Source of the DNA: Candidatus Eiseniibacteriota bacterium
GTDB taxonomy: Bacteria > Eisenbacteria > RBG-16-71-46
Length of the DNA: 64,000 nt
NCBI GenBank assembly: GCA_963707915.1
Contig: OY970178.1
Span: forward strand, 352,001 to 416,000
Direction of reading: 5' to 3'
Shown: in pieces, positions 1 through 64,000 of the stretch
Position numbering within the stretch: position 1 is the stretch's first letter
Layout: each line of letters opens with the position of its first letter
The notes under the pieces: generated by a model
What the model was told of the DNA's origin: nothing
The model's database searches: none
The model's input: only the letters and a program-made list of their open reading frames with translations
Translations under genes and position numbers: made by a program

Positions 1-1
1 C

Positions 2-244
2 GTAGGCGAGGGGGGCGTCGGTGTACGAGACGAGGACCACCGGGATCCGGAAGGCCTGCTGGACCGCGCTCGTGCCCAGGACGGTCCGGGGGGCGGGGAG
101 GTCGAAGAGCCCGTCGCGGAACGCGGCGGATACCTCAGCCGGCGGCCGGCCCGAGATCGTGGGCATGGTCGCCCTCGCCGGAGCGGCCAGCAGGGCCAAC
201 TCGGCCAGGAGACACCAGGTCACGGGGCTCGGGTATCGGGACAC
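2..244 (-). CDS. 5' part of a secreted protein running off the window edge, possibly an M6 (immune inhibitor A-like) metalloprotease
   Basis: Manual translation from GTG at 244: MSRYPSPVTWCLLAELALLAAPARATMP...QAFRIPVVLVSYTDAPLAY. It has a signal-peptide-like start, and IPVVLVSYTD resembles the N-terminal strand of M6 proteases. Not in the ORF track because it is truncated. Confidence 0.45.
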   Translation of the reverse strand, partial: MSRYPSPVTWCLLAELALLAAPARATMPTISGRPPAEVSAAFRDGLFDLPAPRTVLGTSAVQQAFRIPVVLVSYTDAPLAY

Positions 245-660
245 TGGTACCTGCTTGAACGGGTTTTCTCGGACGCATCGAACGGCCCCGGTCGCGACTC
301 CTCCATCATTGTGGCAGCGGACCGCGCAGGTCAAGAGGTCTCCTCCCAACGGCTCTCCGGGGAGAACCGGCGCGGCGAGGGCGTGCCTGGCGGGGCCCCC
401 GCCCTCACCGGCGCCGCGTGCCCGGGAAGGGCCGGCGGAAGTGGTGGGCCCGGGGGGGCTATGCTAGCTTGCCGTTCCGGTCGAGCTCGCCCCGGTCGAG
501 CCGGGTGCGCCCGATGTCCGTGAGATGGGCTATCCCCGGGCCGCCGGGAGCCGTGGGCCCGGGCCAGGGGACCCCGATTCGGCCCGGGAAAGCCCCTGTG
601 GAGCGTGGAGATCAACCCGATGATCAGGACGCTGGAGCGAGTCGTGGGCGCCGGTCCCGC

Positions 661-1476
661 ATGAGCCGGCTCACGCACGCGGTCGTCTCGCTGGCGGCGC
701 TGGACCTGCGCCGCAGCCCCGCGCACGGGGCGGAACTCACCAGCCAACTCCTGCTGGGCGAGGTCGTCCGGGTGATCGGAGGGCGTCCCGGCGGGAGCTG
801 GTGGCGGGTCGAGGGCCTGGCGGATGGCTACCGTGGCTGGGTCCGGGACTGGGGGCTCGTCCGCGTGCCGATCGCCCGGGCCCGGTCCTGGCAGGAGAAG
901 TCGGTCGCGCGGGTGGCCGTTCCCATCGCCGAAGCCCGGACCGGGACCGGCAGGGGGGCTCTCGTGAGCCCGCTGTTCCTGAACAGCCGGGTGATCCCCG
1001 GACGCCGCCGGGGGGGCCATCGCCGTGTCGAGCTGCCGGATGGGCGCAGGGGCTGGGTGCCGGTCGCATCATTGGCCTGCCGAGGGGAGCGGCCCGCGCT
1101 TCTCGACCGGGTCCTCAGCCTGCTCGGGGTCCCGTATCACTGGGGTGGGCGGACCGCCCTCGGGCTCGACTGCTCCGGCTTCGTCCAGCAGGTGCTCGCC
1201 GAACAGGGACTTGGACTTCCGCGGGATGCCGCGCACCAGTTCAAGGCCTCGCGGCGGCTTGCCATCGACGAGCGGCCGGGGCCTGGCGACCTCATCTTCT
1301 TCGCATTGCCGGGGCACCCCCCCGGCCACGTCGGGATCGGGCTCGGTGGCGGGTACTTCGCGCACTGCCGCGGGATGGTGAGAATCAGCTCGTCAGAATC
1401 TGGTAACAAATTGTACGACAACGAGCTAATGCCTCAAAGCGTGGGATGGATGAGGCTTCCAGCGGCCACCGGATGA
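661..1476 (+). CDS. NlpC/P60 (C40) cell-wall peptidase with N-terminal SH3-like domains
   Basis: SQLLLGE..V SH3b-type start; GVPYHWGG, DCSGF (catalytic Cys), GHVGI (His). Start placed at ATG 661 within ORF 418..1476. Confidence 0.88.
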   Translation: MSRLTHAVVSLAALDLRRSPAHGAELTSQLLLGEVVRVIGGRPGGSWWRVEGLADGYRGWVRDWGLVRVPIARARSWQEKSVARVAVPIAEARTGTGRGALVSPLFLNSRVIPGRRRGGHRRVELPDGRRGWVPVASLACRGERPALLDRVLSLLGVPYHWGGRTALGLDCSGFVQQVLAEQGLGLPRDAAHQFKASRRLAIDERPGPGDLIFFALPGHPPGHVGIGLGGGYFAHCRGMVRISSSESGNKLYDNELMPQSVGWMRLPAATG

Positions 1477-1508
1477 GTCCGCCGTGACCCCCGGTGGTGC
1501 GATTCGAC

Positions 1509-1538
1509 TTGACAGGCTTTCGTCAGTTTCCCTAGTTT
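1509..1538 (+). promoter_or_regulatory. Putative sigma70 promoter for the downstream OMP gene
   Basis: TTGACA (1509-1514), 18-bp spacer, TAGTTT (1533-1538). Confidence 0.5.
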
Positions 1539-1778
1539 CCCTGCGGGCGTGTGCCAGGGACCTGGGGTGGGAACCCAAGGTCTTGGCTACTTCTTGGTGA
1601 GCTCCACCCGCACGGAGGCGGTGGAGCCTTTGCCTTGTCAATGACGGATTTCAAAAAAGAACCTATGAAAGGAGGTGGGGCTCCGAACCAGACCGCGTGG
1701 CAGTGCCCCGGCCATCCAGACCGGCGGTGATTCTGTTTCGTGGATTTCGTAGCTCTCTCGAGCAAGGAGGCTGTTCTA

Positions 1779-3293
1779 ATGAGTTCTCGCACCGTGAAGT
1801 GGCTGCTCCTGGCGTCGGTCCTGCTCATCGCGTTCCCGGTCGTGGCAGCCGCCTCGACCGCCCGCGTGCAGGGCATGGCCATCCAGAGCGACTACATCAA
1901 GGACTACACGAACGTCTATACGTACCTTTCGGAAGTCAGCTGTGTCGGAAACGTCGTCTTCGGCGAGTTCGGCAACGTGGAAGGCGACACCTACACGCGC
2001 GACCGTGGCGTGGGCGTCATCCTCAACAACCTCTGGGACGGCAAGTACGGCGCCATCGCCCTGCGTCTCAGCGAAGAGACCGCTCAGATCGGCCAGGGCG
2101 ACGCCAACACGGCCCCCGGCGCCGGTTACGACAGCTGGGATCCCAATCACAACACCGAGCACGCGTTCGACATCGTCTGGGGCAAGAAGTTCGGCTCGAT
2201 GAGCCTCGGCCTGCAGATGAACCGCTCCTACGGCCGGATCGAGGGTGACCCGTCGATCTACTACGGCTACTACGGCGGCTGGAACGACATCAAGGGCGAC
2301 TGGTGGGAGAGCTACAGCCCGTCCGAGCTCAACTGGCACCGCAACGTCCTCGGTTTCGGCGCGGGCCTCGGCTACGAGTTCAGCCCGAAGCTGACCGTCG
2401 AGGGCTCGATCCTGTACCAGAGCCGGACCTTCATGGCCAAGGACACGCTGTACGACCACGGGGAGTTCTCCGGCAACTACGGTTACTACGCCGAAGAGAG
2501 CCTCACCCCCGGCCAGAAGTACGAGAACGACGGCTCGGCGGCCTACCTGGTCGCTGCCCGCGCCCTGTGGCAGGCCCAGCCGAACCTGCTGCTCGTGCCG
2601 GTGTTCAAGTTCTACAGCTTCAACGTGGGCTACAAGGGCGAGTTCTACCTGCCGGACAGCCTGACCAGCACCCGCGCGGTGAAGCTCGACTTCACGCCGA
2701 TGGACGACAAGATCAGTGGCTGGCAGCTCGGCATCGCGGGCAACTGGACGCTGAACCAGAACGACCTGCTGGTCCTCGGCGCGACGATCGCGAGCAACAA
2801 GGAAGAGGTGAAGTACCGCGACGTCGAAGTCACCTATGACTACTACGGCGGTGGCGGCGAGGGCGACCCGAACGTCACCTACTCGGCTCCGTACGTCGCC
2901 GACGAGTACAAGTACACCGAGACCATGATGCCGACGATCTTCGCGTCGCTCGAGACGCACCTGAACTCGTGGCTGACGCTGCGGTTCGGCGCCCAGCAGG
3001 GCGTGTTCTACTCGTACAAGAACGAGACCAAGCATTTCGAGCTGAACGCCGACGGCGACGTGGTTCCGGATCCCGACTACCCGACGCAGACCACGACCGA
3101 GAAGTACTCGCCCTTCACGATGATGCTGGGCGCGGGCTTCAAGTTCGGCAACCTGCAGCTCGACGCGACCGTGAACCCGGACTTCTTCCACAACGGGCCG
3201 TACTTCATCAGTGGCCAGACGACCGGCTACGATGCGTACGATTTCGACGGCAACGCGCTGTTCCCGAAGGTCACCGCGACCTACACGTTCTGA
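1779..3293 (+). CDS. Outer-membrane beta-barrel protein, porin/FadL-like, probably abundant
   Basis: RBS AAGGAGG at 1764-1770; signal peptide ending AAA; alternating amphipathic strands; C-terminal VTATYTF beta-signal; strongly biased codon usage. Confidence 0.8.
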   Translation: MSSRTVKWLLLASVLLIAFPVVAAASTARVQGMAIQSDYIKDYTNVYTYLSEVSCVGNVVFGEFGNVEGDTYTRDRGVGVILNNLWDGKYGAIALRLSEETAQIGQGDANTAPGAGYDSWDPNHNTEHAFDIVWGKKFGSMSLGLQMNRSYGRIEGDPSIYYGYYGGWNDIKGDWWESYSPSELNWHRNVLGFGAGLGYEFSPKLTVEGSILYQSRTFMAKDTLYDHGEFSGNYGYYAEESLTPGQKYENDGSAAYLVAARALWQAQPNLLLVPVFKFYSFNVGYKGEFYLPDSLTSTRAVKLDFTPMDDKISGWQLGIAGNWTLNQNDLLVLGATIASNKEEVKYRDVEVTYDYYGGGGEGDPNVTYSAPYVADEYKYTETMMPTIFASLETHLNSWLTLRFGAQQGVFYSYKNETKHFELNADGDVVPDPDYPTQTTTEKYSPFTMMLGAGFKFGNLQLDATVNPDFFHNGPYFISGQTTGYDAYDFDGNALFPKVTATYTF

Positions 3294-3314
3294 TCGCGGT
3301 AGTCGCAAACGGAC

Positions 3315-3346
3315 ACGAGGGGGACGCCTCCGGGCGCCCCCCTCGT
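3315..3346. terminator. Hairpin between convergent genes (probable terminator)
   Basis: ACGAGGGGG-A-CGCC / TCCG / GGCG-C-CCCCCTCGT inverted repeat just after the OMP stop; weak U-tail. Confidence 0.55.
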
Positions 3347-3447
3347 TCCATTCCGGGCACCGGAGCCGAAGCGGCCCGCGGGGGATGGTCCCGCGGGCCG
3401 CTCATGGCCTGCTCCCGGTCGCCGCGTGGCGCGGCCCGTCCTCCCGG

Positions 3448-4242
3448 CTAGTAGGCGTAGAGCGCGTTGAGCGCTCCCCAGGTCATCTCGTAGGGCCAGG
3501 TGGCCGCCGCGGGGGCAGCCGGCCGGCCGGCGGGGCCGGCGAGCGCGGAGGCCGTCACCCTTCGGAAGGCCCCGGTGGCCAGCGAAGCGCCCGGGCCGGC
3601 CGGTGCCACGGCGCCGGCGGACCCCTGCAAGGTCTCGTCGCGCCACTCGTCGATGTACCAGCGCGTCGAATCGGGACCGAACCCCAGCTCGCGCGGGATC
3701 AGCGCGGAGTCCCCGCGCACCACGAAGAAGCGGGCATTGCCCTGGATGCGGTACTCCCCGCCGTCCTCGGTCTTGATCGTGAGGTTCACGCTGGTGACGA
3801 TCTCGTTGTGCCATTTCGCGTTCTTGCCGGGCCGGCTGTCGGGCAGCGCGCGGATGGTGGGATCCAGGATCAACGCGATGCTGCTGGCCGGCGGCGCGGT
3901 GCCGCCGCCCACGAACAGGTTCGTGGCGATGTTCAACTCCATCTCGCGGGTCACCGGCGCCTCGCGGAACATGTTCCCCGCCGAGTCGCCCAGCGCGAAG
4001 ATGAATCGGAAGTCGTCGGTGAAGATCGTCCGGTAGACGGTGATGTCCCGGTTGTTCCAGCACCACTCGAACAGCCGGATCACGTTCTGCGGCGAGTTCG
4101 GCGTGGGCGGCGGGATGTAGATGCCGGTGGTGGGCGCGAGGCGCGGGGCGAACGGGTTGAAGCAGCCGGCCGCTCCCAGCAGCAACAGGGCGACCGCGCA
4201 CGCGCCCGCGGACCGACGGATCGTCCTCTTCATGACGCTCAT
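3448..4242 (-). CDS. Lipoprotein, probable NTF2/SnoaL-like fold, with C-terminal TWGALNALY tail
   Basis: ATG 4242 with upstream GGGAGG; lipobox LGAAG-C; NSPQNVIRLFEWCWNNRDITVYRTIFTDDFRF is an NTF2-like helix pattern; Ala/Pro linker then MTWGALNALYAY. Confidence 0.7.
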   Translation of the reverse strand: MSVMKRTIRRSAGACAVALLLLGAAGCFNPFAPRLAPTTGIYIPPPTPNSPQNVIRLFEWCWNNRDITVYRTIFTDDFRFIFALGDSAGNMFREAPVTREMELNIATNLFVGGGTAPPASSIALILDPTIRALPDSRPGKNAKWHNEIVTSVNLTIKTEDGGEYRIQGNARFFVVRGDSALIPRELGFGPDSTRWYIDEWRDETLQGSAGAVAPAGPGASLATGAFRRVTASALAGPAGRPAAPAAATWPYEMTWGALNALYAY

Positions 4243-4916
4243 CCTCCCGCTCCGGCATTGAGCCTGAGATAGCCGAAGGTCTTCGGGTTCTTGTCCGTGA
4301 GCTGCTTGGTGATGGCGGGGTCCTCTTCCCAGAGGACCAGGGCCCAACGGGAGGCCGAGATCCGGGCGAAGGTCAGCCGGGCGTAGCCGTCCGCGATGAG
4401 CAGGGCCTCGCCGGTGGCCTGCCGCACCGCCCAGACCCGGTAGCGCCGCTGCATGATCGCCTGGGTATCGCTGAGGATGTCGTTGGAGATCGGGATCTTC
4501 TCGTTCTCCAGCCACTCCATCAGGTAGGGGTCCGAGTAGGAGCGGACGAACACGGACACGAACTGGGTCTCGTGGCGCAGGTCCCAGTCCCCCGGCGCGG
4601 TGCCGCCGCCCTGCACGTAGGCGTTCAACACCACGGGGTCGAAGAAGGCGTGGAAGGCCTGCCCGTCGGCCGTGGTGTCGGCCAGGGCGCCGAGGTAGGC
4701 CGCCTGCCCGACGTTGTCCTTGCGCTCGATGCCGACCCGCATGTAGTAGAGGCAGCTCTCGGGCGCGGCGTAGTTGGGCAGCAGGGTCGACACCACGCCC
4801 CCGACCTGCGGGCTGGCGGGCCGGAAGATGTCGCAGCCCGCGGCCAGCACGGCCAGCAGGCCGAACGCGAGAACCGCCCGCAACGGGCGGGAGCCCCGGC
4901 GGATCACAGTTCCCAT
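4239..4916 (-). CDS. Lipoprotein of unknown function (possible distant paralogue of 3448..4242)
   Basis: Lipobox LAAG-C; overlaps both neighbouring genes; similar layout (F.AFFD, W....E, W.L..W.E). Confidence 0.7.
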   Translation of the reverse strand: MGTVIRRGSRPLRAVLAFGLLAVLAAGCDIFRPASPQVGGVVSTLLPNYAAPESCLYYMRVGIERKDNVGQAAYLGALADTTADGQAFHAFFDPVVLNAYVQGGGTAPGDWDLRHETQFVSVFVRSYSDPYLMEWLENEKIPISNDILSDTQAIMQRRYRVWAVRQATGEALLIADGYARLTFARISASRWALVLWEEDPAITKQLTDKNPKTFGYLRLNAGAGG

Positions 4917-7021
4917 GAGAGCTGCAGGCTGCCGTTCCAGAAGTCACTCTCCGTGCGTGGCTGCACCTGGGGAACGCCACGAGTGTAGTTGATGAGGCGG
5001 TCGGTGCGGTAGGTCCGCAGGATGTCGCCGGTGAGGCGGCCCTTGGGCCCGAGGGGCAGGTTCAGGCTGGCGCCCGCCGAGAAGTTGAGGGACCGGTTGA
5101 TCCGGGTCGGTGCCAGGGTGCCGGACTGGGAGGCGTTGCGTTCGCCCGCCAGGTAGTCCGGCTGCATGAAGAACGACAGGGTGGGGCCGGGCGTGTACGC
5201 CAGCCGCGCGGAGAGCGTCGAGTTGTCGTTCACCTCGGAGCGGCTCAGGTAGTAGAGCCCGTCCGGGAACTCGGTGTAGGCGCCGCTGGGCGTGTGCTTG
5301 ACGTTGTGGCGCACGTCCACCGTGAAGCGCGGCGACAGCACGGCGTTGAGGGACGTGGCCGAGCTGTAGTCCAGCGAGAGCCGGTCGCTGGCGGGCAGGA
5401 AGTTGAAGTGGATGTAGTCGGCGCTGACCGTGTTGTTCTGGGTGGCCGTCAGCCCCTTCAGCAGGCGGTAGCTCCAGCGCCACTCGGCCTTGTAGTTGTT
5501 GGTCACCGAGTTGGCGTTCGTGCTGCCGGCCGGCAGGTTCACCAGCATGCTGCGGGTGACGTTCAGGACGAGCCCGCTGTTGAAGCGCGTCGAGCCGTTG
5601 TACTGGGTCTCGATCCGGTAGTTCTGCCGGTACTGGTCGTTGTCCGGCTTCGGGTTCGAGTAGTTGCCGATGACGAAGATGCGCGAGGCGTTCAGGCTCA
5701 CCCCGCCGCTGGCCCGCAGCAGGATCTTCCGGGTGAGGTTGCGGCTCACGGTGCCGTCGATCGTCGCCACCCGGAGGGATTCGCCGTAGCCGCCGGTATT
5801 GTCGATGTGCGGGTTCTCCGAGCGGGTGCGGGTCAGCGAGAAGCGCCCCTCGAGGTTCCAGCCGGCCATCAGGTAGCGGCCGTCGACGCCGAAGCCGAGG
5901 TCCCGGCGACTGGACGTGACGTCGATGGTCTGGGCGCCGTAGCGCCCGGTCAGGTTCACGTAGCGGTCGTTGTCCTGGCGCAGGCGCAGCGTGGCGTCGG
6001 AGCCGCTGTCGAACGTGCGGCGCGTGGTCGTTCCCGTGGTCGCGGGGATCTCGACCCGCGTGCGGCGGACCGAGTAGTTCAGATTGAGTCCCACCGGCCG
6101 GCCGGGCAGGAGCCCGAGCGTCCCGCGCAGGTTGTTGCTGAGGTCGCTCGAGCGCGTGCTGACCGGGTTGGCGGGGGTGCGCAGGCGGGACAGGTTGCCG
6201 TTCACCTGGCCGGAGAAGTCGTGGGTGACCCAGGGGGTCTGCAGGCGCAGCGTCCCGTTCAGGTCGGCCGAGAGGCCGCGCTTGACCTGCTGGAGGTTGT
6301 TGAGGTCCAGCAGGCCCGAGAAGAAGTTCACTTCCGAGCGCAGCGCCTTCACCGGCTGTTGGCGGGTGCGGAGCGAGAGCTGGAAGTCGTTCTTGCGCTC
6401 CCCCTGGTTGTTGAGGGAGCCGGGATCGCGGCTGTTGAAACGGTCCAGGTTGGCCCGCGCCCCGAGCGAGAAGTCGGGCGAGAACCGCCAGCCGCCCTCG
6501 GTCCCCGACGAACGGGACTGCCGCACGCTGGTCTGCCCGCCGGCGGTGTAGCGGTCGATCTGGATGGTGGTGGTGTTCTGCAGGAACAGTGAGCCCATCA
6601 CCAGCTTGTAGTCCCCGGTGTTGCTCCACGTGGTCGAGGTCTGCTGGACGGTGTAGCCGCTGCTGTAGCGGAACGTGGTGAGCTGCTTGACCGTGCTCGC
6701 CAGCGGGTTGAAACGCTCCCGCTCGAGGTACACCCCCACGCTGTCGACCGGCATCCGCAGGCTGTCCGCGAGGTGGACCATGCGCTGCAGCGACCAGCGG
6801 TAGCGGATCGAGAGCGCGCGAAGCGTGTCGGGCGTGAGGCTCAGGCTGTCGGCGACCGGGAAGAGGCGGTCGAAATGCAGGCCGAGGGTGTCCCGCAGCA
6901 GGGTCGTGTCCGCGAACGCGTAACGCGTGGACTCCGCCTGCTGGGCATGCCCGGGGATGACGGCGAGAACCACCTCCAGCGCGACCGGCAGAAGGAGGAG
7001 AGCGAGGCGTCGGGCCCTCAT
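4904..7021 (-). CDS. Very large outer-membrane beta-barrel protein of unknown function
   Basis: Signal peptide; about 600 aa of S/T/N/R-rich amphipathic strands; C-terminal LQLSWEL. Confidence 0.7.
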   Translation of the reverse strand: MRARRLALLLLPVALEVVLAVIPGHAQQAESTRYAFADTTLLRDTLGLHFDRLFPVADSLSLTPDTLRALSIRYRWSLQRMVHLADSLRMPVDSVGVYLERERFNPLASTVKQLTTFRYSSGYTVQQTSTTWSNTGDYKLVMGSLFLQNTTTIQIDRYTAGGQTSVRQSRSSGTEGGWRFSPDFSLGARANLDRFNSRDPGSLNNQGERKNDFQLSLRTRQQPVKALRSEVNFFSGLLDLNNLQQVKRGLSADLNGTLRLQTPWVTHDFSGQVNGNLSRLRTPANPVSTRSSDLSNNLRGTLGLLPGRPVGLNLNYSVRRTRVEIPATTGTTTRRTFDSGSDATLRLRQDNDRYVNLTGRYGAQTIDVTSSRRDLGFGVDGRYLMAGWNLEGRFSLTRTRSENPHIDNTGGYGESLRVATIDGTVSRNLTRKILLRASGGVSLNASRIFVIGNYSNPKPDNDQYRQNYRIETQYNGSTRFNSGLVLNVTRSMLVNLPAGSTNANSVTNNYKAEWRWSYRLLKGLTATQNNTVSADYIHFNFLPASDRLSLDYSSATSLNAVLSPRFTVDVRHNVKHTPSGAYTEFPDGLYYLSRSEVNDNSTLSARLAYTPGPTLSFFMQPDYLAGERNASQSGTLAPTRINRSLNFSAGASLNLPLGPKGRLTGDILRTYRTDRLINYTRGVPQVQPRTESDFWNGSLQLSWEL

Positions 7022-7058
7022 CGGGAATGCGCTGGGACGAGTCTCATCACGGCGTTCG

Positions 7059-7088
7059 ACAGTAGCACCCGCTTCGAAAGTGGGTCAA
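7059..7088 (-). promoter_or_regulatory. Putative promoter for the beta-barrel/lipoprotein operon
   Basis: Minus strand TTGACC, 18 bp, TACTGT with an extended TG. Confidence 0.45.
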
Positions 7089-7263
7089 CGCAACGCGCTG
7101 CCTCAGCTTGCTACCCCGTGACCCGCGCGTTCGGTCGGGAATCTTCGCGGGCGAGGCGCAGGGCGCGGAGCCGCTCCCTGCACGCGGCCGGCCGCGCTTC
7201 GGACCGCTGCGGAGCCGCGCGGCGCTGCCCGCGGCGGGGAGCGGCGGCCCCGGGACTCTCCGC

Positions 7264-7292
7264 TTGCGGCATGCCCGAACGGGTGCTAGCGT
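7264..7292 (+). promoter_or_regulatory. Putative promoter for the mre operon
   Basis: TTGCGG, 17 bp, TAGCGT with an extended TG. Confidence 0.4.
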
Positions 7293-7417
7293 GTAGTGGT
7301 GCATCGTCATGGAAGACAAGGCCCGATGCCGTTGCGGGCCCAGCGGTTCGTCCGACGGCACAACGAAGCCCGGATCCGCCCCCCCCGGCTCGACGAGCCG
7401 ACACTGGAGAGACAGGG

Positions 7418-8455
7418 ATGTTCCTCAGCAATCTGATGGGCTTCTTCTCCACCGACGCGGCCATGGACCTGGGGACCGCGAACACCCTGGTCTTCGTCAA
7501 GGGCCGCGGGATCGTGCTCAACGAACCCTCGGTCGTGGCCGTGGAGAAGGCCACCGGCAAGGTCCTGGCCGTGGGCAGCGCGGCCAAGCTGATGCTCGGG
7601 CGCACCCCGGACGAGATCAACGCGGTGCGGCCCCTCAAGGACGGCGTCATCGCCGACTTCGAGATCACCGAGGACCTGCTGCGGGAGTTCATCCAGCGCG
7701 TCCAGAAGCACAAGTTCCTCTACCGCCCCCGCATCATCATCTGCGTGCCATCGGGCATCACCGAGGTGGAGAAGCGCGCGGTCATCGACTCGGCCGAGCG
7801 CGCCGGCGCGCGCCAGGTGCTGCTGGTGCCCGAACCCATCGCGGCCGCCATCGGCGTGGGGCTCCCGGTCGACACGCCCACCGGCAACATGGTGGTGGAC
7901 ATCGGCGGCGGCACGACCGAGATCGCCGTCATCGCGCTGAACGGCATCGTCACCAAGTCCTCGATCCGCGTGGGCGGCGACGAGATGGACGACGCCATCG
8001 TGAACTACGCGAAGAAGGCGTACAACATGCTCATCGGCGAGCAGACCGCGGAGCGCATCAAGATCGAGATCGGCTCGGCGTTCCCGCTCACCGAGGAGAT
8101 GGACATGGAGATCAAGGGCCGCGACCTGGTGCGCGGCATCCCCCGCACCCTGCGGGTCTCCAGCGTCGAGATCCGCGAGGCCCTCGAGGAACCGGTCACC
8201 GCCATCGTCAACGCCCTGCGGGAATCCCTGGAGCGCACGCCCCCCGAACTGGCCGCCGACATCGTGGACCGCGGCATCTACCTCAGCGGGGGAGGCGCAC
8301 TGCTGCGCGGCCTCGACCTGCTCATGCGCGAGGTCACGAACCTCAACGTCCGGGTGGCCCAGGATCCCCTCACCTGCGTGGTGCTCGGGGCGGGGAAGAT
8401 CCTCGAACAGCTCGAGGACTACGAGAAGGTGATCCTGCGCGGACACAAGGACTGA
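7418..8455 (+). CDS. mreB: Rod shape-determining actin MreB
   Basis: MDLGTANT, EPSVVA, PLKDGVIADF, VVDIGGGTTE, GGGALL motifs. Confidence 0.97.
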   Translation: MFLSNLMGFFSTDAAMDLGTANTLVFVKGRGIVLNEPSVVAVEKATGKVLAVGSAAKLMLGRTPDEINAVRPLKDGVIADFEITEDLLREFIQRVQKHKFLYRPRIIICVPSGITEVEKRAVIDSAERAGARQVLLVPEPIAAAIGVGLPVDTPTGNMVVDIGGGTTEIAVIALNGIVTKSSIRVGGDEMDDAIVNYAKKAYNMLIGEQTAERIKIEIGSAFPLTEEMDMEIKGRDLVRGIPRTLRVSSVEIREALEEPVTAIVNALRESLERTPPELAADIVDRGIYLSGGGALLRGLDLLMREVTNLNVRVAQDPLTCVVLGAGKILEQLEDYEKVILRGHKD

Positions 8456-8579
8456 CGGGTCCCCGGAAGATGCGCGGGACCGTGCCGGGCCGGCCGCGGC
8501 GAGTGGGGCGTGGACGCGACCGCCGGGCGGCGTGGGCCGGCCGGTCCGGCGCCGCCGCCGGACCCCTTCCGGTCGCCTG

Positions 8580-9404
8580 ATGGGCGGCTTCCTCCCCCCT
8601 GCCGAGCGCCACAGCGGGGCCCTGCTCGGGCTCTACGCGACGCTGGCGCTGCTGCTGCTGGTCACCGGGGAACGCATCCCGCAAGCCGGGCTGCGCGGCG
8701 CCGGCGCCTGGCTGTTCGCGCCGTTCGACCGGTTGGTCCTGGCCGTCGACCGGGCGGGCTCCGCATGGCGCGAGAACGAGCGCCTGCACGAGCGCATCAC
8801 CCGCCTCGAGATCGAGACCGCCCGGCTGCGCCAGGCGGGGGTGGAGAACGTGCGCTTGCGCGACAGCCTGGACCTGCCCGCCTACCGGGCGCTGATGCTG
8901 CGCCCGGCCGAGGTCCTCTCGCTGGCGGGCGAGCCGGTCCCGACGTCGGCCACGCTGAGCGCGGGCGCCCGGCAGGGCGTGAAGGTGGGGGACGCGGTGG
9001 TGACCAGTGACGGGCTCGTGGGCCGGATCGGCGAGGTCTACGCCGGGCTCTCCCGCGTCATCCTGCTCGCCGACCCGAACTCCGCCGTGGCCTGCGAGGT
9101 GGAGAGCACCGGGGTCCAGGGCGTGCTGCGCTCCTTCACCTCTCCGCGGCCCCAGTTGCTGCTGACCGGCGTGCCGATGGCGGACACCGTGCGCGTCGGG
9201 CAACTCGTCCTGACCTCCGCGCTCTCGCTGCGCTATCCGCGCGGGCTGCCGGTGGGCCGCGTCCAGCGGCTCGCCCGCGACCTGGACGGGCTGACGCTCG
9301 AGATCGAGATCGCGCCGGCGGTGCGCCAGTCGAGGCTGCGCCACGCCTACGTGGTGCCCGGGCCGGCGCTCCCTGCCGTGCCGGGCGCGGAGGCCGGGCG
9401 ATGA
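8580..9404 (+). CDS. mreC: Rod shape-determining protein MreC
   Basis: TM segment, coiled coil (ENERL..ENVRLR), GLVGRI, VLTS..YPRGLPVG; follows mreB. Confidence 0.92.
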   Translation: MGGFLPPAERHSGALLGLYATLALLLLVTGERIPQAGLRGAGAWLFAPFDRLVLAVDRAGSAWRENERLHERITRLEIETARLRQAGVENVRLRDSLDLPAYRALMLRPAEVLSLAGEPVPTSATLSAGARQGVKVGDAVVTSDGLVGRIGEVYAGLSRVILLADPNSAVACEVESTGVQGVLRSFTSPRPQLLLTGVPMADTVRVGQLVLTSALSLRYPRGLPVGRVQRLARDLDGLTLEIEIAPAVRQSRLRHAYVVPGPALPAVPGAEAGR

Positions 9405-9913
9405 GGGCCCTGGTCGGGCTGCTGCTGCTTGCGGGAGCGGCGCTGCTGCTCCGCTCGACCGCGCTCTCCGAGCTCGCCGCCCGAGGGGTCATCGTGGACG
9501 TGCTGGCCTTCGTCACCGTGGTATGGGCCCTGCGCTGGGGCGAGAGCCAGGGCTCGACCTTCGGCTTCCTGCTGGGACTGGCCGCCGACCTCGACGCGGC
9601 CCACTGGCTGGGACGGCACGCGCTGGCGCTGGCGCTGGTGGGTTACGCGATCGGCCGGCTGTCACGCGCGCTGGTGCGCGACAGCCCGGCGACGCAGTTC
9701 ATGCTGCTCTTCTCCGCGACGGTGGTCCACCAGTCCTGGGCGCTCGTGTTCGAGCTGGGCGGGGTCGCGGGCTGGCAGTTCCTGCTCGGGCACGTGGCGG
9801 TCTCCGGTCTCGTCACCGCGCTGCTCGGCGTGCTCGTGCTTGCTCTCGCCGGCCCCGGGAGCGGAAGGTCGCTGTTCAAGCGTGCTGCCACCGAAGCCAT
9901 TCCGCGAACGTAG
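9401..9913 (+). CDS. mreD: Rod shape-determining protein MreD
   Basis: Small polytopic membrane protein with GFLLGLAAD; lies between mreC and mrdA. Confidence 0.85.
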   Translation: MRALVGLLLLAGAALLLRSTALSELAARGVIVDVLAFVTVVWALRWGESQGSTFGFLLGLAADLDAAHWLGRHALALALVGYAIGRLSRALVRDSPATQFMLLFSATVVHQSWALVFELGGVAGWQFLLGHVAVSGLVTALLGVLVLALAGPGSGRSLFKRAATEAIPRT

Positions 9914-11756
9914 GCACCAGCGATACCGCGCGCTGGTCGCCCTGACACTGGCGGGCTTCGGCCTGGCGGTGCTGGGGTTGGTGTTCCTCCAGGTCGTGGA
10001 CGGCGCGAAGTACGCCGGCCTGGCGAAGGAGAACCGCGTGCGGCCCGAAGTGCTGCGGGCGCCCCGCGGCACGATCTACGACCGGCACGGCGAGCTGCTG
10101 GCCGACAGCGCCCCGAGCTTCGGCATCGTCTTCCGGCCGTTCCCGGCCGAGAGCACCGAACGCGCGCGCGAGACGACCAACCCGGAGTGGCTGCTGAGCG
10201 TGGGTGCCCTGGTCGAGCTCGACTCGGCCGAGGTCCGGCGCCGCGTGGACTTCGCCAACCTCTCGGGCCAGAGCGCGGTCCTGCGGCACGACGCCCCGTT
10301 CGCGATGCTCGCCCGGGTCGAGGAGTCGCGCAGCGAATTGCCGGGCATCGAGGTCCAGGTGGAGCCGATCCGGCGCTACCCCAACGGGACGCTCGCCGCA
10401 CACCTGCTGGGCTACGCGGGAGAGATCAACGGCGCCGAGCTAGACTCGCTCAGGAAGGCCGGCTACCAGCCGGGCGACCTCATCGGCCGCACCGGGGTCG
10501 AGAGCCGCTACGAGGACGTCCTGCGCGGTCGCGACGGCGTCGAGTACGTCGTGGTGAACGCGCGCGGGCGCCGGGTGTCCACGCTCAAGGAGTCGGGCGC
10601 GCTGGCGCCGATGCCCGGGCAGGACCTGGTTCTCACGCTCGACCTCAAGGTGCAGCGCGCCCTCGAGGAGGCGATGGCCGATGTCCCCCGCGGCGCGGCG
10701 GTGGTGCTCGATCCGCGCGACGGCGGCGTCCTCGCGATGGTGAGCCGGCCGGTCTACGACCCGAACGAGTTCTCGCACGGCCTGACCCGCGCCCGCTGGA
10801 AGGAACTGAGCGGGGGCGGGGCCAACCCGCTGCTGGACCGGGCCATCCAGGGCGTGTATCCGCCCGGGTCCACGTTCAAGATCGTCACGATGAGCGCCGC
10901 GCTCGCCCGCGGCGTCGCCCGCGCGGACACGCGCCTGGCGCCCTGCGCCGGCGGCATGGTCTACGGCGGCCGCCGCTTCAATTGCTGGGACCACAAGGGC
11001 CACGGCTCCCTCGACCTGATCGGGGCGCTCCAGCATTCCTGCGATGTCTACTTCTACCAGCTGGGGCTCAAGCTGGGGCTCGCGGGGCTCGAGGAGACCG
11101 CGAAGGCCCTGGGGCTGGGGGCGCGGACCGGCATCGACCTGCCCCAGGAGGCGCGCGGCCTCATCCCGAGCGCGGCCTACTACGACAAGCGCTGGGGCGC
11201 CCGCGGCTGGCGATCGGGCCTGCTGCTGAACCTCGCGATCGGCCAGGGCGAGCTGCTGCTGACGCCGCTGCAGCTCGCCCTGGTGGCCGCGGAGGCGGCG
11301 AGCGACGGCCGGCCGCTGCGCCCGCACGTGGTCGAGCGCGTGGGTGCCGCGCGGACGTTCCGGCTGGCCCGGCCGCTGCAGCCGGGGCTCCCGGCGGGCC
11401 CCGCGGTATGGCGGCCGGTGCAGGAGGCCATGGAGCTCGTGGTCGCCGCGGGCACGGGCGGGGCGGCGCGGGTGCCGGGCGTGCGCGTGGCCGGCAAGAC
11501 CGGCACGGCGCAGAACCCGCACGGCCAGGACCACGCGCTGTTCGTCTGCTACGCTCCAGTGGACTCGCCGCGCGTGGCGATCGCCATCGTCATCGAGAAC
11601 GCCGGGCACGGCGGCAGCGTCTGCGCGCCCCGTGCGGGGGCGATGTTGCGGCGGCTGTTCCTGCCGGACTCGTTGCAGCGCCCGGCGGCGCGCGCGGCGC
11701 CGCGCGACTCGGTCCGGGCGGCCGCACGCGACACGGGGGTCGTGGATGGGGACTAG
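9882..11756 (+). CDS. mrdA: Penicillin-binding protein 2
   Basis: APRGTIYDR, YPPGSTFK (SxxK), SCD (SxN variant), KTGTAQ; GTG start at 9882 inferred. Confidence 0.95.
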   Translation: MLPPKPFRERRHQRYRALVALTLAGFGLAVLGLVFLQVVDGAKYAGLAKENRVRPEVLRAPRGTIYDRHGELLADSAPSFGIVFRPFPAESTERARETTNPEWLLSVGALVELDSAEVRRRVDFANLSGQSAVLRHDAPFAMLARVEESRSELPGIEVQVEPIRRYPNGTLAAHLLGYAGEINGAELDSLRKAGYQPGDLIGRTGVESRYEDVLRGRDGVEYVVVNARGRRVSTLKESGALAPMPGQDLVLTLDLKVQRALEEAMADVPRGAAVVLDPRDGGVLAMVSRPVYDPNEFSHGLTRARWKELSGGGANPLLDRAIQGVYPPGSTFKIVTMSAALARGVARADTRLAPCAGGMVYGGRRFNCWDHKGHGSLDLIGALQHSCDVYFYQLGLKLGLAGLEETAKALGLGARTGIDLPQEARGLIPSAAYYDKRWGARGWRSGLLLNLAIGQGELLLTPLQLALVAAEAASDGRPLRPHVVERVGAARTFRLARPLQPGLPAGPAVWRPVQEAMELVVAAGTGGAARVPGVRVAGKTGTAQNPHGQDHALFVCYAPVDSPRVAIAIVIENAGHGGSVCAPRAGAMLRRLFLPDSLQRPAARAAPRDSVRAAARDTGVVDGD

Positions 11757-12972
11757 GCTGAGGCTGAGGCTGCCGCCGGTCGACATGCCGCTGCTGCTGG
11801 CCGCCCTGGCGCTGGTCAGCGTGGGGCTGCTCACGGTCTACAGCGCCACCTCCATCCCGGGTGCCCACCAGGGACTGTGGATGCGCCAGTTGGCCTGGGC
11901 AGGCGTGGCCTTCGTCGTGGCCTGGGTCGTGGCGGGCATCCACTACCGGGCCTACGACGCGCTGGCCTGGCCGCTCTACCTGGTCGCCATCGCGCTGCTC
12001 GTGCTCGTGCTGGCGAAGGGCTCGAGCGCCATGGGGGCGAAACGCTGGCTCGACCTGGGGCCCCTGCACTTCCAGCCGTCGGAGCTGGCCAAGGTGGCGA
12101 CCGTGGTCCTCCTGGCCCGCCGCTTCGACCACGAGAAGCTCGACCTGCGCCGCCTCAGGCACTGGCTCCCCGCGCTGTTGATCGTCCTGGTCCCGTTCGC
12201 GCTCGTGGCCAAGGAGCCCGACCTGGGGACCTCGCTCACCTTCCCGGTAATCCTGATCGTCATGTACTTCTGGGCCGGCATGCCGGTGGGCCAGTTGCTG
12301 CTCGGGCTCTCGCCGCTGCTCAACGCCGCGCTCTTCTTCCTCACCGGCGGGCTGTGGTGGTCGGGCGGACTGGTGGTCGTGCTGCTGGGGGCGGTGCGCC
12401 CGAAGCTGTCGACGCTGGCCATCGTCCTGTTGCTCAACGTCGGGGTGGGGTACGCGCTGCCGCACGTCTGGGACCACATGCACGACTACCAGAAACGGCG
12501 CATCGCGACCTTCATGAATCCCGGCGAGGACCCCTACCGCGCCGGCTACCAGATCATCCAGTCGCGCATCGCCATCGGCTCGGGCGGGCTCAAGGGCGCG
12601 GGGTACCTCCGGGGCACGCAGAAGGCCCTGGCGTTCCTGCCCATGCGCCACACCGATTTCATCTTCTCGGTGGTGGGCGAGGAATGGGGATTGCTGGGGA
12701 CCCTCACGGTGGTGCTACTGTATGCGCTGCTCGTCCTGCGCGGCTTCAGGCTCGCGCTGGTGGCCCGCAGCGGCTTCGCGAGCCTGGTCGCCGTGGGGGT
12801 GATGAGCGCCCTCTTCTATCACATCATGGTGAACATCCTGATGACCATCGGCTGGGCGCCCGTGACCGGGCTGCCGCTGCCGTTCATCTCCTACGGAGGC
12901 ACCGCGCTGGTGGCGAACGGAATCCAGATCGGACTGCTCCAGAACGTGGCCATCCGCCGCTCGGAGCTGTGA
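11746..12972 (+). CDS. rodA: Peptidoglycan glycosyltransferase RodA
   Basis: GAKRW, FQPSELAK, EPDLGT, HTDFIFSVVGEEWG, PFISYGG SEDS motifs. Confidence 0.96.
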   Translation: MGTRLRLRLPPVDMPLLLAALALVSVGLLTVYSATSIPGAHQGLWMRQLAWAGVAFVVAWVVAGIHYRAYDALAWPLYLVAIALLVLVLAKGSSAMGAKRWLDLGPLHFQPSELAKVATVVLLARRFDHEKLDLRRLRHWLPALLIVLVPFALVAKEPDLGTSLTFPVILIVMYFWAGMPVGQLLLGLSPLLNAALFFLTGGLWWSGGLVVVLLGAVRPKLSTLAIVLLLNVGVGYALPHVWDHMHDYQKRRIATFMNPGEDPYRAGYQIIQSRIAIGSGGLKGAGYLRGTQKALAFLPMRHTDFIFSVVGEEWGLLGTLTVVLLYALLVLRGFRLALVARSGFASLVAVGVMSALFYHIMVNILMTIGWAPVTGLPLPFISYGGTALVANGIQIGLLQNVAIRRSEL

Positions 12973-12973
12973 C

Positions 12974-13783
12974 GTGCACCCCGAGATCCTGCGCTGGGGG
13001 GTGCTGCGCATCACGTCGTACGGCCTGATGCTGGCGGTCGCGTTCCTGGTCGGCACCTGGCTGGCGCTGCGGGAGTCGCGTCGGTTGGGGCTGGACGAGG
13101 ACCACGTGGTGACCGTGATCCTGGTCGCCCTGGTGGCGGGCGTGGTGGGCGCGCGGGCGCTCTACGTGGCCGAGCACCTGCGCGACTTCCGCGGCAGCTA
13201 CCTGAGCGTGCTGGCGCTGTGGCAGGGCGGGCTCACGCTCTACGGCGGTGTCGTGGCGGGGACCGTGGCGGGGCTCTTCGTGGCGCGCCGCATGGGACTG
13301 CCGATGTGGGTGACCGCCGACGCGCTGGCGCCGTCGCTGGCGCTCGGCACGGTGTTCGGGCGCGTGGGCTGCTTCCTGAACGGCTGCTGCTACGGGCACC
13401 CGACGCGGCTGCCGTGGGGCGTGGTCTTCCCGCCCGACTCCTTCGCGGGGCTCGAGTTCGGCCCCGTGCCGGTGCACCCGGCCCAGCTCTACTTCGCCGC
13501 GGCGGGCCTGCTCCTGTTCGGGGTGATCTGGTGGATGCGTCGCCGGGTGCGCGTGCCGGGCGTGCTGCTGTGGAGCCTGATCGCGCTCATGGCGCTGGTG
13601 CGCATCCCGCTCGACCTCACCCGCGTCTACGAGGCCGAGGCCACGATCGCCGAGTTCGGCGTGGTGCGGATCAGCGAGAGCCAGGTCACGAGCGTGGCGA
13701 TGCTGCTCTTCGCCCTGTTGATGATCGCCCGGCTGAAGCGCGAGTCGCGCCCAACCGCCGCTCCCCTCGCGCCGCCGCCGTGA
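12974..13783 (+). CDS. lgt: Prolipoprotein diacylglyceryl transferase
   Basis: SYGLM, GGLTLYGG, GRVGCFLNGCCYG, HPAQLY. Confidence 0.95.
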   Translation: MHPEILRWGVLRITSYGLMLAVAFLVGTWLALRESRRLGLDEDHVVTVILVALVAGVVGARALYVAEHLRDFRGSYLSVLALWQGGLTLYGGVVAGTVAGLFVARRMGLPMWVTADALAPSLALGTVFGRVGCFLNGCCYGHPTRLPWGVVFPPDSFAGLEFGPVPVHPAQLYFAAAGLLLFGVIWWMRRRVRVPGVLLWSLIALMALVRIPLDLTRVYEAEATIAEFGVVRISESQVTSVAMLLFALLMIARLKRESRPTAAPLAPPP

Positions 13784-14595
13784 GCGCGCCCGTGAAGCTG
13801 GCGGTGCTCGGCGATCCGCTGGCCTTCACGCTCTCGCCGTCGCTCCACCGCGCGGGACTCGAGGCGCTCGGCGTGCCGGGCGGATCGGAGGCGCTGCGCG
13901 TGCCCCGGTCGCGCCTGGGCGCGACCCTGGCGCGGCTCGCGGCCGAGGGCTACCGTGGCGTCAACCTCACGCATCCGCTCAAGCGCGCCGCGCTCGAGCA
14001 CCTGGCCGAGACCTCGGAGGCGGCCCGGCGCGCCGGCTCGGTGAACACCGTGACCTTCGGGCCGGGCGTGGCGCGGGGCGACACCACCGACGGAGCCGGG
14101 TTCATGGCGCTGCTGGAGGACCTCGGCTTCGGGGTCCGGCAGGCGGAGGTGGCGGTGTTCGGCGCCGGGGGCGCCGCGCGCAGCCTGGGCCTGGCGCTGA
14201 TGGAGGGCGGGGCCGCCCGCGTGACCGCGTGGGCGCGCCGGCCGGGCGAGGAATCCGCGGCGTGGGAGGGGATCGCGGGGGCGCAGGTGGTGGGCTGGGA
14301 CTCCGAGGCGGGGCGCGCCGCCCTGGCGGGCGCGTCGCTGGTGGTGAACGCCACGCCGCTGACCGGCGCCGACGAGCCGTGCGCGATCGACCGCATCCCG
14401 CGGGGGGCGCGCGTGGTGGACCTGGTCTACGGTCCCGAGCTGACCCCGTGGGTGCGCGCGGCGCGCGGGGCCGGGATCGACGCGGTCGACGGTCTCGGGC
14501 TGCTGGTCTTCCAGGCGCAGCGCTCGCTGGCGCTGTGGCTGGGCCGCGAGGTGCCGCTCGCGCCGCTCGCCGCGGCGGTGGGGTGGCCGCGGTGA
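13780..14595 (+). CDS. aroE: Shikimate dehydrogenase
   Basis: SPSLH, GVNLTHPLK, GSVNT, GAGGAA, NATP, DLVY, GLGLLVFQA; GTG start overlaps the lgt stop. Confidence 0.9.
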   Translation: MSAPVKLAVLGDPLAFTLSPSLHRAGLEALGVPGGSEALRVPRSRLGATLARLAAEGYRGVNLTHPLKRAALEHLAETSEAARRAGSVNTVTFGPGVARGDTTDGAGFMALLEDLGFGVRQAEVAVFGAGGAARSLGLALMEGGAARVTAWARRPGEESAAWEGIAGAQVVGWDSEAGRAALAGASLVVNATPLTGADEPCAIDRIPRGARVVDLVYGPELTPWVRAARGAGIDAVDGLGLLVFQAQRSLALWLGREVPLAPLAAAVGWPR

Positions 14596-15296
14596 GGCCG
14601 CCGGCGGTGCCGGCGCTGGCCGTGGCCGCGGCGCGCGATCTCGAGGCCTTCGCCCTGCCGCAGGCCTGCCCGGGCTGCGGCGCGCCCGCGGAGCCGGAGC
14701 GGCTGCTGTGCGGGGCCTGCTGCGAACGCGTCCCGGCGCTCTCCTTCGCGCTGTGCGCGCACTGCCTGGTGCGCGGGCGCGAGCCGGTCGGCTGCGGCCG
14801 GCACCCGCAGGCGCAGGTCTGGCCCGCGCTGGTCTACGACGAGCGCGCGGCGCTGCTGGTGCACGCGCTCAAGTACGGCGGCCGACCGGGGCTGGCGGAC
14901 GCCCTCGCCGGGCGGCTGGCGCGCGCCCTGCCCGCGGCGCTCGCGGCGGACCTGGTGACCGCGGTGCCGTTGCACCCGGCGCGGCGGCGCGAACGCGGCT
15001 ACAATCAGGCCTGGCGGCTGGCCACGGGACTGGCGGGCCGGCTGGGCGTGCCGGCGATCGAGGACGTGATCGAGCGCGTGCGCCACACCCCGTCGCAGGC
15101 GCGGCTCGACCCGGAGAGCCGTCGCCGCAACGTGGCGGGCGCGTTCCGGGTGCGGGAGCCGCAGCGCTACCGGGGACGGAGGGTGATCGTGGTGGACGAC
15201 GTGCTCACCACCGGCGCCACGCTCGAGGCCTGCCTCGGGACGCTGGCGGGAGCCGGGGCACGGCCGGTCGGCGCCGTGCTGGCGTGGGCCCAGTAG
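14592..15296 (+). CDS. comF: ComF family protein (double zinc ribbon plus phosphoribosyltransferase-like domain)
   Basis: CPGC..LCGAC..CAHC, VPLH..RRRERGYNQA, VVDDVLTTGATL. Confidence 0.9.
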   Translation: MRPPAVPALAVAAARDLEAFALPQACPGCGAPAEPERLLCGACCERVPALSFALCAHCLVRGREPVGCGRHPQAQVWPALVYDERAALLVHALKYGGRPGLADALAGRLARALPAALAADLVTAVPLHPARRRERGYNQAWRLATGLAGRLGVPAIEDVIERVRHTPSQARLDPESRRRNVAGAFRVREPQRYRGRRVIVVDDVLTTGATLEACLGTLAGAGARPVGAVLAWAQ

Positions 15297-15953
15297 ATGT
15301 CCCACCTGCACATCCCCGACGGCGTGCTGCCGGTGCTGCTGTGGGCCCCGGGGCTGGGCCTGGCGCTGCTGCTGCTCGCGCTCGGCGCGCGCTCGCTGCG
15401 CGGGGCGTCACCCCAGCGGCTGGCCTACCAGAGCGCGCTGGGGGCGCTGGTGCTGGCCGCGATGGTGGTGGAATTGCCGCTCGGCCCGCTCGACTACCAC
15501 CTCACGCTGGTGGGCCCGGTGGGCGTGCTGCTCGGCGCGGCCGCGGTCTTCCAGGTCGTGTTCGTGGCCAGCGCGATCCTGGCGCTGGTGGGCCACGGGG
15601 GACTCACGGTGGTGGGGCTCAACGCGCTGGTGCTGGGCGCGGGCGGGGCCCTGGCGCGCCCGGTCTACCTGGCCTGCGTCCGGCGCTGGGGGCCGCCGGC
15701 CGCGCTGGTCGCGGCGACGGCGGTCACCCAGGCGGTCTCGGGCGCGCTCTGGTTGACGGTGATGGCGCTGGCCATGCACGTGCAGGCGGTCGGGCCGCAG
15801 CGCGTGCGACTGGTCGCAGGCGTGGCGTTCCCGCTGTACCTGGCGGGCATCGTGATCGAGTCGGCGGTGGCCTTCGGGGTGGCGCGCTTCATCGCCCGCG
15901 TGCGACCGGACCTGCTCCCCGGCGCCGATCCTCCGGCGGGGAGGCCGCGGTGA
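15297..15953 (+). CDS. cbiM: ECF transporter S component, CbiM/NikM family
   Basis: HIPDG near the N-terminus, YHL, HGGLTVVGLN; multiple TM segments. Confidence 0.85.
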   Translation: MSHLHIPDGVLPVLLWAPGLGLALLLLALGARSLRGASPQRLAYQSALGALVLAAMVVELPLGPLDYHLTLVGPVGVLLGAAAVFQVVFVASAILALVGHGGLTVVGLNALVLGAGGALARPVYLACVRRWGPPAALVAATAVTQAVSGALWLTVMALAMHVQAVGPQRVRLVAGVAFPLYLAGIVIESAVAFGVARFIARVRPDLLPGADPPAGRPR

Positions 15954-16669
15954 TCAACACGCTGGCGCAGATCGACCACCTGGCGAGCGCCGGGCGCACG
16001 CCCTGGCACCGGGCCAGCGCGCTGTCGAAGCTGTTGCTCGCCGCCGGGCTGGTGTTGCTGGCGGTCTTCGCGCCCGCGCTCCGGCTGCTTGCCGGCCTCT
16101 ACGCGGCGGCCTGGGCGCTGGCGCTCACCGCCCGGCTGCCGTGGCGCCTCACGCTGGTCGCCTCCGGCTACCCGGTGGCCTTCACGCTGCTCTTCGTGCT
16201 GGCCCGCTGGGACGGCACGGCCGAGACCCCGCTGCGGCTGCTGCTGCGCCCGCTCACGGCGAGCCTGGTCGCGGTGTGGCTGGTGGGCACCACGCCCTAC
16301 CCGGACCTCTTCGCCCCGCTCTCGCGCCTGCTGCCGCGCAGCGTGGCCGACAGCCTCTTCCTGACCTATCGTGCGCTGTTCGAGTTGATGCGCCGCACCA
16401 GCGGCCTGGGGCGGGCGTTGCGCCTGCGCGGCGGCGCGAGCGGCCCGGTGCGGCGGCGGCTCACGCTGGCCGGCGAGGGTTTCGCCACCATGGTGCTGTA
16501 CGGGTTCGAGCGCAGCGAGCGGCTCTATGCCACCATGCGTCTGCGCGGGCACAGCGGGCGCATCTGCGGCTGCAACCATTTCGCGGAAGGCTCGCGGGCG
16601 GACCTGCTGGTCGCGGCGACGGGGTTGGCCGTGGCCGCCGGCGCCGCGCTGCTGTGGAGGTCGCCGTGA
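15950..16669 (+). CDS. cbiQ: ECF transporter T component, CbiQ/NikQ family
   Basis: TM segments, LTYR, ALRLRG and AMRLRG-type coupling motifs; GTG start at 15950. Confidence 0.85.
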   Translation: MINTLAQIDHLASAGRTPWHRASALSKLLLAAGLVLLAVFAPALRLLAGLYAAAWALALTARLPWRLTLVASGYPVAFTLLFVLARWDGTAETPLRLLLRPLTASLVAVWLVGTTPYPDLFAPLSRLLPRSVADSLFLTYRALFELMRRTSGLGRALRLRGGASGPVRRRLTLAGEGFATMVLYGFERSERLYATMRLRGHSGRICGCNHFAEGSRADLLVAATGLAVAAGAALLWRSP

Positions 16670-17616
16670 ACGAGCCCATCGTGCGCGTCTCCTGCGTGCG
16701 CCACACCTATCCCGACCGCAGCGAGGTCCACCTGTGCGGCCTCGATTTCGTCGTGGCGGCGGGCGAGCGGGTGGTGGTGGTGGGGCCGAACGGCTGCGGC
16801 AAGACCACGCTGCTCTTCCACATCCTCGGACTGCTCGAGCCGCGCGAGGGCGAGGTCGCGGTGTTCGGCGTGGACCCGTCGCGCCAGTTCAACCGCATCC
16901 GCGAGCGGATCGGCGTGCTGATGCAGAACGTGGACGAACAGATCATCGCGCCCACGGTGTGGGACGACGTCTCCTTCTCGCCGCGCTCCTACGGCTACAC
17001 CGGGCCCGACGTCGAGCGCATGGTGGGCGCGGCGCTGGAGCAGGTCGGCATCGCCCACCTGCGCCACAAGGTGTGCCACCACCTCTCGGGCGGGGAGAAG
17101 CGCAAGGTCGCGCTGGCGGGCGCGCTGGTGCTGGAGCCCGAGTTGCTGGTGCTGGACGAGCCCTTCGAGGGGCTCGATCCCGCCTCCCGCACCGACCTGG
17201 TCGAGCTGCTGAACCGCCTGCACCGCGAGCACGGCGTCTCGCTGGTGATGGCCACGCACGACGTCAACGCCGTGGCGGTCATGGCCGACCGGGTCTACGT
17301 GCTGGTCGGGGGGGGCGAGATCGTGGCGCAGGGGCCGCCGAGCGAGATCTTCCGCGACCCGGGACTGCTGCGCCGCAGCAACGTCGAGCCGCCGGTGCTG
17401 GCCGAGTTGTTCCAGCGGCTCGAGGAGCGCGGCGTGGCGCTGGGGCGCCCGGTGACGGTCGAGGAGGCGGTGCGCGCGATCCTCGCCTGGACCGCGAAGC
17501 ACCCCGCGCACGGGGACGCCGGCGACCTCGGGCCGCTCTTCGCCCCGGGTGAGGCGGCCGGTGGCCGCGCGCCGGGCCAAGGCGGTCCGGGCCCCGGGGC
17601 AGCGGAGGCAGGATGA
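16666..17616 (+). CDS. cbiO: ECF transporter ATPase, CbiO family
   Basis: GPNGCGKTT, QIIAPTVWDDV, LSGGEKRKV, LDEP, THD. Confidence 0.88.
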   Translation: MNEPIVRVSCVRHTYPDRSEVHLCGLDFVVAAGERVVVVGPNGCGKTTLLFHILGLLEPREGEVAVFGVDPSRQFNRIRERIGVLMQNVDEQIIAPTVWDDVSFSPRSYGYTGPDVERMVGAALEQVGIAHLRHKVCHHLSGGEKRKVALAGALVLEPELLVLDEPFEGLDPASRTDLVELLNRLHREHGVSLVMATHDVNAVAVMADRVYVLVGGGEIVAQGPPSEIFRDPGLLRRSNVEPPVLAELFQRLEERGVALGRPVTVEEAVRAILAWTAKHPAHGDAGDLGPLFAPGEAAGGRAPGQGGPGPGAAEAG

Positions 17617-18986
17617 CCGGCGACCTCTTCGGCCCCGCGGTGCCGCCGGGGCCGCCCGCGCCCGGCGAGCCGCCGGCCGACCGCACGCCGCTGGCCGATC
17701 GCATGCGGCCGCGCTCGTTCGACGAGCTGGTCGGCCAGCCGCAGCTCTTCACGCCGGGCTCGCCGCTCGCGCTGATGCGGGATGGCCGCCACCTCGCCCC
17801 GGTGATCCTCTGGGGCCCGCCGGGCACCGGCAAGACCACCCTCGCTCGCCTGGTCGCGACCACCGCGGAGGTGCCGTTCGTGGCCTTCAGCGCCGTGCTC
17901 TCGGGGGTGAAGGAGGTCCGCGAGACCATGGAGCGGGCGACGCTCGAGCGGAAGCGCTCGGGCCGGCCCACGCTGCTGTTCGTGGACGAGATCCACCGCT
18001 TCAACAAGGCGCAGCAGGACGCCTTCCTCTCGTACGTCGAGAAGGGCGACATCGTGCTGATCGGCGCCACCACCGAGAACCCGTCCTTCGAGGTGAACGC
18101 CGCGCTGCTGTCGCGGATGCGCGTGGTCGTGCTCCAGCCGCTCGGGCCCGCCGACCTGGTGGTCCTGCTGCAGCGCGCGCTGGACGATCGCGAACGAGGG
18201 CTGCAGCGCGAGTGCGCGGCCGACCCGGACGCGCTGGAGCTGATCGCGGCGAGCGCGGACGGCGACGCCCGCCGCGCGCTCAACACGCTGGAGATGGCCG
18301 CGGCCTCGGTCGGCGCGGCCCCGCCGGGCGAGCCGCCGCGGATCACCGTGGAGGTCGTGAAGCAGGCGCTGGCGCGGCGCCACCTGCGCTACGACCGCGC
18401 GGGCGAGGAGCACTTCAACCTGATCTCCGCGCTCCACAAGTCGCTGCGCGACTCGGACCCGCACGCCGGGCTCTACTGGCTGGCGCGCATGCTGGCGGCG
18501 GGTGAGGACCCGCTCTACGTCGCGCGCCGGCTGGTGCGCTTCGCCAGCGAGGACGTCGGCAACGCCGACCCGCAGGCGCTTCCGCTCGCGGTCGCCGCGT
18601 TCCAGGCCTACCACCAGCTGGGGACCCCCGAGGGCGAGCTGGCGCTGGCGCAGTGCGCCGCGTACCTCGCGACCGCCCCCAAGAGCAACGCGGTCTACGT
18701 CGGCCTCGGCAAGGCCATGGCCGAGGTGGAGGAGAGCGGCAGCCTGCCGCCGCCGCTGGTCATCCGCAACGCGCCCACGGGGCTCATGAAGGAACTCGGC
18801 TACGGCCGGGGCTACCGCTACGCCCACGACGAGCCGGGCGGCATCGCGGACCAGCAGCACCTGCCGGACGAGTTGGTGGGGAAGCGCTTCTACGAGCCGA
18901 CCGGAGCGGGGCAGGAGGCCGTGATCGCGGCGCGGATGAAGGAGTGGGAGCGCCGGTTGGCGGGCCGGAAGCGTCCGGGGGCCTGA
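17613..18986 (+). CDS. rarA: Replication-associated recombination protein A (MgsA)
   Basis: PLADRMRP, GPPGTGKTT, DEIHRFNKAQQD, ATTENPSFE, ASEDVGNADP. Confidence 0.97.
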   Translation: MTGDLFGPAVPPGPPAPGEPPADRTPLADRMRPRSFDELVGQPQLFTPGSPLALMRDGRHLAPVILWGPPGTGKTTLARLVATTAEVPFVAFSAVLSGVKEVRETMERATLERKRSGRPTLLFVDEIHRFNKAQQDAFLSYVEKGDIVLIGATTENPSFEVNAALLSRMRVVVLQPLGPADLVVLLQRALDDRERGLQRECAADPDALELIAASADGDARRALNTLEMAAASVGAAPPGEPPRITVEVVKQALARRHLRYDRAGEEHFNLISALHKSLRDSDPHAGLYWLARMLAAGEDPLYVARRLVRFASEDVGNADPQALPLAVAAFQAYHQLGTPEGELALAQCAAYLATAPKSNAVYVGLGKAMAEVEESGSLPPPLVIRNAPTGLMKELGYGRGYRYAHDEPGGIADQQHLPDELVGKRFYEPTGAGQEAVIAARMKEWERRLAGRKRPGA

Positions 18987-19100
18987 GCGGGCCCGACCGT
19001 GTGACGGGGCGGCGCGCCCTGCCGCCGATTGCGCCCGAGTCGCGCCGGCCGTGAGCGCATCTATCCCGATTGGTAGGTGCCTTCCGCCGCCGGGTGGCGC

Positions 19101-19129
19101 TTGACTCGCTCCCGGCACGAATCTAATCT
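19101..19129 (+). promoter_or_regulatory. Putative sigma70 promoter of the mrp operon
   Basis: TTGACT, 17 bp, TAATCT. Confidence 0.6.
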
Positions 19130-19246
19130 AACCCGTTCTTGTCCAGCCGACTAGGGTCCGGAGCCGCGCCGGTCGCCTGGTCCGCCCGCCCCCGGATGCC
19201 GGCGCCCGGCTCACCAGCCGCGCCGGCCAGGAGACCCGCCCGCCAC

Positions 19247-20305
19247 ATGCCGAACGTCCGTTCCGAAGACGTCCTGACCGCCCTGCGCACCGTGCAGGAC
19301 CCGGACCTGCGCCGCGACCTCGTGACCCTCGGGATGATCGAGGACCTCGTGGTCGAGGATGGCGCGGTCGCCCTCACGCTCGTGCTCACCACCGCGGCCT
19401 GCCCGCTGCGCGGAGCGCTCGAGGACGACGTGCGCCGGGCCGTGCTGGCCGTGCCCGGCGTGCGGGACCTCGCGCTGAAGACCACCTCGCGCACGCGCGC
19501 CCCCAAGGACCCGACCGCCGACCGCCGCGCGCTGCCCGGGGTCGCGCACGTCATCGCCATCGGTTCGGGCAAGGGCGGGGTCGGGAAGTCCACGGTCGCG
19601 GCCAACCTCGCCATCGCCCTGGCCCAGTCGGGGGCGAAGGTGGGGCTGCTGGACGGCGACATCTACGGTCCCAACCTGCCGCGCATGCTGGGCGAGAACC
19701 GCCAGCCGGACCTGCGCGACGGCAAGATCGTCCCGCTCGACGCCTTCGGCATCCGCTTCATGTCCATCGGGCTGCTGGTGCCGCAGGGCGACGCCGTGGT
19801 GTGGCGCGGGCCGATGCTGCACGGCGCGCTCAAGAGCTTCCTGCACGAGGTGGACTGGGGCGGCCTCGACTACCTGCTCGTGGACCTGCCGCCCGGCACC
19901 GGCGACGTGCAGCTCTCGCTCGCCCAGCTGACGTTCGTGGACGGGGCGGTGGTCGTGACCACGGCCTCGACCGTGGCCCTCGAGGACGCGGTCAAGGCGG
20001 TGGACGCCTTCGCCCGGTTGCAGGTGCCGGTGCTGGGCATGATCGAGAACATGAGCTCCTTCGTCTGTCCCGACTGCAAGTCGCGGCACGCGATCTTCGA
20101 CACCGGCCGCACCGAGGAGCGCGCGCTGGCGCTGGGCGTGCCGTTCCTGGGCGCCATCCCGCTGCACGGCGCAGTGCGCCGCGGCGGGGACGAGGGCCGC
20201 CCGGTGGTGGCCGACGATCCCGGCGGCGAGTACGCCGGCGCGTTGCGGGAGATCGCGGGGCGGCTGGCACAGCGCGTCTCGATCCAGACCCACGGCGCGG
20301 ATTGA
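19247..20305 (+). CDS. apbC: Mrp/ApbC/NBP35 Fe-S carrier ATPase with N-terminal DUF59-type domain
   Basis: DPDL..LTTAACP, GKGGVGKST, DIYGP, WRGPM, DLPPGTGD, ENMS.FVCPDC. Confidence 0.93.
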   Translation: MPNVRSEDVLTALRTVQDPDLRRDLVTLGMIEDLVVEDGAVALTLVLTTAACPLRGALEDDVRRAVLAVPGVRDLALKTTSRTRAPKDPTADRRALPGVAHVIAIGSGKGGVGKSTVAANLAIALAQSGAKVGLLDGDIYGPNLPRMLGENRQPDLRDGKIVPLDAFGIRFMSIGLLVPQGDAVVWRGPMLHGALKSFLHEVDWGGLDYLLVDLPPGTGDVQLSLAQLTFVDGAVVVTTASTVALEDAVKAVDAFARLQVPVLGMIENMSSFVCPDCKSRHAIFDTGRTEERALALGVPFLGAIPLHGAVRRGGDEGRPVVADDPGGEYAGALREIAGRLAQRVSIQTHGAD

Positions 20306-20310
20306 CGCCG

Positions 20311-21495
20311 ATGCGCGAGGTCTACGCCGATCACGCCGCCACCACCCGCGTGGCGCCCGAGGCGCTCGCGGCGATGGCGCCCTTCCTGGGCGCGGGCTTC
20401 GGCAACCCCTCGTCGGCGCACCGCCGCGGCGAGGCCGCGCGCGACGCGGTGGAAGCCGCCCGCGCGAGCGTGGCGGGACTGATCGGCGCCCTGCCCGAGG
20501 AGATCGTCTTCACCGCGACGGGATCCGAGGCCAACAACCTGGCCCTCAAGGGTGTCCTCTCCGGTCCCGGCCACGGCCCCGCGCGCGGACGGCGGCGCCT
20601 GGTGGTCTCGGCCATCGAGCACCCCTCGGTGATCGAGACCGCCCGCCACCTCGAGTCCCGGGGTGCTGCGCTCACGGTGTTGCCGGTCGGGGCGGACGGC
20701 ATCGTCGACCCGGAGAGCGTGGCGCGCGCGCTCGGCGACGACGTCGCCCTGGTCTCGGTCATGTGGGTCAACAACGAGGTCGGCACCATCCAGCCGGTGC
20801 GCGAGGTGGCCGCGCTGGCCCACGCGGCCGGGGCGCTCTTCCACTGCGACGCGGTGCAGGCCGCGGGCCGGCTGCCGATCGCGGTGCACGAGCTCGGCGC
20901 CGACCTGCTCACCCTCGCCGGGCACAAGCTGGGCGGACCGCCGGGGGCCGCCGCGCTCTACGTGCGGCGCCGGGTGCGGCTCGTGCCGCTGGTCCACGGT
21001 GGCGGCCAGGAGCGCTCGCGGCGTGCCGGCACCGAGGACCTCGCCGCCGTGGCGGGCCTGGGTGCCGCGGCCGCGCGGGTGCGGGAGCGGCTGGCCGCGG
21101 ACGGGCCCGCGCGGCTCGGGACGCTGGCGGAGCGGCTGCGCGCGGGGTTGCTCGCGGCGTGTCCGCGGGCGACCCTGAACGGGGATGCCGCCCGGCGCGT
21201 GCCGGGCATCGTGAACCTGTGCTTCCACGGGGTGGACGGGGAGGCGCTGCTGCACGAGCTGGACCGCGAGGGCATCTCGGTCTCGACCGGCTCGGCCTGC
21301 AGCGCCGCCAGCCCCGGACCGTCGCCCGTGCTCACGGCCATGGGCCTCCCCGCGGCGGACGCGCACGCCAGCGTGCGCTTCTCGCTGGGCGAGGGGAACG
21401 ACGAGGCCGACATCGACTGGATCCTGGAGGCCACCCCGGCCGCGGTCGCGCGCCTGCGCGCGATGGGCGAGCCGGGCGTGCGCCGCAGCGCCTAG
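20311..21495 (+). CDS. iscS: Cysteine desulfurase, IscS/NifS type (group I)
   Basis: DHAATT, GNPSS, EHPSV, NNEVGT, DAVQ, HKLGGP, STGSAC (catalytic Cys). Confidence 0.9.
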
Positions 21496-21514
21496 CCCGG
21501 AAGGAGGACGGAAC

Positions 21515-22435
21515 ATGGACCAGAACGAACAGTTCCGCATCAAAGTGGGCCTCGCCGAGATGCTCAAGGGCGGCGTGATCATGGACGTCATGACCGTCGA
21601 CCAGGCGCGCATCGCCGAGGAGGCCGGAGCCTGCGCGGTGATGGCGCTCGAGCGCATCCCCGCGATCATCCGGCGCGAGGGCGGCGTGGCGCGCATGTCG
21701 GACCCCCGGCTCATCCGGGAGATCGAGGCCGCGGTCTCGATCCCGGTGATGGCCAAGTGCCGCATCGGCCACCTGGCCGAGGCGCAGATCCTGGAGGCGC
21801 TGGGCGTGGACTTCATCGACGAGAGCGAGGTCCTCACGCCGGCCGACGAGGAGAACCACATCGCCAAGCACGCCTTCAAGGTGCCGTTCGTCTGCGGCTG
21901 CCGGGACCTGGGCGAGGCCCTGCGCCGCATCGGCGAGGGCGCCGCCATGATCCGCACCAAGGGCGAGGCCGGCACCGGCGACATCGTCGAGGCGGTGCGC
22001 CACATGCGGTCGGTCCAGGGCGAGATGCGGCGCATCCAGGGCCTGCGCGACGAGGAGTTGATGGCGGCGGCGAAGCAGCTGGGCGCGCCCTACGAGGTCC
22101 TGCTGCAGGTGCGCGAGCTCGGCAAGCTGCCGGTCCCGAACTTCGCCGCCGGCGGGGTGGCCACGCCCGCGGACGCCTCGCTCATGATGCAGCTGGGCGC
22201 CGAGTCGGTGTTCGTGGGCTCGGGGATCTTCGAGGTGGGGGACGCGGACCCGAAGAAGCAGGACGAGCGGCGCCGCGACCAGTTGCGCATGGCGCGGGCC
22301 ATCGTCCAGGCGGTCGCGAACTACGACAAGCCCGAGATCCTCGCGCAGCTCTCGGAGGGGCTCCCGAAGGCCATGAAGGGCCTGTCCGTCGCGGCGATCC
22401 CGGCGGGCGAGCACCTGGCGAAGCGAGGCTGGTGA
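21515..22435 (+). CDS. pdxS: PLP synthase lyase subunit
   Basis: [38 protein letters not shown]. Confidence 0.98.
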
Positions 22436-22439
22436 CGGA

Positions 22440-23069
22440 GTGGCGAGCCCCCGCGTCGGTGTGCTGAGCCTGCAGGGTGACTTCGCGCGCCATGACGCGG
22501 CGCTGGTCGCGCTGGGCGCGGAGCCGGTGCGCATCTCGCGGCCGGAGCACCTGCGCGACCTCGAGGCGCTGATCCTGCCGGGGGGCGAGTCCACGACCAT
22601 GCTGCGGCTGCTGGAGGCCACGGGCCTGCGGGGCCCGCTGGGGGCCTTCGCCGGCAGCCGCCCGGTGCTGGGGACCTGCGCGGGCCTGGTGCTGCTGGCG
22701 AAGGAGGCGGGCGAGTTGCCGGCGCCCACCCTCGGCCTGCTCGACGTGTCGGTCGAGCGCAACGCCTACGGCCGGCAGGTGGACTCCTTCCGCTGCGCGC
22801 TCGAAGTCCCGGCGCTGGGCGGTCCGTTCGACGCCGTCTTCATCCGCGCGCCGCGCATCCGCCGGGTCGGCCCCGCCGTCGAGGTCGTGGCCCGCGCCGC
22901 CGACGGCGAGCCGGTCGCGGTGCGCGCCGGGCGAGTGGTGGGCCTGGCGTTCCACCCCGAGTTGACGCCGGACCGCCGCTTCCACCGCTGGTTCCTGGCC
23001 GAGGTGGCGGGACTCGGTCTTCCGGGGGAACGCGCGGCCGCGGCGCCGGGCGACGGGGGCCGGCCATGA
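22440..23069 (+). CDS. pdxT: PLP synthase glutaminase subunit
   Basis: LQGDF, PGGESTT, GTCAG, RNAYGRQ, FHPEL. Confidence 0.97.
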   Translation: MASPRVGVLSLQGDFARHDAALVALGAEPVRISRPEHLRDLEALILPGGESTTMLRLLEATGLRGPLGAFAGSRPVLGTCAGLVLLAKEAGELPAPTLGLLDVSVERNAYGRQVDSFRCALEVPALGGPFDAVFIRAPRIRRVGPAVEVVARAADGEPVAVRAGRVVGLAFHPELTPDRRFHRWFLAEVAGLGLPGERAAAAPGDGGRP

Positions 23070-24085
23070 ACCCGGCGAGCCCCGAGCGCGCGGCGTTCCA
23101 CGCGTTCGTCGCGAAGCACGCCCGCTTCGTCCTCACCACCCACGTGAACCCGGATGGCGACGGGCTGGGCAGCGAGGTCGCGGTGGCGCTCTGGCTGCGC
23201 GCGCTCGGCAAGCAGGTGCGCGTGATCAACGACTCGCCGGTGCCGGCGGCCTACACGTTCCTCACCCGGCACGTGCCGGTCGAGCTCTTCGAGCCGGAGG
23301 CGGCCGAGCGCGCCTTCGACGAGGCCGAGGCGCTGATCGTGCTGGACGTCAGCAACCGCCAGCGGGTCGGGCGGCTCGCGCCGCTGCTGGACCGGCACCT
23401 GGTGCCGGTCGCGGTGGTGGACCACCACGTCACGCACGCCCAGGGCTTCGGGCAGGTGAACGTGATCGAGCCCGAGGCATCGGCCACCGGCGAGATCGTC
23501 TACGACCTGATCCGCGAATCGGGGCGCGAGCTCGACGCGGACGTGGCCGAGGCGCTCTACGTCGCGCTGATGACCGACACCGGCTCGTTCCGTTTCTCGA
23601 ACACCGACAGCCACGCGCACCGCATGGCCGCGGACCTGCTGGGCCACGGCCTCGATCCCCAGCGGCTCCACACCCTGGTGCACTCGCACGCCTCGGCCGC
23701 CCGCCTGCGCTTCTTCGGCGAGATCCTGGCGGCGCTCGAGCTGGTCGACGACGACCGCATCGTGGTGCTGGACGCCGCGCCCGAGCAGTTCCTCAAGCAC
23801 GGGCTGGTCGGCGCGGACACCGAGAGCCTGGTCGACATGCCGCGGACCATCGCCGGCGTCGAGGCCGTGGTGCTGTTCTCCGAGGTGGAGCCCGGCAAGG
23901 TGAAGGTGAGCATGCGCTCGACCGGCCGGATCGTCGTCAACCAGATCGCCTCGCGCCTGGGCGGCGGCGGGCACCCGCAGGCGGCCGGCGTGGCGCTGCG
24001 CGGCACGCGCGCCGCGGCCCGCGAACTCATCCTGCCGGAGCTGCACCGCCTGGTCGCGGAGCTGCCGCCGGGGCCGCGGCCGTGA
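23066..24085 (+). CDS. nrnA: DHH/DHHA1 phosphoesterase (nanoRNase/pAp phosphatase)
   Basis: HVNPDGDGLGS, DHH, TDTGSF, SMRS, GGGGH..AAG. Confidence 0.92.
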   Translation: MNPASPERAAFHAFVAKHARFVLTTHVNPDGDGLGSEVAVALWLRALGKQVRVINDSPVPAAYTFLTRHVPVELFEPEAAERAFDEAEALIVLDVSNRQRVGRLAPLLDRHLVPVAVVDHHVTHAQGFGQVNVIEPEASATGEIVYDLIRESGRELDADVAEALYVALMTDTGSFRFSNTDSHAHRMAADLLGHGLDPQRLHTLVHSHASAARLRFFGEILAALELVDDDRIVVLDAAPEQFLKHGLVGADTESLVDMPRTIAGVEAVVLFSEVEPGKVKVSMRSTGRIVVNQIASRLGGGGHPQAAGVALRGTRAAARELILPELHRLVAELPPGPRP

Positions 24086-24747
24086 GCGCGCTCATCGTGC
24101 CGGCGGCGACGCTCGCGGTCGAGGCCACGGGGCTCGAGCACCTCTACGCGGGCCGCCGGGGGCTCGCCGCGCTGAGCTTCGCGCTGCAGGCGCCGGGCGC
24201 GGTCGCCGTCACCGGGCCGAACGGCTCGGGCAAGAGCACGCTGCTGCGCCTGCTGGCCGGGCTGCTGCGCCCGACCGCCGGCCGCTCGGTCGTGACCCTC
24301 GGCGGGCGCGCGGTGCCGCCGGCGGAGCGGCGCCGCGTGCTGGGCTTCGCATCGCCCGAGCTGGCGTTCTACGAGGAGCTCTCGTGTCTCGAGAACCTGG
24401 CCTTCGCCGCCGAGGCCCATGGCCTGCGCGAGCGCGAGGCGCCGGCCCTGGCGGCGCTGGAGCGCGTGGGCCTGGGCGCCCGTGCCCGCGATCGCGTCGC
24501 CGCGCTGTCGTCGGGGATGACGCAGCGCCTGCGCCTCGCCTTCGCGCTGCTCCTGCGGCCGCCGCTGCTGCTGCTGGACGAGCCGGGCAGCCATCTCGAC
24601 GAGGATGGCCGCCGGCTGGTCGAGCGCGTCGTGGACGAGGAGGCCCGCACCGGGCTCGTCGTCATCGCCACCAACGAATCAAGGGAGTGGGGACTTGCCG
24701 CCCAACGGATCGAACTCCGCGGCCGCGGTCTGGGCCGTACTGCGTAA
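24082..24747 (+). CDS. ccmA: Heme exporter ATP-binding protein CcmA
   Basis: GPNGSGKST, LSSGM, LLDEP; first gene of the ccm cluster. Confidence 0.88.
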   Translation: MSALIVPAATLAVEATGLEHLYAGRRGLAALSFALQAPGAVAVTGPNGSGKSTLLRLLAGLLRPTAGRSVVTLGGRAVPPAERRRVLGFASPELAFYEELSCLENLAFAAEAHGLREREAPALAALERVGLGARARDRVAALSSGMTQRLRLAFALLLRPPLLLLDEPGSHLDEDGRRLVERVVDEEARTGLVVIATNESREWGLAAQRIELRGRGLGRTA

Positions 24748-25369
24748 GGAGTGCCGCAGCGAGTGGCGCACGCGCTACGGGCTGAACGCGGCGCTGCTCT
24801 TCGCCGTGAGCACGCTGACCAGCGTCTCGTTCGCCGTCGGGCGTCTGCCCGACCGCACCGACCTGCTGGCCGCGCTGCTCTGGGTCGTGCTGTTGTTCGC
24901 GGCGCTGGCCTCGCTGGCGCACGCCTTCGTGCGCGAGGTCGAGGGCCACACGCTCACGCTGCTGCGCCTGGTGGCCTCGCCGACCGCCATCGCACTGGGC
25001 AAGCTGCTCTTCAACCTGCTGTTCCTCGGCCTGCTCGAGGTCGTGACCGTACCGCTGTTCCTGGTCCTGATGGGCGGGCCGCCCGTACACTGGGGGCCGT
25101 TCCTGCTGGTCCTCGGGCTCGGGAGCCTGGCGCTGGCCACCACGACCACGCTGGTGGGGGCGGTGGTGTCGCAGGCCCGCGGGCGCGGGGCGCTGTTCGC
25201 CGCGGTCTCGCTGCCGCTGCTGATGGTCGTGCTGGCCGCGAGCGTGAGCGGGCTGCGGGCGCAGTGGGATGGCAATCCGGTCGGCACCGAAGCGCGGCTC
25301 CTGGCCGCATACGCCGCCGTCGTCCTGGGGGCGAGCGTGCTGCTCTACGATCACCTGTGGGAGGATTGA
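24695..25369 (+). CDS. ccmB: Heme exporter permease CcmB
   Basis: KE.RSEWR, F.RE.E..TL..L, GKLLFN; TTG start at 24695 after AGGGAG inferred. Confidence 0.88.
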   Translation: MPPNGSNSAAAVWAVLRKECRSEWRTRYGLNAALLFAVSTLTSVSFAVGRLPDRTDLLAALLWVVLLFAALASLAHAFVREVEGHTLTLLRLVASPTAIALGKLLFNLLFLGLLEVVTVPLFLVLMGGPPVHWGPFLLVLGLGSLALATTTTLVGAVVSQARGRGALFAAVSLPLLMVVLAASVSGLRAQWDGNPVGTEARLLAAYAAVVLGASVLLYDHLWED

Positions 25370-25370
25370 C

Positions 25371-26036
25371 GTGATCCCGAGGCTGCTGTTGTTCCTGTGG
25401 ATCGCGGCCGCGATGCTGGGAGGGTTCCTGTGGGCGCCGCTGGTCACCGCGCTGGGCGGCAGCACGCGCGTGCTCTACTTCCACATCCCCAGCGCGTGGA
25501 TCACCGCGCTCGGGCTCGCCTGGTCCATGCTGCACAGCGTCCAGTACCTGCGCACCCGCCGCCTGGAGCACGACGACCAGGCGGCGGCCGCGGCCGAGTT
25601 GGGCGTGCTGTTCGGCATCGTGGCGGCGGTGAGCGGGTCGCTGTGGGCCAAGTCCCAGTGGGGCTCCTACTGGAACTGGGACCCGCGCGAGACCACCATC
25701 TTCTTCCTGCTGCTCATCTACGGAGCGTACCTCGCGCTGCGCAGCGCCATCGAGGGGGACGAAAGGCGGGCGCGCCTGGCCGCAGTTTACTCGGTCGTGG
25801 CATTCGTCACCGTGCCGTTCCTTATCTTCGTGGTGCCGCGCCTGTACGCCACGCTCCATCCCTCGCCCATCCTGCCGCAGCAGGGCGAGGGGCGGGCGAT
25901 GGACCCGCGGATCCGGATCAGCTTCCTGGCCATGCTGGCGGGCTTCACCGCCCTGTATTTCTGGATCCTTTCGCTCAAGGTGCGCCTCGTCCGCTCGGAG
26001 CGGCGCATCCGGTCGGAGTCCGCGGCGCAGTCCTGA
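25371..26036 (+). CDS. ccmC: Heme chaperone-loading protein CcmC
   Basis: YFHIPSAW, GSLWAKSQWGSYWNWDPRET (WWD motif), LHP. Confidence 0.93.
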   Translation: MIPRLLLFLWIAAAMLGGFLWAPLVTALGGSTRVLYFHIPSAWITALGLAWSMLHSVQYLRTRRLEHDDQAAAAAELGVLFGIVAAVSGSLWAKSQWGSYWNWDPRETTIFFLLLIYGAYLALRSAIEGDERRARLAAVYSVVAFVTVPFLIFVVPRLYATLHPSPILPQQGEGRAMDPRIRISFLAMLAGFTALYFWILSLKVRLVRSERRIRSESAAQS

Positions 26037-26092
26037 GCCGCGGCGTGTAGGTCGGCGGGGGCGCGGGCCCCCGGTCAAGGGGAGAGTGGACC

Positions 26093-26200
26093 GTGAACGG
26101 AAACCTGGTGGTTCTCGGCGTGGCGCTGCTGGTGTGGGGACTGCTGTTCCTCTACCTGCTCCGGCTCGAGCGCCGCATCCGTGACCTGGAGAAGCGATGA
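26093..26200 (+). CDS. ccmD: CcmD, 35 aa (missed by the ORF track)
   Basis: GTG start: MNGNLVVLGVALLVWGLLFLYLLRLERRIRDLEKR; single TM plus charged tail; between ccmC and ccmE, stop overlaps the ccmE ATG. Confidence 0.85.
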   Translation: MNGNLVVLGVALLVWGLLFLYLLRLERRIRDLEKR

Positions 26201-26586
26201 ACGTGAAGATCATCATGGCCGTGGCGCTGGTCGCGGTCGGCGCGGCCGTGGGCGTGACGAGCTTCAGGAAGTCGGTGACGCCCTACCTCAGCTTCTCCGA
26301 GGCCCGGCGCGCCTCCGGGCTGGTGCAGGTGAACGGCCAGATCGCCGACAAGAACTACGTCATCAAGCCGCTCGAGCAGTACATGGAGTTCAACCTGCGC
26401 GACCAGAAGGGCGAGGTGATGCCGGTCGTCTACCATGGCGTCATCCCCGGCAACTTCGACCAGGCCACCATGGTGGTGGCCATCGGGCGCTACCGTGACG
26501 ACCGCTTCATGGCCGAGCAGTTGCTGGTGAAGTGCCCCTCGAAGTACCAGGCCGAGGCGGACAAGCAGAAGGCCGCGGGCTCTTGA
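26197..26586 (+). CDS. ccmE: Heme chaperone CcmE, Cys (CxxxY) type
   Basis: N-terminal TM, V.Y.G..P.NF, LLVKCPSKY. Confidence 0.93.
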   Translation: MNVKIIMAVALVAVGAAVGVTSFRKSVTPYLSFSEARRASGLVQVNGQIADKNYVIKPLEQYMEFNLRDQKGEVMPVVYHGVIPGNFDQATMVVAIGRYRDDRFMAEQLLVKCPSKYQAEADKQKAAGS

Positions 26587-28802
26587 ACCCCGGGCAGATC
26601 CTCGACTGGCTCGCGTTCCTGGCCTCGCTGGTGGCCGGGCTCGCGTGGCTCGCCGCCGTGGCCGGCGGCAGCCCCGCCGCCGGGCGCGTCGCCCGCGCGG
26701 CGTTCCGCGCCCAGTGGCTGGCGCTGGCCGCGGCCGCGGGGTTCCTCTGGCTGGTGATGTTCCGCCACGACTTCCACTACCAGTACGTGGCGTCCTACTC
26801 GTCGTCCACGATGCCGGCGCACTTCATCTTCGCGGCGTTCTGGGGCGGGCAGGAGGGCACGTTCCTGCTCTGGGCGCTGCTCACGGCGACGCTGGGGCTG
26901 GTGCTGATGCGGCTGCGGCATCCGCTGACCGAGACGGCGATGGCGTTCGTGAACCTGCCGCTGATCATGCTCGGGCTGGTGAGCGTGATGCGCGGGCCGT
27001 TCCTGGTGTTCGCGCACGGGCGCGTGCCGGCGGACGGCCAGGGCCTGAACCCGCTGCTCCAGGACCCGTGGATGACGATCCACCCGCCGGTGCTGTTCGT
27101 CGGCTTCGCCGCGCTCACCGTGCCGTTCGCCATCGCCATGGCCGCGATGGTGAGACGCGACTGGGACGACTGGGTGAAGGCGGCCCTGCCGTGGGTGGTG
27201 TTCTCGACGGCGATGCTGGCCACCGGCTTCGTCATGGGCGGCGTGTGGGCCTACCGCGTGCTGGGCTGGGGCGGCTACTGGGGCTGGGACCCGGTCGAGA
27301 ACGGCTCGCTCGTCCCCTGGCTCGCGAACGTGGCGCTGCTGCACGGGTTGCTGGTGCAGCGCGCGACCGGCAGCCTGCGGCGGACCAACCTGTTCCTCGC
27401 CGTGACCTCCTACGTCCTGGTCCTCTACGCCTCGTTCCTGACCCGCAGCGGCGTGCTGGCCGACTTCTCGGTGCACTCCTTCGCCAACCTCGGTCTCACC
27501 AGCTTCCTGCTCACCTTCCTGCTCGGCATCGCGATCGCCGGCTACGGGCTGCTGGCCCTCCGCGCCCCCGCGATCCCCGCGGCGGTCCAGCGGGTCGGCG
27601 GCCTCTCGCGCGAGTCGATGATGTGGCTCGGGCAGCTGGTGCTGCTGATGATGTGCGCGCTGATCACCGCCGGGATGAGCGCCCCGCTGATCACCCGCCT
27701 GTTCGGGCCGCCCTCGAACGTGCAGACCTCGTACTACAACCTGGTGAACGCGCCGCTCGCGATCATCATGGGCCTGCTGCTGGGGGCCGCTCCGCTGATG
27801 CGCTGGCGGCGCCAGGACCCGCAGGCGCTGCTGCGCGCCGCGCTGCCGGCGCTGGCGGTGGCGGTGACGCTCACCGTGGTCATCGTCGTGCGCGGGGTGC
27901 GGGACGCCCTGCCGGCCGGCGTGATCTTCGCCGCGATCTTCGCGCTGGCGGCGAACGTCGGGGTCGCGGTGCGCGGCTTCCGCGTCGGCTGGCGGCACGG
28001 CGCCGCCGCCCTCGGGCACATGGGTGTGGGCATGCTGCTGGCCGGGGTCGTGGCCTCGAGCGGCTACGGCGTCGCGGCGCAGGTGCAGCTGCCGCAGGGC
28101 GAGGAGCGCCAGGCGCTGGGCTACTCGCTCACCTACCAGGGACGCATGGTGGGGCCCGACGGCACCGGCCGCGTCCGGATCGCGGTGAAGTCGCGGGAAG
28201 GCCGCTTCGAGGCCACGCCCGCGCTGTACTGGAGCGAGTTCAACCAGGGCTACATGAAGAAGCCGCACGTCGAACGCTACCTGACCCGCGACGTCTACAT
28301 CTCGCCGCTCGAGCTGGCGGGCAACGACGGCGGGGCGGAGGGCGAGGCCGGCGGGGCCGTGTGGTTCGCGCCCGGCGAGACCCGGAGCGTGGGCGGGACG
28401 CGCTACACGTTCGAGAGCCTGGACCCGCAGATGGGGCCGGTCGTGCGTCTCGCCGCGCGGCTGCGGGTCGAGCGGAACGGCCGCACGGCGCCGGCGCGGC
28501 CGGTGCTGGAGATCAACACCTCCACCGGCTCGCGCAACAGCATCCCGGCCTACCTCCCGGGCGGCTCGTCGGTCGAACTCGTGGACGTCGAGCCGGGCAG
28601 CCGGCGTGTCGCCCTGGTGCTGCCGGGGACCGGGCCGCCCGGCGGGGGCAGCGTGCTGGCGGTGGAGTTGAGCACCAAGCCGTACATCAACCTCGTCTGG
28701 CTGGGCTCGATCCTGATGCTGGGGAGCGCGTTCCTGGTCGTGTTCCGGCGGGCGCGTGATCTCGGGGAAGGCGGTCCGGCGGCGGAGACGAAGACGGCGT
28801 AG
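26583..28802 (+). CDS. ccmF: Cytochrome c heme lyase CcmF
   Basis: WGGQEG, GLNPLLQ, IHPP, WGGYWGWDPVEN, TRSG..SVHSF, KPYINLVW; TTG start overlaps the ccmE stop. Confidence 0.95.
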   Translation: MNPGQILDWLAFLASLVAGLAWLAAVAGGSPAAGRVARAAFRAQWLALAAAAGFLWLVMFRHDFHYQYVASYSSSTMPAHFIFAAFWGGQEGTFLLWALLTATLGLVLMRLRHPLTETAMAFVNLPLIMLGLVSVMRGPFLVFAHGRVPADGQGLNPLLQDPWMTIHPPVLFVGFAALTVPFAIAMAAMVRRDWDDWVKAALPWVVFSTAMLATGFVMGGVWAYRVLGWGGYWGWDPVENGSLVPWLANVALLHGLLVQRATGSLRRTNLFLAVTSYVLVLYASFLTRSGVLADFSVHSFANLGLTSFLLTFLLGIAIAGYGLLALRAPAIPAAVQRVGGLSRESMMWLGQLVLLMMCALITAGMSAPLITRLFGPPSNVQTSYYNLVNAPLAIIMGLLLGAAPLMRWRRQDPQALLRAALPALAVAVTLTVVIVVRGVRDALPAGVIFAAIFALAANVGVAVRGFRVGWRHGAAALGHMGVGMLLAGVVASSGYGVAAQVQLPQGEERQALGYSLTYQGRMVGPDGTGRVRIAVKSREGRFEATPALYWSEFNQGYMKKPHVERYLTRDVYISPLELAGNDGGAEGEAGGAVWFAPGETRSVGGTRYTFESLDPQMGPVVRLAARLRVERNGRTAPARPVLEINTSTGSRNSIPAYLPGGSSVELVDVEPGSRRVALVLPGTGPPGGGSVLAVELSTKPYINLVWLGSILMLGSAFLVVFRRARDLGEGGPAAETKTA

Positions 28803-28877
28803 CCGGATGAGGGGAAGAGGTTTGCGGGCGCAGGATCCAGGCCCGGGCCCGGTTCGGAGCCCGGGCCGATTCTTCCC

Positions 28878-28906
28878 TTGGTGACTGCACGGATGTGCAG
28901 TATCCT
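28878..28906 (+). promoter_or_regulatory. Promoter with a perfect palindromic operator in the spacer (candidate LexA box)
   Basis: TTGGTG (28878-83), 17 bp, TATCCT (28901-06); ACTGCAC-GGAT-GTGCAGT at 28884-28901. Confidence 0.7.
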
Positions 28907-28913
28907 CGACCCC

Positions 28914-29183
28914 GTGACGCGACCGGCAAGGTTCGAATCCCTCAACGACCCCGTGGAGGTGCTCACGGTGTTCGCGGAGGGCAAGGTGAAGCCCCTGCGC
29001 TTCCGCTGGCAGGGACGGGTCATCCGCGTGAGCAAGGTGAGCGGTGAGTGGACCCGTCGCGAAGGCCAGACCCTGCTGCGCTACTACGCGGTGGAGGGCG
29101 CACCGGCCGGGACGTACGAACTCTGCTTCGACGCCAGGGGACCGGGCTGGATCATCTCGCGGGCCTGGCCCGCGGGAGCATGA
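28914..29183 (+). CDS. Small DUF6504-like protein preceding dinB
   Basis: PLRFRWQGRVIRV..V.GEW...YELCFD...W pattern; GTG 28914 chosen because it lies 7 nt after the -10 (leaderless). Confidence 0.65.
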   Translation: MTRPARFESLNDPVEVLTVFAEGKVKPLRFRWQGRVIRVSKVSGEWTRREGQTLLRYYAVEGAPAGTYELCFDARGPGWIISRAWPAGA

Positions 29184-29229
29184 AGGAGGAGGGACGGTCG
29201 CCGCGTCGCCGCGGCCGCCGCGCAGCGTC

Positions 29230-30453
29230 ATGTGGATCCTGCTCGCGGACATGGATGCCTTCTTCGCCTCGGTCGAGCAACTCGACCGGCCCGACCTGAG
29301 GGGCCGTCCGGTCGTCGTCTGCGGCGACCCGGGGCGGCGTGGCGTGGTGACCGCGGCCTCGTACGAGGCGCGACCCTCGGGCGTGCGGGCCGGGATGAGC
29401 CTGGCCGAGGCCCGTCGTCGCTGTCCCGGCGCGGAGTTCGTCGAGGGCCACCCGGCGCGCTACGTCGCGCTCTCCCTCCAGTTGCTCGACCTGTACCTCT
29501 CGTTCACTCCGGACGTGGAGCCCTTCAGCGTGGACGAGGCGTTCCTCGGTCTCGATCCGAAGGTGGCGGGTCCCGAAGCGGCCGGGGCCGTCGCCCGGCG
29601 CGTGCAGGAGGCGGTGCAGGAGCGCTTCGAGCTCTCGGTCTCGGTGGGAGCGGGCCCGAACAAGCTGGTCGCCAAGATGGCGGCGGGGCTCGGGAAGCCG
29701 CGGGGACTGACGGTGCTGGACGAGGAAGGCTTCTGCCGGGCCTTCTGGCCGCTCGACGTGCAGGAGTTGTGGGGCGTGGGACCGAAGCTCGCCGGGCGCA
29801 TGCGGTCGCTCGGGATCATGACCGTCGGCGATCTCGCCCGCGCCCCCATCCCGTCCCTCCAGTCCGCTTTCGGCGTGGTGGGCCCGTCGCTGCGCGAGGC
29901 CGCCCGGGGACGGGACGACACGCCGCTGGTACCGTGCCACCGGGGCGTGGACCCGAAGTCCATGGGGCACGAGGTCACCCTGGCGGAGGATTCGGCCGAC
30001 CCGGCCTTCCTCGAGGGGACGCTGCTGCGGCTGGCGGACCAGGTGGCGCGCCGCCTGCGCAGCGACGGCTTCGTCGGCCGGACCGTGACCCTGCGGCTGC
30101 GCGATGCGCGCTTCGTGACGATCACCCGGCAGCGCGCACTGGAAGGCTACACCGATGACCACCGGCTCATCTTCGAGACCGCGCGCTCGCTGTGGCGCGC
30201 ACACTGGCAGGGCGGGCCGTTGCGGCTGCTGGGCGTGAGCGTCTCGGCGCTCCAGCCGCACGGGGACCACCCGCAGGCCGAGTTGTTCGAGGAGGACCGG
30301 CGCGAGGACCGCCTGACGAAGACGCTCGACCGCCTGCGCGACCGGCTGGGCGAAGCCGCGGTCGTCCCGGCCGGCTCGCTCACCCACCGGCGCGCCCTCG
30401 GCCACGTGCCGTTCGGCACGCGCCCGGGTCGCGGCAGGGAGAAGGAAGGATGA
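29230..30453 (+). CDS. dinB: DNA polymerase IV (Y family)
   Basis: ADMDAFFASVEQ, ASYEAR, SVDEAF, NKLVAKMA, LWGVG, KSMGHE.T. Confidence 0.95.
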   Translation: MWILLADMDAFFASVEQLDRPDLRGRPVVVCGDPGRRGVVTAASYEARPSGVRAGMSLAEARRRCPGAEFVEGHPARYVALSLQLLDLYLSFTPDVEPFSVDEAFLGLDPKVAGPEAAGAVARRVQEAVQERFELSVSVGAGPNKLVAKMAAGLGKPRGLTVLDEEGFCRAFWPLDVQELWGVGPKLAGRMRSLGIMTVGDLARAPIPSLQSAFGVVGPSLREAARGRDDTPLVPCHRGVDPKSMGHEVTLAEDSADPAFLEGTLLRLADQVARRLRSDGFVGRTVTLRLRDARFVTITRQRALEGYTDDHRLIFETARSLWRAHWQGGPLRLLGVSVSALQPHGDHPQAELFEEDRREDRLTKTLDRLRDRLGEAAVVPAGSLTHRRALGHVPFGTRPGRGREKEG

Positions 30454-31334
30454 GCAGCGGCGACCTGTTCGCGGGCTTCCCCGCCGAGGGGCCGCCCCGC
30501 GTCGTCGACCCCGGCCGGCGCATCCTGGTCGGGACCTCCGGATACTCCTTTGCCGACTGGGTGGGGCCCTTCTACCCGCCGGGCACGCGGCCGGCCGACT
30601 TCCTCTCCTTCTATTCCCGTCACTTCGACACCGTCGAGGTCAACGCCACCTACTACCGCGTGCCGCCGCCCTCGACGCTCGAGCGGATGGAGCGGAAGAC
30701 CCCGCCCGGCTTCCGCTTCATGGTCAAGGTGAACCAGGCGATGACCCACGAGCGCTCGCTGGAGGCGGGCCTGGTGCGGGGATTCCGTGCCGCGCTCGAG
30801 CCGCTCAAGGCCGCGGGCAAGTACGACGGACTGCTGGCCCAGTTCCCCTGGGGGTTCCGCCGGACCCCGGAGAACGAGGCGCACCTCGCCGCCCTGCGCG
30901 ACTCGCTCGCGGAAGAGCCGCTGTTCGTCGAGTTCCGCCACGCCTCGTGGGCGCTGCCCGACATCCCGGAGCGGTTGCGCGCGCGGCGCCTCGGCTTCTG
31001 CGCCGTCGACGAGCCCGCCATCGCCGGCCTGATGCCGCCGGTGGCCTGGGTCACCGCCGAGGACGCCTACGTGCGCTTCCACGGACGCAACGCGGCGAAC
31101 TGGTGGGGAAGCCGCCCCCCGGTCACGACCGGCGCGGCGGTCGCGGCCACCGGGGACCGGTACGACTACGACTACCGCCCCGAGGAGTTGAAGGAGTGGG
31201 TGCAGAAGGTGCGCGACCTCGCCGGGCAGGCGCGTCGCACCTACCTGTTCTTCAACAACTGCCACGCCGGCCACGCGGCGCGCAGCGCGAAGCTCATGCA
31301 GGAACTGCTGAGGCAGCAGGGCCTGCCCGCGTAG
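30450..31334 (+). CDS. DUF72 family protein
   Basis: GTSGYS..DW.GPFYP, VEVNATYY, QFP, EFRH.SW, YVRFHGRN, YDYDY, FNN. Confidence 0.92.
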   Translation: MSSGDLFAGFPAEGPPRVVDPGRRILVGTSGYSFADWVGPFYPPGTRPADFLSFYSRHFDTVEVNATYYRVPPPSTLERMERKTPPGFRFMVKVNQAMTHERSLEAGLVRGFRAALEPLKAAGKYDGLLAQFPWGFRRTPENEAHLAALRDSLAEEPLFVEFRHASWALPDIPERLRARRLGFCAVDEPAIAGLMPPVAWVTAEDAYVRFHGRNAANWWGSRPPVTTGAAVAATGDRYDYDYRPEELKEWVQKVRDLAGQARRTYLFFNNCHAGHAARSAKLMQELLRQQGLPA

Positions 31335-31418
31335 CCGGGCAGCGCCCTTCGTCGGCCGGCGAGACGAAGCGGCCACCCCCTCGACCGGGGATGGCCGCAT
31401 CACCGCGGGCCGGTGGGA

Positions 31419-32147
31419 CTACCGGTACATCGACTTGATGGCACCCCAGGTCGAGCCGCGGGTCGAGGTGGCGCAGTCGGCATTGATCTCGATGACGATG
31501 TCGTTGACGTCGCCCCACGCCCCGAACTGGTGGCTCGCGTCGGCCGGCGAGCAGTCGGCCGCCAGGAACACCGGGTACGTCGCCGGCTTCGTCATGTACG
31601 GCGGGTCGCTGGTCTCACCCTGGCCGTAGCCGTTCCCCATCGCGAAGCTCATCGTGCAGCCGATGTCGAACTGGCCGGTCGTCACCCCGGTGAAGCTGGA
31701 CGAGACCGGCATGTTGTTCAGCAGGTAGACCTGGGTGGCGACCGAGGTCGTGTTCAGCGTGCCGTTGCCGGAGCCCCAGCCCACCGCCGGGTCCGCGAAG
31801 AGCGTGAAGGTCCCGCCGGCGAAGGTCTGGCTGTACGTGACGGTGCCGGTCATCGTGCCGAAGTTGAATCCGGGGCCGAACACCGGCAGCGTGCTGGTCG
31901 TCTCGATCCCGCAGCGGAACTCCCACTGCGCACCCAGAGCGGAGCCGTTCCACGACTGCCCGTGGAAGATCTTCGGGTTGCCCGAATTCGGGTACTGGCG
32001 CGATACCGACATGTGCCCGAGCTGCACGCCCGGGTGGGTCCCGGGACGCAGCGCGGACGTGTAGGTGCCCGGCACGGGATCGGCGATGGCGGTGAGCGAC
32101 ACGAGCAGGAGGGGGATGGCGAGAACGACGGTGGCGCAATGGCGCAT
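31419..32147 (-). CDS. Secreted beta-rich protein with C-terminal STWGAIKSMYR tail
   Basis: Signal peptide ending AIA; G/T/S-rich body with four Cys; terminal TWG motif. Confidence 0.75.
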   Translation of the reverse strand: MRHCATVVLAIPLLLVSLTAIADPVPGTYTSALRPGTHPGVQLGHMSVSRQYPNSGNPKIFHGQSWNGSALGAQWEFRCGIETTSTLPVFGPGFNFGTMTGTVTYSQTFAGGTFTLFADPAVGWGSGNGTLNTTSVATQVYLLNNMPVSSSFTGVTTGQFDIGCTMSFAMGNGYGQGETSDPPYMTKPATYPVFLAADCSPADASHQFGAWGDVNDIVIEINADCATSTRGSTWGAIKSMYR

Positions 32148-32380
32148 GGCATGACCTCGCGGAAGGAGCCGGTACTGGGCCGAGGGGCCCGCTAGTCGTT
32201 CCGAATGCTGCCGACGACTGCGAGTACGATAGCTCCGCGCGCTGCGGGGACGATAACGATTACGGCGTCCGCCGGGGTCGGCCGGCAGGATTCACGACGC
32301 CGGGGAGAGGCTCCTGTGGGAGGCGCCCGCGTGCCGGGGCCCGGGCGCCCCCGCGGCGGCGGCCGGTCCGACCGCCCCCG

Positions 32381-33403
32381 CTACTTCCCCGCCACCGCCG
32401 GGTGGCGGCGCTGGATGAACTCCTCGCACTCGCGCACGTCCTTGCTGCTGCCGAGGAAGAGCGGGGTGCGCTCGTGGAGCGAAACGGGCGTGATGTCCAT
32501 GATGCGCCGCGTGCCGTCGCTGGCCGCGCCGCCCGCCTGCTCCGCGACGAAGGCCAGGGGGGCCGCCTCGTAGAGCACGCGCAGCTTCCCCTTCACGCTG
32601 CGGCGGCTCGCGGGGTAGAGGAAGATGCCGCCGTACAGGAGGTTCCGGTGGAAGTCCGCGACCAGCGAGCCGATGTAGCGGCCGGTGTAGGGATGGTGGA
32701 GCGCGGCGTCGTCGGCCTTGAGCCAATCGACGTAGGCGCGGACCTCGTCGGACCAGTAGGCGTAGTTGCCCTCGTTGGTGCTGTAGATGTGGCCGCGCGC
32801 CGGGGTGCGGATGTCCGGCTCGGAGAGCAGGAACTCGCCGATGCTGGGCTCGTAGGTGAAGCCGTGGACGCCGTTGCCGGTGGTGTAGACCAGCATCGTG
32901 CTCGAGCCGTACATCACGTAGCCCGCGGCCACCTGCCGCTTCCCGGGCTGGAGGCAGTCCTGCATCGTCCCGTTCCCACCGCGCGTGACCCGCGGCAGGA
33001 TGGAGAAGATCGTCCCGATGTTGACGTTCGCGCCGATGTTCGAGGAGCCGTCGAGCGGGTCGAAGTTGACCACGTAGTTGCCCGGCCGCCGTCCCTGCAG
33101 CACGGGCACGATGCCCTCGTCCTCCTCGGACGCGAGCACGGCGAGCTGCCCGGTCGACCCCAGCAGGCGGTGCAGGGTCTCGTGGGCGTAGCGGTCGAGC
33201 CGCTGCACCCGCTCGCCCTGCACGTTCTCCTCGCCGGTCTCGCCGATGATGTCCACCAGGCCCGCCCGGACCACCAGCCGGTTGATCATCTTCGCGGCCA
33301 GGGCGATCTCCATCAGGAGGTCGGTGAACTCGCCCGAGGCCTCCGGATGCTGGTCCTCCTGCTGGAGGATGAACTGCGACAGGGGCAGCGCGGTGTCCGG
33401 CAC
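32381..33403 (-). CDS. fbp: Fructose-1,6-bisphosphatase class 1
   Basis: NVQGE.VQ.LD, ASEE, FDPLDGSSN, RYIGSLVADFHR, GKLRVLYE. Confidence 0.97.
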   Translation of the reverse strand: MPDTALPLSQFILQQEDQHPEASGEFTDLLMEIALAAKMINRLVVRAGLVDIIGETGEENVQGERVQRLDRYAHETLHRLLGSTGQLAVLASEEDEGIVPVLQGRRPGNYVVNFDPLDGSSNIGANVNIGTIFSILPRVTRGGNGTMQDCLQPGKRQVAAGYVMYGSSTMLVYTTGNGVHGFTYEPSIGEFLLSEPDIRTPARGHIYSTNEGNYAYWSDEVRAYVDWLKADDAALHHPYTGRYIGSLVADFHRNLLYGGIFLYPASRRSVKGKLRVLYEAAPLAFVAEQAGGAASDGTRRIMDITPVSLHERTPLFLGSSKDVRECEEFIQRRHPAVAGK

Positions 33404-33412
33404 CCGGGGCTC

Positions 33413-34804
33413 CTAGTCGGCGAGTCCCGTGACGTCCTCGTGGCCGCGCACGCTGCCGGCCGCGCCGAGCACGGGGTACGAACCCGGCACGAACGGCGCG
33501 TGCTTCGCCGCGATCGCTGCGGTGCCCGGCACCTGCAGCTTCTGCATCAGGAAGCGGAACTTGTCCTCGAGCGCCTGGCCGATCGCCGCGCGCACCGGCA
33601 CGGGCAGGCTCCACAGCTCGCGCTTGTACAGTCCGCTCAGCTTCTTGCGTGACTTGTAGAGGAACTGCTCCTCGGAGTCGCCGGCCTTGCGCTCGTCCGC
33701 CGCCACCGTGCGCAGGCGGTCGTACATCTCGCGCTTCAGCCCGGCGGGGAAGGCCGGGTGGTCGAAGATCATGTTCTGGAACTCGGTCGCCAGGTGGATC
33801 TCGATGCAGCCCAGCTTCGCGAAGCGGTCGAACAGCTCGGCCGGCAGGGTCGAGGCGCCGTGCTGCACGGCCCCGCCCATCCCGTAGCGGTCGGTGGCCA
33901 GCTTCGAGAGCGACTCGATCACGCCGAAGTCCACCTTGACCTGGGCCATGGTGCCGTCCGGCAGGGGCACGCCGCCATGCGAGGTCCCGGTCTGGATCGA
34001 GATCTTGCTGATGCCCTCGGCGCCGGGGGCGAGGCGCGCGAGCTCCTCGAGGTAGAGCTTCATGAACGCGTTGAGCTCGTCGGGCGTCGAGTTCTGGCTG
34101 CCCACCTCGCCGATCTCGCCGCCGACCGAGATGGTCACGCCCCTGGGCTGCAGGCCGCGGATGAACGCCGTCAGCCCGGCGCACAGCGTGCCGTTCAGGT
34201 GCTGCTGGGCCTCGTGGCCTGCCTTCGAGAGGTCCACCAGGGTCGAGGTGTCGATGTCGATGTTGTAGAAGCCCGCGGCCACGGCCTCGCGGCTCATGTC
34301 GCGCACCGCCTGCAGCTCGGCCTCGGGGCCGGCGGCGTACTTCTTCGCGTTGACCTGGAAGTGGTCGCCCTGGATGAAGACCGGTCCCTTGCAGCCCTCG
34401 CGCAGCGCCGCGGCCAGCATCACGAAGGCGTACTCGGCCGGACGCTGATCGGTGTAGCTGCATTCGGAGCGCGCGATCTCGCAGATCACCGCGCCGACGT
34501 CCAGCGCCTTGCGGGCGCGCATCAGCGCCCGGGCCGTGTCGTAGGCCATGCCGCGGATGTTGAAGGCGGGCACGGTGAAGGTCGCGGGCAGCTCGCGGCG
34601 ACCGCGGGCGGCGTAGAGACCGTGGATCGACGCCGGGTAGATCCCGGCCGACGCGGCCTGCGCCAGCACGGCGGTGCGGGCCCGGTCACGCAGCTCGCCG
34701 GTGCCGAACACGCCGGTCCAGACCAGCCGGTCGAGTGCGTCGTGGTTGCCCGTCGCGATGGCGGCCGTGGCGTGGCGGATCTCTTCGAGGGTCTTGAGTT
34801 CCAT
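33413..34804 (-). CDS. fba: Class II fructose-bisphosphate aldolase (long form)
   Basis: VPAFN, QGDH, DTS, EIGEVG, GTSHGG, VQHGAS; start ATG 34804; adjacent to fbp. Confidence 0.88.
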   Translation of the reverse strand: MELKTLEEIRHATAAIATGNHDALDRLVWTGVFGTGELRDRARTAVLAQAASAGIYPASIHGLYAARGRRELPATFTVPAFNIRGMAYDTARALMRARKALDVGAVICEIARSECSYTDQRPAEYAFVMLAAALREGCKGPVFIQGDHFQVNAKKYAAGPEAELQAVRDMSREAVAAGFYNIDIDTSTLVDLSKAGHEAQQHLNGTLCAGLTAFIRGLQPRGVTISVGGEIGEVGSQNSTPDELNAFMKLYLEELARLAPGAEGISKISIQTGTSHGGVPLPDGTMAQVKVDFGVIESLSKLATDRYGMGGAVQHGASTLPAELFDRFAKLGCIEIHLATEFQNMIFDHPAFPAGLKREMYDRLRTVAADERKAGDSEEQFLYKSRKKLSGLYKRELWSLPVPVRAAIGQALEDKFRFLMQKLQVPGTAAIAAKHAPFVPGSYPVLGAAGSVRGHEDVTGLAD

Positions 34805-35000
34805 GGCGGTCGGGTCTCCTGTGCGGGCACGGCGTCGGTGGCGGGCGCATCCCGGCCACGGCGCCGATCGGGTCCGTGGGCGGCGAGGAATCGGCCGCAG
34901 TATAGACTCATGCGCCGACGCGCTGCCATGCGGCGGCGGGCGGGAGCACGGCGCCTCTGCCCGATCAGCACCACGCCCGGGCCCCGTGCCCGGCCCTTGT

Positions 35001-35029
35001 TTGACACCGTCGAGACGAGTCGCTTCAAT
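35001..35029 (+). promoter_or_regulatory. Putative promoter of the xdhC operon
   Basis: TTGACA, 17 bp, TTCAAT. Confidence 0.45.
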
Positions 35030-35066
35030 CGCCACGGCCCGTTCCGTACCCCATCGAGGAGCCCGC

Positions 35067-36032
35067 GTGAGCACCCCTGACGAAGAGACGCCCCTGGCCG
35101 GACCGCCGGTGGGCGTGGACAGCGAGGTCGGGCCCGGGGACGACGAAGGGCTGCTGTGGGCGACGCTGGCCGGCTGGCGCGCCGAGCGGCGGCGCTTCGC
35201 CCTGCTCACCGTGGTGGAGACGCGGGGCTCGACGCCGCGCAAGAGCGGGGCCCACGTCCTGCTGGCGGAGGACGGCGAGACCGTCGGGACGCTGGGCGGG
35301 GGCGCGATCGAGTACGAGGCGCTGAAGCAGGCGCGCACGGCGCTGGCGCAGGGCGGGACGGCGCTCTTCCGGCGCCACCTGGCGCAGGATCTCGGCATGT
35401 GCTGCGGAGGCGAGATGAGCATTTTCATCGAGACCGTGGAGCCGAAGCCCCGGCTGTTCATCTTCGGGGCGGGCTACATCGGCAGGCCGCTCGTGGCCAT
35501 GGCCACGGCCTGCGGCTTCGAGGTCACGGTGGTGGACGGCCGCAGCGAGTGGGCCGACCCCGCGCGCTTCCCGGGGGCGGCCGTGCGCTGCCAGGATCCC
35601 GAGGACGCGGCGCGCGCGCTGCAACTGACCCCCGGCGACTACGCCTGCGTGGTGACGCACGACCACGCGCTCGACCAGCGCCTCGTGCAGATCCTGGTCC
35701 GCCGCCCGCTGCGCTTCCTGGGCATGATCGGCAGCCGCGCGAAACAGCGCCGGTTCGTCCAGCGCCTGCGCGGGCACGGCCTCGGCGAGGAGGAGATCGC
35801 CCGGCTGCACACCCCGCTGGGGCTGGCGATCGGCGCGGCCACCCCCGAGGAGATCGCGGTGAGCGTGCTCGCGCAGCTCATCGCGGTGCGACGTGGCGTC
35901 GCGATCGAGCCCGGCTGGGAGGCGCCCACGGGCGCGCACCCGGCGGGAGAGGAAGTGGACCCGGCCGGGGTCCGGCCCGCGCAGGACGCGGGAACGCCGG
36001 GCCCGGCCACGAAGGAGGGCGAGGGCTCATGA
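35067..36032 (+). CDS. xdhC: XdhC/CoxI family molybdoenzyme maturation factor
   Basis: GSTPR..GA, GTLGGG.IE, LGMCCGG, FGAG, THDH.LD, GMIGS..K, PEEIAVS; GTG after GAGGAG. Confidence 0.92.
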   Translation: MSTPDEETPLAGPPVGVDSEVGPGDDEGLLWATLAGWRAERRRFALLTVVETRGSTPRKSGAHVLLAEDGETVGTLGGGAIEYEALKQARTALAQGGTALFRRHLAQDLGMCCGGEMSIFIETVEPKPRLFIFGAGYIGRPLVAMATACGFEVTVVDGRSEWADPARFPGAAVRCQDPEDAARALQLTPGDYACVVTHDHALDQRLVQILVRRPLRFLGMIGSRAKQRRFVQRLRGHGLGEEEIARLHTPLGLAIGAATPEEIAVSVLAQLIAVRRGVAIEPGWEAPTGAHPAGEEVDPAGVRPAQDAGTPGPATKEGEGS

Positions 36033-36727
36033 TGGTCGGCGTGCTGTTGGCGGCCGGTGCCTCGACGCGGATGGGAAGCCCGAAGGCGCTGGCGAAGACG
36101 GGGAAGAAGACCCGCCAGGAGAGCTACATCGCCCACGGGGTGCGCAACCTGTGGTGCGCCTGCGACACCGTGGTGGTGGTCCTGGGGGCCAACGCGAAGC
36201 TGATCCGCAAGCGCACCGAGGACGAGTTCGTGCGCCTGGTCGAGACCGGCTGCTTCGACCAGGAGTTGCACGCGGCGCACCGCCACGCGGCGCAGAAGCT
36301 CGAGGTGCGCTTCGTCGTGAACCGCGCCTGGAAGAAGGGCATGTACTCCTCGGCGCGGGTGGGGCTCGAGGCGGCGCTGAAGTACGCGCCGGCGGGGTTG
36401 TTCGTGCTGCCGGTCGACCACCCGTCGGTGCGCGCCGCCACGGTCCTCGACCTGGGGACGGTGATGGCCCAGGCCATCCACGCCGCGCACGGCCCGGCGC
36501 GCAAGGGGGCGGCCCGGCGCGCCCCGTTCTGCTACGCGCTGGTGCCGCGCCGCCGCGGCCGCCGGGGCCACCCGGTCGTGCTGACCGCCGCGCTGGCGCG
36601 GGCCATCCTGAAGGACAAGGGGGCCGAGCACCTGAGCGATGCGGTGCGCCGCAGCGCCCGGTTGGTGGGCTACCTGGACGTGCGCGACGCCGGGATCACG
36701 CGCAACGTGAACCGCCCGGGGGACTGA
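36029..36727 (+). CDS. MocA/MobA-like nucleotidyltransferase
   Basis: LLAAGASTRMGSPKAL, N..W..GM.SS, PVDHP, GHPV; follows xdhC. Confidence 0.85.
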   Translation: MMVGVLLAAGASTRMGSPKALAKTGKKTRQESYIAHGVRNLWCACDTVVVVLGANAKLIRKRTEDEFVRLVETGCFDQELHAAHRHAAQKLEVRFVVNRAWKKGMYSSARVGLEAALKYAPAGLFVLPVDHPSVRAATVLDLGTVMAQAIHAAHGPARKGAARRAPFCYALVPRRRGRRGHPVVLTAALARAILKDKGAEHLSDAVRRSARLVGYLDVRDAGITRNVNRPGD

Positions 36728-36746
36728 GCGTGCGAACGGTGCGCCG

Positions 36747-37298
36747 ATGAGCCGCCGGCCGCTGGTCGCGGTCTTCGGCAGCAGCACGATCCGCGAGTCG
36801 AGCCCGGAGTTCCGCGAGGCCGAGGAACTCGGGCGGCGGCTCGCGGCGGCCGGGGCGGACGTCATCACCGGCGGCTACGGCGGGGCCATGGCCGCCTGCT
36901 CGCGCGGCGCCCACGAGGCCGGTGCCCACGTGGTGGGCGTGACGGTCGAGCTGTTCGCGGACCGCGCCCCGGTGAACCCCTGGGTGAAGGAGCGGGTGCA
37001 CACCGGCGACCTGTTCGAGCGCCTGCGCACTATCATCGGCCGGGCGGACGCGTTTATCGCCGTCTCGGGGAGCGTGGGCACGCTGGCGGAGATCCTGCTG
37101 ACCTGGAACCTGCTCATGGCGAAGGGGCATGCGGCGGCGCCGCTCGTGCTGCTCGGCCGGCCCTGGAAGGGCTGGCTCGAGGCGCAGCGCGCCCCGGGCC
37201 TGGTGCTGCCGGAATTGTTCGCCTTCGTGCAGCTCGCGGACACGCCCGAGCAGGCGGTGCGGCTGGCGCTCGACGGCGCGGCGCCGCGGAACGCCTGA
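36747..37298 (+). CDS. LOG family nucleotide phosphoribohydrolase-like protein
   Basis: VFGSS, TGGYGG.M.A.SRGA, ERL, G.VGTL.E. Confidence 0.88.
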   Translation: MSRRPLVAVFGSSTIRESSPEFREAEELGRRLAAAGADVITGGYGGAMAACSRGAHEAGAHVVGVTVELFADRAPVNPWVKERVHTGDLFERLRTIIGRADAFIAVSGSVGTLAEILLTWNLLMAKGHAAAPLVLLGRPWKGWLEAQRAPGLVLPELFAFVQLADTPEQAVRLALDGAAPRNA

Positions 37299-37389
37299 AG
37301 CCGCCGACCGCCCGATGGAGCGCCGGCCGCGCGCTCTGCTAGATTGCGGGCCGCCACCCGCCACCCCCCACCCAGCAGGAGGCCCAGGC

Positions 37390-38187
37390 ATGGACGCGAG
37401 CGGTACGGCCCGTCCCCTCAGGATCATCCACGAGCCGAAGGTGTACCTGGTGGGCCGCCAGGTGACGGACCCCGCGGCCATCGAGCGCTTCCTCGCCGAT
37501 CACGAGCTGACCTGGACCACCGACACGGAGGTCGGCGCCGAGGCGCTGGCCGAGATGGCCGGGCGGCTCTGCTACCTGTCGTACGGCAAGGGCCGCAAGA
37601 CCAATCGCGAGTTCCTCGACCACCTCATCGAGGTGGGGCACGGCTCGGTGCTGGAGCACGCGGTGTGGAGCTTCGTCATCACCGGCGTGTCGCGCTCGCT
37701 CACCCACGAGTTGGTGCGGCACCGGGCGGGCTGGGCCTACTCGCAGCTCTCGCAGCGCTACGTGAACGAGTCGGAGTCGCCCTACGTGGAGCCCGGCGTC
37801 GTCGCGGACGACCCGGCCCTGCACGCCGTCTGGGTCGCGGCGGTGAACCAGGCGCGCGGCGCCTACGACCGGCTGGTGGAGGGGCTCGAGCGGCACTACG
37901 CGGGCGAGCCCGACACCACGCAGCGCCGCAAGCTGGCCCGCCAGGCCGCGCGCTCGGTGCTGCCGAACGCCACCGAGACCCGCATCTTCGTCACCGCGAA
38001 CGCGCGGGCGCTGCGGCACTTCATCGAGATGCGCGGCTCGGCGGCGGCCGACGTCGAGATCCGCACGGTGGCGCTCCAGTTGCTCGAGTTGATGCGCCGG
38101 GAATCGCCGGCCCTGTTCTCGGACTACGAGCGGGTGCCGCTGCCGGACGGGGGCGAGGCGGTGCGCACCGCCCACCCCAAAGTCTGA
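37390..38187 (+). CDS. thyX: FAD-dependent thymidylate synthase
   Basis: GHGSVLEH, SRSLTHELVRHR, SQLSQRYV, ARSVLPN, A..EIR. Confidence 0.96.
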   Translation: MDASGTARPLRIIHEPKVYLVGRQVTDPAAIERFLADHELTWTTDTEVGAEALAEMAGRLCYLSYGKGRKTNREFLDHLIEVGHGSVLEHAVWSFVITGVSRSLTHELVRHRAGWAYSQLSQRYVNESESPYVEPGVVADDPALHAVWVAAVNQARGAYDRLVEGLERHYAGEPDTTQRRKLARQAARSVLPNATETRIFVTANARALRHFIEMRGSAAADVEIRTVALQLLELMRRESPALFSDYERVPLPDGGEAVRTAHPKV

Positions 38188-38366
38188 GGGGGGGCGGTCC
38201 GCCGGGTCGGCCCGCCGCGCGTCCGGCGTGACGGCGGAGGCCGACGGTAGTAGGCTCCACAGCCATCATCCAGCCCCGCGCGCGGTTCGTGGCGGGGGGC
38301 CGCGCCGCACGCAGCCGGTCGGCGCCGCCGCGTTCGAACGTGAGACTCTCCACGGAGCGTGTGACC

Positions 38367-39503
38367 ATGTGGAAGACCTCGCCCGGCAGCACCGGGCGGC
38401 TGCTGCAGCTCTGCCTCGGCTACTTCTCGCTCTACGTCCTCAACGGGGTGTTCGCCAAGGTGTTCACCGGCGGCCAGCCCTACCGCATGCCGGAGATGGC
38501 CTACCTGTTCAACAACACCCTGGGCGGCAGCATCCTCGCGCTGCTGGTGGTGTTCGCGCTGGGCTGGTACAAGCTCAAGTCCAATCGCCTGACGAAGTGG
38601 GGCCCGCTCACGGTCCCCTCGGAGGCCGCCTACATCATCCCCTCGGGCATCTGCACGGCCATCGTCATCCCGACCACGACCCTGATGTACACCCTGCCCA
38701 TCTCCGTCATGGTGGCCATGGTGATCATGCGGGGCAGCATCATCGTGATCAGCCGGCTGATCGACGCGGTCCAGATCCGGCAGGGCATCCTCAAGAAGCG
38801 CGTCTACGCCGAGGAGAACTGGGCCGTGCTGTTCGCCATCCTCGCGGTGGCCACCAACGTGGTGCTGCTCCCGATCGTCGCGTGGCTCGAGGGCCACGGC
38901 GTCGAGGCCTCGCGCTGGCTGGGGCTCAAGCCCGGGGCGCTGGCGGGCGGCTTCGACTTCCTGCGCTCGGGCCAGGCGATGACCATCATGGGCCTCTACA
39001 TCACGGCCTACACCATCCGCATCTACATCATGAACTACTTCAAGAACACCCGCGCCCGGGGCGTGCCGCTCGACAACCAGGGCTTCATCGGCGTCGAGCA
39101 GATCGCGGCCAGCCTGACCATGGCGGGGATCGTGGCCCTGTTCTACTTCGGCTCGCCCGCCTTCGGCTGGACGGCGAAGCCGGTGGTCGATTTCCGCGCG
39201 GCGGTCGAACAGCCCAACCTGGCGGCGTTCCTCTCGGGCCTGCCGTACGGCGCGCTGGCGTTCTTCTCGGTCTTCATCTTCATGTTCAAGGGCCGCACCG
39301 CGACCTTCGCCGGCCTGGTGAACCGGCTGACCTCGCTGCTGGCCGGCACCGCGGCGACCCTGCTCATGTTCTTCATCTTCAAGGCCAAGTTCCCGGCGGT
39401 GCAGGACTGGGTCTCGGTGGCCTTCATCCTGGTGGCGGTCTACTTCCTGGGCCTGGCCGAGAAGCGGCGGATGGGCGAGCTGGCGCGGGAAGCGACGGTC
39501 TGA
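38367..39503 (+). CDS. Polytopic membrane protein of unknown function (about 10 TM; possibly DMT-like)
   Basis: Repeated hydrophobic segments; strong codon bias; no family recognised. Confidence 0.65.
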   Translation: MWKTSPGSTGRLLQLCLGYFSLYVLNGVFAKVFTGGQPYRMPEMAYLFNNTLGGSILALLVVFALGWYKLKSNRLTKWGPLTVPSEAAYIIPSGICTAIVIPTTTLMYTLPISVMVAMVIMRGSIIVISRLIDAVQIRQGILKKRVYAEENWAVLFAILAVATNVVLLPIVAWLEGHGVEASRWLGLKPGALAGGFDFLRSGQAMTIMGLYITAYTIRIYIMNYFKNTRARGVPLDNQGFIGVEQIAASLTMAGIVALFYFGSPAFGWTAKPVVDFRAAVEQPNLAAFLSGLPYGALAFFSVFIFMFKGRTATFAGLVNRLTSLLAGTAATLLMFFIFKAKFPAVQDWVSVAFILVAVYFLGLAEKRRMGELAREATV

Positions 39504-39537
39504 GCGGGCGCTGCCCGGGACGGGGAAGGAGGCCGCG

Positions 39538-40074
39538 ATGAGATCCCTGCAGGACGCGACCGGCCGCGAGCTGGTCTGGAAGTCCCGAAGCCTGCTGTCG
39601 CGCACCCACGACCTGCTGGACCCGGACGCCGGCGCCGACGGGCTCTACGCCACGCTGGTCTGGCGGGCGGGATTCGTGCTGCAGGCCCCGGCGGAGGCCC
39701 AGTCGGGCGACGGCAGCTGGCACTTCCTCCACCAGGGCTTCTTCCGGCGGGACGTGCGGGTCGTGGCCGCGGACGGCAAGACCCCGGTGGCGACGCTGAA
39801 GCGCCACTGGCGGCGCGGCGTCCTGCGGTTCGAGGACGGCCGGGAGTTCATCTGGCGGCGGCGCTCCTTCCTGAGCCCTTCTTGGCGGTTCGAAGACCCC
39901 AACGGCACGATCGTGGTGGGCCTCCAATGGAGGTTCGCGCTGCCGCGCAGCACCATGAGGGTGGAGTCCGAAGCGTCGGCCGCGCCGGCCGTCGACCGGG
40001 CGTTGCTGGCGTGCCTGGGCATGTACCTGGTGCTCATGTCCCGTCGGCGGGTGGCGGCCCACGGAGCGGGCTGA
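39538..40074 (+). CDS. Hypothetical beta-rich protein (possibly tubby/scramblase-like)
   Basis: GGAGG RBS; repeated short strand units and a C-terminal hydrophobic helix. Confidence 0.55.
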   Translation: MRSLQDATGRELVWKSRSLLSRTHDLLDPDAGADGLYATLVWRAGFVLQAPAEAQSGDGSWHFLHQGFFRRDVRVVAADGKTPVATLKRHWRRGVLRFEDGREFIWRRRSFLSPSWRFEDPNGTIVVGLQWRFALPRSTMRVESEASAAPAVDRALLACLGMYLVLMSRRRVAAHGAG

Positions 40075-40239
40075 TCAGGATGGCTGGCGGTTCTGCGGTG
40101 ACGGTAGCGCACTCGCTTCGGCCATCATCGGGCACCAAGGCGCTCGGGATTGCGTCTAGAAATGGAACGATACGTTGTGCTGCAAGAGTTTAGCGTTATG
40201 GAACCGAGTTTGCGGATGGTCCGGGTGGCCACTGCGGGG

Positions 40240-40269
40240 TTGACTTTGGCCGAGTCCGGTCGGTAGGTT
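40240..40269 (+). promoter_or_regulatory. Putative promoter for the OMP gene at 40616
   Basis: TTGACT, 18 bp, TAGGTT. Confidence 0.45.
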
Positions 40270-40615
40270 CCGCATCGGAAGCGGCGGCCACGGAGGGGCC
40301 GTCGAAGACAGCAGGCGGCCCGAGCCGCCGCGGCTGCGCATCGGGACCAGGGAGGGCATCACATTTCTCGTGTCCGATCCCGCCCGGTCGAATGCTCCCT
40401 GTACCGAGGCGCCGGCTTCCTCCCGGATGCACGCGGGGAAGTCCACCTTCAAGCGTGGAAGATCCTGATGGTCGGCCCGGGCCGTCCGACCATCCTCACC
40501 AGCAGGCCCAGGTGAAATCGGAAGTGAGTCGGTAGTCTCTCGAAGTGGCGGCGGATTCCGGTCCCAGGGGCCGGCCCGACCGCCCAGTCAGACCCCTGAA
40601 GTGGAGGAAACAAAG

Positions 40616-41266
40616 ATGCGGAAGCTCGGAATCGTCGTGACTGCGATCGCGTGCCTGATGGTGTCGGCTGTTGCTTTCGCGGCTGACGCGCCGGCGGCCG
40701 GCAAGGCGGCCGGTGCGATGACCTTCGGCGTTGACGGCGGCATCGCTGTGCCGACGGGCGACTACGGAGACGTGGCCAAGATGGGCTTCACGGGCGGCGT
40801 GTTCGGCGAGTACGGGATCAACGAGATGTTTGCGATCGGCATCGGCGCGGACTACGTCAAGATCTCGGCGAAGGACGATGTCGTCACGGTGGCAGAGGCC
40901 GTTTACTCGCTGGTGGCGGAAGAGGCGATCACCGCGAAGCTGAGCACCTCGATCATCCCGATCCTGGCCTACGCGAAGTGGACGCCGCCGATGAAGGACA
41001 GCAAGGTTGCCCCCTACATCATGGCCGGCGGCGGCTTCTACATGATGAAGGCCAAGTCCGAATTCACCCCGGATCCGTTGAGCCTGAATGGTGACACCTC
41101 CGAGAACAAGGCCGGCTTCTTCGGCGGCGTGGGCGTTGATTTCAAGGCGTCGCCGCAGGTCAAGGTCGGCGTGTTCGGCAAGTTCCACGATGTCCTCACC
41201 GATGTGAAGTCCACGATGTTCATGACGGCTGGCGTCAGCGTGGGCTTCGGGCTGGCCACCAAGTAG
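40616..41266 (+). CDS. Small (about 8-stranded) outer-membrane beta-barrel, OmpA/OmpW-like
   Basis: GGAGG RBS; signal peptide ending AFA; PYIMAGGG, G..GGVGVDF, AGVSVGF strands. Confidence 0.85.
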   Translation: MRKLGIVVTAIACLMVSAVAFAADAPAAGKAAGAMTFGVDGGIAVPTGDYGDVAKMGFTGGVFGEYGINEMFAIGIGADYVKISAKDDVVTVAEAVYSLVAEEAITAKLSTSIIPILAYAKWTPPMKDSKVAPYIMAGGGFYMMKAKSEFTPDPLSLNGDTSENKAGFFGGVGVDFKASPQVKVGVFGKFHDVLTDVKSTMFMTAGVSVGFGLATK

Positions 41267-41292
41267 CTCCAGTCATCGTACCGGCTGAAACG

Positions 41293-41322
41293 ACCGGCCC
41301 GGGTCTCGCGACCCGGGCCGGT
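41293..41322. terminator. Hairpin between convergent genes
   Basis: Perfect 13-bp stem ACCGGCCCGGGTC / TCGC / GACCCGGGCCGGT. Confidence 0.7.
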
Positions 41323-41347
41323 GTCGTTCGCGGGGCACCCGCCGCCC

Positions 41348-42535
41348 CTACCGGTACGCCGCGATTCCCGTGACCTGCTCGCCCAGCACCAGCGTGTGGA
41401 TGTTGTGCGTGCCCTCGTAGGTCTTCACCGACTCGAGGTTGCACATGTGCCGGATGACCGGGTACTCGGCGGTGATGCCGTTGGCGCCGAGGATGTCGCG
41501 GGCCTCGCGCGCGATGTCGAGGGCGACCTCGCAGTTGTTGCGCTTGGCGAGCGAGATCTGCGCGGGCGTGACCCGGCCCTGGTCCTTGAGACGGCCGAGC
41601 TGCAGGCAGAGCAGCTGGCCCTTGGTGATCTCGGTGAGCATCACCGCCAGCTTCTCCTGGACCAGCTGGAACGATCCGATCGGCCTGCCGAACATGACGC
41701 GCGTCTTGGCGTACTCGGTGGCCTCGTGGAAGCAGGCCATGGCCGCCCCCAGCACGCCCCAGGCGATGCCGTAGCGGGCCTGCGAGAGGCAGGCCAGCGG
41801 CGACTTGAGCCCGTTCACGCCCGGCAGGTGGTTCGCCTCCGGCACGAAGACGTCGTCGAGGATCAGCTCGCTGGTGACCGAGGCGCGCAGCGAGTGCTTG
41901 TGCTTCTGCTCGGGCGCGGAGAAGCCCTTCGCGCCCTTCTCGACCAGGAAGCCGTGGACCTCGTCGCGCCCCGAGGCGTCGTTCTTCAGCTTGGCCCACA
42001 CCACGGCGAGATCGGCGATGGTGCCGCTGGTGATCCACATCTTGGCGCCGCTGAGCCGGTAGCCGCCGTCCGCGCGGACCGCCCGCGTGATCATGCCGCC
42101 GGGGTCCGAGCCGAAATCGGGCTCGGTGAGTCCGAAGCAGCCGATGACCTCGCCCCGCGCCATGGGCGGCAGCCAGCGGCGGCGTTGCTCCTCGGAGCCG
42201 AAGGCGAAGATCGGGTACATGCACAGCGCGCCCTGGACCGAGACGAACGAGCGCAGCCCGGAATCGCCGCGTTCCAGTTCCTGCATGGCCAGGCCGTAGG
42301 CGGTGTGGGAGACCCCCGCGCCGCCGTACTCCTCCGGCAGCGTCGCGCCGAACAGGCCCATCGCGGCCAGCTCGGGGACGACCTCGATGGGGAAGGTCGC
42401 GTCCTCGTAGGCCTGCTCGACGACGGGCAGGTAGCGCTCCTCGACCCAGCCGCGCACGTGCTCGCGGATCTGCCGTTCGTCCTCGGTGAAGAGCGGGTCG
42501 ATCCCGTAGAAGTCGATGCCGGTGAAACGGGCCAT
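41348..42535 (-). CDS. gcdH: Acyl-CoA dehydrogenase, glutaryl-CoA dehydrogenase-like
   Basis: ELERGDSGLRS..SVQ, FGLTEPDFGSDP, GAKMWIT, LGANGI, TYEGT..IH. Confidence 0.85.
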   Translation of the reverse strand: MARFTGIDFYGIDPLFTEDERQIREHVRGWVEERYLPVVEQAYEDATFPIEVVPELAAMGLFGATLPEEYGGAGVSHTAYGLAMQELERGDSGLRSFVSVQGALCMYPIFAFGSEEQRRRWLPPMARGEVIGCFGLTEPDFGSDPGGMITRAVRADGGYRLSGAKMWITSGTIADLAVVWAKLKNDASGRDEVHGFLVEKGAKGFSAPEQKHKHSLRASVTSELILDDVFVPEANHLPGVNGLKSPLACLSQARYGIAWGVLGAAMACFHEATEYAKTRVMFGRPIGSFQLVQEKLAVMLTEITKGQLLCLQLGRLKDQGRVTPAQISLAKRNNCEVALDIAREARDILGANGITAEYPVIRHMCNLESVKTYEGTHNIHTLVLGEQVTGIAAYR

Positions 42536-42842
42536 GGGTTGGCTCCTCCGGAGTCCAGCGGGGCGTGGCGCGGGTGCGAGGCCAGAATATAGGGGAGCCC
42601 TCCAGCCCCGACAATCCCGCATGGGTGCGAGTGCGGCACCCGGGGCTCCCGCCGCCCGGCGGCGCACCCGACGCGGGCGCCGGGGGTGGTGGTGGGCGAG
42701 CAGAGGCACCGTGCGCCCGCCCGCCACCACCCACGGCGCCCGCCCATCCAACGCCCACCGTGCCCGCCGGATTGCGGCCGTGCCTGCCGCTCGCTACGCT
42801 GCCCGGCATGGTGTCCGTCCCGCCTGCCCAGGAGAACCCGCC

Positions 42843-44558
42843 ATGCCCCGTCTCCGCTGCCTGCCGCCCGCGCTCGCCGCGCTCCTCGTCGCCATGAGCC
42901 TCGTCCCTCCCGCGGGTGACGCCGCCGCCGCCCGCGGCGTGGCCAGCCGCTCGGTGGTCTACGCGCGCCACGGCATGGTCTGCGCGGCGCAGCCGCTGGC
43001 GGTCCAGGCCGGGGTCGAGGTGCTCCAGGCCGGCGGCAGCGCGGTGGACGCGGCCATCGCGGTCAACGCCTGCCTGGCGCTGATGGAGCCGACCTCGTGC
43101 GGGCTGGGCGGCGACCTGTTCGCCATCGTCTGGGACCCGAAGGCCGGTCGGCTGGCGGGGCTCAACGCCTCGGGTCGCGCACCGCTCGCGCTCACCATCG
43201 ACCAGGTGAAGCCCGAGCCGGACGGCACCATCCCGCTCTACTCGCCCTACGCCTGGACCGTGCCCGGTTGCGCGGACGGCTGGTTCGAGCTGCACGCGAA
43301 GTACGGCCGGCTGCCGATGCGCCGGGTGCTGGAGCGCGCGATCCGCTACGCCGAGGAGGGCTTCCCGCTCTCGCCGGTCATCGCCTCGGACTGGGCGCGC
43401 GGGGCGGCGCGCTTCAAGGACAAGCCGGGCTTCGCCGAGGTCTTCATGCCCGGCGGGGCCGCGCCGCGCGAGGGCGAGACGTTCCGCAACCCGGCGCTCG
43501 CCAGGACCCTGCGCCGGCTGGCGGAGCAGGGGCGCGACGCCTACTACCGCGGTCCCATCGCCGAGGCGCTGGTGCGCTACTCGAAGGCGCACGGCGGCTT
43601 CTTCGCGGCGGAGGACTTCGCGCGGCACCGCTCGACCTGGGACGCGCCGATCTCGACCGACTACCGCGGCTGGACGGTCTGGGAGCTGCCGCCCAACGGG
43701 CAGGGCCTTGCCGCGCTGCAGCTGCTGAACCTGCTCGAGGACTTCGACCTCAAGGCGATGGGCCGCGAGTCGGCCGACTTCTGGCACGTCATGACCGAGG
43801 CCAAGAAGCTGGCCTTCGCCGACCGGGCCCGTTACTACGCCGACCCGGCCTTCGCGAAGGTGCCGGTCGAGGCGCTGCTGTCGAAGGAGTACGCGAAGCG
43901 GCGCGCGGCGCTGGTGGACCTGCAGCGCGCCGCGCTCACCGACAGCGCCGGCGACCCGGTGGCCCTGAGCCGCCGGGAGACCACCTACCTGTGCGCCGCC
44001 GACGACAGCGGCATGATGGTCTCGCTCATCCAGAGCAACTACACCGGCTTCGGATCGGGCTACGTGGTGCCCGAGCTGGGCTTCGGCCTGCAGGACCGCG
44101 GGGGCTGCTTCTCGCTCCAGCCGGGCCACGCCAACGCGCTCGCGCCGGGCAAGCGCCCGTTCCAGACCATCATCCCGGCGTTCGTGACCCGCGACGGCAA
44201 GCCCCTGATGGCCTTCGGCTTGATGGGCGGCGACATGCAGCCGCAGGGCCACGCGCAGATCATCGTGAATCTCCGGGACTTCGGGATGAATCTGCAGGAG
44301 GCCGGTGACGCCATCCGCTTCCACCACACCGGCTCGAGCGAGCCGACCGGCACGGTGATGACCGACGGCGGCGTGCTCCACATCGAGGACGGGCTGCCGC
44401 CGGGCGTGCTGGACGAGTTGAAGCGCCGCGGCCACGTGCTGGAGCCCGAGCCGGTCGGGGCCTACGGCGGCTACCAGGCGATCTGGCGGGACCCGGTGAC
44501 GGGCTTCTACAGCGGCGCGACGGAGAAGCGAAAGGACGGGTGTGCGCAGGGCTACTGA
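42843..44558 (+). CDS. ggt: Gamma-glutamyltransferase (secreted)
   Basis: GGSAVDAAIA, GLGGDLF, TVPG, PPNGQG, ETT (Ntn Thr), PGKRP, MGG.MQPQG. Confidence 0.93.
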   Translation: MPRLRCLPPALAALLVAMSLVPPAGDAAAARGVASRSVVYARHGMVCAAQPLAVQAGVEVLQAGGSAVDAAIAVNACLALMEPTSCGLGGDLFAIVWDPKAGRLAGLNASGRAPLALTIDQVKPEPDGTIPLYSPYAWTVPGCADGWFELHAKYGRLPMRRVLERAIRYAEEGFPLSPVIASDWARGAARFKDKPGFAEVFMPGGAAPREGETFRNPALARTLRRLAEQGRDAYYRGPIAEALVRYSKAHGGFFAAEDFARHRSTWDAPISTDYRGWTVWELPPNGQGLAALQLLNLLEDFDLKAMGRESADFWHVMTEAKKLAFADRARYYADPAFAKVPVEALLSKEYAKRRAALVDLQRAALTDSAGDPVALSRRETTYLCAADDSGMMVSLIQSNYTGFGSGYVVPELGFGLQDRGGCFSLQPGHANALAPGKRPFQTIIPAFVTRDGKPLMAFGLMGGDMQPQGHAQIIVNLRDFGMNLQEAGDAIRFHHTGSSEPTGTVMTDGGVLHIEDGLPPGVLDELKRRGHVLEPEPVGAYGGYQAIWRDPVTGFYSGATEKRKDGCAQGY

Positions 44559-46683
44559 CCTGACGGGCGGGACCGGGGCCGCGGGCCACGGCGGGCTGGG
44601 CCCGAGGAGCTCGTCGCGTTCTACCGCACGATGGTCACCTCGCGGCGGCTGGACGACGAGGAGATCCGCCTCAAGAAGCTCAACCAGACCTACTTCCAGA
44701 TCTCGGGGGCGGGACACGAGGCCGTGCTGGCCGCGGCGGGCAGCGTGCTGCGGCCTGGGCACGACTGGTTCTATCCCTACTACCGCGACCGCGCGCTCTG
44801 CCTCGCGCTCGGCATGACGCCGCGCGAGATGCTGCTCGCCGCGGTCGCCTCGGCCGAGGACCCCGGCTCGGGCGGCCGGCAGATGCCCAGCCACTGGGGC
44901 CACAAGGCGCTCAACATCGTCTCGCAGAGCAGCCCGACGGGTACCCAGTTCCTGCAGGCGGTCGGCGCCGCCGAGGCGCTGGTCAAGTACCGCGCCCTGG
45001 AGCGCGAGCACCCCGCGCTGCGCGGCCGCGTGCAGGGCGACGAGGTGGTCTACGTCAGCTCGGGGGAGGGGACGACCAGCCAGGGCGAGTTCTGGGAGGC
45101 GCTCAACTCGGCGTGCAACCTGCGGCTGCCGGTGCTCTTCCTGATCGAGGACAACGGCTACGCCATCTCGGTGCCGGCGGACGTGCAGACCGCGGGCGGC
45201 GACGTGGCGCCGCTGGTGCGGGGCTTCCCGAACCTGTACTGGTGCGGCGAGGTCGACGGCAGCGACCCGGTCGCCTCGCATGGCGTGCTGCGGGAGGCCG
45301 TCCGCCACTGCCGCGAGCGCCGCGGGCCGGCCTTCGTCCGGGCGCTGGTGACCCGGCCGTACTCGCACTCGATGTCGGACGACGAGAGCAAGTACAAGCC
45401 GCGGGCGGTGCGCGAGGCCGAGGCGAAGCGCGACTGCCTGCCCCGCTTCGCGGGCTTCCTCGAGCAGGACGGGCATCCTCGACGCGGCGGGCTTCGAGCG
45501 CCTGCACGCCGAGGTCCAGGCCGGGATCGCCGCGGCGAGCGAGGCCGCCCGCGCCAGCGCGCAGCCGGAGCCCGAGACCGCGCTGCTCCACGTCTACTCG
45601 TCCGAGGTGGACCCGGCCGCCGAGCGCTTCGCCGCCGAGCCGCGGCCGCTGCACCCCGAACGCACCGAGACGCTGCTGCAGAGCATCAACTTCTGCCTGC
45701 GCGACGAGATGCGGCGCGACCCGCGCATCCTGGTCTACGGCGAGGACGTGGCGGACTCGTCCGACGAGGAGCTGCTCGCCCAGATCAAGGGCAAGGGCGG
45801 CGTCTTCGGCGTCACCTGGGGACTGCAGAAGCTCTTCGGCAAGGAGCGCGTCTACAACTCGCCGCTCGCCGAGGCCAGCATCGTCGGGCGCGCGATCGGG
45901 CTCGCCACGCTGGGGCTGCGGCCGGTGGTCGAGATCCAGTTCGTCGACTACATCTGGCCCGCGATGATGCAGCTGCGCAACGAGCTGTCGATGTTGCGCT
46001 GGCGGTCGAACGGCGCGTTCGCCGCACCGGTCGTGGTGCGCGCGGCCTACGGCGGCTACCTGCAGGGCGGGGCGCCCTACCACAGCCAGTGCGGGGAGAG
46101 CATCTTCGCCCACTGTCCCGGGCTGCGCGTGGTGATCCCGAGCGTGGCGAGCGACGCGGCCGGGCTGCTGCGCACGGCGCTGCGCAGCGAGGACCCGGTG
46201 CTGTTCCTCGAGCACAAGCACCTCTACCGGCAGCCCTACGCCAAGGAGGCCTACCCCGGGCCCGACTACACCGTGCCGTTCGGCCGCGCCCGCCTGGTGC
46301 GCGCGGGCGCGCACGTGACCGTGGTGACCTGGGGCGCGGTGGTGCAGCGCTCGGTGCTCGCCGCGCAGGAGGCGGCGGAGCAGGGCATCGAGACCGAGAT
46401 CCTCGACCTGCGCACGATCCAGCCGCTCGACTTCGGCGCGGTGGCGCGCTCGGTGGCGAAGACCGGGCGCCTGGTGGTGGCGCACGAGGACACGCTGACC
46501 TGCGGGTTCGGGGCGGAGGTCGCCGCGCGGGCCGCGGCCGAGTGCTTCGCGGACCTCGACGCGCCGGTGCGCCGCGTGGCCGCGCTCGACACGCCGGTGG
46601 GCTACGCACCGCGGCTCGAAGACCGCATCCTGCCCCAGAAGGACGACCTGCTGGCCGCGATCCGCGAGATCGCGGCGTACTGA
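44542..46683 (+). pseudogene. Fused 2-oxoacid dehydrogenase E1 alpha/beta, interrupted by frameshift(s) (pseudogene or assembly indels)
   Basis: Alpha motifs (GHEA, YYRD, GEG.TSQG...NG, HSMSDD) in the 44631 frame; beta motifs (GEDV, GGVFG.T, EIQF.DY, HSQ, EHK.LY) in the 45607 frame. Removing one G from GGG at 45471-45473 joins them. A probable missing G near 44598 links GTG 44542 (RBS AAAGGA). Confidence 0.85.
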
Positions 46684-46707
46684 GGTCCGGTCCCCTCCGC
46701 ACGCGAA

Positions 46708-46737
46708 ACGGGCCCGGGCGGGTGCGCCCGGGCCCGT
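46708..46737. terminator. Hairpin between convergent genes
   Basis: Perfect 13-bp stem ACGGGCCCGGGCG / GGTG / CGCCCGGGCCCGT. Confidence 0.7.
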
Positions 46738-46753
46738 CTCGTCGACGAACCGG

Positions 46754-47458
46754 CTAGGGCTTGACCTCGGCGGCGGGCGGCTCGGTGCGGGCCTTCTGGC
46801 CGCCGAGCGGCACCTTCAGCCCGATGCGGAACACCAGTCCGCTGTAGTCCAGCCGGAGCTGGGAGCCGTCGGGATTGCGGGCGACGACCCCGCCGATCTT
46901 GACCTCGGTCGCCTTCGCGGTGCGATAGCCCAGCGTGGCGTAGACCCCGCAGCGGCGCTGTCCCCACCAGTCGGCGCCGAAGTACGGCTCGAACAACGAC
47001 GCCTTCGCGCTCACGTCCTGGCTCGCGACGCCGATCAGGCGCGACCCGGAGGTCGACACGCTCCCGGCGGCCACGCCGAGGTGGGCGCCCAGCGCGCCCC
47101 GCGTGGGCAGGGCGTATTCGGCGACGGCGCGCAGCACGTTGGCGGGCAGCTGGAGATCGTAGCGGCGGGTGGCGGTCTTGACCCCGGACGAGGCGTACCA
47201 GCGCTCGTAGCCGGCGCCGATCGAGAGTCCGCCCCAGAGGTCCAGCCCGGCGCCCGCGCCCCAGGCGGGGCCATTGTCGATCGGCCAGAGCGTCGCGTTG
47301 GCCCCCTGGTTCTGCGCTTCGAGGGAGCGATTCACGTCGTCCAGGGAGTACCGGCCCAGGGAGCCGCTGAGACCGACCCACGGCCGCAGGGTGGTGGCGG
47401 CGGCGGGCACGGGGACGGACAGCGCGACGGCCAGCAGGAGAACCGGGATTCCTCGCAT
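46754..47458 (-). CDS. Small outer-membrane beta-barrel protein
   Basis: Signal peptide; amphipathic strands; [14 protein letters not shown] terminal strand. Confidence 0.7.
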
Positions 47459-47657
47459 CGTTTAGCCTCCGACGAATATCGCCAGACTCGGTTGATTCCA
47501 CAGGTGCCGGAGGCCGGGCAGCGGGGGATACCCCGGTGGGGCGGCCACCCCGGGTGAAGACCACGGCGACGGCCCGGCGGCCGGATGCTCCGGATGGGAC
47601 GAACCGGTGCGGACACTACCACACCCCGAGGATCCCCCGGAAAGGCCCGGGAGCGGC

Positions 47658-50096
47658 TCAACGCCTGCGCGGCAGCAGCCGGAGCGCGCTCTCGCCGGCA
47701 GCCTCGGCGCGCTCCCAGGAGAGGTACAGCGGCACGTCGCCGTGCCGGGCCCAGCGCGCGAGGTGGTCGCGGGCGTGCGGGCTGCCCGGGTCGCCGGAGT
47801 TGCCCGGCGGCAGCACCACGAACGAGGACTCCGGGACCGCGAGGTCCACGAGGTGCCGCAGCACGGGACCGTGCGTCACCCAGGGGTTCCAGGGCAATCG
47901 CGAACCGCCCACGCTCGGCGTGCCGGCATCGCCGTCGACGGGCACGGGCGGCGGCTCCCAGGCGGCGATGCCGAGGTCGCGGCCCAGGTCGTGGCGGAAG
48001 CGGGCCTGGTGCGCCCGGCCGTAGCGCCAGCGAGCGAGGTCCGGGCCCAGCAGCTTCGCGAGCTCGGCGAGGCCCAGCCGCAGGGCCGCCACCGCCGCCA
48101 CGGCGGGCCGCTCGGGTGCGCCGGTGGCCGGGTCGCGCAGCGCTTCCGGCGCGCGGCCCTGCAATGCGCTCCACGCCAGCCCGGGCAACCCCTCGAGCCT
48201 CGAGCGCCGCAGGTAGGCGCCGTACCAGCCGCGCCACAGCGTGGGCGCGACGCGCGAGCGGCGGGCGGAGAAGTCCCAGCCGCGCAGCGTGTCCACCGCG
48301 GCGCGCAGGCGTGCGTCGAGCGAGTCGGGCAGCGAGTCGGCACAGGCCAGCAGCAGCGGCAGGGTGCGGCGCGCGAGGCGCGAGACCACGTCGTTCTGCA
48401 CGCTGCGCAGGTCGGCGAGCGTGAGGCTGCGCGCGCCATCGAGGCGCTCCGCGATGCGGAGCGCGCGGTCCTGGGGCCAGTCGTAGCCCGCCAGCCGGGG
48501 CTCGAAGCGCGCGCCCACCGGGGCGTTGTTGGCGTTCACCACGATGCCGCCCGGGGGCGCCTCCCACGCCGGCATCTCCCCGGGCGGGATGGTGCCCCGC
48601 CACTCCCAGCGCCCGTCGCCCGGCAGGACCCCGGGCGGCGGCCGGAACCCGCGCCAGGGCAGGCGCCCCGCGGCCTGGTAGCGGACGTGGCCGTCGCGGT
48701 CCGCGGCGACCACGTTGAGGGTCGGGGTGACGAGCGCGCGGAAGGCCGCGCAGGCCTCCGCCGCGGAGCCCGCGCGGGCGATCCCGAGGAGCGCGCCGAG
48801 GTCCACGTCGTCGGCGACGCCGGACCAGCGCAGGCTGAGCGCCACGCCGTGCCTGCGGTCCAGCGCGATGACCGGGCCGTGCGGGGTGTAGCGGCGCACC
48901 TGGCCCGCGAGCCACACCGGGAGCGGCACGCCGAGCACGCGGAAGCTCATCCGGTAGGGCGCCTCGCGCACCTCCGCCCACCCGCCCTGCCAGCGCACGC
49001 GCTTGCCGTCGCGCGAGAGGCTGTCGGCGTAGACGTCGGTGGTGGCGGCGCTCAGCGCGGTGATGCCCCAGGCGCAGCGCGCGTTGCGGCCGCTCACGAT
49101 GGCCGGCAGTCCCGGCACGCAGGCGCCGGCGGCGTCCACCACGCCCGGCACCGTGATGTGGACGAGGTGAAGCGTGCCCGGCGCGGTGAGCGGCAGGTGC
49201 GGGTCGTTGGCGAACAGCGGGCGCCCGCCGGCGCTGCGTTGCGCGCCCACGGCGAAGACGTCGCTGGCGCGGGCGTCCAGATCGGGTGCCGCGCCCGGGC
49301 GCTCCGCGCCCAGCGTGCGCCGGGCCGCGGCGAGCAGGCCGGCGGGGAGTACCACGGCGGGCGGCTCGAGCGTGGCGCCGGGGCCCGGTGCCGCGCCCGC
49401 CCGCGCGCCGTAGAGGCGCCGCGCGGCGCTGTCGGGGATGGTCGCGTAGGGCCAGAGGCCCTCGAAGCGGCGGCGGTGGGCGAGCCAGGCCCGGCCGCGT
49501 GCCGCGATGGTGTCGCGCTCCGCGAGCTGCGGGAAGTCGAGGTCGAGCAGCGAGCCCATGGCGAGCAGGACGCCGGCGACGTCCGCAGGCGCCCAGTCGT
49601 CAGGGCGGCAGCGCAGGCGCTCGACCTCGACCGGCCAGGGGAGCGTCCCGCTGCGGCACCGCGCGAGGTAGGCGTTCACGCCCAGGCTGTAGCGCTCGAG
49701 CGGCATCGCCGCCGCCGGGTCGCGCCGGGCCCGCTCCCAGATCCGCCGGGCCAGCGCGTCCATCTCGAGCAACTGCGCGCCGCCGTCGGCCTGGAGGTGG
49801 CGGTTCCCGCCCCAGCGCGCCATCTGGCCGCGCACCGCCTGTCGCATGGCCAGCATCTGCCAGAGCCGGTCGCGCGCGCTGACGAAGCCCCAGGCGAAGT
49901 AGAGGTCGCGCTCGTTCGCGGCGCGGATGTGGGGCACCCCGAAGCGGTCGGTGAGCACGCGCACCGGCTGCTCGAGCCCCGCCAGAGTGAGCGTCGTGTC
50001 GAGCGGCGCGCCGGCGGGAGCGGCGGTGGGCCGGGGCGCGGCGGACAGGAGCAGCAGGGCGGCGATCGCGCAGCCGAGCAGCAGGCGGGTGAGCAT
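47658..50096 (-). CDS. Penicillin acylase (S45, Ntn hydrolase) family protein
   Basis: D.FGVPHI.A, GFV.A.DRLWQM, ASDVFAV (Ntn Ser; SN replaced by SD), ANDPHL, NANN, PGNSGDP.SPH..D. Confidence 0.9.
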   Translation of the reverse strand: MLTRLLLGCAIAALLLLSAAPRPTAAPAGAPLDTTLTLAGLEQPVRVLTDRFGVPHIRAANERDLYFAWGFVSARDRLWQMLAMRQAVRGQMARWGGNRHLQADGGAQLLEMDALARRIWERARRDPAAAMPLERYSLGVNAYLARCRSGTLPWPVEVERLRCRPDDWAPADVAGVLLAMGSLLDLDFPQLAERDTIAARGRAWLAHRRRFEGLWPYATIPDSAARRLYGARAGAAPGPGATLEPPAVVLPAGLLAAARRTLGAERPGAAPDLDARASDVFAVGAQRSAGGRPLFANDPHLPLTAPGTLHLVHITVPGVVDAAGACVPGLPAIVSGRNARCAWGITALSAATTDVYADSLSRDGKRVRWQGGWAEVREAPYRMSFRVLGVPLPVWLAGQVRRYTPHGPVIALDRRHGVALSLRWSGVADDVDLGALLGIARAGSAAEACAAFRALVTPTLNVVAADRDGHVRYQAAGRLPWRGFRPPPGVLPGDGRWEWRGTIPPGEMPAWEAPPGGIVVNANNAPVGARFEPRLAGYDWPQDRALRIAERLDGARSLTLADLRSVQNDVVSRLARRTLPLLLACADSLPDSLDARLRAAVDTLRGWDFSARRSRVAPTLWRGWYGAYLRRSRLEGLPGLAWSALQGRAPEALRDPATGAPERPAVAAVAALRLGLAELAKLLGPDLARWRYGRAHQARFRHDLGRDLGIAAWEPPPVPVDGDAGTPSVGGSRLPWNPWVTHGPVLRHLVDLAVPESSFVVLPPGNSGDPGSPHARDHLARWARHGDVPLYLSWERAEAAGESALRLLPRRR

Positions 50097-50188
50097 GCCG
50101 GGCAGGGTGCCATGGCCGGCCCCGGGCCGTCGAGCGGGAAGCGCCGTGCCGGCGAAGCGCTGTGCTAGGCTGGCCGGCCGGAGGAGCC

Positions 50189-51109
50189 ATGGAGCCACGC
50201 TACGCGATCGGCCTCGACCTGGGAGGCACGGACCTCAAGGCCGGGCTGGTGTCGAGCCGGGGTGAGGTCGCGCACTTCCAGCGCCGGCCGGCGCGCGCCG
50301 GGGAGGACGCGGACGCGCCGCTCCGGGTCATCGCTCGAGCCGTGAGCGAGCTGCGGGCCGCGGCCGGTGGCCCGCTCGTCGGCATCGGGCTCGGCTGCCC
50401 CGGCGTGATCGACCCGGCCAGCGGGGCGCTGGTGGGGCGCACGGCGCACCTGCCCCACTGGGACTCGCTGCCGCTGCGCGCGCTGCTGGCGGAGCGGCTC
50501 GGCAGCGGCCTGGTGGTCGAGAACGACGCCAACCTGGCCGCGCTGGCGGAGGACCGGGCGGGTGCGGCCCGCGGCGCGCGGGCCTCGCTCACGGTCACGG
50601 TCGGCACGGGCATCGGTTGCGGCGTGATCGTGGAGGGCCGCGTGCTGCGCGGGGCGCACGGGGGAGCCGGGGAGCTCGGCCACCTGCCACTGGACGGGCG
50701 CCACCCCTGCCGCTGCGGCGTGCCGGGCTGCGTGGAGCCCGAGTGCTCGGGCAGCGGACTCGCGGCGCGGGCCGCGGAGGCGGGGCTGGCGGCGCCGGAC
50801 GCGGCGGCGGTGTTCGCCGCGGCGTCCGCGGGAGACGCGCGCGCCACGCGGCTGATCGAGCGCATGACCGACCGCCTGGGCGCCCTCATCGCGGCGGCGG
50901 TGCAGCTGTTCGACCCGGACGTGGTCGTGGTCGGGGGCGGGGTCGCGAACGCGGGCGAGGCGCTGATGGACCCGCTGCGCGCGGCGGTGAAGCGCTACGC
51001 GCTGGAGTCGCACCACCGCGGCCTGCGCATCGCGCCCGCGGAGCTCGGCGAGCGCGCGGGCGTGGTGGGCGCCGGGCTGGCCGCGTGGGACGCGGCGCCC
51101 AGGAGCTAG
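50189..51109 (+). CDS. ROK family sugar kinase
   Basis: DLGGT, ENDANLAALAE, GTGIG.G, GELGH, CRCG..GCVE. Confidence 0.93.
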   Translation: MEPRYAIGLDLGGTDLKAGLVSSRGEVAHFQRRPARAGEDADAPLRVIARAVSELRAAAGGPLVGIGLGCPGVIDPASGALVGRTAHLPHWDSLPLRALLAERLGSGLVVENDANLAALAEDRAGAARGARASLTVTVGTGIGCGVIVEGRVLRGAHGGAGELGHLPLDGRHPCRCGVPGCVEPECSGSGLAARAAEAGLAAPDAAAVFAAASAGDARATRLIERMTDRLGALIAAAVQLFDPDVVVVGGGVANAGEALMDPLRAAVKRYALESHHRGLRIAPAELGERAGVVGAGLAAWDAAPRS

Positions 51110-51132
51110 CAGCTAACGTGGACTGCGCATGA

Positions 51133-51184
51133 CCCGCTGCTGCGAACGCGAGCCGATCGCGAGCTGACCGCGATCGGCAGCGGG
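51133..51184. terminator. Hairpin after the ROK gene and at the distal end of the repeat array
   Basis: GCCGATCGCG / AGCTGAC / CGCGATCGGC inner stem, flanked by CCCGCT...AGCGGG. Confidence 0.45.
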
Positions 51185-51208
51185 CCTGTGCGTCGCTGCC
51201 GGCGAAGA

Positions 51209-51394
51209 TGTCACCCGTGCCCGGGGAGTGATCTGCTACGGGCGTCGCCAGTCGCAACCTCGATGTCGGCGATGGTGTCACCCGGGTCCCCGGTCTGCGG
51301 TGTCACCCGCGTCCCCGCTCGGGACTTCGATTCGGGCGGAAGGTGTCACCCATGTCTCCGGTCTGATCTGTTACCAATCTAGGCGGTCTGGACA
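51209..51394. repeat. Tandem array of three ~51-bp IS481-end-like units (period 67-68 bp)
   Basis: Units 51209-51259, 51276-51326, 51344-51394 each start TGTCACCC and match the IS end at 52718-52769. Linkers are TCGATGTCGGCGATGG and TCGATTCGGGCGGAAGG. Confidence 0.85.
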
Positions 51395-51404
51395 TCTGAA
51401 GCAA
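51376..51404 (-). promoter_or_regulatory. Junction promoter formed across abutted IS ends
   Basis: Minus strand TTGCTT (in the IS end), 17 bp, TAGATT (in array unit 3). Confidence 0.6.
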
Positions 51405-52769
51405 CCGGGGACATGGGTGACAGGACAGACCGGGCACATGGGTAACACATTCTAGCTTCCATAACGGCGGCGACGACGTCTGCTCAAGGCAGGATCAACG
51501 ATGGGTTCGAGCCGCCCAAAGTGGCGGGGTCCGCGGTCGGTGGCCTGCTTGAGATCTAGCAGTCCGATCGGCACCCAGCCGAAGTGGACACGCCACCGGC
51601 CATCGTCGCAGGGCTCGAGTCCGACCCGTTCGCCGACGAGGCAGTTGCTCACGTACCACTGCGTGGTGCCGAAGGTGATCACGCCGTTGGGATAGGCCAC
51701 CCGGGTCTCGAAGTGTCGCGGGTACTCTGGTTCGGGGAGCTCGCGCGGGTACGAGCGAAGCGATGGGCGGTAAAGCGCGGCCGGCACCTCCTGGCCGAGC
51801 GCCTCGTGCGGCCGCTCCTGGTTGTACTCCGTCTGGAAGCGATCGAACGCGCGTTGCTGGGCGCTGAAGCTCGAGCGCGGCGGTCTGGCGGTCTCGGCTT
51901 TCAAGGTGCGATGCATGCGCTCGTGGCGCCCGTTCTGTTCGGGACGACCTGGCATGATGCGTTCGGGACGGATCCCGAGTCGGATCCACCAGACCGAGAG
52001 ACGCGACAGTCCGCCCGGGGCGAGCGTCGAGAACGGCGGCCCGTTATCGGTGCGGATCGCCCTCGGCAAGCCGTATTCGGTGAAAGCGGACTCGAAGACG
52101 CGCCGGACATGCTGAGTGAGCGGACGACGCAGGGCGCGGCAGCGAAGGAGCAGGCGACTGTATCCATCGCTGATGGTCAGCGGATGACAGCGTTCACCCC
52201 GGCGACCCAGCGGGAAGTGGCCCTTGAAGTCGGCACACCAGACGGCGTTGGGTGCGTCGTACTGCCGCAGCCGGTCCCCGTACGGTGAGCTGCGCCGGAC
52301 TCGCCGGCGCGGGCGAACCAGTCCGCTGCGCCTCAGGATGTCGCCGATCGTGCTGGCCGCCGGGAGCGCGACCGGCGGCCGTTCCCGCTTCAGCACCACC
52401 CGCACCTTGCGTGGTCCCCAACGCGGATGGCGACGTCGGATCGCGACGATCGCCTGCACGAGGTCGGCGGCGACGGCGTTGGGATGAGAGTGCGGCGCGC
52501 GTGAGATCTCCTCGAGGGCCGCGACCCCGTCGGCCTCATAACGACGGACCCACTTGTACCCCGTCTTCCGGCTGACCCCGAAGTCGTGGCACAAGTCGGA
52601 GAAGCTGGCCTCCGCCTGCAGGTAGGCGGCAATGAACTTCACTCGTTCAGACATCCAGTCGGTCCTCGCCCAGGGCATCGTGTGGTCCTCCTCGAACCAC
52701 CCATGATGCCCGCGGGCTGTAACCCATGTCCCCGGTCTGATCTGTTACCAGTGTGCCCGGTCTGAACCA
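51397..52769 (-). mobile_element. IS481-family insertion sequence (1373 bp)
   Basis: TG...CA termini; imperfect ~51-bp inverted repeats (51397-51447, 52718-52769), each with two ACCGGG.ACA..GGT.ACA subrepeats; TC dinucleotide on both flanks. Confidence 0.88.
51452..52678 (-). CDS. IS481-family DDE transposase (HTH plus integrase core)
   Basis: MPW, FGVSRKTGYKW HTH, WGPRK, W.ADFKG (D), RTDNG.PF (D), QNGRHERMHRTLK (E), YN.ERPHEAL; GAGGAGG RBS. Confidence 0.95.
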   Translation of the reverse strand: MPWARTDWMSERVKFIAAYLQAEASFSDLCHDFGVSRKTGYKWVRRYEADGVAALEEISRAPHSHPNAVAADLVQAIVAIRRRHPRWGPRKVRVVLKRERPPVALPAASTIGDILRRSGLVRPRRRVRRSSPYGDRLRQYDAPNAVWCADFKGHFPLGRRGERCHPLTISDGYSRLLLRCRALRRPLTQHVRRVFESAFTEYGLPRAIRTDNGPPFSTLAPGGLSRLSVWWIRLGIRPERIMPGRPEQNGRHERMHRTLKAETARPPRSSFSAQQRAFDRFQTEYNQERPHEALGQEVPAALYRPSLRSYPRELPEPEYPRHFETRVAYPNGVITFGTTQWYVSNCLVGERVGLEPCDDGRWRVHFGWVPIGLLDLKQATDRGPRHFGRLEPIVDPALSRRRRRRYGS

Positions 52770-53003
52770 TCGATTTCGCTTGACAGGTGTCGGGGCTCGC
52801 GATGCGCCACGACTGCCGGGCTGTTCGCGCGGCTCGCAGGAAGTCGCAGGTCGAGCGGAGTACGCATCGCGGCCGCGATCGTGAACGCGTTCTCCCGCCG
52901 AGCCTCGTTGTGCGACCTGCCGGGCGCTGCGAGAGCTGAAGACCGGCATGATATGAATGGCCTCGCACTGCCCCCGTGACCCGCCCCCGCGCGGAGTCAC
53001 ACG

Positions 53004-54293
53004 ATGGATCGCTACTCCCTGGCCCACGTTCCCGACCCGGTCCTGCTGCGCGAACTGCGCTCGCTCGTCGCCCAGGACCGCGTCACCACCGCCCTGCTCG
53101 TCGCCCACCTCGGCGAGGTCGATGCCCGGCGGCTCTACGCCGAAGCCGGCTACCCCTCGATGTTCGCCTGGTGCGTGGAGCGGTTGGGCTTCTCCGAGGA
53201 CAGCGCCTACAAGCGCATCCGGGCGGCGCGGACCGCCCGCGAGTTCCCGGACGTCCACGCGATGCTGGCCGACGGCCGGCTGCACCTCGGTGGCGTGGTC
53301 GCGCTGGCGCCCTGCCTGACCGCCGCGAATGCGGGGGAGTTGCTGGCCGCCGCGGCGCACCGGAGCCGCGCGGGCATCGAGCAGATGCTGGCCGAGCGGT
53401 TCCCGCGGCCCGACCTGCCGGGCCTGATCCAGCCCGTACCCCAGCCGCCGATTAGTACGGATGTTCAGTGTGATCAAATTTCACTGGCCCCGGGGCCAGT
53501 GATTTCCAGTCCTGCTAAACACGAGGCCGCATCTCCCGCATTCGGTGAGCGCCAGGTCACCCCTCTCGCTCCGCAACGCTTCGCCGTGCAATTCACCATG
53601 GACCAGGAAGCGCACGCCGACCTGCTCTACGCCCAGGCCCTGCTCGGGCACGCGGTGCCCTCCGGCGACCCGGCCGCGGTGTTCGCCCGCGCGCTGAAGA
53701 CCCTGATTGCGCAGCTCGAGCAGCGCAAGTTCGCGAAGACCGACCGGCCCCGCCGCTGCCGCGCCAGCGACGACCCGCGGCACGTCCCCGCGGAGGTGAA
53801 GCGCGCGGTGTGGGAGCGTGACGGTGGCCGCTGCACGTTCGTGGGCACCGGCGGGCATCGCTGCGAGGCGCGCACGCGGCTCGAGTACGACCACGTCGAG
53901 CCGGTGGCCGACGGCGGGCGCGCGACGGTGCGCGGCCTGCGGCTGCGCTGCCGGGCGCACAACCAGTACGAAGCCGAGCGACACTTCGGGCGCGACTTCA
54001 TGGCGGCCAGGCGGGAGAGCGGCGGACGTGGGTCGGCTCCGAACGGGGCCGAGCGACACGGTGGGCGCGACTTCATGGCGGCCAGGCGGGAGCGGAGCGG
54101 GAAGCCCGGGCTGCCTTCGCACCTGGCGGAGCTGGTGCCCTGGCTGCGAACGCTCGGGCTCCGCGCGGAGGAAGCGCACCGGGTCGCGGAGAACTGCGGC
54201 GCCCCACCCGACGCCCCGCTCGAGGAACGCGTGCGCTACGCGCTGCGCTGCTACGGCGGTCCGCGCGGCGCGGTCACACGTCCCGCGGCCTGA
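53004..54293 (+). CDS. HNH endonuclease with a DUF222-like helical N-terminal region
   Basis: LLVAHLGEVDARRLY...GYPSMF.WC...LG.SE..AYKRI; V.ERDGGRC, RC, EYDHVEP..GG, LRCRAHN. Confidence 0.85.
   Translation: MDRYSLAHVPDPVLLRELRSLVAQDRVTTALLVAHLGEVDARRLYAEAGYPSMFAWCVERLGFSEDSAYKRIRAARTAREFPDVHAMLADGRLHLGGVVALAPCLTAANAGELLAAAAHRSRAGIEQMLAERFPRPDLPGLIQPVPQPPISTDVQCDQISLAPGPVISSPAKHEAASPAFGERQVTPLAPQRFAVQFTMDQEAHADLLYAQALLGHAVPSGDPAAVFARALKTLIAQLEQRKFAKTDRPRRCRASDDPRHVPAEVKRAVWERDGGRCTFVGTGGHRCEARTRLEYDHVEPVADGGRATVRGLRLRCRAHNQYEAERHFGRDFMAARRESGGRGSAPNGAERHGGRDFMAARRERSGKPGLPSHLAELVPWLRTLGLRAEEAHRVAENCGAPPDAPLEERVRYALRCYGGPRGAVTRPAA
53973..54092 (+). repeat. 45-bp direct repeat (period 75 bp) inside the HNH gene
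   Basis: 53973-54017 vs 54048-54092 with 3 mismatches; encodes AERH[FG]GRDFMAARRE twice. Confidence 0.9.
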
Positions 54294-54436
54294 GCGAGGC
54301 GGATGCGCGGCGGCGTGAGCGGGCTGGAGGCCCGGCAGCACGGGAGCCGCGTGGCCCGCACGACCCGAACCCGTGACGCGTCCGACTCGAACCTCCGGAT
54401 CGTGCGCGCCGCGCTTGCGACTACCCGGAAAGGCTC

Positions 54437-55732
<1,296 letters not shown>

Positions 55733-55845
55733 GGGGCGCGGACGATACCACGCTCGACTTCGCGGCGCGCAGCGCCCCCGGCGGGGGCGGCTTGACCCGG
55801 TCACGGGCGGCCTTCAGACTGCGGCCCGCGCCCCAAGGAGGAGCC

Positions 55846-56238
55846 ATGGCCAGCCGACCCCGACGCACGCTCGACACGTTCCCGAACCCCAGCCCGGACC
55901 GGGACTACGTCATCCGGCACGAGTGCCCCGAGTACACGGCCCTGTGCCCGGTCACCGGACAGCCGGACTTCGGCACCATCGTGGTCGTGTACACGCCCGA
56001 CCGCACCTGCGTGGAGCTCAAGTCGCTCAAGCTCTACCTCTGGTCCTTCCACGACGAGGGCCACTACTTCGAACAGGTCACGAACCTGATCCTCGACGAC
56101 CTGGTGCGCGCGCTGCGGCCCCGTAAGCTCACGGTGATCGGCAAGTTCAACGTGCGGGGGGGGATCTGGAGCACGGTGGTGGCGCGCTACGAGGCGCCCG
56201 CCGCCCGCCGCCGCAACGTTCGGCGCGCCCGGCCGTAG
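55846..56238 (+). CDS. queF: preQ0 reductase (unimodular QueF)
   Basis: [40 protein letters not shown]. Confidence 0.95.
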
Positions 56239-56289
56239 CAGGGGACAGCCCCTCACCGGGGGGCCGCGGCCCCCGGCCACTGGAGTCCG

Positions 56290-58605
56290 ATGAACGCGTT
56301 CCTGCTCCTGTCCACCCTGAACCTCTCGCTGGGCGGGCTCGTCTTCCTGCTGGGCTTCCTCATCCTGCGCGAGAACCCCGGGCAGCGGCTGAACCGCGTG
56401 GTCGCCCTGATGCTGTTCTTCGGCGGGTTGGGGGCGGTGTTCTCGGCGCTCTCCTTCATGGCCTCCCGGGGAGGCACCACGGCGGCCCCGGGCACGCTGC
56501 GCGACCTCTCCTACATGTGGGAGCTGTTCTTCCCCACGTTGTTCCTGTTCGCGAGCATCTTCCCCGAGGAGCGCGCCTTCGTGCGCCGCCCGCTGCTGCG
56601 GATCGGCCGCCGGTGGACCGTGGGGTTCACGCCCGTCCTCTTCGTCCCGCACGTCTTCCACTTCTTCTTCGTCCTGGCGGCCTCGTCGTGGCGCCCGGAC
56701 GTGCCGTCGGCGGGACTCGGGGCGTTCCACTACCTGGGCGCGCTGGCCACGCTGCTGGGGCTCGTGGTCAAGCTCTTCCTGTTCGTCCACCGCGCGCTGT
56801 TCTCGCTCGTGAACCTGGGTTTCGGGCTCGCCACCATGGCGCTGCTGTTCGACTCCTACCGGCGCGCCCGCGTGCCCCGCCTGCGCCAGCAGATCGGTGT
56901 CGTCGCGCTGGGGCTGTCCGCGAGCCTGGTGCTCTACAGCGCCGCCAGCTCGATCCCCACGCTGCTCGGCCTGCAGCTCGCGGAGGACCTGCGCGCGAGC
57001 CTGACGTTCGCCGCGCTGACGCTGGGCCCCGGCTCGATCGCCTACGCGGTGGTGCGGCACAAGTTCCTGGACGCGAAGCTGCTGGCGCGCCGGGGCATCC
57101 TCTACGCGCTCTCGTCCGCGGCGCTGGTCGGGCTCTACCTCGCGGTCGCCGCGCGGCTCACCCGGGCGCTGAGCGCCGCGGCCGGCACCGACGTGCGGGT
57201 CGTCGAGTCGGTGCTGCTGATCGTGGCGCTGGCCCTCTCGCAGCCCGCGGTGGCCTGGCTCGAGGCCATGCTCGACCGGGCGTTCCTCAAGGACCCCGGC
57301 GACTACCGCAACGTGCTGCGCCGCCTGGCCGGCGAGCTGCAGACCACCATCGACCTCGACGCCCTGCTCGGCCGCACCATCACCACGCTCACCGAGGCGA
57401 TGCTGCTGCGCACCGGGTACGTGGTGGTGTTCGGCCGGGGCGCGCCCATCGGCCGCAGCGGTGCCGGGGCGCCGCCCGACGCGGCGGCGCTCGAGCGGGT
57501 CGCCGCGCTGCTCGGGCGGGTGCCGCCGGGCGAGGGCAGCTTCCGGGTCGCGGACCCGGTCGAGGGGCTGGGCCCCGCGGACCGCGTGTTCCTGGCGTCG
57601 CTGGGGATCTCGCTGGTGGTGCCGCTGCGCTGGCAGGAGGAGCTGGTCGGGGCGCTGCTGCTGGGGGAGAAGCACACCGGCACGCCACTGACCTCGGAGG
57701 ACGCCGCGCTGCTCGCGACCCTGGCCGGCCAGGTCTCGGTCTCCCTGCAGAACGCGCTGCTGCTGAGCGACCGCGTGGCCGTGGCACGCTTCGAGGAGGA
57801 GCTCAACCTGGCGCGGCAGATCCAGCGCAACTCGCTGCTCTCGGAGTTCCCGGCGCTGCCGCGCTGCGAGGTGCACGCGCTCATGCTGCCCTCGAAGCAC
57901 GTGGGCGGGGACCTCTACGACGTGGTCGAAGCGGGCGACGGCTCGTGGTTCGTGGCCATCGCCGACGTCTCGGGCAAGGGCGTGCCGGCCGCGCTGCTGT
58001 CGTCGATGCTCCAGGCCTCGCTGCGCACGCAGGCGGCGAGCGTACGGTCGCCGGCCGAGATCCTGCGCAACATCAATCACCTGATGTACCGGAGCACGGC
58101 GGTCCAGCAGTTCGCCACCTTCTTCCTGGCCCGGCTGGACGGCGAGCGCCTGGAGCTGTCGTGCTCGAACGCCGGGCACAACTGGCCGGTGCTGCTGCGC
58201 CGCGGTCACGAGCGGCGCTTCCTCGAGCGCGGCGGGCTGGTGCTGGGGTTCCGGGAGGGCGCCGAGTTCGAGGAGGAGCGGGTGAGCCTGCTGCCCGGGG
58301 ACCTGCTGGTGCTCTACACCGACGGCATCAGCGAGGCGGCCCTCGCCAGCGGCGAGCAGTTCGGCGAGGAGCGGCTCTACGCGGCCCTGGCCGCGATGCC
58401 CGCGGCGCTGCCCGCGTGCGAGGTGGCGGCCCGCCTGCTCGCCACGCTGCGCGGGTTCCTGGACGGCGTCGAGCCGCAGGACGACATCACGCTGCTGGTG
58501 CTGAGGGTGCTGGAGCCGGTCGCTCAGCGGCCCGGCGTGGTGCCGGCGATGACCGAGTCGAGTTCCGCCGAGCTGGCCACGCGCAGCGCGCCATCCGGGC
58601 GGTAG
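56290..58605 (+). CDS. Membrane-anchored GAF plus PP2C/SpoIIE (RsbU-like) phosphatase
   Basis: Multi-TM N-terminus; GAF (VVPL..GALLLGEK..ED..LL.TLA.Q); VGGDLYD, IADVSGKG, NAGH, YTDGISEA, DDIT. Confidence 0.9.
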   Translation: MNAFLLLSTLNLSLGGLVFLLGFLILRENPGQRLNRVVALMLFFGGLGAVFSALSFMASRGGTTAAPGTLRDLSYMWELFFPTLFLFASIFPEERAFVRRPLLRIGRRWTVGFTPVLFVPHVFHFFFVLAASSWRPDVPSAGLGAFHYLGALATLLGLVVKLFLFVHRALFSLVNLGFGLATMALLFDSYRRARVPRLRQQIGVVALGLSASLVLYSAASSIPTLLGLQLAEDLRASLTFAALTLGPGSIAYAVVRHKFLDAKLLARRGILYALSSAALVGLYLAVAARLTRALSAAAGTDVRVVESVLLIVALALSQPAVAWLEAMLDRAFLKDPGDYRNVLRRLAGELQTTIDLDALLGRTITTLTEAMLLRTGYVVVFGRGAPIGRSGAGAPPDAAALERVAALLGRVPPGEGSFRVADPVEGLGPADRVFLASLGISLVVPLRWQEELVGALLLGEKHTGTPLTSEDAALLATLAGQVSVSLQNALLLSDRVAVARFEEELNLARQIQRNSLLSEFPALPRCEVHALMLPSKHVGGDLYDVVEAGDGSWFVAIADVSGKGVPAALLSSMLQASLRTQAASVRSPAEILRNINHLMYRSTAVQQFATFFLARLDGERLELSCSNAGHNWPVLLRRGHERRFLERGGLVLGFREGAEFEEERVSLLPGDLLVLYTDGISEAALASGEQFGEERLYAALAAMPAALPACEVAARLLATLRGFLDGVEPQDDITLLVLRVLEPVAQRPGVVPAMTESSSAELATRSAPSGR

Positions 58606-60098
58606 ACCGCGTAGCGGTAGGGCTCGGGCAGCGGGCGGTAGTCGGCGACGAACCGCACGCTGTCCACCTGCGGCAGGAAGACGCGGACGGCCAGGCCGTC
58701 GAACAGCGCCGTGCGCACGTTCCGCTCGAAGTAGCCCTCGGCCGCGCCGCCGGCGAGCGAGCGCCCGATCGGGGACCAGAGCAGCAGCCGGGTGCCGGCG
58801 GGGAGCGCGGCGCCGCGCAGCGCCGCGACGGCCCGCTCCGCGATGAGCGCGCGGTCCACCACGGCGTCGGCGCGCAGCGCGGGCGCCGCCGCGAAGGGCA
58901 TGGTCTCGATCTTGCGGGCCAGCATCCCGCCGTTCACCGCCAGCAGCGCGACGGCGGCCACGCCCAGTCCCCAGGCGAGCGGGCCGCTGTCCGCGCGGCC
59001 GGGCGCGACGGGCGCGGGCGGCCCCTTCCGTTCCGGCTCCACCCCGCGGTCCCGGCGCGGGAGGTGCTCGAGCAGCAGGTCGATGGCGGCCGCCACGCAC
59101 CAGGCCAGGCCCGCCAGCGGGGCGTAGAGGTAGTAGTGGTAGGTGTGGTGCGCGAGCGGGAGCGCGGGAAGCAGCAGGGCGAGGTAGAGCGCGCCCGCCG
59201 CCAGCCAGCCGCGGCGCCGGAGCCCGGGGGAGAGGAGCCCCGCCAGCCACAGGGCGAGCAACCCGGCGCCCCAGCCGTAGACCAGCGGGTCGGCCCCGTC
59301 CTGGAAGCGGCGCACCGTGGGCAGCAGGAAGTTCGCGCTCCAGCCCAGGTAGGACGCGAGGTTCGCCAGCAGGCCCGGGCCGAGGTCGACCCCGTAGGCG
59401 CCCGGGCCCGACCGCGTCCCCAGCGTGTCGGCGGCGATCACGTACCCGCCCAGCGCGACCGCGAGGGCGGCCAGCGCAAGGACGAGCGGGTCGCGCCAGG
59501 CCCGCGCCCCGCGGCCCGGCCGCCGACGCGGGTCGCCGCGCAGCAGCGGCACGAGCGCGAGGGGCAGCAGGAGCACCGATTCCCGGGCGAGCAGGGCCGC
59601 CGCGAAGAGCGGCAACGCGAGCCAGCGCGCCGGCCCATCGCGCAGCGCCGTGGCGATCACGGCGAGGCCGAGCAGCAGGGCCAGCGGCGCGCCGACCGCC
59701 GAGACCCAGTAGGCGGCCGCGTAGTGGGACGGGTGCGCGGCGAAGAAGCCGGCGCCGACGAGCGCCGCCGGGGTCGAGAGCCGGCGCCGCAGCAGGGCGT
59801 ACAGCGCGACCGAGCAGGCGGCGTGCAGCAACAGGCTCGCCGCGTGGTAGCCGCGCGGGTCGAGCCCCGCGATCGGCCGCATGAGATCGAAGTAGAGCTG
59901 GCCCGAGAGCAGGCGCCAGGGACCGTGCAGGCGCGGCAGGAGCCCCGCCGCCCGGGCCAGCGCGGGGAAGTCGTCCGCCGAGAAGAAGTAGCCGAGCGCG
60001 CCGCGGAAGACCCAGAGGGCGACCGCGGCGACCAGCAGGCCGCCGAGCAGGCCGGTCGCGGCCCGCGATCGCGGGGAGGATGCGGGAGTGCCGAGCAT
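58524..60098 (-). CDS. Polytopic membrane protein, probable GT-C glycosyltransferase
   Basis: F.ADDF after TM1, WRLL, YH..SLLLH, FAAHP....YW, ARES, YLY.P. Confidence 0.65.
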   Translation of the reverse strand: MLGTPASSPRSRAATGLLGGLLVAAVALWVFRGALGYFFSADDFPALARAAGLLPRLHGPWRLLSGQLYFDLMRPIAGLDPRGYHAASLLLHAACSVALYALLRRRLSTPAALVGAGFFAAHPSHYAAAYWVSAVGAPLALLLGLAVIATALRDGPARWLALPLFAAALLARESVLLLPLALVPLLRGDPRRRPGRGARAWRDPLVLALAALAVALGGYVIAADTLGTRSGPGAYGVDLGPGLLANLASYLGWSANFLLPTVRRFQDGADPLVYGWGAGLLALWLAGLLSPGLRRRGWLAAGALYLALLLPALPLAHHTYHYYLYAPLAGLAWCVAAAIDLLLEHLPRRDRGVEPERKGPPAPVAPGRADSGPLAWGLGVAAVALLAVNGGMLARKIETMPFAAAPALRADAVVDRALIAERAVAALRGAALPAGTRLLLWSPIGRSLAGGAAEGYFERNVRTALFDGLAVRVFLPQVDSVRFVADYRPLPEPYRYAVYRPDGALRVASSAELDSVIAGTTPGR

Positions 60099-60317
60099 GT
60101 CCGCGCATCATATCAATGACCGGCGCGGGCCGCCTCCGGGAGGCCACGCGGGTCGGTCGGCCGGGCGGGCCGGGCGCCGCCATGACATCCGCGCGCGGTG
60201 GGGCTATCGTACGCCCCGCGCGGGGGCGTCCGCGCGGTCGCCGCGCGACCCGGGAGGCGGTTCCACCGGGCGCGCGGGCGGGATCGCGGGAGGGGACCCG
60301 GCGAGGGAGGACGATCG

Positions 60318-61382
60318 ATGGGACCGTGGCCGATGTCGAGATGGCTGTCGTGCGCGCTGCTGCTCGCGTTCCTGGCCGGGCCGCCGCCCGCGGCCGGGGA
60401 GCCGGCGCCGCCCGCGCTCGAGGACCAGTTGCGCGAGCTGAAGGCGGCGAACGAGGACCTCAACCACCGCCTGGACGAACTGGCCAAGTCGGTCGACGAC
60501 GTGGCGTTCTTCGTCCGGCTCGGCGACGTGGCCGAGGTGGACAAGTGGCGCATCACCGGCCCGCCGCCCGCGAACGTGAAGAACCCGCAGGCCGCGGGCG
60601 CGACCAACCCGGTCAAGTTCTACACCTACACGTTCGTCCCGAAGAACCGCAAGCCGGGGGAGAAGCTGCCGATGCTGATGCTCCCCCATGGCGGCGTGCA
60701 CGCCGACTTCACCACCTACCACGTGCACATCCTGAAGGAGCTGCTCGCCCAGGGCTACGTCGTCGTCGCGCCCGAGTACCGCGGCTCGACCGGCTACGGC
60801 GGGGGCTTCTACCGGCTGATCGACTACGGCGGCCGCGAGGTGGACGACTGCCACGCGGCCGTGCAGTGGGCGCTCGAGAACTTCGACTTCATCGACCGCG
60901 ACCGCGTCGGCCTCATCGGCTGGAGCCACGGCGGGCTGATCGTGCTGTTCGAGGCGTTCCAGCACCCGAAGGACTACCAGTGCGTCTTCGCCGGCGTGCC
61001 GGTCTCGGACCTGGTGCAGCGCATGGGCTATTCCGACGACGAGTACCGCGGACTGTTCAGCGCGCCGTACCACATCGGCAAGACCGCCGAGCAGGACCTC
61101 GAGGAGTACCAGAAGCGCTCGCCGGCGTGGCACGTGGACAAGCTCCAGATCCCGCTGCGCATCCACACCAACACCAACGACGAGGACGTGCGCTACGTCG
61201 AGGTCCAGCACCTGATCGAGGCGCTCAAAGCGGCGGGGAAGCAGTTCGAGGTCAAGGTCTTCCAGGATGCGCCCGGCGGTCACAGCATGGACCGCCTCGA
61301 CACCGCGCTCGCGAAGGACGCGCGGCGCGAGATCTACCGCTTCCTGGCGAAGTACCTGAAGCCGCCGCGGCCGGCGAAGTAG
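60318..61382 (+). CDS. Secreted S9 (prolyl oligopeptidase family) serine hydrolase
   Basis: Signal peptide; HGG, EYRGSTGYG, GWSHGG (Ser), DEDV (Asp), GGH (His); GGAGG RBS. Confidence 0.88.
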   Translation: MGPWPMSRWLSCALLLAFLAGPPPAAGEPAPPALEDQLRELKAANEDLNHRLDELAKSVDDVAFFVRLGDVAEVDKWRITGPPPANVKNPQAAGATNPVKFYTYTFVPKNRKPGEKLPMLMLPHGGVHADFTTYHVHILKELLAQGYVVVAPEYRGSTGYGGGFYRLIDYGGREVDDCHAAVQWALENFDFIDRDRVGLIGWSHGGLIVLFEAFQHPKDYQCVFAGVPVSDLVQRMGYSDDEYRGLFSAPYHIGKTAEQDLEEYQKRSPAWHVDKLQIPLRIHTNTNDEDVRYVEVQHLIEALKAAGKQFEVKVFQDAPGGHSMDRLDTALAKDARREIYRFLAKYLKPPRPAK

Positions 61383-61425
61383 CCGGGGCCGGCGTGGCGC
61401 CGGGCGACGAGCCGCGGCGCCACGC

Positions 61426-62640
61426 CTACGCCTCCGGCGGGGACGGCGCGGCTTGCGGGTCGCTGCCGAAGGCCGCGTGCTTCGCGGCGATGGCGTCCGC
61501 CAGGCGGTCGAGCGCCTCGAGGTCGGCGGGCTTCGGCAGCCCCCGGGCCGTGATCGGCTCGAACCAGTCGAGCTTGAGCGCGGGCATCAGGGCGGTGAGC
61601 TGGGCGACGGTCTTCCCGCCCCAGCCGTAGGAGCCGATGACGGCGCCGTGGCGCGCCCGGGGCTTGAGCAGGTTCGCCACGAAGGCGGCGTTGGCGACCA
61701 GCGGGTGCGCGCCGCCCACCACGGTGGGCGATCCGAGCACCAGCGTGCCCGCGTCCACCAGCGCGACCGCGAACTTGCCGAGGTCGGCGGTGGCGAGGTT
61801 GAAGAGGTCCACGCCCACGCCGCGCTCGATCAGCCCCTCGGCGAGGCGCTGCGCCATGAGCCGCGTGGAGTCGTGCATCGAGGCGTACGCGATCACCACG
61901 CGCTCGCCCGGCCGGTCGGCGACCCAGCCCTGGTAGGCGTCGAGGATGGCCCGCGGCCGGCGCAGCACTGGCCCGTGGCTCGGGCAGATGGTGGCGACCG
62001 GGAGCGCGGTCACGCGCGGCAGGTTGCCGCGGATCACGCCGCGGTAGGGCATCATGATCTCGGCGAAGTAGCGCCTGGCGGCCTCCATGGCGACGTGGTC
62101 GTCGGGCGCCGCCAGGTCGCCGACCGCGAGGTGGGCGCCGAAGAGGTCGCAGGAGAACAGCACGCGGTCCGGCTCGAGCCAGGTGAGCATGGTCTCGGGC
62201 CAGTGCACCCAGGGGAAGTGGATGAAGCGCAGCGTGCGCCCGCCCAGCTCGAGGGCCGCGCCGTCCTCGGCCGGCAGGAACCGCTCCGCCGGGATGGACA
62301 GCAGGTCCGCGAGCAGGCCCTGGCCCTTGGGGGTCGCGACCACCCGCGCCTCGGGATGGCGCGCGAGCACCGCCGGGATGGCGCCGGAGTGGTCCTGCTC
62401 GGCGTGGTTCGAGATCACGTAGTCGATCCGCGTCGTCCCGAGCGCCGCGAGCCGCTCGAGCAGCACGCCCGCGAAGGCGGGGTCCACCGAGTCGATGAGC
62501 GCGGTCTTCTCGGCGCCCTTCACCAGGTAGGCGTTGTAGCTCGTGCCGTCGGGCAGCGGGATGAGCTCGTCGAAGGTGCGGCGGTCCCAGTCGATCGCCC
62601 CCACCCAGTGGATCCCGTCGGTCAGCGTGCGGCTCGGCAT
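61426..62640 (-). CDS. fprA: FprA family flavodiiron protein (class A)
   Basis: GTSYNAYL, NHAEQDHSG, HWPE, SCDLFG, PSHGP, flavodoxin domain GSYGWGG. Confidence 0.93.
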   Translation of the reverse strand: MPSRTLTDGIHWVGAIDWDRRTFDELIPLPDGTSYNAYLVKGAEKTALIDSVDPAFAGVLLERLAALGTTRIDYVISNHAEQDHSGAIPAVLARHPEARVVATPKGQGLLADLLSIPAERFLPAEDGAALELGGRTLRFIHFPWVHWPETMLTWLEPDRVLFSCDLFGAHLAVGDLAAPDDHVAMEAARRYFAEIMMPYRGVIRGNLPRVTALPVATICPSHGPVLRRPRAILDAYQGWVADRPGERVVIAYASMHDSTRLMAQRLAEGLIERGVGVDLFNLATADLGKFAVALVDAGTLVLGSPTVVGGAHPLVANAAFVANLLKPRARHGAVIGSYGWGGKTVAQLTALMPALKLDWFEPITARGLPKPADLEALDRLADAIAAKHAAFGSDPQAAPSPPEA

Positions 62641-62722
62641 CGTCTCGCCCTCCCCAGGTTCGTGGTCGTGGCCGTCGCGACGATCCGGGCGAAGCGCGCG
62701 GAGCGTGGCAAGCCGGGCGCCG

Positions 62723-63982
62723 TCAGAGCACGCGGTCGAGCGCGGCGACCAGCCGGCCGACCTCGTCCGCGGTGTTGGTGTGGACCATGCTCGCCCTGAC
62801 GACGCCGTTGCACCGGTGCAGGCCGAGGGCCTCGATCGCCCGGTGGGCGTAGAAGTGCCCGTAGCGCACCGCGATCCGCTCGGCGTCCAGCAAGGCGGGG
62901 ATCCCGCCCGAGTCGCGGCCCTCGGCCACGAACGAGACCGTCGGCGCGCGGTCGGCGTCGGCCGCGGCGCGGCCGAGGATGCGCACGCCCCGGCGCGAGC
63001 GCAGGAAGTCGAGCAGCGGCGCGACCAGGGCGGCCTCGTGGGCCGCGATGTCGCCGAAGACGCGCTCGAGCCGCGCGGGCTCGGGGGCGGCCGCGCCCGG
63101 GTGCAGGTGCCCGTCCAGCGCCAGCAGGTACTCGGGGATGGCCGGGAGCGCGGCCGCCAGTTCGTGGGGCACGCTGCCGGGCTCGAGCTTGCCGGGGATC
63201 TCGTGTTCGGGGACGAAGAAGTGGTTCCGTCCCCGGGCGCGCAGCAGCAGGTCCCGCCTGCCGTAGAGCATGCCGAGGTGGGGACCGAAGACCTTGTAGG
63301 CCGAGAGGAAGTAGAAGTCGGCGTCGAGCGCCTTCACGTCCACGCGCCGGTGCGGGGCGCAGGCGACCCCGTCGACGCAGGCCAGGGCACCGGCCTCGTG
63401 GACCCGGCGGATGATCGCCGCCGCGTCGTGGATGGTGCCCGCGAGGTTCGAGCAGTGGGTGAAGCAGACCAGCCGAGTACGTTGGCCGAGAATGGGTTCC
63501 AGTCCTTCGAGCGTCAGCTCGAGGCTCCCGGGGTCGAAGCCCCATTCGCGGATGACGAGACCGTCGGCCGCGAGCGCGCGCCAGGCCCCGATGTTGGCTT
63601 CGTGGTCGAGATTCGTCACCACGATCTCGTCGCCGGGGGAGAACAGCGGCGCCAGCGCGCGGGCCAGCGTGCCGACGTTCGCGGTGCTGGATGGGCCGAG
63701 GACGATCTCGTCGGGCGCGGCGTTCACCAGCCGCGCCATGGCGCGGCGCCCCTCGGCGACCAGCGCCGTGGCCGTGGCCGACTGCCGGTAGGTCGCGCCG
63801 AGCTGGACCTGCCAGCGGCTCATGTAGTCGCGCACCCGCTCGATCGCGCCCGCGAGCGGCACGCTCCCGCCGGCGTTGTCGAACAGCGCCCAGTCGTTCG
63901 ACAGGGCGGGGAAGTGGCTCCGTGCGAACGCGACGTCGAAGGCCGCCGACGCGCCGGGGTGGCCGGGCGTGGTCGGGCTCAC
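62723..63982 (-). CDS. Cysteine desulfurase-like class V aminotransferase
   Basis: FDNAGGS, DHEANIG.W, SN.AGT, VDGV..APH, SAYKVFGPH, GHFYA. Confidence 0.88.
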   Translation of the reverse strand: MSPTTPGHPGASAAFDVAFARSHFPALSNDWALFDNAGGSVPLAGAIERVRDYMSRWQVQLGATYRQSATATALVAEGRRAMARLVNAAPDEIVLGPSSTANVGTLARALAPLFSPGDEIVVTNLDHEANIGAWRALAADGLVIREWGFDPGSLELTLEGLEPILGQRTRLVCFTHCSNLAGTIHDAAAIIRRVHEAGALACVDGVACAPHRRVDVKALDADFYFLSAYKVFGPHLGMLYGRRDLLLRARGRNHFFVPEHEIPGKLEPGSVPHELAAALPAIPEYLLALDGHLHPGAAAPEPARLERVFGDIAAHEAALVAPLLDFLRSRRGVRILGRAAADADRAPTVSFVAEGRDSGGIPALLDAERIAVRYGHFYAHRAIEALGLHRCNGVVRASMVHTNTADEVGRLVAALDRVL

Positions 63983-64000
63983 GCGAAGAACACCGAGCGC

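Follow-up and report, generated by a model that had tools for sequence, protein, structure and literature searches.

The described behaviour nearest to that of the locus reported here is found in the ISAba32 subgroup of the IS1202 family, whose members insert with their IRL 5 bp from xrs and generate a 5-bp target duplication (abstract of bioRxiv 10.1101/2022.12.17.520857; Siguier, Rousseau, Cornet, Chandler). Next closest is the targeting of inverted repeats (IRs) by IS30: junctions between two IRs are reactive and give rise to deletions that have the edge of a single IR as their starting point, and the genome of E. coli K-12 carries a truncated IS30 copy that consists of the last 184 bp of the element (PMC9333248, in the part drawn on here). 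Insertion sequences (IS) that target the repeated extragenic elements REP/BIME have been described as well (PMC1525189).

The locus compared with these systems lies in the window, that is, the whole 64,000-nt stretch of DNA that was analysed, which belongs to a genome represented by a single 3.62-Mb contig. Three 51-nt units are arranged in tandem beside an IS481-family element, which is followed on its other side by an HNH/DUF222-like endonuclease module. We consider it likely, with some room for doubt, that this array is a stack of truncated IRL fossils that arose by repeated insertion of the IS at a fixed site and in a fixed orientation at the edge of the HNH module. The features of the locus are the following:

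51209..51259, plus strand: unit 1, fossil of the transposase-proximal IS end, read as the oldest
51260..51275, plus strand: linker 1, 16 nt, TCGATG...
51276..51326, plus strand: unit 2, fossil end, subrepeats at 51276 and 51301
51327..51343, plus strand: linker 2, 17 nt, TCGATT...
51344..51393, plus strand: unit 3, fossil end, read as the youngest
51394..51396, no strand: target duplication, left copy, ATC
51397..52768, minus strand: IS481-family IS, 1372 bp, TGAAGCAACC...GGTCTGAACC, boundaries set by flank comparison
51397..51447, minus strand: transposase-distal end (conventional IRR), subrepeats 51401-51422 and 51426-51447
51452..52678, minus strand: transposase gene, 408 aa, IS481 family
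52718..52768, plus strand: transposase-proximal end (conventional IRL), template of the units, 22-nt subrepeats at 52718 and 52743
52769..52771, no strand: target duplication, right copy, ATC
52772..52784, plus strand: target motif GATTTCGC-TTGAC (left edge of HNH module), with TTGAC occupying 52780-52784
52772..54293, plus strand: HNH/DUF222-like endonuclease module, leader of about 232 nt and 429-aa ORF (53004-54293)

The insertion sequence and the adjoining array

The IS is present in five genomic copies that are 100% identical over positions 1-1372 and are flanked, in all five cases and on both sides, by a 3-bp target duplication (ATC, ACC, ACC, AAC and GGT). Its far end begins with TG (TGAAGC) and its near end finishes with ...GAACC; the base after the near end is an A in four of the five copies, but this A belongs to the target duplication. 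The IRL (52718-52768) is identical in all five copies, and the far end forms an inverted repeat (I1) with 52718-52761 that is 82% complementary over 44 nt. The transposase is encoded by one 408-aa ORF without frameshift and combines a DDE (rve) core with an N-terminal HTH/leucine zipper region (Pfam domains rve, rve_3, HTH_32, HTH_28 and LZ_Tnp_IS481). It scores 229 bits against the NCBIfam model NF033577 (transpos_IS481, cut-off 224) and 119 bits against the IS3 model (cut-off 160), and matches the ISNCY_2 model only weakly. By family model, single ORF and short duplication, the element is a member of the IS481 family. Target duplications in this family range from 2 to 15 bp and mostly measure 6 bp (PMC10045372, in the part drawn on here). 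The 3 bp found at all five copies, and also at a full relative of the IS in another genome (L032), lie at the short end of that range. A 3-bp duplication is typical of most members of IS3, the sister family of IS481.

Two further remnants were observed in the genome. To the left of IS copy c5, a 22-nt duplicate of the far-end terminus (genome 1799682-1799703, 21 of 22 nt identical) adjoins the living copy, with an end-like subrepeat and the spacer GCG in front of it; no other far-end fossil was seen, and this one implies a different deletion route. At genome 2075068-2075319, away from any HNH module, lies a fragment of a diverged IS relative (71% identity over 185 nt) together with one end-like subrepeat.

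Aligned without gaps to the IS end at 52718-52768, units 1, 2 and 3 are identical at 35, 37 and 42 of 51 positions, respectively, and a repeat search of the window grouped them with this end into a direct-repeat family of four copies (51209, 51276, 51344 and 52718), the three units being spaced 67 and 68 nt apart. Across the whole genome, both strands included, only 16 of 7,247,168 segments of 51 nt reach an identity of at least 34/51, so that all three units lie far beyond chance. A profile made of 18 such ends from other genomes assigned them 4.2, 22.0 (E 7e-07) and 42.2 bits, compared with 65 bits for the IS end itself. For unit 1, this score corresponds to an E of 0.25 in a 14.5-kb search, and the genome-wide profile search returned no match to it at E<=10; its terminus reads GCAACC, compared with GAACC at the IS tip. 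The units of the array are real and graded toward the IS, with unit 1 not significant by profile.

Both ends of the IS, as well as units 2 and 3, contain two 22-nt subrepeats set 25 nt apart. These are putative transposase-binding sites, which would give the ends an architecture like that of Tn7 or Mu; in unit 1, the first subrepeat alone is recognisable. The outer subrepeat of unit 3 carries the variant CCAATCTAG, which also occurs in the unit of locus L009 from another genus and is absent from units 1 and 2. Linker 1 shows a weak likeness to the IS-internal 18 nt that precede the end unit (z 1.8) and scores z -0.1 against the module motif; the corresponding values for linker 2 are z -0.3 against IS-internal sequence and z 0.2 against the motif.

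Most of what the original prediction had said about the anatomy of the array was borne out. The three units match the end of the adjacent IS, their similarity to it is highest in the IS-proximal and lowest in the distal unit, and the linkers of 16-17 nt are as described; the two subrepeats at 25-nt spacing that every unit was said to contain were confirmed for units 2 and 3, unit 1 showing just the first of them. The proposal that the array pre-dates the insertion is supported by the ATC duplication on either side of the IS (51394-51396 and 52769-52771). It had also been considered that the array might be an ordinary subterminal part of every copy of this IS. The stretch shared by the five copies is exactly 1372 bp and their far-side flanks differ; the array lies outside the 1372-bp element, which rules out that it is subterminal IS sequence.

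Unit 3 and the IS far end together form an inverted repeat (I5) that is 95% complementary across the 3-bp spacer, and can be drawn as a long imperfect hairpin (51337-51453). Two matches to Rfam miRNA hairpins obtained in 50800-53200 were rejected, being below threshold (36.7 and 28.2 bits compared with gathering scores of 100 and 94) and explained by this inverted repeat. On the minus strand, unit 3 and the far end have the geometry in which circle junctions of the IS3 and IS30 types assemble a promoter. A scan of 51100-53050 with the sigma-70 consensus found no promoter-like site, so that '-35 box' can be used for TTGAC as a label only.

In short-read data, 151-nt contigs from two public runs (X1 and X2), which possibly derive from the source sample and hence are not independent of it, match 51233-51383 without any difference and span both linkers. 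Four public runs, which cover the locus in part, yielded neither a contig bridging unit 3 and the IS nor the joint of an empty allele. A junction of the c2 type was seen in run X10 and a 1437-nt IS-like contig in run X3.

The left edge of the HNH module

The genome contains six HNH paralogs with 54-72% amino acid identity to the window copy. Homology between the right flanks of all five IS copies sets in with the base that directly follows the IS, and these flanks lead into HNH paralogs; among the HNH modules, homology extends from the IS tip to near the stop codon. At the sixth paralog, both IS and unit are absent. The transposase-proximal end always faces the module, and the distance from the IS tip to TTGAC is 11 nt in four copies and 15 nt in the fifth. 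When the window genome and the loci of relatives are taken together, TTGAC lies exactly 11 nt away from 24 of 31 non-redundant module-proximal tips. At other tips, the distance is 8 (two tips), 10, 15 or 18 nt, and two further tips are followed by a doubled TTGAC, the second copy of which, read by eye, is about 9 and 11 nt away.

The modules carry this motif independently of the IS and its fossils, as is seen in loci that were chosen by their HNH protein alone (80 loci, of which the 53 with at least 400 nt of upstream sequence were surveyed). The TTGAC motif is found at the same place in at least 49 of the 53 modules, most of them without units; a unit is present in five, and a short tip-like trace in three more. 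Modules without a unit resemble the empty site reconstructed for the window, an example being L063 with ATCGATTTCAC-TTGAC. What had been predicted to be a third linker of the array, on the far side of the IS, is this left-edge motif of the HNH module and not a member of the array. The letters TGAAG in front of the motif of the empty sixth paralog were considered as a remnant of the IS and dismissed, the same letters being present at the motif of other unit-less modules.

Two loci among the relatives show additional events at the motif. In L021 (1975-2030), the tip heptamer CTGGACC is doubled between unit and motif, and TTGAC is thus 18 nt away; the duplicate may be what is left of a later copy, a fossil of 7 nt, or else a product of slippage. 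L031 is an apparent exception to the distance of TTGAC, as another IS has inserted into the motif right after GAATTTGAC. This second IS lies on the reverse strand, about 300-1550 nt beyond the unit, and its 417-aa ORF looks like an ISL3-type transposase.

The module itself, about 1.5 kb in length, occurs six times in the genome (paralogs of the window copy at genome 1940893-1942465, 1796718-1798310, 2457354-2458794, 3295949-3297360 and 3191898-3193511) and several times per genome in relatives. Its leader of about 230 nt contains the left-edge motif GA(A/T)TTnnnCTTGAC and, roughly 40 nt ahead of the start codon, a box resembling TGATATGAA. Among the aligned members, Pfam recognised HNH in four of eight and DUF222 in one of eight, and a sequence search of the PDB with the HNH alignment gave no match; in the genome collection, 456 of 597 pattern-matching stretches encode a relative of the DUF222-like/HNH ORF. 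The modules have the look of an independent gene family of the selfish or mobile kind. A composite transposon of IS and HNH gene was considered and rejected: the IS copies are identical, whereas the modules are only 67-92% identical at the DNA level, and no end-like motifs were found downstream of the HNH genes with up to four mismatches allowed.

Related loci and the origin of the array

Forty relatives were searched by DNA, and most matches are confined to the final 50-130 nt of the IS. Units served as the search key for loci, an ascertainment that favours fossils that have kept the IRL. Public relatives that carry these elements are MAGs of Candidatus Eisenbacteria; the unpublished genome G026 is the basis of no claim. 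Sixteen unit-bearing loci were fetched from 12 genomes; an HNH homolog invariably lies about 230-260 nt beyond the unit, and the transposase gene is absent between unit and HNH gene in 15 of them, remnants of about 36 and about 234 codons being found in L009 and L002. Solo units thus occur in relatives at the same site and without transposase, either singly or in stacks of two to four (three in L014; four in L006, including two 104-bp repeats; two each in L018, L096 and L013).

IS-internal sequence frequently occupies the far side of units. Its length ranges from about 11 and 25 nt (L014) through 53 nt (L006), about 77 nt (L018) and about 97 nt (genomic copy c4) to about 780 nt in L002, where it extends to transposase codon 234. 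At all 13 array junctions that were read, the older unit stops at its tip or not more than 1-2 nt from it and is followed directly by other sequence, often IS-internal. The far-end terminus of the IS, TGAAGCAACC, was found at none of these 13 junctions, and only copy c5 keeps 22 nt of it. Module-proximal units score at least as high as distal ones in c1, c2, L018, L013 and L012 and in two of the three steps of L006; polarity is flat in L014 and L096, and L096 is also counted as a locus in which polarity fails.

A full relative of the IS, with 84% transposase identity and the duplication CTA/CTA, is found in L032. Its near tip is 11 nt from the motif, and its far side borders on unique DNA with no fossil. 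At the far end of this element (L032:690-715) there is one subrepeat only, as if two had recombined with a loss of 25 nt, and the near-end fossil of L012 shows the same 25-nt loss.

To these loci we added 79 from many phyla that were chosen by transposase alone. The double-subrepeat end is present on 39 of the 79, and an HNH neighbour in three only, including the two closest relatives with enough flank (L114, 69% identity; L116, 64%). In the closest transposase relatives from other phyla, namely L114, L116 and L115 (63% identity), the same tip is separated by 10-11 nt from TTGAC or TGGAC; an HNH gene lies beside two of the three, and the flank of the third is too short to tell. The target habit is accordingly the mark of a subclade, with transposases at least about 63% identical, that extends beyond one phylum.

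If the array is a stack of IRL fossils, its formation may be envisaged as follows. The IS would land 8 nt plus the 3-bp duplication, 11 nt in all, upstream of the conserved TTGAC, and each newcomer would enter between the module and the IRL of the previous copy, so that older copies would be displaced from the module and decay. The polarity of the array would follow from the newcomer always being on the module side. The tip of the resident IRL, the 3-bp spacer and the incoming IRR together have the geometry of an IS-circle junction. Transposase could then cut the junction of fossil tip and new end and attack a site inside the newcomer, which would delete the stretch from the old tip to the attacked site and fuse the old tip to IS-internal sequence. 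Such an adjacent deletion into the newcomer is proposed because IS30 shows deletions at IR-IR junctions and because the junctions read here end at tips, where random deletions would rarely stop; judging from junction anatomy, the truncation of the older copies was probably made by transposase in this manner. Single fossils that abut unique DNA, as in L008, were not truncatable by an older tip, and at least one further route of truncation must therefore exist.

The insertion in L032, which occurred without a resident unit, identifies the landing pad as the module motif and not the array, contrary to one of the functions that had originally been proposed for the latter. The alternative proposal of a record of repeated end-targeted insertions fared better, in that the units are readable as stacked older IRLs; the targeting is to the module motif and not demonstrably to resident ends. 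Since the variant CCAATCTAG is common to unit 3 and L009, the stack would record visits of different IS lineages and not decay only, and since L009 is from another genus, some of the apparent decay would reflect lineage difference instead of age. The near-equal length of the linkers in the window array (16 and 17 nt; 18 nt in c2) fits tandem duplication, a deletion hot spot or independent events alike. For the two 104-bp repeats of L006, whose 51-nt units differ from each other at one base only, simple tandem duplication may be the better explanation.

Other origins of the array have to be weighed against this one. In the manner of IS30, transposase bound to a resident end unit might capture an incoming element and insert it 3 bp beyond the resident tip, which we regard as rather unlikely. 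It would account for the end-like sequence that adjoins four of the five copies (c1-c4) across a 3-bp spacer and for the fact that the only unit-less module of the genome is also the only one without an IS, and IS30 gives IRL-IRR junctions only, the geometry seen here, in the account of PMC9333248 drawn on. However, five occupied modules and one empty module are not significant (1 in 6 by chance), the resident trace at c3 extends to only about 15 nt (5.5 bits), and the point of insertion is fixed relative to TTGAC, as the 24 of 31 tips at 11 nt indicate. Moreover, L032 sits at the motif without a resident unit, and the first insertion at any module was necessarily unit-free. What the locus has in common with IS30-type targeting is thus the geometry of the junction, and not a resident end that directs insertion. 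Unlikely, too, is that a single block of fossil and linker, 67-68 bp in length, was multiplied by slippage or unequal exchange and then drifted without separate insertions. The regular period of 67 and 68 nt, the common beginning of the linkers (TCGAT) and the near identity of the two 104-bp copies in L006 speak for such a duplication; the linkers of L014, in contrast, are unequal (25 and 11 nt) and made of IS-internal sequence, the lineage-specific variant that unit 3 has in common with L009 is missing from units 1 and 2, and duplication followed by drift does not predict a graded similarity to the living IS.

It seems very improbable that the units belong functionally to the HNH module, for instance as a site of regulation or of protein binding, and that the IS ends are merely similar to them. 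The argument in its favour comes from G020, in which a solo unit is identical to the IS end of the window genome at 50 of 51 positions, although the HNH proteins are only 46% identical and nothing else in that genome matches the IS. A functional part of the module would not be expected in only 5 of 53 HNH-selected loci (with a short trace in three more); units also often carry the transposase 5' region, and the double-subrepeat end exists on IS relatives of other phyla without an HNH neighbour (39 of the 79 loci, compared with three with HNH). We give hardly any credence to a misassembly, to the array being ordinary subterminal IS sequence or to a target duplication as long as about 25 bp, of the IS1202 type. 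The left flank of c2 does repeat 22 nt of the IS end, and some IS481 and IS1202 relatives duplicate 15-29 bp (PMC10045372 and bioRxiv 10.1101/2022.12.17.520857, each in the part drawn on here), but all five copies have one and the same outer subrepeat at the right end, in contrast to their differing left flanks, and consequently the subrepeat belongs to the IS and not to a duplication. A subterminal origin conflicts with the 1372 bp to which the identity of the five copies is confined, and an assembly error with the exact reproduction of 51233-51383 by short contigs of two runs and with comparable arrays in other assemblies.

Returning to the stack of fossils left by fixed-site insertion, a more far-reaching version of it can be formulated, which we put forward tentatively and hold to be possible but doubtful. 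Solo fossils with intact tips would not be mere debris: they would pair with the far end of a newcomer to form a circle-like junction, and its resolution by transposase, through attack on the newcomer, would behead the latter and add a unit; the module edge would be a dedicated attachment site of an IS481 lineage in at least 3-4 phyla, and the stack would act as a trap in cis. If this were true, the fossil stack would both record and inactivate incoming copies.

Comparison with described systems

The locus constitutes a natural record, kept in multiple genomes, of a one-gene IS that has been strictly site- and orientation-specific over long times, and what is recorded is that the IS has come to one and the same nucleotide again and again, losing its body there and leaving one end behind. 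Its target, the edge of a widespread multi-copy HNH/DUF222 module, was previously unremarked. For annotation, the fossils explain why short conserved repeats of 51 nt precede HNH genes in these MAGs, and the locus offers a simple system for asking whether junctions of fossil and new end inactivate IS outside the E. coli model elements. In the literature searched, we found no description of a stacked array of end fossils for an IS481-family element, nor of an HNH/DUF222 module edge as target of this family. The original statement that no such array had been described is accurate only in part: site- and orientation-specific insertion of the related IS1202 family beside xrs and IR targeting by IS30, with deletions driven by the junction, are in print.

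With the ISAba32 subgroup, the element shares its relation to IS481, sequence-specific insertion in one orientation that brings the IRL to within a few bp of a short conserved site, a target duplication of small size (5 bp in that subgroup, 3 bp in the present IS) and a multi-copy target that is itself tied to mobile cassettes; here, too, the same IS end faces the conserved site at a fixed distance (11 nt at 24 of 31 tips, and likewise in L114 and L116). It differs in that its transposase scores as IS481 family, in that the site is a Xer site there and the left-edge motif of an HNH/DUF222 module here, and in its stacks of end fossils, of which the abstract of bioRxiv 10.1101/2022.12.17.520857 makes no mention. 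Like IS30, it places a new copy beside a resident end such that an IRL-IRR junction with a fixed short spacer results. IS30 belongs to another family, however, its spacer is 2 bp compared with 3 bp here, its behaviour is known from experiments on plasmids and the K-12 chromosome whereas the evidence here is comparative only, and a resident end is not needed for insertion by the present IS (L032).

A further case is IS911, the transposase of which, when made without OrfA, reportedly inserts beside sequences that resemble its own ends, in work associated with Loot and colleagues (2002) and Turlan and colleagues (2004). IS481 elements are not known to possess OrfA. Nothing indicates that the IS here needs an end-like target. 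The IS that target REP/BIME resemble it in using a short, multi-copy and non-essential chromosomal sequence as a safe target, yet theirs is a palindromic repeat, and the present IS targets a protein-coding module at its edge, at a distance precise to the single nucleotide. Tn7-like elements stack at attTn7 in a fixed site and orientation, with the newest beside the target gene and older remnants further away. They are large transposons with TnsD as target selector and with target immunity, whereas the IS here has one gene; the order of the stack is the same, the newest element adjoining the target gene and the older ones, with their end remnants, lying farther from it.

Follow-up and report, generated by a model that had tools for sequence, protein, structure and literature searches.

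The window analysed here, a stretch of 64,000 nucleotides from the genome of a Candidatus Eiseniibacteriota bacterium (the study genome, G000), lies within a single 3.62-Mb contig of 72% G+C content. It holds an insertion sequence (IS) of the IS481 family, bordered on one side by a short array of repeats that resemble its own ends and on the other by a motif, T, at which a cassette for an HNH-like protein begins. From left to right, and with the strand given where one applies, the features are:

50162..51109, plus strand: ROK-family gene, the left neighbour, unrelated to mobile DNA (Pfam ROK, E 8e-65)
51133..51184: G+C-rich hairpin, 24 nt past the ROK stop codon (fold energies)
51209..51275: array unit 1, a decayed transposase-proximal IS end and a decayed copy of T of 17-18 nt (repeat alignment)
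51276..51343: array unit 2, a decayed proximal end and a 17-18-nt decayed copy of T (repeat alignment)
51344..51393: array unit 3, the stump of an older variant's proximal end, holding TAGATT (84% identity to 52718-52767)
51376..51404, minus strand: promoter-like pair, its -35 half the transposase-distal tip of the live IS and its -10 half in array unit 3
51394..51396: left target duplication ATC, the 'spacer' of the junction (comparison of copy ends)
51397..52768, minus strand: IS481-family IS of 1372 bp, one of five identical copies (BLAST, terminal strings)
51397..51447: transposase-distal IS end, with the 7-nt tip TGAAGCA and 19-nt repeats at 51404-51422 and 51429-51447 (repeat analysis)
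51452..52678, minus strand: transposase ORF of 408 aa, with HTH and DDE (rve) domains (NCBIfam, Pfam)
52718..52768: transposase-proximal IS end, with 19-nt repeats at 52718-52736 and 52743-52761 and a 7-nt tip (repeat analysis)
52769..52771: right target duplication ATC (comparison of copy ends)
52772..52787, plus strand: target motif T, GATTTCGCTTGACAGG, left terminus of the HNH-like cassette (the homology of six cassettes starts here)
53004..54293, plus strand: HNH-like ORF of 429 aa, one of six paralogs (tblastn, 54-72% identity)

The five copies of the IS that BLAST finds in the genome show zero differences across their 1372 bp, an identity that could partly be an effect of assembly or polishing. 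The transposase is encoded by a single ORF without frameshift and is a DDE enzyme of the IS481 type; it matches the NCBIfam model transpos_IS481 (NF033577) over residues 12-302 with 229 bits, for a cut-off of 224, and the Pfam families rve, rve_3, HTH_32 and LZ_Tnp_IS481. The two ends are imperfectly inverted over 44 nt (82% complementarity), each carrying two 19-nt repeats of the form ACCGGG-N6-GGTNACA, and a perfect 3-bp duplication flanks every one of the five copies (ATC, ACC, ACC, AAC and GGT). Inverted ends with a short duplication are the pattern of the IS481 family, in which target duplications measure 4-15 bp; the 3 bp seen here are shorter. In the sense of the transposase gene, the outer repeat of the proximal end contains CACACT at the -10 position. 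That T might supply the -35 for this position was considered and rejected by eye: the hexamers 16-18 nt upstream (CGAAAT and its neighbours in the study genome, GCAAAT in the related copy L013) are not -35-like.

In all five copies, the transposase-proximal end lies 3 bp from T, in the same orientation. IS481 itself makes a 6-bp duplication at an NCTAGN target, in place of which we find a 3-bp duplication and the motif T. The right flanks of the five copies are homologous from base 1-3 onward over about 1.5 kb (67-92% identity), spanning a 235-nt leader and an ORF of 402-460 aa, and the left flanks are unrelated apart from their last 15-50 nt; the HNH-like cassette gains a defined left terminus at T. 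The genome contains four matches to T with up to two mismatches, all of them occupied. The IS is present at five of the six cassettes; at the sixth (C1:1942230-1940893), where the IS is absent, the leader is present and T is at its most diverged, with four mismatches. The right end of a composite transposon was sought at the other edge of the cassette and rejected, as the homology stops at or shortly after the stop codon and no 19-mer matches are found there. The cassette protein resembles HNH endonuclease models weakly: its HNH region, residues 263-328, matches NCBIfam IscB with E 6.8e-4, far below the cut-off, and Pfam HNH with E 0.048 (14.3 bits, for a cut-off of 21.4), and a motif of the D-H...N...H type is visible at residues 296-325. 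No Pfam threshold is reached by the protein, that of DUF222 included, and a sequence search of the PDB returned no relative.

On its other side, the IS abuts unit 3 of the array. As a preliminary description of this DNA had stated, and as can be read directly from the sequence, the minus strand of this joint contains TTGCTT (51404-51399) and TAGATT (51381-51376), which appear on the plus strand as AAGCAA at 51399-51404 and AATCTA at 51376-51381; the 17 nt between them, on the minus strand, are CAGATGTCCAGACCGCC. The -35 in the transposase-distal end points outward, and the -10 in the transposase-proximal end, here that of unit 3, points inward. The gap between the abutted ends, previously given as 2 bp, is in fact 3 bp and corresponds to the target duplication ATC: because perfect 3-bp duplications at all five genomic copies fix the ends, the IS must start at 51397, and the true proximal end exceeds the tip of unit 3 by 1 nt. 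The likeness of unit 3 to the upstream end of the IS, also part of that description, is borne out, with 84% identity between 51344-51393 and 52718-52767. Together, the abutted ends form an imperfect palindrome with 49-nt arms (51339-51387 and 51404-51452, 76% complementary).

Counting the end of the live IS, there are four in-register direct-repeat copies, starting at 51209, 51276, 51344 and 52718 with spacings of 67, 68 and 1374 nt, of which units 1 and 2 have decayed to 62-68% identity. The array does not appear in the output of Tandem Repeats Finder, and an extension of the 67-nt period to the right of T was rejected, the next three segments of 67-70 nt not aligning with the units. Similar remains border the IS throughout the genome: in the 15-50 nt to the left of it lie, at copies c1, c2, c3 and c4, decayed versions of its own transposase-proximal end and, at c5, half a proximal end with 22 nt copied from the distal tip after it. 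At c2, units 2 and 3 have counterparts in the corresponding positions, and the array is thus older than the split of the two cassettes concerned. Before the present insertions, these sites would have consisted of an old end, 3 bp, and then T (GATTTCGCTTGACAGG). The outer part of unit 3, GGTCCAGACC...TAGATT, is also found in the live relatives L070, L074 and L087, and unit 3 reads as what is left of an older G000-lineage variant in which the -10 was still present. Judged from its sequence, the joint is a live IS beside the 50-nt stump of an older copy, brought about by repeated insertion at one site. To account for the 17 nt of T copied into units 1 and 2, an additional tandem duplication is required beyond serial insertion; our guess is that a unit of 'end + T' was duplicated in tandem, perhaps through slippage at TGTC, which both begins the end and comes after T.

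The cassette gene occurs in 34 of 41 genomes (G000 and 40 relatives, the tally including genome G026), with 2-25 matches each at E<=1e-10; the transposase has a match (E<=0.001) in 22 of the 41, most of them distant. Among 29 cassette loci that were fetched, four (L097, L104, L107 and L115) contain the exact string [CT]TTGACAG about 220 nt upstream of the start, and L097, L104 and L115 show the full form, GATTTC-N2-TTGACAGG, without an IS remnant alongside. A solo remnant of the proximal end lies directly beside a variant T in L105 (genome G012) and L099 (G019); L105 retains about 90 nt of the IS, the start of the transposase included. At L004, in genome G008, a transposase pseudogene (67% identity) and a cassette homolog are divergently oriented, with the same spacing between them. 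Outside the lineage, 80 of 567 related loci were screened with a profile of the six paralogs, and a cassette homolog adjoins the transposase in L013, L014, L016, L017 and L025. L013 and L014 belong to one Marinacidobacterales MAG and have the duplications ATT and GTG; their IS copies match in 99-100 of 100 columns, the adjoining cassettes in 43-83 of 100.

From the tip of the IS to the core GTCAAG, the distance is 9-10 bp in G000, L013, L014, L017 and L004, and 9-12 bp in L016, where the tip is uncertain. Insertion is site-specific in five of five copies in G000, with four different duplications, in two of two in OZ250169, and in L017, L016 and L004, and three other lineages besides that of G000 show the same site and the same orientation. 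These instances provide strong evidence for an orientation-specific insertion at T that has been repeated through evolutionary time.

The main finding is site-specific serial insertion. The locus is probably a stack of repeated, orientation-specific insertions by one lineage of IS481-family elements at a single site left of T, with the promoter pair as a fossil. An attachment-like site would lie 3 bp left of GATTTCGCTTGACAGG, at the left terminus of the multi-copy HNH-like cassette; the current 1372-bp IS would have inserted between T and the proximal-end stump of an earlier occupant (unit 3), and units 1 and 2 would be older stumps that, with 17 nt of the target, underwent tandem duplication. 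New insertions would land head-to-tail against the previous occupant, so that the chromosomal joint comes to look like that of an IS circle or a tandem dimer. The ends and duplications, the site specificity, the remnants and the covariation described below can be read from the sequences; for this stack we infer the order and the mechanism of decay, and for the element a circle intermediate and promoter activity.

It could be argued that the transposase is drawn not by T but by remnants that resemble its own ends, making IRR-IRL joints in the style of IS30 and IS911. Four of the five copies do abut a proximal-end-like remnant, with a spacer of the length of the duplication; the string TGACAGG is common to T and to the 19-nt repeat of the IS; and in IS30 such targeting yields exclusively IRL-IRR junctions (PMC9333248). 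However, L013 and L014 are inserted at T without any end remnant on the far side of the insertion (two of two), c5 abuts a copy of the distal tip and not a proximal end, the point of insertion is fixed at 9-10 bp from GTCAAG across five lineages, and unoccupied cassettes in relatives have T with no remnant beside it. The remnants are in any case expected from earlier occupancy of a fixed site: where insertion re-uses one site, abutted ends follow, and a targeting of inverted repeats is not needed. We therefore regard such targeting as unlikely, a possible contribution in G000 aside, and site-specific serial insertion at T as the better account of the joints.

As to the promoter, the hexamer pair at 51376-51404 matches the sigma-70 consensus weakly (3/6 and 4/6, together 7/12), and a consensus promoter scan of 50900-53100 finds no promoter-like site, the TTGCTT/TAGATT pair not being called. 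A terminator scan of the same interval returns one terminator-like site, which is inside the transposase gene and unrelated. Genome-wide, an equally lenient level yields 3634 sites, 214 of which have the form TTGnnn-N16-18-TAnnnT. With TTGCTT fixed, TAnnnT (at least 4/6) would turn up at a distance of 16-18 nt in one or more of five flanks with a chance of about 0.004 in a genome of 72% G+C; because this conditional chance is so low, descent from an IS end accounts for TAGATT better than coincidence.

The junction promoter claimed in the preliminary description holds in part. Its geometry is the canonical one of a circle or tandem, with a spacing of 17 nt, TAGATT is kept in unit 3, and the pairing recurs and covaries among relatives, as described below; the joint is, however, neither an IS circle nor a live dimer. 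The live IS has CACACT in its proximal end where unit 3 has TAGATT, and the TTGCTT-type pair is present in only one of the five genomic IS junctions, the other four having CACACT or unrelated sequence in this place. Joined to each other, the live IS's own ends are predicted to read TTGCTT-N18-CACACT; the spacer is 17 at the chromosomal joint and 18 in the circle of the live IS if the spacer of the circle junction is 3 bp, which is assumed here from the 3-bp target duplication. The live IS has reached its five sites although no good junction promoter is predicted for it, and the case for the promoter being important is weaker for that. We consider it about evenly balanced whether the joint at 51376-51404 would act as a promoter, and a functional role for it highly doubtful; most likely, the promoter formed by the abutted ends is a by-product and not a regulator.

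If the pair fires, transcription would start near 51369 on the minus strand, and the putative RNA would comprise, in order, the inner repeat of unit 3, units 2 and 1, and the hairpin, and then run antisense into the ROK gene; only dead end-remnants would be transcribed, towards the ROK terminator hairpin. The hairpin at 51133-51184, noted earlier, is real and folds on either strand, with -42.2 and -42.4 kcal/mol over 51120-51200 (z of -2.95 and -2.74); it has no T-run, is probably the terminator of the ROK gene, and would also meet any transcript of the minus strand. The further suggestion that a functional junction promoter drives an RNA of 200-240 nt, made of IS-end repeats, that regulates transposition, perhaps by titration of the transposase or of a leader-binding factor, or by pairing of the RNA with the inverted end in the 3' region of the transposase mRNA, finds little backing in our analysis. 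The hexamers and their 17-nt spacing are present, the -10 is improbable by chance and the same as in the ends of live relatives, and IS481 itself makes Pout and hybrid-promoter RNAs (PMC6161684). Against this, the pair occurs in one of five genomic junctions only and hence is not kept with the IS, the putative RNA has the sense of the transposase leader and is not antisense to it, and units 1 and 2, at 62-68% identity, have diverged as unconstrained DNA does. The predicted RNA of 250 nt also shows no excess of structure (z -1.70; 10 of 200 shuffles fold as well), matches no Rfam family at threshold and has no ORF of note. A regulatory RNA at this place is thus very unlikely. Two Rfam models of animal miRNA precursors came up and were rejected, with 36.7 bits for a threshold of 100 and 28.2 bits for one of 94; their hits stem from the palindrome that the abutted ends form.

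Among relatives of the IS, the two halves of the promoter are found together in live elements. The ends of L070, L074 and L087 read GGGTCCAGACCGGA-TAGATT on the proximal side and TTGCAC at the distal tip, those of L013 and L014 TACATT and TTGCAC, and those of L015 TACATA and TTGCGC; the CAVYIZ element, present in nine copies, has TAAGAT and TTGCAC. The nearest relatives of the live IS have TACATT or TACATA at the -10 position. With the ends set by the 3-bp duplications and a junction spacer of 3 bp assumed, the spacing is N17 for L013/L014, L015 and CAVYIZ and N18 for L070/L087. Both ends were parsed automatically in 51 of the 79 loci with a full-length transposase, 28 not being parsed; with two further types read by eye (L070 and L028) and the IS of G000, this gave 37 distinct types. 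The ends of L070 and L074, which had been misread automatically, and of the CAVYIZ type were read by eye, and L002 (genome G026) was left out of both the end parsing and the tree.

On the tree of transposases, TTG is found at the distal tip in 11 of the 37 types; the tree needs six changes of this label, at least five of them forced by well-supported branches. The proximal hexamer TAnnn[T/A] is seen in 9 of the 11 types with TTG, compared to 2 of the 26 without it (Fisher 2e-5, a value that overstates the support because related IS types are not independent). The two exceptions among the types with TTG are the IS of G000 and L090 (TTGTAC/GAGAAG); in each of three sister contrasts (L018, L092 and L058), the type without TTG has a G at position 6 of the hexamer. 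Through this covariation, a circle-junction promoter looks like a trait of part of the subfamily, and we read it as one that is under selection there. In this part of the subfamily, the distal tip would carry a -35, TTGCnn, and the outer transposase-binding repeat of the proximal end a -10, TAnAT[T/A], which would come to lie 17-18 bp apart once joined. At the locus described here, the live IS would provide the -35 and the older variant the -10, yielding TTGCTT-17-TAGATT.

A chance resemblance of the hexamer pair, without relation to a promoter either in this copy or in the family, would be in keeping with the match of 7/12 that the scan does not call, with the 214 comparable sites in the genome, and with a -10 position that falls inside a transposase-binding repeat and is constrained for other reasons; it does not agree with the covariation of TTG and TAnnn[T/A] across at least five lineages or with the conditional chance of about 0.004 at this locus, and we hold it to be highly improbable. 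Least credible of all is a composite element, in which IS and HNH-like cassette would move as a unit, with assembly collapse or gene conversion behind the identity of the IS copies, and with the array as part of the terminus: although the pairing of IS and cassette is conserved in four lineages, the homology of the cassettes begins exactly at the IS end, and some sequence left of the IS is common to c1 and c2 and to c4 and c5, the IS is 100% identical among cassettes with proteins of 54-72% identity (the same contrast recurring in a second phylum), four different 3-bp duplications flank the IS alone, one cassette has T without the IS, and cassettes are found in 34 of the 41 genomes, transposase matches in 22.

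Serial insertion at T bears on how such loci are read in other genomes. Where an attachment site is used again and again, end stumps accumulate in arrays that look like circle junctions, and abutted IS ends in a genome need not mean active dimers or circles. Site-specific ISs and their targets can be located by looking for arrays of IS-end repeats beside a conserved motif. Together with its relatives, the locus provides evidence, at the level of sequence, for a junction promoter and for targeted insertion in the IS481 family. A more far-reaching proposal, which we put forward tentatively and regard as rather unlikely, is that the IS481 subfamily and the HNH-like cassette form a long-standing pair across at least three phyla, with T as a dedicated attachment site, in which every re-invasion would make a live head-to-tail joint, with a split promoter and recombinogenic ends that drive the turnover of the previous occupant, and in which the surviving stump at this locus still fires a decoy of the transposase leader. 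The phyla named for the pair are Eisenbacteria, Acidobacteriota and Myxococcota. If the pairing and live joints of this kind proved true, a junction promoter and a dedicated attachment site would be described for the first time in the IS481 family, and one selfish element would here have specialised on another. In searches of openly accessible literature, we came across no account of a junction promoter, circle or targeted insertion for IS481-family elements, of an IS that specialises on an HNH-type cassette's terminus, or of arrays of end stumps from serial occupancy.

The component parts of the locus are of known kinds: an IS481-family IS, a split promoter of the junction type, a site-specific IS, and hybrid promoters at IS ends. 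Junction promoters and targeted insertion are known from the IS3, IS30, IS21, IS256 and IS110 families; IS911, too, has a circle-junction promoter (Pjunc), and its insertion is targeted next to its own inverted repeats. The junction promoters of IS2 and IS30 have the same layout as here, with an outward -35 in the distal end and an inward -10 in the proximal end that form a complete promoter only when the ends abut, and with a short junction spacer that sets the promoter spacer to 17 bp, which IS2 needs exactly (PMC3299598, PMC9333248). Unlike these, the present case concerns the IS481 family and a putative promoter at a chromosomal joint of a live IS with a dead stump, not a circle; moreover, the -10 position in the active IS's own end is degenerate (CACACT).

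Targeted insertion and dimer formation by IS30, (IS30)2, are similar in their head-to-tail IRR-IRL joints, a spacer equal to the duplication and a strict orientation (PMC9333248). Abutted IS30 joints are recombinogenic and IR-IR junctions unstable, extremely so when Pjunc is aimed at an intact transposase gene (PMC9333248). From this instability we infer that the joints that survive would be those in which the downstream partner has been reduced to a stump. In contrast to IS30, the determinant here appears to be the external motif T, because relatives insert there without a resident end, and the joints are with decayed stumps and evidently stable.

Comparable in its choice of target is the ISAba32 subgroup of IS1202, which inserts at XerCD sites: the proximal end likewise lies at a fixed few bp from a conserved motif, with a short, characteristic duplication and many independent insertions at the same type of site (bioRxiv 10.1101/2022.12.17.520857). 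Bordetella pertussis IS481, with its promoters Pin and Pout and its hybrid promoters, belongs to the same family and combines a -35 within the inverted repeat with a neighbouring -10, and IS481-driven non-coding and antisense transcripts are common in that organism; in IS481, the -10 comes from ordinary flanking DNA, whereas here it comes from the end of another copy (PMC6161684). ISPpu9 of the IS110 family inserts into REP sequences and is another sequence-specific IS at a mobile-element or host site. In comparison with ISAba32 and ISPpu9, the IS described here is set apart by its IS481 transposase, by the terminus of an HNH-like cassette as its target, by the 3-bp duplication and by the arrays of end remnants.

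For the cassette itself, the nearest parallel is the mycobacterial repeat REP13E12, into which the phage phiRv1 integrates. Repeats of this REP13E12 or DUF222-HNH kind are landing sites for other mobile DNA (PMC10589994). The invader at T differs in being a DDE IS and not a phage with a serine recombinase, and the cassette protein in having no match at a Pfam threshold, but in both cases a multi-copy HNH-type cassette is used as an insertion site by other mobile elements.

The cassette at whose left terminus the IS481-family element (IS) inserts, 3 bp from the target motif T (window 52772-52787), belongs to a large multi-copy family, with HNH-like matches in 34 of 41 genomes (G000, the genome of the window, and 40 relatives) at 2-25 per genome; in a Pfam search, its protein matched no model at threshold. 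In several relatives T reads GATTTCNC-TTGACAG-GATTTCGCG, that is, the motif with a direct repeat on both flanks. A T-like motif with 3 mismatches, GATTCGACTTGACAGG, also lies at window 1501-1516 (C1:353501 on the G000 contig), with neither a cassette attached nor an IS.

Besides T, the 235-nt cassette leader contains two conserved elements, seen at window 52772-53003, in the five other G000 leaders and in four loci from relatives (L097, L104, L105 and L115):

Window 52949-52958: extended -10-like element, TGNTAT(G/A)A, about 50 nt upstream of the HNH-like start; conserved in cassette leaders.
Immediately upstream of the HNH-like start codon: inverted repeat, GTGAC-CCGCCCCCGCG-GAGTCAC; conserved in cassette leaders.

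The counterpart of the extended -10-like element in the cassette leader of L013, a Marinacidobacterales locus with both IS and cassette, is CATGCTATAAG.

Broken or partial copies of the IS and its relatives also occur. At 2185-2260 of locus L004 (genome G008) a transposase pseudogene ends after ...VWWI and is followed directly by another proximal-end tip (GGTCCAGACCGGGCACACGGG...); the break reflects one of two events, insertion of one element into another or a deletion begun at a junction tip. In the left flank of c5, one of the G000 copies (C1:1799682-1799730), the intact IS is immediately preceded by 22 nt that repeat its distal tip with 1 mismatch, and these 22 nt follow half a proximal end. 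G000 also has, at C1:2075068-2075431, part of an element more distantly related to the IS (39-45% protein identity, residues ~308-402); this fragment contains 2 TGA stops and one end repeat (ACCGGGGACATGGGTGACC).

In a deltaproteobacterial MAG (L025, 2488-4488), a 51%-identical IS relative lies inside a degenerate HNH-like gene and separates cassette residues ~254-300 from residues 299-362. The gene family is the same, and the insertion point differs from the one beside T. In further members of the transposase group to which the IS belongs, REP-like G+C-rich hairpins (for example GGCACGACTTGAGTCGTGCC and GGGCGGGCACAGCGGCCCGCCC) directly adjoin the proximal end:

L021, L023, L024, at ~2858-2900: REP-like hairpin beside the proximal end.
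L064-L072, at ~2884-2915: REP-like hairpin beside the proximal end.
L090, L091, at ~2880-2913: REP-like hairpin beside the proximal end.

Because the proximal ends of these members adjoin such hairpins, the fixed targets seem to differ between subgroups of the transposase group.
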